Assembly (NCBI GenBank): GCA_050575255.1
Contig: JBNZDD010013472.1
Span: 569,159-633,158, forward strand
DNA length: 64,000 nt
Direction of reading: 5' to 3'
Source of the DNA: Harriotta raleighana
Taxonomy: Eukaryota
In this document: piece after piece, positions 1 through 64,000 of the stretch
How positions within the stretch are numbered: position 1 is the first letter of the stretch
Layout: the number at the start of each line of letters is the position of its first letter
Notes under the pieces: generated by a model
The model's database searches: none
Told to the model about the DNA's origin: nothing
Seen by the model: the letters and a program-made list of their open reading frames with translations, nothing else
Position numbers and translations under genes: made by a program

Positions 1-14282: not shown

Positions 14283-14590
14283 CATATATATATATGTGTA
14301 TCTATAGAGAGCCTCTCGTCTCAGGCAGGGTAGCATCCCAGAGAGCTTGATAGTTTTGGAGTACAACGCCGAGTCGGTGAGGGAGGTGACCATCAGCACA
14401 GTCGAAGAAGAAAGTCTTCAGGTGCGACCTGAAGATGGGGAAGGATTGGGGGCAAGGCAGAGCGATTGGCGAAGAATATATCAGAGTTTGCAGGACCCAG
14501 CTCGGGCCTGACACAGTGACTGTCAAGTTCCTTGGAACGTCCTCCTGACGTGAAAGGAACTATACAAGCGTAATTTAGTTGTTGACAAGT
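14283..14590. mobile_element. L2 3' fragments (minus 14283-14480, plus tail 14530-14585)
   Basis: FRSHLKTFFF remnant and a (GTT)n-ended tail. Confidence 0.7.
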
Positions 14591-15107
14591 ATTTACAGGA
14601 CATGGCTCCAAATACACAAGGTAGAACACACTTTTAAAAAATCTTACCTGTTAGATGATATTACCCCAGCAGTGGCTTGAAAACATCGTCACAGGTAATC
14701 AATTCAGGATGTTTTGGGTTTTTTTTTTACATATGAAAAATAAATGTCCACTGGAGGGAAATGTTTTCAGGACCAAATTAGAAATCATACTTAGGCTTCT
14801 GACTTGCACTTAATTATACAGTAGTTCCCTTTTTATCACCTTTAACTTTCATATAATTTAATAAATACAATTCATATGAATTCAATTGTAATTCCTTCTT
14901 ATCACCTTTATTTTTCATATAATTTAATATAATATAAACATAATTAAAATAATATAAATTCAAGCTTTTCCACCTACTCACAGCAGCAAACCATATTGAC
15001 TGGTTTGGTTAGATTGTAAGGAGCTATATATCAGCTGATGGGGTCACAATCTGACTACATTGTTTGGGGAAGTTGAACGAGGGAAGTTTGTAATTTGTTT
15101 TCAAAAA

Positions 15108-15440
15108 ACAACTTTGATTTATACAGCGCCCTCCACACCGGAGGGCGTCTCAGAGCGCTTCACAATCCCGGGAGCGAGCCAGGGGCAGGGGAAGAAAGGC
15201 GACCAAAGGCGCGGTTGAAGAGAAAGGTCTTCAGCTGGGACCTGAAACTGGAAAAAGAGGGAGCGAGGTGGAGGGAGTGAGGAAGGGAATTCCAGAGCCT
15301 CGGGGTATAGCGGCTGAAAGCATGGAGGGAGAGGTCGGAGAGGTGCAGAGGAGTGGAGGGATTTGAAGATGAGGGTGAGGATCTTGAAATCAATCCTCTC
15401 TGGGATAGGCAGCCAGTGAAGTCTGGCAAGGTCTGGGGTA
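15108..15440 (-). mobile_element. L2 LINE 3' fragment
   Basis: Minus-strand translation includes AFSRYTPRLWNSLPHSL...FRSQLKTFLF, typical of the L2 ORF2 C-terminus, then a stem-loop tail ending in GTTG. Confidence 0.85.
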
Positions 15441-15559
15441 ATGGGTAATCACTCACGATTCAGCACGAGTTTGCCATTATTGGTTGCAATGTGCAGTTTA
15501 GCCCCGAACTCGCTTCTTCCTCCAGAATACACACAGTGAGTGTGGAGCTTCATTCACAA

Positions 15560-18174
15560 GAGCAACCCTTTTGTACAACTTTATTATTTTAAGAAAACAA
15601 ACACTTAAAAGGTGATTGCAGAGTTCCTCACTTCCCATTTCACACACCCACGCTTGGGATAAAACCATGAAAGAAACAGTTTATTCAAAGTTTTGTAAAC
15701 AAATCAGAGGAACAGAAACAATGGTAACATGCAGCATCTTCATACAATTCTACAAGACAAGTGTAACATTTCAGAAGCACAAAATCCAATTAGCTCTTTA
15801 ACCTGGAAATGTCCCCCTCCCCAAAAGGCTGTACAAAAATGTCTGAATTACACTAAATTTCAAGTCACTGAAATTTGCCAAGTATTGTATATACAAAGTG
15901 CATATTGAATGATACTTGGAATCAAGTACTAAGTACTCTAGAGCAAAGATGAAATCCTGGGTAACATAACCACTGACCTCTCTTAAATAGTTTTAGAGTG
16001 TTGCGTTCCACAGCAATTACTAAATGGGATCTTGCGGCTTATAGATCCTCTGGGGATGTAATCAATGCAGAAACACATCCTTGTTTGAAAGTAGAAGTGT
16101 AATGAAGTTATCTGCAATGCTTGATCGGGCTATCAACATGTTATTGTATTGTTATTTTCCAGTCATATTTTAGAAGGGAAGAAGCTATTATTTCTCCCCC
16201 AATGTAATAATAATCCTTGCATTTGATATAGCGCTTTTCACGTCTTCTAGGCGTCTCAAAGTGCTTTGCAGAATATACTGTAAAGTGAACTGACTGTATA
16301 TTTGTGGGCGAAACATGGCAGCCAACTGCACGCAGCAGTGTCCCCATAGACAGTCAAGGATTTATTATTGGGTTTTTTTCTTGAGGGATTATTATCAAGC
16401 GTGTGGAGTAAGGAAACTTGCCCAAGGTTTTGCCCTGACTGGAATTGAACCCAGGCCTCTCGCTTGCTAGGCGAGTGCTCTAACCACTGAAGCTACAGGG
16501 CTCCACCATGTAATATCTGTTTTGTCCATAATTAGACATTTTGAAAATAAAAACTTTCCAATCACAATTCATACACCTAATAGTGAACATGTCTAACTCT
16601 AAACAAGATATGGAATTCATGTAAAGAGAATAATAAAATTTCAAGTCTGTCCACATTGTCATGTCCCAGTCCGCAAAGTGTGTATAAGTTTGCCCCACAT
16701 GTAAGTTAAGTAGCCAATTTACTAATAACAATCAAATGCAAGGATTATTAGCAGTAAATCAAAGGGTTATACATTTCCATTGTACATTTTTTTTTTTTTA
16801 AATCTACAACATTCACTTTAAAAAGTATACTTCCTGTCTGCCTGCTGTATAGAGGATATTACAATATCAAAACTTTTGCTATGATTTTATCATGGAAAGT
16901 TTCACAAGAGTAGCTAGCGACTGTATATCTCATGAATGAAAATTGTACCAGAAAGCTTCAACATGTAGCATTTGGCTATATATAATAAGTGCAGTGTTAG
17001 TTGCTATTATTTTGTGTTGTGTACAATGGGAGAGCCAACAATTTTTCTTTTAGAAAAAAATACTTCAGCACGTAATGAGTCTGACCGGAGTATGTCGCTA
17101 CAGTTCAAGTTACACTTTATCCACACTCACTAACGTGGAAGGCCATGCTATGTATGGCACTTTTCCAGTCAATGGATTTCCCTCTATAGCGCACACAGTC
17201 AGGATTGCCGGGGTATTTGCTGCTGGATAAAGACCACGAGATGTCGATCGGTAATTGATACCTAGCCTCTACATACCTAGCCATAGGTAAGCAGATAGCT
17301 ACAGTCTGAGCTCATATGTACAGGATTGGTATATATTAATGTATTCTATACAGGATTATGATAAAGGGGCTATGCAAACTATAATTTACTTCTATTAAAG
17401 ACATTTCAGATGAACTTCATTTACCATACCGGGTTTTGATGCTCAATATATTTTTCTACGGGTTAGACAGTTGGGAGAGCACTCAAGACACAAGAGTAGA
17501 TCAAGGCAATGAACCCACAAAGCACAAAGGATATGTACTATGTTCAGAGAATAACACTGCACTCTTGAGCAAAATGCAATCTTATTGATGAATTATTGTA
17601 TAACTATACAAGGCAAAAAAAAAGTTTCAGCTACAGGATTTAACTGGTCCGATTTGTATACTGTAAATTTAACCACAGCTATTCTCAAATGCCACTTTAA
17701 TTGACCTGAATGTATTACAGATTCCTGCTCATATCTACACAAGTCATTTGGATGATTTTATACTACATTTTTTTTGTGGGTAAAGGGTTAATCAATGAGC
17801 TGGTTAGCAAGCCCCTTTCTCAAAAACAACAGTAACTCAAATTTGGTTCATAAAATCTTAAAAAGTACAAAATATACAAAATAATGTACAGAGGTAAATA
17901 AACTCCCCCCACCCCTTCCCCTTCCCCACCCCCCCACCCCCAAGCATTTGCAATTAAAAATCAAACAGTTACTTATAATCTTTTTGAAACAAATATTAGT
18001 CATACCACCTTCTATTTCACCGGACGCCAACCACTGGAAGTTCTCAAACTGCCTGAGTAATGCACTTGTAAAACGAAAAGGCCATGGCATAGCGTACAAC
18101 GATTGATTCTGTTATTGCCTCAGTCGTTCATAAGATGCCTTCCACAGTCAATAAACCTTTATCTCAATCACCAG
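15560..18174 (-). other. GOLM2: Probable GOLM2 3' UTR with candidate poly(A) signals
   Basis: AT-rich sequence after the stop codon, with minus-strand AATAAA at 15680-15685 and 15580-15585. The true end is not determinable from sequence alone. Confidence 0.5.
16205..16504 (-). mobile_element. Deu-SINE copy inside the probable GOLM2 3' UTR
   Basis: Same head, core and tail. Confidence 0.88.
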
Positions 18175-18260
18175 TTACAAACCATCTGCTACGAAGTGAC
18201 GGTTTTCGTACCCATCTGCGGGATTGTTCATATCCCCTGGAAGCTCTTGCTCCTCGTCAT
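18175..18260 (-). CDS. GOLM2: GOLM2 last coding exon (exon 11)
   Basis: DDEEQELPGDMNNPADGYENRHFVADGL followed by TAA. Acceptor ccaacggcag| after a poly-C tract. Joined CDS is 1575 nt, 524 aa. Confidence 0.93.
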
Positions 18261-18430
18261 CTGCCGTTGGGGGGGGGGAAACAAAACGTCCATAGAATTA
18301 GGTCGGCGGGAGGGGAGGTGTCCCTCCAAGGGTAGGGGGAGAGAGAGAGAGAGAGAGAGAACATTCCATTCCAACAGTCTATCCCTTGTAGGTGGGATGC
18401 ATGGAATTCTCAAGTTTTCTGGAGACTCTT

Positions 18431-19270
18431 AATAATAATCCTTGCATTTGATATAGCGCTTCACAGAATTCTGTACATTTGTGGGCAAAACGCGGCAGCC
18501 AATTGCGCACATGATTGTCCCCACAAACAGTCATGGATTGAAAATGACCAATTTTTTTATTATTATTAGGTGTGTGTGTGTGTAAGGGAACTCAGGCCAA
18601 GGCTTCGCCCTGAGCTGCCTGGATTTGAAACACAGGTATCATGCTTGTAAGGCAAGAGCTTTCACTGAGCTACAGGGAAACCAATGCTATAGCCAAAGTG
18701 TTGCCTGGAGCAGAGCTAGCCTGAAGTTCAGACCGTTTCACCCTACAAGAGCTGCATTTATATAACCAGATTGATTGCAAAATTCCTCAGGTTTGCAGGT
18801 TCTCAAGGCTAGATGCAAGTGAACGGAATGTGTGGTATTAAGCTTTTCGGTATATTAAGTGACCGATTAGTCCTCGTATGACCAATCAGCCCGCTTCGCC
18901 AGAAATCACCACCTTCAAATCCAACAGCATACTTTTCTTGTAGCAAAGACGATGATAATAATAATCCTTGCGTTTATGATAGCACTTATCGTGTCGCTGA
19001 GACATCTCAACGAGCTTCACAGAATATTTTGTGAAGTAGATTAATTGTATGTTTTGTGTGGCGAAATGCACAGTCAATTGCGCACCATTGGGTCCCACAA
19101 ACAGTCGTGGATAGAGTGACCAAATTATTATTATTTGAAGGGATAATTACCCCATGGAAAACGACTAACAACTGGGTTCCTAATGACTTGCAGTAAGGTT
19201 TCACCCTGCCCAGGAATCGAACCTGGGCTCTCTCACTTGCGAGGCGAGTGCTCTAACTAACCAATATGAT
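18431..19270 (-). mobile_element. Two degenerate Deu-SINE copies (about 18431-18675 and 18953-19270)
   Basis: Same consensus with deletions. Confidence 0.8.
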
Positions 19271-20054
19271 ACAGGAATCCGCTTAGCACAGGATTTATGT
19301 ACCGTATTGAATTTGGTCCGATTCAATTTGTCAGGAACATTACAAACAGAGCAGTACACTCTCCTGAATTAACTGACAGAATCCCATCAGCAGGAAAAAC
19401 AAAATCTAAATCCTTCAATGATGCAGTTAAAGGAAGCTCAAACAATAGATCACAGACACTGTTGACAATTTTCAATCGCCCTCCCATTTTTTTAAAAAAA
19501 AGCTCGGATGTTCTGAGTTCATTCTGAACTAAATAGCTGGCAACAGGAACAAAGACATTTCACCATATTCATAATGAATGTTACTTGGAATCAAATACAC
19601 ACACACTCACGCAAACGCACAAAAAGACACACATACATAGAACAGCTACAATACTAGAATGTAGTCAGAGATGCTGGAGATGGAAAAGTGAAGGAAGATG
19701 AGAATGAGGGGTGGGGGGGTCACACCACGGGCTGCATGCAGGCAGTCAGCAGGCAACTCCGAACATGGGCAGGCTCACAATGCGTGCAGAGAAGCGGATG
19801 GGAGCATGCAGACACAACTAAAGCTAAATCTGTATTATCTGCATTGTAACAGTAATAATAATATTAATGATCCTTGCATCTGATATAGCGCCTGATCACG
19901 TCTTCGAGACGTCTCGTTGCACTCAATAATTCACAAGTCTATTAATGCTTAGTTGGGGGGGGGGGGGGGGAAGAACACGGAAGTTTAAACCCAATACAGC
20001 ACAGAAAGGCCATTTGGCTAAACCAGTCCATGCTGCTATATATGCCCCAAGTGT

Positions 20055-20767
20055 TAATAATAATCCTTGCCATTTGATACGGCGCCTTTTCATGTCTTCG
20101 ACACGTCTCAAAGCGCTTCACAGAATATACGGCAGAGTGAATCGACTTGTATATTTTGTGGGCAAAACGGGGCAGCCAAATTGCGCAGATTGCAGTGTCC
20201 CCCCCACACAAACGGTTGCGGTGGATTATTAAGTGATTTTAAGTAAGATAATATCCCAGTGAACTCTTAATACCATAAAGAGAAATACTACACACAAGAA
20301 TAAGGGGAGACTCAACCTGACTGAAGATCAACTGGACTTGGGACGTTCTCCTGACGGGAAAGGCGCTATACAAGTATAACTTTGTTGTTGTTGTTGTTGG
20401 CTTGCGGGGAGGGGCATTTAATAATATAAGTAATAATAATAATCCTTGCATTTAATATAGCACTTTTTCACATCTTATCAATGTCTCAAAGCGCTTCACA
20501 GAATATACTGCGAAGTGAATTGACTGTATATTTGTGGGCGAAACGCAGCAGCCAATTGGGGGCAAAGCAGTGTCCCCACAAACAGTCGTGGTTTGAAATG
20601 ACCAATATATTATTGCGTTTTATGGGGGGAGGGATTATTATTAGTCGCGCGCGTGTGTGTGGAGTAAGGAAACTTGCCCAAGGTTTCGCTCTGACCTGCC
20701 TGGATTCGAAACACTGGTCCTACACGCTTGTAAGGCAAATGCTCTAACCCACTGAGCTATGGGAGCT
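20055..20767 (-). mobile_element. Partial SINE (20055-20228), L2 tail (about 20340-20400) and full SINE (20428-20767)
   Basis: Matches to the in-window consensus. Confidence 0.85.
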
Positions 20768-20770
20768 TCA

Positions 20771-21025
<255 letters not shown>

Positions 21026-22794
21026 TCAAAAGCGATTGGAGAGACAAGATGGACGGACGGAGACAGAGACAGAGACAGAGAGAGAGAGAGAGAGAGAGAG
21101 GAAGTAGGGGAGAGAGAGAGAGAGGAGAGAAAAAAAGACAGAAATCCATATTGAATATGGAGAACAATAGAATTCAATGACTTTTTAAAAGGAGATACTC
21201 AACAGATCCTTGACTGTAGTCGATCCTTTTTACTCCAGCTTCCCTGAGATCTCAATCACAATGGTTAGTTTATCAGCCCATATGTGGCGGGTGGTTGGGA
21301 GGGAGGGAGGGAGGGAGGGAGGGATAGATGTTTTTTCTGAAACTTATGCAACAGCTTCCATTGAGAACCGTAGTTGATGATCGCTTGATTGGTGGCAAAT
21401 TAAAATTGGCTGTTTTAAAAGTTTGAAAATTGTTGTTCCCCTCCCCTCCCCCTCATGATTATTATTGATTTAGGTTGTAAATCACGTCCTCCCGACATGA
21501 AAGGTGCTCTATAAATATAATTTTGTTGCTGTTGTGCCTGCCTGGGGATTTGGGTGGATGTAAACCGGCTGCTGCATTGCTCCCGACAACAGCCAAGCGG
21601 TGAAATTCCACTGATCCGATCTCTGAACAAGATGAAAACTCGAGTGTGTGAAGTTTGACAGACCAGATACAGAGCAGCGACAGACAGACTGCAGGAGTGA
21701 AGTACAGATCAACATCCAGTAGAGGTCACTACAATTAAGCAGCTTGCAATCAATCGTCCAGCGACAGAGCAATCAAAGCAACGTAAAATTCAAGCCCCGA
21801 TTCAACACGATTGTGCTGAATGAACAGTCAACGAGCTTCAGATTTTCAGACCTGTGTCTGAATTTGCCACCCAAAATCTGTCATCAGCTGCTCAGTACAG
21901 AATCCTGGGTATCTTAATGCAATTTAAAACCTTTATCCCGCCACTCCGTCCGGTATGTAGAGAAGTTGATAAACAGTTACGTCATCACAGTTGATCGCAT
22001 TTGTGAATTCGGTGCAATTATAGTACCCAGAGTCACTGTAAATTGCCCAGGCTATTCTCAAAACTCCCTGCGCAGAGAAAACTCCACCTTGTACAAGGGA
22101 AAAGGAACATCTGGCCTCAGATTTACCGAAGAAAAGTAGGTAAAGATGGAATATCCCACAGCTCAGAGTTCCAAATTGAACTAACAATGCGAGAGTAATT
22201 GTTCATGTATTATTACCACTCGATGTGAAAGGCGCTCTAGAAATGTAATTTTGTTGTTGTATTACATCTCGTAAACCATCAACGATACGTTCGTGTCGAG
22301 GGCTGTAGTGTGATATTGACACCAAAGACACTCTCTTACTCCCTCGCTTCCATCAAGGCACATCTACCGACCCTCCTCTTCAAACACCCTCTGATCCCAA
22401 CCCTCCTGATCCCAAACTCTCTGCCCGGGCCCACAACATGATCAGGTGCTATGTCAAGCACAAATGGGTGCTGTCCTGATCGCAGTCTTCTTCAACAAAG
22501 TTTGGAGAACCTGGTTGCAGCTTACTGATGTTGCGTATCATGGATGTAAAGACTCACTCACACACAGGCTCACTACATACACACACACACACTGCACCCA
22601 TCGGATCAACTGCCGACCATTTTGTGATCTGGACGTCAAACCAAACGGATGCAATGTGTCGTGCAGAGTGCTTCCGTTGCTCCGAGAGATTTTTTTTAAA
22701 TGTGGGAAAAAAAATGTATCAACATGTTCGTACCCGAGTGGGTCTCGACAATGAATTTGACCATTGGCGTGGCAATCCTCCTAGTAATATATGT

Positions 22795-23137
22795 ATAATA
22801 ACAATAATCCTTGCATTTGATAAAGCTCTTTTCACATCTTATCGACGTCTCAAAGCGCTTCACAGAATATACTGTAGAGTGAATTTACTGAATATTTGTG
22901 GGTGAAATGTGGCAGCCAATGGCGCACAGCAGCGTCCCACACAAACAGTAGTGGATTGAAATGACCAATTTTATTATTGTGGGTTTTTTGGGACAAATTA
23001 TTATTAGGTATATGTGTGTGTGTGTGTGTGTGTGGAGTAAGGAAACTTGCCCAAGGCTTCGCCCTATTCTAACTGGATTTGAAACACAGGTCTCACACTT
23101 GTAAGGCGAGTGCTCTAACCACTGAGCTACAGGAGCT
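22795..23137 (-). mobile_element. Deu-SINE, full length
   Basis: Same consensus, internal (CA)n. Confidence 0.9.
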
Positions 23138-23331
23138 CTTGATATACAGCACTGTCAAGTAGATTATAAATTAACACGACAGTGGAAGAGGATTTCACCC
23201 CCGACCAGAAACAAGGCGAGCGATGACAGCTCGGGCGCTCTTCGTTGGCACTGAAACATACCAGTTGTGTGGACAGACAGCATTTAAGAACCGTTAGGAG
23301 GGTGAGTGAAAAGCAAAGCAAATCCACGTAC

Positions 23332-23514
23332 CTGGCTGGTGTTTAAAATGGGCTCCGCGCTCATTCGCTTTCTCTATGGTACCGAGTTTACTCCTGTGGC
23401 CCAGAGAGTTTGGCAAGCCGTGAGGGGGCACAAAGCGAAGGGCTGAGTTGGCTGGGACCTGAAGCACTGCCCCGTTCTCCATGTGACGCTCGCGCTTTCC
23501 TTCCAGGTCTCTGG
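23332..23514 (-). CDS. GOLM2: GOLM2 coding exon 9
   Basis: 183-nt open frame ARDLEGKRE...ANERGAHFKHQP. Acceptor ttttgacgcag|, donor CAG|GTACGT, phase 1-1. Confidence 0.78.
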
Positions 23515-23572
23515 CTGCGTCAAAACAGTTCAAAGGGAGAACAGAATCAGTTCACACTTACATTACAACAAC

Positions 23573-23905
23573 AATAATTATAATAATAATAATCCCTGCA
23601 TTAGATATAGCGGCTTTTCATGTCTTCTAGACTGTGTCTCAAAGTGCTTCACAGAATATACTGAAAAGTGATTTGACTGTACATTTGTGAGCGGGTGAAA
23701 CGCGGCAGTCAATTGCGCACAAACATTCAGGGATTGAAATGACCAATTTTATTATCGTGTTTTTTTTGAGGGATTATTAGGCATGTGCGTGTATGTGTGG
23801 AGAAAGGAAACTTGCCCAAGGTTTCTCCCTGAATTGCCTGGATTCGAACCCACAGGTCTCACGCTTGTAAGGCGAGCCCTCTAACCCACTGAGCTACAGG
23901 AGCTC
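23573..23905 (-). mobile_element. Deu-SINE, near full length
   Basis: Same consensus. Confidence 0.88.
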
Positions 23906-24979
23906 CGCAACAACAACAAAATTAAATTGATAGATCGTCTTTTCACGTTTGAGGGGCTGTGGGGAGAGAGCAGGGGGTGGGTGGGGGGGNAACCCACTGA
24001 GCTACAGGAGCTCCGCAACAACAACAAAATTAAATTGATAGATCGTCTTTTCACGTTTGAGGGTCTGTGGGGAGAGAGCAGGGGGTGGGTGGGGGGGGGG
24101 GGGGGAGGGGTAGTGGGATTGTTTTTGGACAGCTCCTTTCAAAAAGCCAGCATGGACACGATGGGCCGAATGGCTTCCTTCTGGGCTATATAGTTGTACG
24201 ATTCTATGCTCAGTACAATGGCCCGAGGTGTTTCTAATTGAAAAGCTGGAACTTAATATTCCGGGCAGGGGTGGGATGGGATTAAACAGTGTGGCAAAAA
24301 CACATGATTGTTGGCACCAGCCACATCGTTTGGTTCTGTGGGCGATGTCTCGTGATGTGGCTGGTTTTTCTACAGTGAGCGATTGTCACCGATTGCTGAG
24401 CTGGTGGATGGGGGTGGGGTAGGTGGTAGGATAGGTCAGTGCAGTGAGTGAGAATCGTTCCATTCTCACGAAGCACGGCTAGGGAGCTCAAGACTGAAGC
24501 TTCACTGAGCACTCTCGTCTCAAATATCAACTGGATTAAAAACTGACCAGCAGAGAGTGAGATCCGCAACTTTAAGTAACAGTCTGCTCGCAAATATCCT
24601 CCCTGTCCGCAGCTGCCAATCACGTGGGTCTCACTCGCTGCACCGCAAGCAGGCAGTCTGCCCTGGGGAGATGACCCTCAGTACAGGAGAATTGGGACCT
24701 TTCAAGCATCCTTCCACACAATACACAGTGAATTCACTTTGCAGTATATCTCCGTGAAGCGCTTTGAGACGTCTCAACGACGCAATAAGGTGCTATATAT
24801 CTCGAACGCAAGGATTATTATTATTATTATTCTCTCTCACACACGGAGCAAACTGCCAGGGGAAGAGAGACGGACAAAGAGGGCGAGAGAGCGCTTTAGG
24901 AAGGCTTGGTCCCCGTACGCACCGGCCTCCACTCTCGCAGCGGATGAAGCTCAGACTGCGTCGGGTATGATTTATTTAC

Positions 24980-25288
24980 CTGGTTGGAACCTCAGAGCCT
25001 CTCCGATTTCATCTGCTTTGACAGGGAGCTCCTCATTCTGTCTGTCCGCCAGCTCCCCGTTCTCCAGAGAGTCTGGCAGGTGTAGTCTATTCTTGGCTGT
25101 TTTGCCCACAACCCCTTGGTTGGTGTGAAGCCCGGCCTGATTTGGGGGCAGCTGAATGACGGGGCTCCGCTCAAGATGTTGGGCATGTGCAGGCTTAGCC
25201 TCGGGCTGTAAATTGCCATCCTGGACTCCAACAACCTTGACTATCCCGTTCTCGTCATCGTGAAAGTTCACGGCGTTTTTCTTGCGAT
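24980..25288 (-). CDS. GOLM2: GOLM2 coding exon 8 (long, poorly conserved)
   Basis: 309-nt open frame DRKKNAVNFHDDENG...EALRFQP. Acceptor tttgttccag|, donor CAG|GTAAAT, phase 1-1. Confidence 0.82.
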
Positions 25289-26233
25289 CTGGAACAAAGA
25301 TTGTTTTGAACAATTAAGAAACTCGACCCACGAGTTTCATCTCAGGTTTCCACCACAAAAGGAGAGAGCAACTGATCTGCTAGAAAATGTATGTACAGTA
25401 TTAGAATGCACTTAAGAGGAAGCTGGATAATACACTCGAGGGAGAAGGGAATGGAGGAGTGAGTGAGTGAGCGAGTTTCCCCAGTTATCAGAACTCAGGG
25501 ATCTTTGATTCCATTTTCCCACCTTCCTTCGATGCTAAATTCCTTTCCAAAGATTCACTGCACATTCAGAGTTTCAGAAGGAGCGAGCCTCTCTCACTAT
25601 TGCCGATCATTTACCCCGATCCCTAATAAACGCGGATGGTTTCTCCAGCAAACAGCCGAAAGCCGACTGAATGTCAAAGCAGCTCCTATAAACGCTTACT
25701 GTACTGCATTGACGGGGAAACAGATCAACTGCCTGATTGCCAGCAGAGGGAGCTGGAATAACAGTGCGCATCTCTCAACCTCTTGGAGATGGTCCAATAT
25801 CTGACGGAATGGTTTCTGTTGGTTGCTGCTTTTCGCTGGTTTAGGCAAAACGAAAATGACACAACCTCATTTTATAATCGACCGCCATGATTTATTTCCT
25901 CAACGGCCCCCCTCCCACGACACCAGGCCAGAACACTTGCACTTAACAGGAGGATGAAAAATCCTCTCAAGCAAGGGAACAGTACGAAATTCAATTTGTT
26001 CCAACACAAACAGTTTTGGGGACGTGGTTGGGGGGGGGGTGGTGAGCGGGGATAATCTAGATTAGGTAACTAACAGTGCAAAGACATTCATCCTTTCCTC
26101 TCTTCGTTCCCATGTGCCGTTTCTCTCTGCGGATCATGCAAATAGCTTTTTAACGTTTAGATGCAACTTTAAATTCAACACAAAGAGGATTTCTTTTCCC
26201 CCACAACCCTCCCCGCCCCACCCCCATACTGAC

Positions 26234-26314
26234 CAATGGAGAGATCGATGGCTTTGCCCAGATCATTATCCTCCATCCCAGGCATCCCAGCATCATCATC
26301 CGGTTTCCCCAAAT
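26234..26314 (-). CDS. GOLM2: GOLM2 coding exon 7
   Basis: LGKPDDDAGMPGMEDNDLGKAIDLSI contains the family motif DAGMPG.E.NDL. 81 nt, phase 1-1. Confidence 0.95.
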
Positions 26315-27093
26315 CTGCGAAAGGGAATTCGGGGGTTAAAAACAAAATCAAACCATAAGTTTCAAAGATACATTTTAGGTGAAATTCTGTCAGCAGCACA
26401 AGGGAAGGATATTAGTGCTACAAAATGGATGCTGGTTTTCCACTTTTTATTCCCAACAGCAGCTCTGAGAGCGAATCTCTCCTTCTGCCTTTATAATATA
26501 ATAATAATCCTTATATTTGATGTAGCGCTTTTCATGTCTTATTGATGTCTTTCAAAGCGCTTCACAGAATATTCTATAAAGTGAATCTACTGTATATGAA
26601 TTGACTCAACAATCTGCAAGAGTGTCCACCCGAGAAAGATATACATACAGCGGACCCCATACCCAGCTCTCGGATTCCCTCGTCGACCGATGGTTTGAAA
26701 TAGTGGCCCGAGATCTCAATTAGTGCGTGCGTATGTGCGGGCGGGGAAGAAGAGAAACTCTGCACGATAGATTCAGGGGGCGCTGAAAGGGCCAGGATTG
26801 CCACGTGAACTCATTTCACCTCTGACCACATTCAGCCATCAGAGGCAAGAGAAACCCTATCTTCCCCAAATCTACACCACTACTGCACAGGGCAAAAATC
26901 ATCCGAGTTTTATTTACCTCGGAGCCTGCGGCTCTGACAATTTGCTCAGTTGACCTCCTCGCACAAATGGTTTATCAGCTAACGGGTAGGAGGCTTGCAC
27001 TTGAATGGGTTGAACACGACAGTAAACAGAATTCGATTTCGTCAACTTGAAATGCTAAATGGAGAGAATCGTCTTTTTAGAAACCTTCCTTAC

Positions 27094-27238
27094 TTATATT
27101 TTTCTTTTCGCTGTCCGGGTGAGGCGGCACTTTGTTTCCGTCGCTGTCACCGGTTTTTGGCAGCACGACATCACCTGCGATCACCTTGTCTTTGACGTGA
27201 AGCCTGTCCTCTGGCTGAGGGTCATCTTGGTTTCCAGG
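27094..27238 (-). CDS. GOLM2: GOLM2 coding exon 6
   Basis: Open frame PGNQDDPQPEDRLHVKDK...SEKKNI. Acceptor cccttag|, donor A|GTAAGG. 145 nt, phase 0-1 bridges exons 5 and 7. Low sequence conservation. Confidence 0.85.
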
Positions 27239-27454
27239 CTAAGGGAGGATGTACAAGTGCCAAAGTTGAACAGGGCAACATGACAAAAAAAAACACAAAC
27301 CCACATCGTCCACAACAGCTCACACTTGTAAAGTGCCTTTCCCAAGGCGCTCGACAGTCAAGGATTTGAACTGGAGGGTTGGGCAATGGTGGGGCGGGTC
27401 AAGTGGAGGACTTGGAGCAGACTGGAGCCCGCTGATCTGTTTAGCAGGTCACAG

Positions 27455-27600
27455 ATTGACAGATTTCTTATGGATAAATGGATTAAAGGATATGGGGATA
27501 AAGCAGGCAAGGTGGAGTTAGATTAGAAGATCAGCCATGACCTCATTGAATGGCGGGGCAGGCTCCAGGGGCTGAATGACCTACTCCTGTTCCTTATTCT
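27455..27600 (+). mobile_element. CR1 LINE 3' end
   Basis: ggatatgggga...gtggagtt...gatcagccatgacctcattgaatggcggggcaggctc...gaatgacctactcctgttcct, a chondrichthyan CR1-type tail. A similar copy lies on the minus strand at about 3700-3785, with other CR1-like remnants near 24140, 40450 and 55300. Confidence 0.75.
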
Positions 27601-27780
27601 TACGTTCACAAGAGCTAGGGAACAGCAAGGCCGTGTAGGTCTTTCAAAGCAAGGACAAGGATTTTGTCTGGAGGGTGGGCAGCAGGTGGAGCTGAGCGAT
27701 AACCCTCCACCCAAGTTACCTCAACATTTCTTCCCCCAATAAAGTTGAAGGTCGCTAAATCACTGCCCTTCGTAGTTTAC

Positions 27781-27901
27781 CTGGTTTGGATTCCCAATAT
27801 CTAGTTGAAGCTTTGGAAGTTGTTCATACAGTTTTCCTAAAGTCTTGAACTTCTCTTCCCATTGCTCTTTAAGCGCACTGATCTGTTGGCCACACTGCAG
27901 A
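27781..27901 (-). CDS. GOLM2: GOLM2 coding exon 5
   Basis: LQCGQQISALKEQWEEKFKTLGKLYEQLPKLQLDIGNPNQ with the conserved QCGQQ. 121 nt, acceptor ttgcag|, donor CAG|GTAAAC, phase 2-0. Confidence 0.93.
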
Positions 27902-30439
27902 CTGCAAGACAATGCAACATATATCAGTGCTCAGAATCATTCGCCAATCAGCTTCACACCTGACCTCCTTCCTCCCACCACACCCAAACACAAGGCATCA
28001 TTTATTCAGGTCACTTTTACAAAGCAGTTGAAAGGTGCTAGGGAAAGCTGGCCGCAGCACAGTTTGATTCTCAATCAATCTGACTGGACTTCATTTTTCT
28101 ACACTGTGTCACATCTGAAAACGTCGAAATTCCGCTCAAATTTACTCTTATTTATGAAACACTCAAGTTTTCCTTTCAGTTTATTCCATGATATGATGAG
28201 AAAACAGCCGGGATGATGGATCTGATGGATGAGCTACCTCTCATTAGCTTCAGTCCCGACAATCACAAGATCCTCGCTGTATACCCCCACCGGTTCTGCA
28301 TTACGCAGTCACCCTTGCCCATCAACAACAACAACTTGCATTCCTAGATCAGCGTATCCAACTTTTAGTGGTTGGGAAATGGGTGACAGTGTCTGATTTT
28401 ACTGCTCTCCCTTCTTGCATCTCGTAGCAAAGGATTGCAGTGTCGGGAAGCAATGTGACAAACAGAATTCAATGGACTGAATGTCAGCACAGGCTTTTAT
28501 AGACTTCCTTGCACAAAATGCATTCACGAGCACCTAAACGTCTGATCTTTTGGACTGAAATCATCCAGATAATCGAAGCTTACAGCGGCTTTGCAAAATC
28601 TAATTTTTATTAAACCTGCCAGTGTCCCCAAAATAGCAAGAGTACACTGGGAAAGAGCTGGGTCGTGATCCATCATAATCCTTGTGTTTAATATGGTAAC
28701 TGCCTCCACATGTTAGTTAGTGTAAAGCACCAATTCCTGCCGTCTTCAGCAGTTCTGCTTCTCTCTTTGCTCGGTGTCTCGGGAGATGAGCGTCCGTCGC
28801 CAAGCAACGGCAGCAACAAGAGGCAGACTAAAAGGTGTCAACACTTATGAGGCAACTCCTAGGCAGATGGTAGAATTAAGGAACGGATTTCTGCCAGAGA
28901 CGATGACAGGTCTGCTGGGCGAGAGGGAGAGAGAGAGAGAGAGAGAGAATCAAATTGGAAGTCAACTGTGTAGCAGAGGAGACAGATGATCATTTCGAGA
29001 TGAAACACTCCAAATGGTCAACTCCGTGAAGCTGATGTGAACAACTGGATATATTCACAGCCTTGGCTTGGTTGGAAGTACAGTATATGCTGCTGAAGTG
29101 CGAGTCTCTACCGATGATCCAAAGCATTCAATAAAGCATTTTACTTGTTTCCGATGCCTGTATTGCCATCCACTCTATAAATTTAATTGTTCTGCTCACT
29201 GCTTCATTCAGAGTATCTCTCCTATCCTCCCCACCCACCCCCGGCGATATCTACACATTAGGAGCAATGACCTTGTGGAAACTAAAGATTCACTGGCAAG
29301 ACACTTGCAGTTTATTTCGGGCATAATTTGTCCGGATTTATCCTACCGCACAAAAATGCAAATCCATTGGATAATGAGGCGGTAACGAGAGGACAGAATG
29401 GAAAGATCATTACCGAAAATAAAGAGAGGTTAGAATTTGCACGGACACATACACCCGGATGCGTGAGGACAAGTACGCACACACAAATATACACACACGC
29501 GCGGATGCGTGAGGGCACACGCACACACGCGCGCGGTGGTTGAAGCAGAATCCCTAATGGGTTCTTACAAAAGGATTCGACAAACATGTGAAAAATATAG
29601 CGTGAAGGGAAAGAAAAGCGGGCTAAAAAGACTCTTTCAGGGGACTAACAATAGACACGATGGGACAGGGGACCTCCTTCTATTTGTAAATTCTGTTTCT
29701 ATGTTAATCTACTCTCCTCTTTCCCTTGGAGTTGCACCAATCCCATCAGTTTGCAAATCTTGAATTGCCTTCAAGTACAAAATGCAACAAATCGGATTTT
29801 CAGCCAGAAATTCTCAACAGCTCTTTGTGTTTCCCACACTAATAGGATCTCATTGACAGACAGACATCACATAGACATCTTAAGCACTGAGCCTTTTGTA
29901 GTCTCCCAAACAAAAAAAATCCCACAGTCAAAAGAATAGACTTTAAAAAAGCTGAATTGTTGCAACACAGTTTGGCATGATTTTTATGGTGAGTATTACT
30001 ACAGTCAACATCTTCCTCTACAGCGCTTTCCGCACAAAGGAACAACTCAAAAGTCCTAGAGTACACAAAACGAGCAAGGAAATAAGATAAGATATACAAG
30101 AGTTGACCAAAGAAGTAGTTCAAGGGATGTTTTCGGAAGTACAGTACTTCAAAAAGAAAAAAGAAAAAAAATGATGCAACTCTAGATTGATGAGTTGCTT
30201 TTCAATTTACATTTAGATGCAAGGATTGTTCACTAATGACAGGATAACAAGGTTGGTGAAATTAAATGATTCCACCCCCCCCCCACCAACCCACCCCATA
30301 ACAAAATTTAATTATCTCCTCTGTACAAGCACTGGCTAATACTGAAACCTCCAGGGCCAGCCATTGTTTGGTGGTGATACATGCAGAGAGATGCATTGTT
30401 TTAATCTGAGGTCGTTTACTTTAATAGTGATAAAAAATG

Positions 30440-30724
30440 ATCGTTGCATTTGATATAGAGCTTTTCACATCTTATCGATGTCTCAAAGTGCTTCATAGAA
30501 TATACTGTAAAGTGAATTGACTGTTTATTTGTGGGTGAATTGCGGCAGCCAATAGTGCATAGCAATGGCCCACAAACAGTCGTGGATTGAAAATGACCAA
30601 TTTTTATTATTGTGTTTTTTTTTGACAAATTATTATTAGGGTTTCACCCTGATCTGCATGGATTCGAACACAGGTCTCACGCTTGTAAGACGAGAGCTCT
30701 AACCGCCGAGCTACAGGAGCTCCA
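30440..30724 (-). mobile_element. Deu-SINE with internal deletion
   Basis: Same consensus. Confidence 0.85.
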
Positions 30725-30800
30725 CTTTAGGACCATCTTAATCCGCCTCCTGTTAAAAAAAGATGGCGTGGACTTTGCGCTAGGCTGGATGGGCACTTTA

Positions 30801-30935
<135 letters not shown>

Positions 30936-31986
30936 TCATAAAATTCATGAGTAAACAGCAGTAACCAAAACACCAATAATAATAATAATAATCCTTGCTA
31001 TTTGATACAGCGCTTTTCACGTCTTCCAGACGTCCCAAAACGTTTCATGGATTTAATTATACCGTAAAGTGAATTGACTGTATATTTGTGGGTGAAACTT
31101 GGCAGACAATTGCACACAGCAGCATCCCCACAAGTCAGGTATATTCATTTGGATGTTCATATGACGTAAATAATAATAATTCTTATATTTGATATAGTGC
31201 CTTTCACAAAGGACATACATCTCAAAAGCAACAACTCACAAACTTCACTGCATTAATGACTATACTCTATAGAATACATCTGCACACCACAATATAAAAT
31301 ATAATAAATCTCGTAAAATGAAATATACAGTCAATCCACTTCACAATATATTCTGTGATGTGTTTTTTTGAGATGTCTCGATAACCTAATAATAATAATA
31401 TTATTATTAAGGTGCTTAGGTGCTATTTCAAATGCAAGGATTACGATTATGGTTATGAAAATGAGCCACATTGTTAATTGCCAGATAAGGACTCAGTTGG
31501 CTTCAGGAAACCTCTGCATTATTCAGTGGATGGGGAAGGAGAGGGAGAAGGGCAGAGAGAAACGAGAGGGAAGAAGGTGAAGGAAGACAAGCTCGTGAGT
31601 TTAGAATTGTGCAATTACATTAATGTGGATTCTGTATTGCTGCACAATTTACAAAAAGCTCAGTTCTCTCCTGCCATCAAGTGTCATTCTGTAAACTGCT
31701 GAACTATAATATTGTGCTTTTGGAAATGCCGCTAGAAGCGGCTCTGATATCTCAATACTTTGGAATGGCCACTAATGGTCAAGAGGAGTCAAGACCCCTC
31801 ACTCAATTTATGATATTCCTAGCATTCTTCTTCCACCTTTGACCTGAAGAGATCATCTTGACTGTGTGAGAATAGTGTTAACAAATAGTGAGATAGCATT
31901 CAGGGCAGAGAACCCCTCTGACAGCAAAGAGCTGAAGGTTTGGTTGACTCCTGGGTAAAAACAACCACTGTGCCAGTGATTCTTAC

Positions 31987-32041
31987 CTTGTAATCGATGG
32001 ATCAAAGTCTGCTGTTCAGTTATGTTACTTTGATGTTTGGT
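31987..32041 (-). CDS. GOLM2: GOLM2 coding exon 3
   Basis: TKHQSNITEQQTLIHRLQ aligns to recalled mammalian VKLQNNISYQMADIHHLK. 55 nt, acceptor cacaag|, donor G|GTAAGA, phase 0-1. Confidence 0.9.
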
Positions 32042-33688
32042 CTTGTGGAGCAAGGAAGGAAAGAAAGAGAAACATAAGTTAGAAGCAGATTTTGGCTGCA
32101 GATAATTTCTTTGGCTGCAGATAGGTTAAGGAATGGATGCCATTCCCCAATGCGAATTTGAAGACATCCAAAATTTGGATGTTTGTAGAGACTCTCAAGA
32201 GTGCTTTGAGAGATGTTGATGTTATTGGCGCTCTACTATTAAACGTTGGAATTATTGGACTGTTTCAACATCTCTCAAGCCTCTCAAAGGAGATAAACAA
32301 CACAGCCCTTTACACTTTCCAGTTCTCCTTTTACCACAAGATAAGATCCGAGTCCAGAGATGGAACTACATTTTTTCTAGATTAGATGGGGAGTACTGTA
32401 TTTGAAGTTGGGCTGAGTAACAACCCTATAATAATAATAATCTTATTGCAGACCCGCATATATCAGACCTTTTGAAAACCCTGGGCTACCCTTGGGAAAA
32501 GGCACTCTGTGAGTTTTGCAAGGATCTTTATTTCCTCATTACACTGTCAAATGGAATGAAACGATGACAGATCTGCAACACTTGCTATTTGGCTACAAGC
32601 AGCTTAAATCCCAGCGATCGAGTTGAGCAAAAAAAAACCTAAAGCCTAGACAGCAGTAACAAACACTGTACGGCTGAGAACATCAAGGAGAATAAACCCA
32701 TCAAAGTGTCAACTCGCGTTCAGCAGCCCAGCCGAAACTCCCATCTTGGCATAGATCAATATTGTTATTACCTAAACTGAACATTACAGCGGGAGCTTGG
32801 AAGAAGGGGAAACAAACGCTACTTAATGTTTTTCGGCAACGTTCAATGTTAAGCCACTCACCTTGATAAATGGCAAAAATATCGAGACGGTGTTTACAGA
32901 ATTCAATTCAATTCCCCCTACATTCAATCAGCGTGGCTCTAAAGACTCATTTTTCAAGCTTTACTGATCGACACTGCAGTAACACTTTGGAACTGAATTC
33001 TCGCTGCGGAAATAAGCCAAGCATTATGAAGACCTGGAAAGGCTGCAATGATAACATGTGTCGTCCTTGGAACCAGTGGAGGAAATGAGAATTTTCTGAT
33101 CTCCTTTGATCCGTATTTCTAAATGTAATTTTGATTGATTGATGCTATCTCTCGCCTATTTCTTCTGCAGGATCCAGTTTATATGGTGGCAATTTCATTT
33201 GCAGTGAAATAGCTGCATAAGAGAAGGCTAAAATTTAAGACGTGAAGCCAAATTAGGTGAATCTGCCCAACAATGGAACTCTACTGAACATGTCCATACC
33301 TCAAAATAAGTGAATGTGTATGTGTGTGAGAGAGAGATACCGTCCTGCGCTCTGAGAGGCCGTCCAATGTGGAGAACTACATAAATCCAAGTTGTTGTTG
33401 TTGCTGCATGCGTGAGGGGTTAGGAGTTAGGTCTTAAAAAGTTACCAGAATGTAAAGCACCTTGATTTTTTTTCATTAAGATGCTGCAGAGGCAAGAGCA
33501 AAAAAAAAATCGCCAAACAGGAAGGTGTTCTGAGATAAATTCATTACAACCAGGTGTTGAAATCATGCTAGTACCCATACATACAGTATAAATTCATGCC
33601 TCTCACATTGGGAAGGCAGCTCAAAACGCTTGTAATCAGTTGAACGGGGATAGTACCAAATAACAACCTTCTTTCGGAATATATAAAA

Positions 33689-34034
33689 TAAATAATAATC
33701 CTTGCATTTGATATAGCGCTTTTCACATTTTATCGACGTCTCAAAACGCTTCACAGAATATACTGTAAAGTGAATGGACTGTATATTTGTGGTCAAAATG
33801 TGGCAGCCAATTGCGCACAGCAGCGCCCCCCACAAACAGTCGTGGATTGAAATCACCAATTTTTATTATTGTGGGTTTTTTTTGGACAGATTATTATTAT
33901 TAGGCGCGTGTGTGTGTGTGGTGTGTGTGGAGTAAGGAAACTTGCTCAAGTTTTCGCCCTGACCTGCCTAAATTCGAAACACAGATCTCACGCTTGCAAG
34001 GCGAAGGCTCTACCCACTGAGCTACAGGAGCTCC
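33689..34034 (-). mobile_element. Deu-SINE, full length
   Basis: Same consensus. Confidence 0.9.
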
Positions 34035-35501
34035 ATATCTTAGGGGAACACAGTGCGGAAAGTCAGTACTTGGACACTGGGTCATCAAATTATTCCAGTC
34101 GTTGCAGACTAGCGTGGCCCTCTCGTTAGCTGGCTGCAACTGATCTACGACAAAGGAGGTTGGGCGCATGCCGTAGCAACAACAAATTCCCTCAGAAAGG
34201 CGAGAGAAGGTCAAGTCGAGGGTACCATCTCGGATGGCGGAGGCAGCGTTGCCTTTACCAGAACCGGCCTGGGAATTCTCGCTAGGTGAATTCAGGCTAG
34301 GTGCCTGAAACGGGGCAAGGGGGTGGGGGGGGGGGTGGGGGCGGGGAGGTGTGTGTGTGGGGGGAAAACATTCTGTTTAAACCACGCCGACTTCATTCCG
34401 CTTGAGCAACGCGCAATTTGTCGTTCGGGAAAAGAAAAGAGGCAGCAGAACCACTTAGCAATTTATGACGTGTAATTGAGAGCATCCTCGGAGCACTGCA
34501 CTGAGACTCCCTCAAGCAGTTTGTGTGCGTGAAGCAGGTGAGAAACCGTAAGAGAGCCATCATCTCAAACTCATAAAAATTGTGAAAATTAATTGAAGCG
34601 CACTCACTGTGCCGCCAAAGCTCACACTGGTATCGAGCTACAAGGACCCCCACCCACCTCCCCCCACCAGCACATACCCAGTTGGTTTGAAAAGGAAACT
34701 ATGCTTAAAAAAAAATCAGCATCAAGGTACATATCCTGCAGCTCCGCACATGTTATTTAACGATGCGTTGCTTCTGAATGCAACGGAACCCGGGTGCCAC
34801 CAGTCACTGCCGTCTGATCAAGAGCCATAAAGGACATATAAAGCAATTGACTGCCTATTTTCACCCTCGAAATACACAGTCCCTTTACAGTATATCCTGC
34901 AAAGCGCTTTAAGACATCTCGAAGACAGGATAGGCACTAGATCAAATGCAAGAATTATTATTATTATTATAATTGGAAACCAATCCACTGCCTAATCCAG
35001 TACCTCCTTTACCGTGCCTCCTGCTACAGCACGCTTTACGCTTCCTTGTTACTTTGATCAGGCAGTGGTGGATATCAAAATTCAGCTTACAATTTACAAT
35101 CACAACGAAATTCCTTTCCTCTGGTGATAATAAATCTGCTTGCGCAGGGTTAGATCTGAAGTCTCCCCACACTCCCAAGGGGTTACCTTAGGCTGGCCTG
35201 ACCCTGACCGTGACTTATCAACGTAGCTAACGAGCGGTAATACAGCAATTCCGCCCTGGGAATCAGCAGCGAGCGGCCGTAATCTACAGCTGAGCACGTA
35301 GCTAATTTCAGCAGCAGCTGCTCGCTCAACAGGGACTGTTCAAGTGAAAACAAGAGTACTTTCTACCCAGCAGCAGACAACCAAAAGGCCAACCAACATC
35401 CCTTACTGCAGCTGTTAAAAACGCATATCCCAAACAACAGACTCAGACGATACAACACAAAAAAGCAGCGATTTCTTGCTATCACCAAAGCCGTGGCTAT
35501 C

Positions 35502-35837
35502 CAGCTCAGTGGTTAGAGCACTCGCCTTACAAGCATGAGAGACCTGTGTTTCGAATCCAGGCAGATCAGGGCGAAACCTTGGGCAAGTTTCTTCACTCCA
35601 CACATGCGTGCCTAATAATAATCCGCCAAAAAAACCCCCCACAATAATAAAAATTGGTCATTTCAATTCACGACTGTTTGTGGGGTCGCTGTGTGTGCAA
35701 TTGGATGCCGCGTTTCGCCAACAAATATTCAGTGAATTCATTTTACAGTATATTCTGTGAAGCACTTTGAGGGGTTGATAAGATGTGAAAAGCACTATAT
35801 CAAATGCAAGGATTATTATTATATTATTATTATTATA
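35502..35837 (+). mobile_element. Deu-SINE, full length, antisense to GOLM2
   Basis: agctcagtggttagagcactcgccttacaag...gttcgaatcc-like B box...gcaaggattattatt. Confidence 0.9.
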
Positions 35838-36809
35838 AAGCTCCGGAACAATCACTCTTCCACAAACAGTTTCTTGCCGTTAGAAAACTGATGGTGATCC
35901 AAATCCCAATGAGCAAATAAGAGGCACGAGAGGCCATGGCTGCCCTGAATGGTGGGTGAATCTCCACCGTGCTGGGGAATTGAAAGTGTTCCAGGTGCAT
36001 TTAATCTAAAACCAAATCAATACAAAAAGTACTTTCAATTCCGATCACTCTCCAGTGATCTCAGCTGGAACGTGTGTGTGTGTGTGTGTTGTGTGCCAGC
36101 TGAGGACAGGATGCAGGTTGGAAGGCGAGACACCCCAATCTCCAGCACATCGTCTCAGCTCACAAAACAATAGCCTAACCAGCAATAGGGGCAGTTTCCA
36201 TCTGTCAAAAGGGAAACATTTGAGGAAAGAAAAATATGCGTATATATATATATCTATATGTATACATACATGCTGTACATATCTATTATATATAAAAATA
36301 TTTTTAAAAATTATTTAAGAAGGAAGGGTCAAATTGAACTAGGCCTTTTCAAAAGTTAATACTAATCCTTAACATTCGATATAGCGCCTTAACACACCAC
36401 TGAGATGTCTTGAAGCGGTGTACTGTACACTCTAAAGTATATATTTTGTGGGCGATATATTGATGTGTTGGCAGCGACACTCTTGTTTATTTTCCAGGGA
36501 AGGAAATCCGGTTTGAAACTCTCCCCAAAAATAAATTCTGTGATGGCTCCTTAAGACGGAAAGATACATGTGTCAGGTTTCCTTGTCTCACAAACAACTG
36601 TACAAATAAAGCAAGAACCATCGGTGTTGGGGTCAGTAGCAAAAACAAAAGACTTAAGTTCCAGCCTTGTATTATGTACGAAAGATCAAAATCGGGAATT
36701 CAATAGCAACCAAAGGGAAATTCAGTGCTTCAAAGGTTAATCAAATCAATTGCTTTCACACTGCTGTTCTCAGTTCAGCAATTGTGCCTTAAAGCCAACA
36801 CATCTTCAC

Positions 36810-37144
36810 ATAATAATCCTTGCATTTGATATAGCGCTTTTCACATCTTCTAGACGTCTCAAAGCGCTTCACAGAATATACTGTAAAATGAATTGACTGT
36901 CTATTTGTGGGCGAAACACGGCAGCCAATTGTGCAGAGCAGAGTCCCCCACAAACAGTCATGGGTTGAAATGATCAATTTTATTATGATGTTTTTTTCGG
37001 AGGGAATATTATTAGGCGCATGTGTGTGTGTGTGTGTGTGGAGTAAGGAAACTTGCCCAAGGTTTGGCCCTGATCTGCCTGGATTCGAACACAGGTCTTG
37101 CACTTGTAAGCCAAGTGCTCTAACCACTGAGCTACAGAAGCTCC
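36810..37144 (-). mobile_element. Deu-SINE, full length
   Basis: Same consensus. Confidence 0.9.
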
Positions 37145-37927
37145 ACATGCACTGAAAACACTTGTGCAGCGACACTAAAGCAGCACACGTGATGACAGTC
37201 TATCAATGAGACTCATGACTTGGCCCCATCTTAAGAAATCGAACACGCTGCACTGGCAGTTCTGCGCCGAGCCCTTTCATTACCTAATACGTTCCTTCGC
37301 TGTTTAAATGCCGCGGCAGGAAAAGGCTCCGTCAATGACACAATGAATTATTCGACAAAGAAGCTGGCTCAGGCTGCACTTTTCCGCACGATGCTTTGTT
37401 TTTGTGAAGAGAAGTGTCAATTATTTCCTCCCAGCGCCAGCGTTGAATTCGCAAAAATAGCTAGTAGCTATAGCTCAGCGGTGCATTGTAGAGAGAGAGA
37501 GAAGAGAGAAGAGAGAGAGACTGTGAAGAGCTGAGCAAAGATGAGAGCTTCTCCTCCGCCTCCAATCACAGTAAGTTCTCAATCGCTGGCACAACTGTCT
37601 GGCCGTAATCAGGAAAGAAGTAAACGCCATCACAAACACTGATGAAATGATAGTACATTTACAGCAGTCATTCAGCACATTAAGCCTATGCTTGAGTAAA
37701 CTCTTCTGTTATTTGAATCCTAAAGGCCTTGGGTTTTTTCCTCCATTGTGTGTGTGTCAAGACCTTCCTCTTTGACCGCGCCTTCGGCTCCCCCCGACAC
37801 TTCCCCCTCTCCCACTCTTCTTCCCCCTCCTTCTACCCCCGACTCTCCCCACCCTGCTCAGGTCCTGTTCAGCGGTTTGGGATGTACCCCCGTCGTGCAA
37901 GGCGCTTTACAAGTGTAATTTTGTTGT

Positions 37928-37979
<52 letters not shown>

Positions 37980-38136
37980 GGAGTGCGCCATCATTTTCAT
38001 GGCAGATATGATCTGTCGCCATGTTCAGTGCCACATCCTCCGTAAAGTGGATGGAGTGAGGAGGCCAGTTGCATCCCCGACAAACTTGTTTCTGCTCCTC
38101 CGCAGTCTCATATCTGATGACAAAAGCAATCTCAAT

Positions 38137-38207
38137 AACGGGGATATGTGGAATCGACTTTCCCACTCTCAGTGACATTGTTTCAATTTCTCATCCCATT
38201 AATTTCC
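38137..38207. repeat. Inverted repeat, left arm (pairs with 39160-39230)
   Basis: aacggggatatgtggaatcgactttcccactctcagtgacattgtttcaatttctcatcccattaatttcc is the reverse complement of 39160-39230 at 67/71 positions. Confidence 0.95.
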
Positions 38208-38931
38208 AAAGAAGAATTTGGTCGCTCAACCCACGACTGTTTGTGGGGATGCTGCTGTGTGCAATTGGCTGCCACGTTTTGCCCACAATCATACAGTCAC
38301 TACACTTTACAGTATAATTGCGTGAAGCACTTTGAAAGGTCTAGAAGAATGCGAAAAGATCTGTATCAAATGCAAGGATTATTATTATGATAACAGGATT
38401 TTGTGGACACCCCTGGATTTGCTAGTCTCTCACTCTGATTCAAAATGCATGTACGTAAAGTTGAGGGCCCTGGATGATCACAGTGTGTTCGCTCTTGTGC
38501 GAGCGGTGGTGTCTGGGGGCGGTGAGAAGGCACCAGCACAGTAAATAAATTTTAAAAAACTGCAGTCATAGGAGGGCGGAGAAGCTAGGAAGTAAATAAC
38601 CACAGCATGTAAAAAAAAAAGTCAGTATTCCTATGAGACTTTTGTTTAGAGAATTAAAAAACCTGAGATAAAAGGAACATTTAGTAATGGGCAAAACAAG
38701 CAGGAATTAATAGACAGTGAAAGCCTGTCCAAGTACCACTTGAGCTTATACACTGTTGGCTCTGTTGATTTGCTGCTTGGTTTGTTTCCATTTATTAACC
38801 ATTGCACGAATATTCCGATCCATTTTACCAGCTAATGAAAGCACTGAGTACATTTTAATCTAGGGTAAGAGACAAAGTGAAACACTCAAACCCCAACCTA
38901 ATTGTTACCTCTCAAACCCACGCCGGCTTAC

Positions 38932-39102
38932 CTTTTCCTCATAGCATTTCTTCACTAAATTGTCTTTCGTTTGCAGCTGGCTGCCCAGAATGTGAAACTC
39001 CTCCTCTTTCTCGTCGATCTGTCTCCTGTGACTGTCCACCTGTCCCATAAGCTCCGAGTTCCTCTTTTCCAGGCGGCTTTTGGCCGTCTCAGTCTTCTTA
39101 AC
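38932..39102 (-). CDS. GOLM2: GOLM2 coding exon 2
   Basis: VKKTETAKSRLEKRNSELMGQVDSHRRQIDEKE...KCYEEK. Acceptor cccgcag|, donor AAG|GTAAGC. 171 nt, phase 0-0. Confidence 0.96.
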
Positions 39103-39159
39103 CTGCGGGAGCAGACAGGCGGACGGGAGTTTACTGCACAATTCGGGAGGATTTTCAAC

Positions 39160-39230
39160 GGAAATTAATGGGATGAGAAATTTAAACAATGTCACTGGGA
39201 GTGGCAAAGTCTATTCCACATATCCCCGTT
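39160..39230. repeat. Inverted repeat, right arm (pairs with 38137-38207)
   Basis: ggaaattaatgggatgagaaatttaaacaatgtcactgggagtggcaaagtctattccacatatccccgtt. Pairing extends imperfectly about 10 nt outward. Confidence 0.95.
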
Positions 39231-42200
39231 TTTGAGTATTCAGCTCATAGAGTTTTTTTTTAGAAATAAGATATTAAAGGAAGTGAATCAATTATGCAAA
39301 AAACTGTAGCCTGTCCACATTAACACACATTATAATCTTTCTTTTCAGGCCCTTCCGATTGATGCCTATATCAAATGCAAGGATTATTTATAACTATTAT
39401 TATAATGCCAGAAAACAATCATGGCACAGTGTATGTAAAAGTTCATAATACATATTTCATAATTGGCCCAATTACTAGCTCATACTGCGTGCCTGCATGA
39501 ATGCGTGCGTGAGAGAGAGAAAGAAAGATGGGGTGGGGTACATGTTGAAAATAAAACCGGAGTGAAGATGTATTTACAGCAATGTGCCCATTGATATATC
39601 CAGACATCACTTATTCAGCCTGTCCAGGGAGACAATCTCAAGCTATAAATGTGTCTGATTCCTTGCAGCACTCAAGCTGGTACAACCTTTATCTACCTTT
39701 AGTGATACATAGCAAAGGTGCCCCAAAGCTGTCCAAGCACACGGAAAATATTATCTGTAAATTTCGGGTAAACATTACCAAAAGCAAAAGCTCCCAAGTC
39801 ATTAATGAAAGCCATTGAAGGAAGTGATCCCAATAGGTTCAATGGACAGAGGCGATGGTGAAGAACCACTCCACCAAGGCTCAGATGTTGCTGAGAGGAT
39901 ATCGGAGACAAATAACATTCCCTGTTCCATGCAACAACGAAGTGATAACAAAAACAAATGCATTCACACTGACGATTCCGACATAATGAGTGAGGGAATG
40001 TGTGCTAAATCATCTTGAGCTGCAGAGGATTATAAGATTTGAGGAGGGCACAGAAAGGAGAAACCTTCACTGCTTGTGAGCCAAGATTAATTGGGTCTCT
40101 CAGATCTTCTGGATATTCCACATTTCACGTGGAATACTGTAGCTTAGTGGTTAGAGCACTCACTTTGCAGAAGACGTGAAATGCGCTACATCAAATACAA
40201 CGATTATTATTAGATTATTTTGAATCAGTAAACATTAAAACTAGCAGAAGCAGCCTTTTTGTAAAAAAAAATCCATACTCCATAATTCAAGAGATTACAA
40301 AATATTCCCAACTGTTGACTACATTGAGGGACTTCAGAAACAGGTCGATGTTTTTAATATCCCACAAGCGTGCTGCCTTTCTATTTTAGGACAGCAACAA
40401 CAAAATTACATTTACAGAGAGCGCCTTTCACATCAGGAGGATGTACCAAGGTGGTGGATGGCCTCAATGTGGAACTCGCTGCTGGAAGCTGTAGCTTTCG
40501 AAGCAAAAAGGATCAATGGATTTAAGAGGAAACTTCATGCGTGCACAAGGAGAAAGCAATAGGATGGATGGGATTTGTGTGAAGTATAAACGTTGGCACA
40601 GACCCACCAGTATGGCTGAATGACCCAAATCATTTTACGCAAATCTATGTAATACCCGCAGATCAGAAGCAAAACCAAATTGGTTTATGAAATCTAAAAA
40701 AAAACAATGTGTTATTCGCTCTTGTATGTCCATTAGTGTGGAACAGCTCATTACACCCCAAAAATTAGTGCAATTTTAATTTAAATTATATGGATTGGTA
40801 GGGTGCATAGAATATAAAACCCAGCAGAGAGCCTGGAGAAATTTTACAGCAGCTACAACAGCGCTGAACCACTCAAGTAAATACAGTACATCTAAAACCT
40901 CTTAATTACAACAGTCTTGTGTCCTGTATTCTACAGGCAGAGACTGAAAATAAAATGAATGATCTTTAGCCGGCATGTGAGAATTAATATTTATTGTATC
41001 ACGAGTACAGTTATTCCCACATGCAGTTAACAGACTCGTGCTTTCAGTCATTCGGCACATCATTCAGTGAAAATGATCACATTGATGCAGCTAGCAAGGT
41101 CAGGACATTGTTTTAGCGCACTTTTTTTGGCTTTGAACCAGAAAGTGTGCTGAGTAGAGGGCTAGCTTCTGTTGTCTACCGTGCTAATGCAATATTCTCC
41201 TGATATGATCAGGACTGCACCTTTTACGGAGCTCGGGCATGACTGATATCTATTAACTCCGCTCAACAAATCCATCAGAGTTTACACCGAGAAAGGAAAG
41301 TTATTAAAATGGTGAGGTAGCATGGCTATGTTCAATCAGTGTTTTCTGAATTCTTAGCACTCACGGTCAAGGTAAGATCACTAGACTAAACATCAAAGAC
41401 CAGACCATGACAGCTGGGCTACGCTACTCGTATTCATTGCACTGCACTCAAACCATAAATCGCTCAGGCTTTTAATTTTGCCCCCATTTCCTTACTGTGC
41501 ATTTCGACACAAAAAAAACCTCCCCCCCCCAGCAAACAGAAATTCACCCTTTGATATTGCTGAGCTTTCTCTCGCACCAATTCCTTCCGACATCTCTTCA
41601 TATTACACCAGAGATGCAGTGGTGAAATGTGGCTATAAACCGATCAGGGAAGAATAATACACTGTGTCATCTCAGCACCTGTGCTGACAAACGAACTCCT
41701 CACTGAAAATTCCTACATTAATAAGATTATGTTGTTGGGTTGAAACTACAGAGCAGCGGTTTGTATTATGTCAAGATCCTAAATCTGCTCAGCAACTAAC
41801 CAACTGACAGCTGTGGTCCAACAACCACCTGCTCTTATACAGCGCCTTTCACGTTGGATAAAGCTTCAATGTGCTTTACAGGAATGCTGTGAATCACGGA
41901 GGTGTGAAGAGGAGGGAGCGAAAGTAGGCAGGTGATTGGAAACTCACTCAAAACGTCTAGGTATTTGGAGCATTTGCAAATCAGGGAGAGAGTGAAAGGG
42001 ATTTGGGGGAGGGAGGGAGATCTGAAAATGTGGTTACTGAGCTGAAAATTGAGCATAATAATAATATTATGAATGATAATTAATTAATAATATTAATCAT
42101 TGTATTTGATTTAGCACATTATGATGTCACTGAGACGCTTCAAAGCACTTCACAGGATATATTATATAGAAAATTGCCTGTGTATTTTGGGAGGAAAAAC

Positions 42201-44259
42201 ATCCATCTCCCAACCTACAGAAGCAAAATCTTCAACTCGTGCAGAAATTGACTGGACAGTTTGTGTTGACACTGTTTTGAAACCTTGCAACTGGAGGGTT
42301 TATTAAGCTTGTCCACAAAACACTGGTGCAAACGTGGCAGCTAACACGGAACTGACATTCTTGATTAAAGCACTCTAGAGCAACTGTCAATATTGCGAGC
42401 TTTATTCAAACTGAACTCAAATACAATGAAGGATAAAAGTTGCAGGGCAAGTTATCCAGACCATGAAGGAACACTTAGAAAAACTGTTGTGCAACAAGAG
42501 GATCTGAAATGTCAATACTGTAATAACAAATCCTTGCCAGTGGTTTTCATGTCTTCTAGATGCCTCAAAGCGCCTCATAGAATATGCTGTAATGTGAATA
42601 GACTGTAATTCGTATCCAAAACTCACCAGCCAGTTGCACACAGCAGTGTCAATCAAAATTACATTTATATAGCGCCTTCCATGTCGGGAGGACGTTCCAA
42701 GGCGTTGCATAGTTAGGTAGGGACCAGACAGACCGGGGGGGGGGGGATAGGGTGTCGTGGGAAGGAGCGTAAGAGAATTGACTGTATAGTATCCCCACAA
42801 ACAGTTGTGGACTGAAGATTTTTTTGTGTAGGGGAAGGGGCTACGTGGATTCTTAGCCCGGAAAATGATGCATCAATCGACAAACAAGAGTTTCCTACTA
42901 TCGTTAGGTAAACAGAGGCTTGTGTGCGTAGTGTTAGGAATCTTGCCTAAGGTTTCAATGCACAGAAACTTATTATTTTATGATGAGTGAATTTATTCCA
43001 GGTCTCAAACATATGGGGTTACTTTTTCTCTTGCAGATGATTTTGACCTATAAAAAAGTGGAAATGGCTAAATGCCCTACTTCCATCTCACATGAAGATT
43101 TTGAGTGCCAAAAAAAAAACATTCGGACATACACTAAAGCTCTGCTGAAATCTCAAAAATAGTGTATGTCGTACTGCAAAATATTAGTGGCAAAATGCTA
43201 GACTGTGGACGGCTCTGAAACACAATTATATTCTGTGCGCACAGCGCAGGAGGCCATTTGGTTGAAACACCTGTGCTTCTGCAAGATCCACCTGCTCTAA
43301 TGACAGAGCTTACAATGCTGAATACCAATTTACATTTATATAGAACCTTTCAAGTCGGGAGGACGTCCACAGAACTGAAATTGTTTTTCCAATTCCCTTG
43401 TAAATGCAGATAGTACAGATGCACTTCCAAGGAAGTTACATACTTGACAGTGAAGGAGAATAGAAGGCTGCGGGAGGGAGAAAGAAAGGAGTGAGTGAAG
43501 ACTTCTGTGGAATATAAATAATAATAATACTTGCATTTGATATAGCGCTTTTCACATCTTCTAGATGTCTCAAAGCGCGTCTTAGAATATACTGTATTGA
43601 CTGTATATTTGTAGGCGCAAAGCAGTGTCCCACAAACAATCGTGGATTGAAATAATCAATGTTATTATTGTGTTTTGGGGGGGATTACTATTAGGCGTAA
43701 ACACAGACTGGTTGGACCAAATTTGCATAATTAGATATTTAACGCTCCACCTCAACAGCCCGACAACACCACAGTTTAATATCAAACCTGAATGTCAGTA
43801 CCTCCGACAACCTATCTCTCTGTATATACACAGTACACCCTCATTGTACATTATATCCCCTATGAAATGTATACCATTGCTTGCTTTGCATATGTAAAGT
43901 ATTCCGCCTCCCTGAGCTTGCATGAACAGTATGCCCTCTCCTGCTCTACATACGCATTATATCCTTTGAGTAAAGTTACAGTACACCCTGTAACATGCAG
44001 TACACATACACTATACGTGTGTGGGTAAAGTATTGTCCTTTTTTCTGATGTACAGTAGACCCTGTGAGTACATGTACAGTACACCCTCTCTGCTCTCCCT
44101 GTACCTCTATAGTATACATGTATTGTATCTTCTCGCTCTGATGCACAGTATGCCTTGCACAGTATACCTCTCTCTGGTATACAGTCTATGCCCTGTGCTG
44201 TGTATTAACATGTACATCCTCTCGCCCATGTATACCCGTGTCTGTGTATATACACTGAG

Positions 44260-44540
44260 GCCCCCATCCTCGCCCAACTCCATTGGCTCCCCATAACCCA
44301 GAGGATTCAATTCAAGATCCTGGTTCTCACACTCAAAACCCTCCACAACCTCAACCCCCCCACCACCCCACCCTACCTCTCCTAAGCCCTGACCAACCTG
44401 CCCATCCCGATCTCCACTCAGCAGGCTCTGGCCTGCTCCAAGTCCGCTGACCCATCCGCCCCATCATTGGTGGGTGATCCTTCAGCCACTCTGCCCCCAA
44501 CCTCTGGAATCCCATCCCGACTCAAGACCCCTCCTCTCTT
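44260..44540 (+). mobile_element. L2 LINE ORF2 C-terminal fragment
   Basis: Translates PILAQLHWLPITQRIQFKILVLTLKTLHNL (L2 LHWLP..RI.FK motif). Confidence 0.85.
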
Positions 44541-44544
44541 TTCG

Positions 44545-46232
44545 ACCATCCCAGTGACAGTATACCCTCCCCCTTCCTGCTGTACAGTAATACTCTTCCC
44601 CTTGGTGTTTACAGTTATACCCTCTCCCCCTCCCCCCATCAGTATACATTGATACCCCCCCTCTCCCCACCGCCAGTTTAGTGACCCCTCTCTCTCCCCC
44701 TCACCCAGGTATACAGTGACACCCTCTCCCCCTCAGTATACAGTAGCACACCCTCTCCTCCCCCACCCCATAGAATACAGTGACACCCTCTCCCCCTCAG
44801 TATACAGTAACACACCCTCTCCTCCCCCCCCCCATAGAATACAGTGACACCCTCCCCCCCCCCGTATACAGTGACCCCCTCTCCCCCCCAGTATAGTGGC
44901 ACACCCTCTCTCCCCCCCAGTATACAGTGACACACCCTCCCCCCAATATACAGTGAGACCCCTTCCCCACCAGTATAGTGACAGCCCCCCCTTCCCCCAG
45001 TATACAGTAACACCCCCTCCCCCCAATATAGTGACACACCCTCTCTCCCCCCAGTATAAAGTGACACCCCCTCCCCCCCAATATGCAGTGACACCCCCTC
45101 CCCCCAGTATACAGTGAGCCCCCCTCCCCCCAGAATACAGTGAGACCCCCTTCCCCCAGTATACAGTGACACCCCCTTCCCCCAGTATACCGTGACACCC
45201 CNNNNNNNNNNNNNNNNNNNNNNNNNNNNNNNNNNNNCCCCAGTATACAGTGACACCCTCCCCTTCCTCCCCCTCCCCCCAGTATACAGTGACACCCTCC
45301 CCTTCCTCCCCCTCCCCCCAGTATACAGTGACACCCTCCCCTTCCTCCCCCTCCCCCCAGTATACAGTGACACCCTCCCCTTCCTCCCCCTCCCCCCAGT
45401 ATACAGTGACACCCTCCCCTTCCTCCCCCTCCCCCCAGTATACAGTGACACCCTCCCCTTCCTCCCCCTCCCCCCAGTATACAGTGACACCCTCCCCTTC
45501 CTCCCCCTCCCCCCAGTATACAGTGACACCCTCCCCTTCCTCCCCCTCCCCCCAGTATACAGTGACACCCTCCCCTTCCTCCCCCTCCCCCCAGTATACA
45601 GTGACACCCTCCCCTTCCTCCCCCTCCCCCCAGTATACAGTGACACCCTCCCCTTCCTCCCCCTCCCCCCAGTATACAGTGACACCCTCCCCTTCCTCCC
45701 CCTCCCCCCAGTATACAGTGACACCCTCCCCTTCCTCCCCCTCCCCCCAGTATACAGTGACACCCTCCCCTTCCTCCCCCTCCCCCCAGTATACAGTGAC
45801 ACCCTCCCCTTCCTCCCCCTCCCCCCAGTATACAGTGACACCCTCCCCTTCCTCCCCCTCCCCCCAGTATACAGTGACACCCTCCCCTTCCTCCCCCTCC
45901 CCCCAGTATACAGTGACACCCTCCCCTTCCTCCCCCTCCCCCCAGTATACAGTGACACCCTCCCCTTCCTCCCCCTCCCCCCAGTATACAGTGACACCCT
46001 CCCCTTCCTCCCCCTCCCCCCAGTATACAGTGACACCCTCCCCTTCCTCCCCCTCCCCCCAGTATACAGTGACACCCTCCCCTTCCTCCCCCTCCCCCCA
46101 GTATACAGTGACACCCTCCCCTTCCTCCCCCTCCCCCCAGTATACAGTGACACCCTCCCCTTCCTCCCCCTCCCCCCAGTATACAGTGACACCCTTCCCC
46201 CCCCCCCACCCACAGAGTATACAGTGACCCCC
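44545..46232. repeat. 39-bp C-rich minisatellite in GOLM2 intron 1
   Basis: Unit cagtatacagtgacaccctccccttcctccccctccccc, about 24-25 perfect copies from 45238, with variable-length degenerate copies at 44545-45201. Confidence 0.97.
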
Positions 46233-46258
46233 CCATCCCCCCCCTCCCCCTCTCTGAC

Positions 46259-46411
46259 CTGGATGTGCAGCTCGGCCAGCTCCCGCTGCAGGCCGCCGTG
46301 TTTGCCTGACATGACCCAGTAGTTGAAGCCCAGGATGCCGATCAGCAGCAGGAGGCCGATCAGCAGGAGCGAGGGCACGCGGCCTCCGCGCCGGCTGTTC
46401 CCGAACATCAT
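46259..46411 (-). CDS. GOLM2: GOLM2/CASC4 coding exon 1 (cytoplasmic tail, type II signal-anchor, start of coiled coil)
   Basis: Encodes MMFGNSRRGGRVPSLLLIGLLLLIGILGFNYWVMSGKHGGLQRELAELHIQ, recognisably the CASC4 N-terminus (R.PSL...FNYW...H..LQ.E.AEL). 153 nt, donor CAG|GTCAGA, phase 0. Confidence 0.95.
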
Positions 46412-46541
46412 CCCCCCGGGCGGCGGGGAGGGGGGTGGGGGGAGACAGGGACCGACCTCGAGTGACAGGAGACCGGGAGGGAGGGTGTGGGGAGTGGGAG
46501 GGTGTCGTGGGGGAGGGGAGGGTTGAGTTGAGGGGAGACAG

Positions 46542-46572
<31 letters not shown>

Positions 46573-47400
46573 CTTCGAGCCTGTCAGGTGTCGCGGTGAG
46601 GAGTGAGAGGACAGTCAGTCGGTCGGTCGGTCGGTCGGTCGGTCGGGACAGGCCCGAGGCCGGCCACCCCCCCTCCCCTCCCTNGTCAGGTGTCGCGGTG
46701 AGGAGTGAGAGGACAGTCAGTCAGTCGGTCGGGACAGGCCCGAGGCCGGCCACCCCCCCTCCCCTCCCTCGCTCCCTCCCTCCCTCCCGGGGTCTCTTCA
46801 CGGGAGTCTTGCCACCAAAACGGAGGATAGAGGGAAGAGGGGAAAGGAGGAGAAAAAGAGAGGGCCCTCCCGCCCTCACTCCTTCCTTCCTCGCGCGCCC
46901 TCACCAACCGCCGCCCCCCGACCGTTAAATAAGATTGACCGACCGCGCTGTTTTTTTTCGCTGGTCCCGAACCCGCGACCGCCTGATTTAACGACGCCGC
47001 GCACGCGCAGATGAGATGAGGGAAGGCGGTAGGGAGAGAGCTTTATTTTTTCCTTCTCGTCGCCGGCCGACCGACCCGGACCCCCGACCCTGACCCGCGT
47101 TGAGTGACTTGACTCTCTCTGACTGACTGCACTGAGTGTGAAAGGGTGAATGGGACCCCGCTTACGAGTGAGGGTTTGGGTGATGAGCGCGCACTAACCT
47201 GCTACCACTAGGGAAGGGTGGGGGGGGGGGCGGGGCGCGCCATTGTGACATCACGAGGATCAACCAATCACGCCGCGGTCCCCCCAATCCAGTCGACTCC
47301 CTATTGGTCCATCCCTCCTCCCCGGCCACGGATCGGATCGGACCCGCCCACTGTCAGGTTCGGGTGAGAGCGCGCACTACTACTGTACTTCCGCACTCGT
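46412..47400 (-). promoter_or_regulatory. GOLM2 CpG-island promoter and 5' UTR
   Basis: CpG-rich. GC box near 47227-47236, CRE-like GTGACATCAC 47245-47254, CCAAT at 47264 and 47284, ATTGG at 47303, NRF1-like GCGCACGCGC near 47000. Confidence 0.75.
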
Positions 47401-47492
47401 TGGATATGGTTAAAGGGCTGCTGGTGGCTGGTTGCCATCCCTGACATCCCTGTCTTCAAGGATGTGACTCTGACAATGGCAACTACCACGGC

Positions 47493-48185
47493 CCAACCAA
47501 CACTAACCAACCAACCATCCAATACTAACCAACCAACACTAACCAACCAACCATCCAATACTAACCAACCAACACTAACCAACCATCCAATACTAACCAA
47601 CCAACACTAACCAACCAACCATCCAATACTAACCAACCAACACTAACCAACCATCCAATACTAACCAACCAACACTAACCAACCATCCAATACTAACCAA
47701 CCAACACCAACCATCCAATACTAACCAACCAACACTAACCAACCAACCATCCAATAGTAACCAACCAACCAACCATCCAATACAAACCAACCAACCAATA
47801 CTTACCAACCAACACTAGCCAACACTAACCAACCAACACGAACCAACCATCCAATACTAACCAACCAACACTAACCAACCAACTATCCAATGCAAACCAA
47901 CCAATACTTACCAACCAACCAACCAACACCAACCAACCAATACTTACCAACCAACCAACACTAACCAACCAATCATCCAATACTAACCAATCAACCAACC
48001 AACTCTAACCAATCAACCAATACTTACCAACCAACCAATACTTACCAACCAACACCAACCAAACAACACTAACCAACCAACACTAACCAATCAACCAATA
48101 CTTACCAACCAACCAATACTTACCAACCAACCCTAACCAAACAACCAACCAACCACAAGTAACCAACACTAACCAACCAACCACC
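47493..48185. repeat. (ACCA)n-based compound satellite upstream of the GOLM2 promoter
   Basis: About 700 bp essentially without G, built from aacc, ccatccaatact and acact units. Confidence 0.95.
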
Positions 48186-48289
48186 AGCCCCTGTCCTTCC
48201 TCTACTTGCATTGTTAATCTAGCCCTCTCTTCTCCCACCCCTAGCTTCTTTCTGTTGCACACATATCGCCCCACCTCTGATTAAGGTGG

Positions 48290-48552
48290 CAACTCAATGG
48301 TTAGAGCGCTCGCCTTACAAGCGAGATACCTGGGGGGCGGGGGGGGGTCAGGGCGAAATGCCCGGTAATAATCCCTCCATTAAAAAAAATCAATAATAAA
48401 TTGGACAACGAGTTTGTTGTGGTGTGCGCGATTGGCTGCCACGTTTCGCCCCACAAATATACAGTCAATTCACTGTACTGTATATTCTGTGAAGCGTTTT
48501 GAGACGTCTAGAATTCGTGAAAAGAGCTATATCAATCGCAAGGATTGTTATT
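48290..48552 (+). mobile_element. Deu-SINE, degenerate
   Basis: Head and tail recognisable. Confidence 0.8.
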
Positions 48553-50026
48553 TCTGTAATTCACATTACACATATGAGTACTGCACACACACAGGTGAAC
48601 TTCAGTGCTGCACCTGTTCAAGTAAAATACACATAAGGCAAAACTTTTAACACAGTCCTGCGAATAATAATCCTTGCATTTGATATAGCGCCTTATCACC
48701 TCGTTGAGATGACTCAAAGCGCTTCAGTATTATTCAGAAGTTGAATAAATTCTGTATTGTAGAATGAGTCCAGAAGAGATCAGCTTTATAAATATGAGAT
48801 TGAGAGCCTGGTAGTTACTTTACATTAAAAAGTACTGGATTATTATAAGATTAATAATAATGCTTGCATCTGATATATTGAGATGACTCGAGACGCTTCA
48901 CAAAATGTACTGCATATTTGAGATGTCCTCTCAACACGAAAGTCCTTATATAAAATGCAAGGATTATTGGTATTTTCATAGCTGCCGATTTCCATCACTT
49001 GAAAATACAGACATGTATTTTCAGGACCGTAATCTCATCAACAAGTTGAGGGACGCCGTATTGGGAATAATAGACACAAGGGAAATGAGTGAGAAAGCTG
49101 GAGTTTAATCAATGGGTGCAGATGGTTTGTTCCCAATGTAATGTTTGCCTGGGAGCAATGCTAAGGTAGGAATATAATGAAAGGATTTAGATATACAAGC
49201 ATAATTTGAATGTTAGATTCCAGGTTTTTTCTCCCCTGTGTAGAATATAATTGTCCACGAATCCTGAGAGGGTTTGCACTGTAGTTTTAATTAGTTTCTA
49301 TGATTACAATTGGGTCAGTGCTGACACTGTGTTAGTTTGTGGTGCCTGCCACCCCCCACCACCCCCGCTCCCACTTCCCCCCGCCACTATTCTTCCATCC
49401 CTCACATTCACACTTTCCCCCCCACTCTCTCCGGCTGCCCTTCACTTCACTTCTCCCCACCCCCCGTTCCCCCTCCCGCCACCCCTATTTACAAATGACC
49501 ATGAAGAAATTTGCTTCATTTAACAGCGGGCGATGGGAATCATACCGTTTAGAAAAAAGTACAGTAAAGCAACATTCTCAAGATAAATAAATAGCGCAAG
49601 TTGCCTGCTACATTCACCAAGAAAGTCACAACACTTTACAGTAGATCCTGCTTCGAGACGTTTTTCGACCGGCGAGCTAAAGCGCTGTGTCATCGTTTGC
49701 CAGGATTATTGCTGCATTCATGACCCTTGTCCTATCTGTGGCGAACATTTATTATTCAATCAACCAGGGCCGTCAGAAAGGGCAATAACAATCTTGTTGA
49801 TGAACAGATTTTATAATTAGATGAGATGTAAAAACAATTACAAGCTGAGGGCACACCTTGTTATTTCTTCCCTCTGTGCAAAGCAGTTTTGCTGTAGATT
49901 AGCAATGGCCAACCTTAGCCATTGACCTTAGAAACTACAGCCTCCATCATTAGCAGCGTTTCACAACAGCTATTTTTTTGTCCCTCGCTTTCTGATATCT
50001 TCTCAATAATAATGATATAGTATAAT

Positions 50027-51020
50027 AAATAATAATCCTTGCGTTTGATATAGCGCTTTTTTTGTCTTCTAGATGTCCCAAAGCACTTCACGGAATATAC
50101 TGTAAAGTTAATTGACTGTATATATTTATGGGCGAAACGCAGCAGCCAATTGCGCACAGCAGCGTCCCCCCCACAAACAGTCGGTGGATTGAAAATGAAC
50201 AATTTAATTATTATGTTTTTTTTTAGGGATTATTATTATTACTCATGTGGAGTAATGAAACTTGCCCAAGGTTTCTCCCTGACCTGCCTGGATTCAAATG
50301 CACGCTTTTAAGGCGAGTGCTCTAACCATTCAATCCACGAGCGTTTGTGGGGCATTGCTGTGTGCGATAATTGGCCACTGCGTTTCACCCACAAAATACA
50401 CAGCCAAACCACTTTACAGGGTACTTTGGGGAAGTGCTTTGAGATGGTTCGACAATGTGATAGATAAGGTGTTATCTGAAATGCAAGGGTCAATATAGTG
50501 CTGTTATATTATTATAATGCCTGTGTACCTTTGTGCGTCTATCACTGCTTGCCATATGTTTGTGTGCATGGATCTTACCTGGGCTCGTTCTGGGCTCGTC
50601 AGCAATTATAAGGTGGCTGCATCACCGAGAGAGCAAGCCTTGAAATTCCTCCTAGTCTCAGCTCCTTGAGGCCATATCATCTTAACAACAACATCAACAA
50701 CAAAATAACAATAATAAACCTTGCATTTGATATGGCGCTTTTCAATCTTATCGACATCTCAAAGTCCTTCACAGAATATACTGTAAAGTGAATTGACTAT
50801 TTTTGTTGGCGAAATTCGGCAGCCAATTATGCACAGCAGCGTCCCCACGAACAGATGTGGATTGAAATGATTTTTTTTGTTGAGGGGGGGGAAGGGATTA
50901 TTATTAGGGGTGCGTGTGAAGTAAGGAAACTTGCCCAAGGTTTCGCCCTGACCTGGCTGCATTTGAACACAGATCGCACGCTTGTAAGGCGAATGCTCTA
51001 ACCACTGAGCTACAGGAGAC
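50027..51020. mobile_element. SINE cluster: minus 50027-50328, plus fragment about 50328-50490, minus 50709-51020
   Basis: Matches to the in-window consensus. Confidence 0.85.
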
Positions 51021-52400
51021 TCCTGTATAGTGGTTTTCATGTCGGGAGGACGTCCCAAAGCGCTGATTTTACGATTTTGGTTAAGGTTGCGCAGGATGCC
51101 ATTGTGATTTGAGAAACCAAATGAAACCCCACCTTCCCTTAAAACAAAACCCTGACCCACGCTCCGAGAAGCCAATTTCTGTGCGTAGAACAGCAAGCTA
51201 TAGAGTCCTCATTAGCAGACACGCTGGGCGAGCCAATCTCCTTATCGTGTGCCCCCGTCACATTTTTAGCATCTCGTTCTCAGGTTAACATCAGAAAGTT
51301 GAGGCTCCTGCATAAATATTGCAGCGGATTACACAGGCTACAAAAAGACACAGACACGAAGCTCAGTCTCGAGAGGCTATGTTCCTTGAATCATTAAGTC
51401 CACCGCAATACAATATCTCAGTCCCGCGGCAACGAAGGACACTTAAAATGATGATTTATTCTTTCTTATTTGCCGTGGGTTTTTGGGGGGGGCTCCTGCT
51501 AATAAGGGTTGGCAGCTGCCAATGAGTAGAGGAGTGTAGAGAGCACTTTGACTTTGCCCGGTTGAATAATAATAGCGATGATAATCCTTGCATTTTGCAA
51601 TTCCTTGCGTTCTTCTAGACGTCTCGAAATCGCTTCGCTGAATGTGCTGCAAGGTGAATTGGCTGTCTTATTTGGTTCGGCGATATTTTATGAACGAACC
51701 TGTTACAGAAAAATAACCGAAGTGACACAACCAACTCGCCACAGGCCAGTGCCCACAATAACAGATAATCTTCCTCGTAACCTGTGTTGCCCGTCTGTGT
51801 GAAGAAATGTATCCTGGTGTACCCATCCTGAACTGATCCCTTCACTCTCCCGGCCCGAACCTGTGCCCTCCGCTCTTTTTCCTGTTGTCTGCACATAACT
51901 GAAGGTCCTGGATCATCACAGCTGTACTTTTCCCAACTCCGCAGGAGACTTGAAACAAGTCTGTAAGGCCATATCTTTTGATGGACGAAAGAGTTTTATT
52001 GCAGGATATGGATCTGTAAAATCGCGGCGTCCCAGCCACTTGCTGCAGTCGACTCACTGGCAATAAAACCGCTTATCTGATTAACTCTTGAGGTACTTGG
52101 ATCGTAAATCCTGTTTCTCGCACACCTTTCAATGCTCTGAGGTTCTCATTTGCCCATACCACCCTCCCACCTGTCCTCTCTGACGTAACGAGATCGATCC
52201 GCGCCCTGGCTTCGCGGTGGAGAAAAGGTTGAGTGGAGTTGAGTTGACTGGTGATTCCTGGGCTCTGGCAATTTGCCACCCAGCGGAGGGAGTAGAACAT
52301 TGCAACCACAATATTGTGTCTCAAACATTCATGCTTGTTTTTTTTCAAAATTTGCAAAATATCCAAAGTGCTAAATAATCATCATCAGAATCAGAATCAG

Positions 52401-53170
52401 AATAACAATAATCCTTAATTTGATATAGCGGCTTTTCACATCTTATCGACGTCTCAAAGCGCTTCACGGAATAGACTGTAAAGTGAATCGACTGTATATA
52501 TTGGTGGGCGAAACGCGGCAGCCAATTGCGCACAGCAACGTCCCCCACACAAACAGTCGTGGATTGAAATGACCAATTTTTTATTGTGGTTTTTTTTGAG
52601 GGATTAATATAAGGCATGTTTGTGTGTGTGTGTGTGTGTGGAGTAAGGAAACTTGCCCAAGGTTTTGCCCTGACCTGTCTGGATTCGAACACAGGTCTCA
52701 CCGTTGTAAGGCAAGTGCTCTAACCACTGAGGTAAAGGAGCTCCACCATGTTTAAAGATACTTAAGAGGATCCAAATCAGATTGAAAGTTCCACATCATG
52801 TATCACGTCTACAAGGAAATGTATCCATATCTGGAGAATGCAATGCTCACACACACTCTCTGTAAGGAACAAATCCTATTAATCCTGCACATAATAATAA
52901 TAATAATCCTTGCATTTGATATAGCGCTTTTCACATCTTATCGATGTCTTATGGTGCTTCATAGAATATACTGTAAACTGAATTGATCATATATAGTGGG
53001 CGAAACGCGACAGGCAATTGCGTACAGCTGCGACCCCCCCATAGTCATGGATTGAAATGATCAATTTTATAATTGTGGGTTTTTTGGGGGGAGGGAATAT
53101 TATTAGGCGTGTGTTTTGGCTGGTTTCGCCCTGATCTGCCTGGATTCGAACACTGGTCTCACACTTGTAA
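52401..53170 (-). mobile_element. Two tandem Deu-SINEs (52401-52744, 52891-53170)
   Basis: Same consensus. Confidence 0.88.
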
Positions 53171-54005
53171 TTGGCAAGAACCAAGGCTTAAGGACCTCAG
53201 AGTGTGTGTTGGGGTAGCTATTAGCTTTTGACTTGGCAAATAGTAATAATAATATTAATAATTCTTGCATTTGATATAATGCTTTGATAAAGCCATATAA
53301 AGTAGCTTGTCATTGATAGCACTAGTATGCTAGTTCACTCAGGCCCAACACATAAAAATACTCACTTCCATCCTAATCATTTTATATTCTATAATGCACT
53401 TTAAGATGCTCATTTGTACACTGGGTATACAGAGTGCAAAATCTTATCGTTGTCATCCTTTGGCTGGTTGTTTCCGAGTGGAAAGACATGGGTAAATAAA
53501 ATGTGCGAGCAAATTGGCAACTTAGCGTCTGGGAGTTTGATGGGGCTTTCTTTCTTATCTGTCCTCCTGAAAATCCCGTCAAAGCATCGAAATTTATCGG
53601 CAGATACCACGGCAGCAACCTTGCTCTCTGTCATAATCTAATCCAGAAACTAATTCAGATTGCTGGCTTTTTTCTTTTGCTGGCAGAGTGATATTAATAA
53701 GGACATAAATAAAGTTTATCAGCACTGGCATTCAGCCTAGCTGCCAGCCGTGATCCATTCCCCCACTTCAATTCCTACACAGATCATTTATTTACACTCA
53801 TTTTGCCAGCAAACCACAAAAGCTAGATTCTTCTCTGTGCCAAGGATACTTTCAACCCAAACCAACCCAACGCACCAACAACAACAACTTGCATTGATGC
53901 AACGCTTCCCCATACAGGGTAGCCTCCCAGATGCATTTTACGTTAAACAGAATCAAGCGGATATTCCAGAGGCTGATCCCATCCCCCACAACATAGCTAT
54001 TTTGT

Positions 54006-54110
54006 GGAGCTCCAGTAGCTCAGTGGGTCAGAGCACTCGCCATACAAATGTGAGACCTGTGTTTCAAATCCAGGCAGGTCAGGGCGAAACCCTGGGCAAG
54101 TTTCCATACT

Positions 54111-54158
<48 letters not shown>

Positions 54159-54372
54159 CTAACAATAATTCGTCCCCAAGAAAAACAATAATAAAATTAG
54201 TCATTTCAATTCAATCGTTCGTGAGGGAAGCTGCTGTGCGCAATTGGCTGCCGCGTTTCGCCCACAAATATACACAGTCAATTCACTTTACAGTATATTC
54301 TGTGAAGCGCTTTGAGACGTCGATAAGATGTGAAAAGCCATTATATCAAATGCGAGGGTTGTTATTATTATT
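54006..54372 (+). mobile_element. Deu-SINE, full length with expanded (CA)n
   Basis: Same consensus. Confidence 0.9.
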
Positions 54373-57028
54373 ATATATATATACATACACACACACACCA
54401 CTGTGTAAAAGATTATTATAATATAATTCTTATTTGATATATTATTATTGTAACCTGATTAGGGGTTCTGAGTTTGACCTTGGTCGACAAAGAGGATCAG
54501 TGTGGTTGCTTTTATATCCCACTAGGGGACGATATTGCGGTTTAAATCCAGCCTCACAGCACAGTCAACGTGGGTATGTCGCCCACGTTTTACTGAATAC
54601 ATTCGTTACAAAGAGAAAGTCTGCCCCCATTTCCTCTCTCCTTTTGGGGGAACGCGGGGAGGGTGGGTGGGGGGAAAGCATGGCAGCCTGAAGTGCTTAT
54701 GATCTGAAAGATTGCAACAACAAAAAATTGCCAAATAAAAAAAACACATCCATCCATCACATCCGAGCAGCTTGTGCTTCTCTTTCAAAGCAGAGATGTC
54801 CTTGACAGTAATGAAACCTGTACAGGATTCTTTCCACCCTCTGCCACTCACACACACACACACACACCCCACCCCACCCCAAAGATCATTCTAAAACATA
54901 GATCCCCCATTTGCCTTTGGAGTTTGGTCCACAAAACACAGTCAATTCACTTTACAGTTATATCCCGTGAATCACTTTGAGACGTTGGCGTGAAAGGTGT
55001 TGCACAAAATGTCATTTTGGTTGTTGCTGTTGCGAAGACGTGATAAGGCGCTGTATCAAAACGCCAGGATTATTCTTGTGTTTTTTTTAACTGTGTATTT
55101 ATTGGCTTCAGATCTCAATCCATTAAGTAGCGCTGGGGAGGGTGGGTGGGGGGGTGGGAGGGGGGCAGATTTAACAACCCGTCACCCCTGATTGCGGAAG
55201 GTGGTGGATCGGCTGTGAATTATTGCTGGGAGCACGAAGGGAGGTCGGAAACAGATGCTTTTTGTACAAAGGCTCATTAGGATGCGGAGTGCGTTTACCA
55301 CAAGAGCCGTTTAGCTGGAGCCGAGTCCATTACATCATTTAAAAGGGAATTCGAGAGACACTTGAAGGGTAAACGTATATTTTTTTTTTAAAATAGCTTT
55401 CGGGGAGAGAAAGAGCAGGTGAATGGGATTAGAGTAAGGAGAGAGGGAGGGAGAGAGGGAGGAAGGTTGATTCGGGTGTGATGTAACTTTCTGATTGTGC
55501 TGAATTTTCAATGATTCAATGAAACTTGACCTTGTCTTGACTGACTCCCCACCTCCCTCCCCATCCCCCCACTACACACACACACACACCACACACAGTG
55601 ACAGATTGAAACCCATCAATGGCAGCATAGAGGTTTGTGATTCTAAATTCCTGATGTGATACTTGACACTCACATTCTTCTGACTCCCAGGTTAGAGGGA
55701 GCAACCACTGAGCTGGGCTGACACTCTCCAGTAACATGATGTTCATTTCACTGCAAAAAAGAGATACCCCAAAGGGTATGTAAATAACAACAATGATAAT
55801 AACAATAATCCTTGCATTTGATATAGAGGCTTTTCACATCTTATCGATGTCTCAAAGCGCTTCACAGAATAGACTGTCAAGTGAATTGACTGTATATTTG
55901 TGGGGGCGAAACGCGGCAGCCAATTGCGCATAACACAGCGCAAACAGTCCCACAAACGCTGTCTCTGACAGTGATGCCCCTTTAAGTAGAAGGCTTCAAA
56001 GGGTATGTCTGTTCTCTGATGTCAGTGTTGGGCAATCAGAGGAGAGTGGAAACACACCAAATTATTTATTGTGTATCGCAATCACCGCTCTGTGTCGGTC
56101 GCTGGAAAGACGTCTCATTAATCCTAACACCTTTTGGTTCGCCATTACATTCTGTCTGTTTGTTTAAGGTTCTGTTAAGTTTCCGAAAGCCTGTGACTGA
56201 GCAGGCTCCGTGAGTAATTGGTGCGGTAGTAGAGGTGCCTGTCACGCGATCCGAATCAGCAAACAGCAGCGTTGAAGTCATTAATAAATAGCCCAAGTTG
56301 CTTGACTCTTGCAGAGAGAGAAAGAGAGAGAGAGAGAGACCCATCTGTTAGTGGTGGATTCCCAGAGCTCCGAGGCATCTCGCGCCCAGGCAGCAAAAAA
56401 CAACAAGGCGGAGGTTTGTAAAGGGAAGGTTGGGGGTGGGGGGATGGGGGGGGGGGATCTGTGATGTGGTCTGAACTATGAAACGATAATGCATTGGATA
56501 AGAGCATCTACGAGTGGCTGGAATGCGTCACCAGATCGGTTTGGATGAAGAAAGCCCTTCAGCTCATTGGGTCTGGTGATTCCAGAGCACCCACCCGAAC
56601 ACCTTCCCGTCACAGCATCAAGCTGTTTGTTAAATCAGTCCCATTGTCTATCCGTCCATCTGTCCCCAATTCAACCAGCATCTAGGCCAACCTGTTCGCA
56701 TTTTAGTTCATGGCCTTACGGGTAAATATATATTTTTTCTAAATCCTAGTGTGTCCGTCCCGAAAATCTAAACCTTTATCCTCTAGTTTTACTCTCTGGG
56801 TGTATCCTAAAGATGGATGGATTGCTGTCAAGTGTAATGACTGTGTTTGCCTTACAAACACAGCAGCCAATCTGCGCATAGTGAGGTCCCACAAATAGTC
56901 AGGAAAGTAAATGATGCCAGCGGAGATCGGGACACAACTCCGTTCGAATGGAGCCCCAGCCCCTTCCTCAACCGCGTGGATGTGGACGAGTTTCTCGCAG
57001 GACAACGGGAGGAACGATGAGAAACATG

Positions 57029-57400
57029 ACTCCTGTAGCTCAGCGGGTTAGATGGTTAGAGCACTCGCCTTACAAGCGTGAGTCCTGCGTTCGAATCCAG
57101 GCAGGTCAGGGTGAAAGCTTGGGCAAGTTTCCTTACTCCACACACACACACAAACACACACACACACCTAATACGTAATAAGAATCCACCCCCCCTCCCC
57201 CCAAAAAAAACAAATGATAAAATTGATCATCTCAATCCACGACTGTTTGTGGGGGACGCTGCTGTGCACAATTGGCTGCTGCGTTTCGCTCTCCCACTCA
57301 AATATATGCAGTCAATTCACTTTACGGTGTATTCTGTGAAGCACTTTGAGACGTCGATAAGATGTGAAAAGCGCTGTATCAAATGCCAGGATTATTATGA
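57029..57400 (+). mobile_element. Deu-SINE, full length
   Basis: Same consensus. Confidence 0.9.
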
Positions 57401-58058
57401 TGATGACAAAGCACCATTGGATCCACTGCTGTCTCCCGCGGCCTCTGCTGTAGTCCATCAAGGAAGAGAAAGTCCATCAATGTTCACTGGTTGATGCCCG
57501 CGAGTGGCTCGGAGTGTGGATCTACATACGTTTCAGACCCACGTTTGGACACTGATTCATTCAGTGGACAGAAACGACAGCAGTGTATTTACCGAAAGAA
57601 AACCCTATCAATTTTAATGACCAGCTTCTCGCTCACTCCATTCCCTTTCGGAGCAGACAAAATACAGGGGAGGGAGGGAGGGAGAAAGAGAGGCAGGAAA
57701 GAAGGGAGGGATTCCCCATGCGTGTATGTGTGTGTGTCTCTCTCTCTCACTCTCCTGGCTAATTAGACCCTTAAGACATCAGAAAACTCCCCAGATGTTT
57801 GAGAAGCAAGGGCAGGCGAGGATAGGATACGTTCGTCAGCACATTGCCTTCTGCTGATAGGAAATCCCTTCTTGTGTCTCTCTGATCAGACTTGGAAACT
57901 TGTCAGTCGTTTATGTTTGTTGTTTCAGACCACGTGTGTCTTCCAGCCCACACCCTCCCTCCCCCCCATGTCAGGGACTTCTGATTTGAGCTCACATTCT
58001 CGGCCTGACGCAAAATTACAACAACAACAATAACTTGCAGATTAGCCTCCAGATTACT

Positions 58059-58900
58059 GGAGCTCCTATAGCTCAGCGGTTAGAGCACTCGCTTTATAAG
58101 CCCTCGAGACCTGTGTTCGAATCCAGGCCGGTCAGGGCGAAATCTTGGGCAAGTTTCCGTACTTCATACACAAGCCTAATAATAATAAACCCTCCAAAAA
58201 AAATCCCATAAAAATAAAATTGATCATTTCAATCCACGACTGTTTGTGGGGACCCTGCCATGCGCAATTGGCTGCCGCATTTCGTTCACAAATATAGTCA
58301 ATTTACTTTACAGTATATTCTGTGAAGCACTTTGAGATGTCTAGAAGATGTGAAAAGCACTATATCAAATGCAAGGATTATTATTATATTATATATTACA
58401 CCCCCGTCAGGCGAGAAGGAGCATAATAACAAGAAAGAGTCTGAGGATATGGGTTATTATTATAATAATAATAATTCTTGCATTTGATATAGTGCTTTTC
58501 ACGTCTTCTAGACCAGTGGTTCTCAACCAAGGGTACATGTCCCCCGGGGAGTACAAAATTACTTCTAGGAGGTACAGGTGGGGGTACATTGATTTATTTA
58601 ACTCTCTTATTTAGCGTTTTCTAGCCTTCCAAATTGTATATTTAATTGTTATTCCCCTGGTTTTGTATTTGCTAATTCTAATTGAATAATAATATAATAA
58701 TAATAATCCTTGCATTTGATATAGTGCTTTCCACATCTTATCAACGTCTCAAAGCGCTTCACAGAATAGACTGTGAATTGAATTGAGTCTATATTTGTGG
58801 GCGAAACCAATTGCGCACAGCAGCGTCTCGTCCCCCCACAGACAGTCGTGGATTGAAAATGAGCAATTTTTATTATTGTGTTTATTTTTGGAGGGATTAG
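58059..58900. mobile_element. SINE cluster: plus 58059-58392, minus tail 58455-58513, minus 58688-58900
   Basis: Matches to the in-window consensus. Confidence 0.88.
58514..58600. mobile_element. hAT-Charlie-like transposon end
   Basis: TIR-like CAGTGGTTCTCAACC directly after TTCTAGAC (NTCTAGAN Charlie target preference). Second TIR not found. Confidence 0.6.
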
Positions 58901-59929
58901 CATGTGCTAGTTCAGCTGGAGGGTGGGTGGGTGATGCCAAGGAGAGTTGAGGCAGATTCGGTTCTCTGTGCAGGTGCGGGGAAGAGTGTATGATTGCAAT
59001 TACATATTCGAGAGAGAGCTTTCTGTTGTGTTCAGTCAAGTTGCAGGTAATGCATATATTCATTTGTATGCAGATGGACTGTGTTGCCTTTGGCTAATCA
59101 CTCACTGCAAGACAAATGTGATCGAGAAAGCATTTAGGACAGACACACCACAGGATATTTTAAATATATATATATAAAATAAATGAAAATAAATAAAAAT
59201 GCAGCTCTATTTAGCTTCGCTTGCACGTTTTCTTTGTGGAGATGAGTCGATTGGCTTTTGTGTGTGTGGCTTATCAACAGTGTCTCTGCCCTTGGGGAGG
59301 CTCACAAGAACTGAGAAGGGAGAAGGAGGGAGGGAGAGATGGAGGTTGTGAGAGATTTTGTGTGCTGTTCCTTGCTTTTGTATTGGTTGATTAAAACCCT
59401 GAACTGCTTTTTTTCCCCCCACTCTCTACAGTGGAATACTATACTGTACTGGGTAGATAGATGCACGCAGAATTAATTATAACCCAGGCTATGTTCTGGG
59501 CGTTGCAGGCAGAGACACACAGAGAGAGGGGGAAGAGAGAAAATAAAATGAGACATATTCATACATCTAATAAAACAAATGTGTGATTGCTGCAATGGCT
59601 TTGAATCTGATTTGGGTGGGGGAAGGGGAAATGGTGGTGGGGTGGGGAGACAGGAAGATAGAAAAGGTAAATACAACTAGAGATTTAAATAAGTGCAAAT
59701 GAATTGCAAACACAGTATTGAAAATGGGAGTCAGACTCGAATGGCAATAATCTATTCCATTGCTTTGGTGGTTTTATGTCCCTCTCTCTTCATACAGTAT
59801 TTCCCCTCCCAACACACACACCCCTTTCCCCATCCCCACCACCATAAAAAAAAAGTCCCACACATTTTATTATCCTCAATAAATTAGGGAGGGAGGGGGC
59901 ATTTAAAGTGGGGTTAGGAGGAAGGTGGA

Positions 59930-60200
59930 GTAGGAGAGCCCGCCTCCCTCGCCTCCTATTGGTCCGCAGCCGGAGCCATTGAACCCGGCAACCGAACGGT
60001 TCGATTGGTGCGTCGAGGTGCCGCTCAGACAGGGCGCGGCCGCGGATTGGTCGAGCCTGGCCGCCTGTCAGGGCGGTGGGCAGATGGTCCCGCCCTCCAA
60101 CCCCGCCCCCTCCTCAACGCTAATCGGCTACATTGTTGCCACGCCGCGGCTTTCATGTGTGTTTGGTTACAATCTCAGCTGATCAGAGAGTTCCAGTCAT
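59930..60200 (+). promoter_or_regulatory. FRMD5 CpG-rich promoter
   Basis: CpG cluster with inverted CCAAT boxes (ATTGG at 59958, 60004, 60046) and GC box CCCCGCCCC near 60101. Confidence 0.7.
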
Positions 60201-60655
60201 CTACACACATACACACACACTCTCTCTAGTCTCTCTCTGTGTGTGTGTGTGTCTCTCTCTCTCTCAGGGTAGCCAGGCAAGGATGAACTGTCTGTGGGAT
60301 TGGGATCCTATCCCGAGTCGGCACACAGGCTGAAAAAAGAGAGAGAGAGAGAGAGAGCTCGGTCGTGCCCCCGCCCCTACCCCCCCCCCCCCAAANCCCC
60401 CCCAAAAAAGAGAGAAAGAAAGAAGACAAGAGAGAGCGAATAAACCCTCTTTATTTTAATTTTTTTATTTAAATAGATATATGGAAAAATAAATCGACTG
60501 CAAAAAAAAACCTTCCGACCACAAGATATATTTTTTACTCTACGCTTTCTTATTCCCTCCCCATCCAACCTTCCTTTTATTGTTCTCTCTCTCTCTCATA
60601 TATATATATATTTTTATATATTATTTTTTTCGCGTCCGCATCGAAATTCTAAAAG

Positions 60656-60757
60656 ATGTTGAGCCGATTGCGGAGCGGTAGCATCAGGAACCTGGATCGG
60701 GAGTACGACTGCACAGTCAGGCTTTTGGACGACACGGAATATACCTGCACAATCCAG
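60656..60757 (+). CDS. FRMD5: FRMD5 first coding exon (start of FERM domain); the gene continues beyond the window
   Basis: [34 protein letters not shown] matches the recalled FRMD5 N-terminus. 102 nt, donor CAG|GTCTGT. Divergent from GOLM2, as in mammals. Confidence 0.93.
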
Positions 60758-61544
60758 GTCTGTACAATGCAATCTTTCTCTCTCTCTTGTGTGAGTGCAT
60801 GTGTGTGTGTTGAATTGTCGTGTGTATGTGTGTGTGTTGAAATATATGTGTGTATGTATGTGTGTGTGTGTGTTGAATTGTGTGTGTGTGTGTGTTGCAA
60901 TGGCATGTTTGTGTGTGTATGTATGTATGTGTGGGTGTGTGTGATAATGGGGGGTGGTGAGTGGGAGCTGTGATCCGTTTATATCTTTAAATACTAATCT
61001 AACCACATGCTTATGTTTCTTTGCATTGCACAACGAATATTATGTGTGTGTGTGTGTGTCGTTTTTTTTAGGGGGGGTGGGGGGAGATTCTGCTGTTTTG
61101 CATGTTAAAACCGAGAAATAGCTCAGTGCACACAACACGCCCCGCCCCATTTGTGTGTATGTCTGTCTCTCCCTCTGTGAGCTGTTGTCAGTGTGTGTGT
61201 GTGTGTGTATGTGTGTGTGCAATCCAGAGACTTGTCATCTCAGAGCCTTGTGTTAACTTTTCCCTCACGAAGAGCGGTTGCTGGACTGGTGTTGAGGCAG
61301 AACATTGTGTATCTGGGTGGGTGGGTGGGTGGAGAGTGGGTGTGGGGGGCATCTAAAGTGATGCTTTGCAACTCAGTTGTATTCAACAGACTGTGTGGAG
61401 CTTATCAGTCAGTGCCAAGTAGCTCGACCCTTTCTCTCAACCTAATGTGACATCAAGATCCTCATTCCTTCCCTCCCTCNNNNNNNNNNNNNNNNNNNNN
61501 NNNNNNNNNNNNCCCCCCCCCCCCCCCCCCCCCCCCCCCAGTCT

Positions 61545-61862
61545 ACATCTCCAACCTCCCCTCCTCACATCAGTACTCACTGCCTCCGCTCTACTGGGTC
61601 TGCCTGGCCTCCTTTCTTGTGTCCCCCGCCCGATCCTCCGCTCCACCATATGGCGGCCATGCTTTCAGCCCCAAAACTTTGGAGCTCCCTCCCTCAATCC
61701 CTATCACCTCTCTCTCTCCTCCTTTCCCATCTTCAGTTCACGCCTGAAGACCTCTCTCTTCGAATGACAATGCGTTTACATTCACCGCCTACCCCCCTCC
61801 CCCTCACCCCACCGGCTCGTCCCCCGCGTGGAGGGCGCTGTATAAATACAAGTTGTTGTTGA
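61545..61862 (+). mobile_element. L2 LINE 3' fragment
   Basis: PKLWSSLP and FSSRLKTSLF remnants, followed by the tail gtggagggcgctgtataaatacaagttgttgtt. Confidence 0.8.
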
Positions 61863-62459
61863 TGGTGATGTCTTGTCTATCGGTGGAATATCCATCCGTG
61901 TGTAGATGGGATGCTTTGAACTCACAGTAGGAATGAAAACGCTTGTCAAATGTTGGGAGAGTTGGCAGGTGCGACTGAGGCAGTATTCATTCCAACCTGA
62001 GCTCAACAGAAATGGATGGANCCCGCGTGGAGGGCGCTGTATAAATACAAGTTGTTGTTGATGGTGATGTCTTGTCTATCGGTGGAATATCCATCCGTGT
62101 GTAGATGGGATGCTTTGAACTCACAGTAGGAATAAAAACGCTTGTCAAATGTTGGGAGAGTTGGCAGGTGCGACTGAGGCAGTATTCATTCCAACCTGAG
62201 CTCAACAGAAATGGATGGGTAGCTCGGCTTTGAATAACAAATCCGGGGTAATACAAACAAGCGTTTCCAATCCGGTTAAGTGTGTATGGGTGGGTGGTGG
62301 TGGGGGGGGGGGGGGGGAGGGGAGGAGAAAAGGGAGAATTTCTGAATGAGTGTTAGCTTTGTGTAACATATTAATTCCGTGAGCAGACACCCAACCCTCT
62401 GAGAACCAATTGTTTTAATGTAGGAAAAAGCGAAATTACATTGGTAGGACAAAAAAATG

Positions 62460-64000
62460 AGTTAAATTGATAATTTCAACCCATGACTGTTTGTAGGGGG
62501 AGGGCGGGGAAATGGGGATTACACGGGACGCTGCTGTGCACAATTAGCTGCCTCGTTTCGTCCGTAAATATCTACAGTCAATTCACTTGACAGAAAATCC
62601 TGTGTAGTGCTTTGAGACGTCTAGAAGACGTGAAAAGCGCTATAGCGAATGCAAGGATTAGCAAACGCAAGGATTGTTGGTATTATTATTATTTGTCCTC
62701 CTACGGGGGGCAAAACAATTAGCCTATTAAAAGATTATTGTTGTTCTAATAATAATCCTTGAGTTTGATATAGCGCTTTTCACGTCTCGTAGATGTCTCA
62801 AAGCGCTTCACAGAATATACTGCAAAGTGAATTGACTGTATGTATATTTGTGGGCGAAACGCGGCAGCTTGTACAGTATCTTGTAAAATGCTTTCAAACC
62901 AGGCTCGTGACGGGGAGCGTTGTGGGGGGAGTTAGGGAGGAGGGGGGTAGAGAGAGTCGGAGGAGGAGGGGAGGAGTGTGGGTGGGGGGGAAGGGGGAGG
63001 TAGCGCTAGGGCAAGGATGTAAGACAAAAACTGCCGCATCCATTTCACCTGCCGCTGGTTGGAAGAGAAGCAGATTGAGGGATGGTACCTGATGCAGTTG
63101 GTATAGGAACCTGCTGCTTCCTTTCGGAAACAGGAGAGACTGCGCTCAAGGAATGTTATAGCAACTCAGCTTCACGCTCCGGGTTGTGTTGAGAACATCT
63201 GCTTCTACACGATTGCTCAATTATCTCTTCCCTCCCTCCCTCCTTCTCTTCTCTCCTCCGCTCCCCCCCCCCCGCCCCAACCCCACCCACCTCCCCTTCC
63301 AACCCCCACCCACCCAACCCACCTCCCCCTCCAACCCTCACCCACCCAACCCCCCCCACCCCTCCCAACCCACCACTGGTGTCTGAATAGATTAGTTTTC
63401 CACTGTTAGACTGTCGGCCGTGATTGTTGGGGGAGGAGGGGAAATGTCCGGTAATGATAATACTGTAAATAACCATCCTCGCATTCGATGGAGCGACCTT
63501 TCACGTCGGGAGAAGGTCTCGAAGCGTTTCACGGGATTGACTGTAAAGCGTTGTGTATTTTACTGCGTATTTTTTGCAGACCAGTGTCCTCATAGCCAGA
63601 GACGAACCTAGCCTGCGTATTACAAAAAAATTGTAGTCACTCACTCCACGACTGTTTATGGGACACTGATCAGCGCAATTGGCTGCCGCGTTTCGCCCTC
63701 TAAATTACACGGTCAACAGACTTTACAGTGTGTTCTGAGAAGCGCTTTGAGATGTCTCAATGTCGTGATAATGTGCTATAGTAAATTATTATAATAATAA
63801 GAATCCTGGCATTTGATATAGCGGCTTTTCACATCTTATCGATGTCTCAAAGTGCTTCACAGAATAGACTGTAAAGTGAATTGACTGGATATTTGTGGGA
63901 GAAATGCAGCAGCCAATTACACACAGCAGCGTCTCCCCCCCTCCCCCCACCCCCACAAATAATAGCGGATTGAAAATGACCGATTTTTTTTATTATTGTG
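62460..64000. mobile_element. SINE 3' halves in FRMD5 intron 1: plus 62460-62692, minus 62748-62868, plus 63640-63790, minus 63791-64000
   Basis: Deu core and tail matches in alternating orientation. Confidence 0.85.

Follow-up and report, generated by a model that had tools for sequence, protein, structure and literature searches.

GOLM2 (CASC4) lies on the reverse strand of the window, by which we mean the whole 64,000-nt stretch of DNA that was analysed, and its exon 2 is flanked by two arms of an inverted repeat, arm B in intron 1 and arm A in intron 2 (Table 1). The first-pass annotation, which was made from the sequence alone, described exon 2 as 171 nt long and in phase 0-0; this is correct, and skipping of the exon therefore keeps the reading frame. 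Both splice sites of exon 2 are strong and close to consensus (...CCCGCAG/GTT and AAG/GTAAGC, with slashes at the exon boundaries). The encoded 57-residue peptide shares 93% identity with the GOLM2 of Callorhinchus milii, besides which the protein searches returned no chimaera GOLM2, and 75–81% identity with those of sharks and rays, which makes a chimaera the likely source of the window.

Table 1. Features of the GOLM2 exon 2 region, with positions counted from the first base of the window.
Feature	Position	Strand	Description
GOLM2 exon 3	31987..32041	-	55 nt; starts in phase 0
Arm A, intron 2 (downstream arm of the transcript)	38131..38207	-	72/77 identity to arm B
Support for arm A	38131..38207	-	Contig of run X1 (38067-38244) includes both junctions with 0 differences; raw-read depth 2.3 in run X11
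5'-truncated tRNA-derived SINE (3' half)	~38208..38392	+	TAT-repeat tail; the cut 5' end touches arm A
GOLM2 (CASC4) exon 2	38932..39102	-	171 nt, phase 0-0; 57 aa of the luminal stem with the KRNS motif
57-nt spacer, outside the duplex	39103..39159	-	Likely branch point (motif-inferred), pyrimidine tract and 3' splice site
Arm B, intron 1 (upstream arm of the transcript)	39160..39236	-	Spanned together with its flanks in two relatives
GOLM2 coding exon 1	46259..46411	-	Encodes the cytosolic tail and the transmembrane segment; end phase 0

The arms were initially described as reverse complements with 67 matching positions in 71 (38137–38207 and 39160–39230), and the same identity was obtained here; the chance expectation for an inverted match of this quality in 64 kb is approximately 1e-23. 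In a BLAST self-comparison, the pair lengthens to 77 bp with 72 identical positions. The imperfect extension to about 82 bp that had been proposed thus stands up to 77 bp, and past 38131 the matches are merely scattered. As reported earlier, the window holds no third copy of the arm (the next local-alignment score is 24, versus 130 for the partner arm). The spacing is also borne out: 57 nt separate arm B from the acceptor and 724 nt separate the exon 2 donor from arm A (about 57 and about 725 nt in the annotation), and the loop between the arms is 952 nt (about 950 nt in the annotation) with exactly one exon inside. In the transcript, the four mismatches of the 71-bp core are A.G, G.G, C.A and A.G, among which is the A:C pair noted before, and the fifth mismatch, in the 77-bp extension, is A.A. 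All five break pairing, and none is a G-U pair.

Self-matches cover at least 24% of the 64 kb. Eight pairs in the window have two copies only, and the exon 2 pair is the sole inverted one among them with more than 90% identity; three of the eight are duplications around the single scaffold Ns at 23990, 46684 and 62021.

Copy number of the arms and the adjoining SINE

Read depth was surveyed over the region 37990–39489 at 80% likeness in 4 sequencing runs (X11, X1, X5 and X9) of the 13 listed, among which no RNA run appeared. For X11, which consists of raw DNA reads (about 2% of the run) and whose species identity with the window is unproven, the depth is 2.3 in the arm A bin, 1.3 and 1.0 in the arm B bins and 1.0–1.5 in the exon 2 bins. 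In contrast, the bins of the adjoining SINE reach a depth of approximately 70,000–87,000. Because the depth on the arms is exon-like, the arm is single-copy or very low-copy at a likeness of at least 80%, which upholds the earlier statement that it matches none of the SINE or LINE families in the window. Read depth was used here instead of a genome BLAST, and by this measure, to which copies less than 80% alike are invisible, the arm is not high-copy. A search of Rfam at gathering thresholds gave three tRNA-like matches elsewhere in the window and none in the arm and exon region.

These data bear on two explanations of the pair. The arms may stem from a rare dispersed repeat that inserted twice independently, or they may have served as the terminal inverted repeats of a DNA transposon that has since decayed; repeats are indeed common in the window, as the self-matches indicate, and diverged copies would escape the depth survey. 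Against both forms of this origin stand the single-copy depth in raw reads, the lack of a third copy in 64 kb, the position of arm B inside an unbroken orthologous intron, the interior of the pair, which is a conserved host exon and not a mobile sequence, and the outer ends of the arms, where no duplication is present. A metagenome scan with a 21-mer from the arm gave four matches, none longer than 32 nt, which were rejected as chance. We consider a mobile origin of the arms very unlikely. That arm A is an artefact of the assembly, for which the scaffold-join duplications around the three Ns would be a precedent, is improbable in the extreme: arm A departs from arm B at 5 of 77 positions, raw reads of X11 cover arm A, and the X1 contig crosses arm A and both of its junctions without a difference, which argues that the arm is real, with the caveat that X1 may share the sample of the assembly.

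The loop also contains a truncated SINE that the first-pass annotation overlooked, and arm A, ending at 38207, adjoins it with zero gap. The SINE family is abundant in the window. Compared with the majority sequence of 22 other copies, the loop SINE has 21 differences in 158 positions, or 12 in 138 when CpG sites are left out. At the junction, arm A may overlap the C-then-A run of the SINE by 2–3 nt, as putative microhomology. Inspection by eye gives a candidate target-site duplication, which is weak: TGATGACA at 38115–38122 and TGATAACA at 38388–38395 agree at 7 of 8 positions and would enclose arm A together with the SINE.

Age of arm A and probable direction of copying

Runs X5 and X9, which come from two further organisms, were compared with the window through Logan contigs, in which a hole proves nothing. 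Their sequences differ from the window by 6–16% over five pieces that are mostly intronic and by 3% over an exon piece. In each relative, arm B and both of its flanks are found in one contig (piece 39014–39477 in X5 and piece 39115–39483 in X9), which indicates that arm B is ordinary ancestral intron sequence. The arm A bin (38140–38189) has a depth of 0 in both relatives, which, as a contig hole, is weak evidence. It is the sole empty bin of 30 in X9; in X5, 4 of the 30 bins are empty, and the missing sequence includes 38840–38989, which takes in part of exon 2. A contig of X5 matches 38010–38130 and departs at the first base of arm A with unaligned letters remaining. The depth of X5 on arm B is exactly 27.2, with no additional contig there. 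The corresponding depths of X9 are 31.6 and 41.4, versus 12.6 for the listed contig, an excess that could hide an arm-A-like contig. The first-pass annotation had named absence from relatives as an observation that would speak against its proposal of an RNA switch, and arm A is provisionally absent from X5 and X9, subject to the holes in their contigs.

The arms differ from each other at 5 of 77 positions, approximately 6% (95% CI 2–15%), a divergence that resembles the 6–16% of the mostly intronic pieces in the relatives and fits neutral decay from about the time of the split with them or later. From these sequence comparisons, we infer that arm A is the derived copy and is younger than the split from X5 and X9. 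The 3' end of the SINE is common to both relatives (the contig pieces start at 38351 and 38356), which indicates that the SINE predates that split.

The order of these events is relevant to a second possible source of arm A, namely a long templated patch of "5' extra" nucleotides that was made when the SINE inserted and is therefore of the same age as the SINE. Such a patch would explain why arm A meets the truncated 5' end without a gap and would agree with the weak target-site duplication. It also has a counterpart in a fish genome, since many of the extra nucleotides at the truncated 5' ends of zebrafish ZfL2 LINE inserts, which are non-LTR elements, come from flanking DNA (Yamaguchi et al. 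2014, PMC4245944). However, the divergence of the SINE (12/138) predicts about 16% between arms of its own age, under which the observed 5/77 has P = 0.009; the same P is 0.09–0.23 if the source of the SINE was only 6.25–5% away, i.e. closer than the majority sequence. Both relatives share the 3' end of the SINE, seemingly without arm A, which thus appears younger than the SINE, and the study of the zebrafish inserts reports "several" extra nucleotides and not 77. An origin of arm A during insertion of the SINE is unlikely on this evidence.

Predicted RNA structure and skipping of exon 2

The long duplex between the arms that had been anticipated is predicted by folding, with an energy of −116.6 kcal/mol and 93% of the 5' arm paired. 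The predicted unpaired probability of arm B is 0.07 with arm A and 0.35 without it. With versus without arm A, the mean unpaired probability is 0.33 versus 0.34 at the branch point and 3' splice site, and the values are 0.48 versus 0.47 in exon 2 and 0.21 versus 0.24 at the 5' splice site. Arm A is predicted to leave the accessibility of the splice sites, the branch point and the exon unaltered. Competing SINE-SINE pairing inside intron 2, with a predicted energy of approximately −216 kcal/mol, crosses the arm pair and would form later in transcription.

When such a pair was placed at random in the introns of GOLM2, a whole exon was enclosed in 6346 of 23023 placements (28%; exon limits were taken from tblastn, and some are a few bases off). 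Inverted pairs of at least 50 nt bracket 4 of the 9 exons examined; most of these pairs are SINEs, with 70–81% identity, and among them the exon 2 pair has the shortest spacing and the highest identity. The presence of zero pairing-preserving changes among the 4–5 differences between the arms is unremarkable under neutrality (P 0.19–0.26), so that the lack of G-U pairs, being ordinary for neutral sequence, is no proof of neutrality.

Skipping of exon 2 was followed in the GOLM2 records of other fishes. These counts refer to isoforms as annotated in database gene models. Proteins of ≤400 aa or ≤370 aa and a weak match (P0086) were left out, the large clusters contributed 15 of 28 and 15 of 38 members, and the clusters were first found by the sequence of exon 2, which biases them against skip forms. 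Among the 74 cartilaginous-fish records listed, exon 2 is complete in 68, whereas 2 begin within it, 1 is without the N-terminus and 3 skip it exactly. The exact-skip records belong to a sawshark and two skates (Pristiophorus japonicus X3, Rhinoraja longicauda X3 and Leucoraja erinacea X7), whereas none of the 64 bony-fish records listed skips the exon exactly. All three of the full-length GOLM2 records of Callorhinchus retain exon 2. Because the skippers are elasmobranchs and arm A is seemingly younger than the split from the chimaera relatives, the skip isoform appears independent of the repeat.

The KRNS motif, which is encoded on exon 2, is present in 68 of the 74 cartilaginous-fish records and in all 64 bony-fish records listed. 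In human CASC4, KR66/NS (the slash marks the cleaved bond) is described as the PC7/furin shedding site, cleavage of which releases the luminal domain (PMC7441151). Since exon 2 holds this convertase site, GOLM2 without exon 2 would likely resist shedding. Two of the three skip forms keep a further dibasic site, RR-NS, downstream. A literature search, which most subscription journals lie outside, found no paper on the skipping of GOLM2 exon 2 by sharks, on the pair at the GOLM2 locus, or on lineage-specific inverted duplications linked to exon skipping.

In human data, exons looped out by stable pairs of complementary regions show lower average inclusion, such pairs are over-represented around circular RNAs and contain more editing sites, and intronic structures without conservation outnumber the conserved ones almost 20-fold (PMC8052449, PMC10691357). 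Both the pairs of conserved complementary regions (PCCRs; Kalmykova et al. 2021, PMC8052449) and the non-conserved structures (PMC10691357) can, like the exon 2 pair, have arms in adjacent introns that enclose one exon. PCCRs are expected to be accompanied by lower inclusion, circular RNA and editing, and the exon 2 pair would be loop-out-like at most by prediction. PCCRs are, moreover, defined by conservation, whereas arm A is provisionally unseen in X5 and X9, given the contig holes there, and no compensatory change is found between the arms.

The first-pass annotation inferred an RNA-structure switch on GOLM2 isoforms, and an evolved switch is unsupported: arm A is provisionally unseen in the relatives, no compensatory or G-U change is seen between the arms, bracketing of an exon arises in 28% of random placements, and the predicted accessibility is unchanged. 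A related proposal is that the pair is nonetheless under selection today as a switch that yields either an in-frame GOLM2 without the KR/NS site or circular exon 2 RNA. The stable predicted duplex with a single in-frame exon in its loop, the exact skips in three cartilaginous-fish species, the near-constant KRNS motif with its human counterpart and the reduced inclusion of looped-out human exons would all suit it. On the other side, the arm seems absent from two relatives and shows no change that preserves pairing, the annotated skipping in the sawshark and the two skates does not need the chimaera copy, provided that this copy is young, every Callorhinchus record keeps exon 2, and the splice sites are strong with no predicted change in accessibility. 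Selection on the pair as a switch is doubtful and, in our estimate, quite unlikely. A modest side effect of the duplex on skipping, back-splicing or editing is plausible in view of the human data and of the exact-skip records.

Origin of the pair and its meaning

The reading that we favour, with some confidence, is that the pair is a local inverted templated insertion, i.e. a scar of repair or replication, which is likely drifting without selection. A DNA end would have broken or stalled in or beside the older SINE in intron 2 and would then have primed, by a local template switch, on arm B in intron 1, about 950 bases away. Arm A would result if 77 nt were copied from the opposite strand before the end was rejoined at the cut end of the SINE, whose 5' half may have been lost either in the same event or at its own insertion. 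Once arm A is transcribed, about 720 nt past the exon 2 donor, the arms are predicted to pair in the pre-mRNA. The likely outcome is at most a modest gain in skipping of the exon, in back-splicing or in A-to-I editing of the introns, which would arise as an unregulated side effect.

Inverted templated insertions occur as human germline variants, at about 100 per person in a search within 100 bp (PMC8421209). Like the exon 2 pair, microhomology-mediated templated insertions (MMB-TI; Osia et al. 2021, PMC8421209) consist of a short inverted copy of a nearby template, which is fixed or segregates in the germline and involves no gross rearrangement. The template of arm A is 952 nt off and thus past the 100-bp limit, which is a setting of that search, and, as a further difference, the copy has already drifted by about 6%. 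Class 2 templated sequence insertion polymorphisms (TSIPs; Onozawa and Aplan 2016, PMC5110952) are comparable in that the patches have a similar size (73–414 bp experimentally) and no poly(A) tail. Their templates are distant, whereas that of arm A is local (952 nt) and inverted.

A literature search found no paper that ties inverted short paired duplications to double-strand breaks, most subscription journals being outside its range. The "doublets" of Thomas et al. 2004 are said to be two-copy duplications of less than 100 bp within a few kb, ascribed to break repair, and are reportedly mostly direct and near-identical. The exon 2 pair is likewise two-copy, shorter than 100 bp and within a few kb, as in these doublets, but is inverted. 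It is probably another case of the local inverted templated insertions that are already known.

As a repair scar, the pair would be a minor and ordinary example, with a use as a lineage marker. It is also conceivable, although we hold it to be rather improbable, that the duplex, built by one repair accident around an exon that is already skipped now and then in cartilaginous fishes, is a newborn switch that raises skipping in the chimaera lineage and thereby produces an unshed, membrane-bound GOLM2. If this were true, a single datable mutation would have given rise to long-range RNA pairing whose consequence for the protein is defined, the loss of the convertase shedding site, for which the near relatives without arm A would serve as natural controls. 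Separately, an exon in cartilaginous fishes that carries the shedding site and can be skipped on its own is of interest regardless of the role of the repeat.

Repeats and sequence joins in the window

Arm A (intron 2) and arm B (intron 1), the inverted repeat that brackets GOLM2 exon 2, have further repeats as neighbors. An inverted pair of SINEs (161 nt at 83%, 1258 nt apart) is located within intron 2, and its predicted pairing would cross the arm A-arm B duplex and therefore compete with it. Immediately left of arm A is a low-copy repeat at which the depth of aligned DNA reads is ~37–68, compared with 1–2 in unique DNA; no clear second copy was found within the 64-kb window. A G-rich tandem repeat (units of ~40 nt) is located at the start of intron 1, directly past the exon 1 donor. 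The three Rfam tRNA matches overlie SINE heads, from which we infer that they are not true tRNA genes. The three near-identical tandem duplications are scaffold-join artefacts.

Coordinates of features in the window
Feature	Positions	Strand	Detail
GOLM2 exon 2	38932-39102	-	
Alternative GOLM2 exon	20843-21010	-	168 nt, in frame; protein match to Callorhinchus
Inverted SINE pair	36810-36968, 38226-38385		
Low-copy repeat	37990-38090		read depth
G-rich tandem repeat	46021-46230		
Rfam tRNA matches	16430-16502, 23065-23136, 50956-51013		32-41 bits
Tandem duplications	23883-24097, 46583-46769, 61823-62218		single N at center of each

Alternative exon and starts of GOLM2

The main alternative exon of GOLM2 is the 168-nt exon, because many shark and ray isoforms in the database comparison lack it; its protein is identical to Callorhinchus residues 438–493 (56/56). 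Two elasmobranch isoforms (P0023 and P0030) start at a methionine within exon 2, directly after the KRNS motif, and the transmembrane segment is therefore absent from both.

Exon 2 skipping and the shedding motif

Exon 2, which encodes the KRNS motif, is precisely absent from three database isoforms, P0035, P0062 and P0097 (one sawshark and two skates), and the exact skip occurs in none of 64 bony-fish GOLM2 database records. PMC7441151 describes PC7/furin shedding of human CASC4 at the KRNS motif. The skip isoforms suggest a putative cartilaginous-fish route to shed-resistant GOLM2, with no need for the arm A-arm B repeat.
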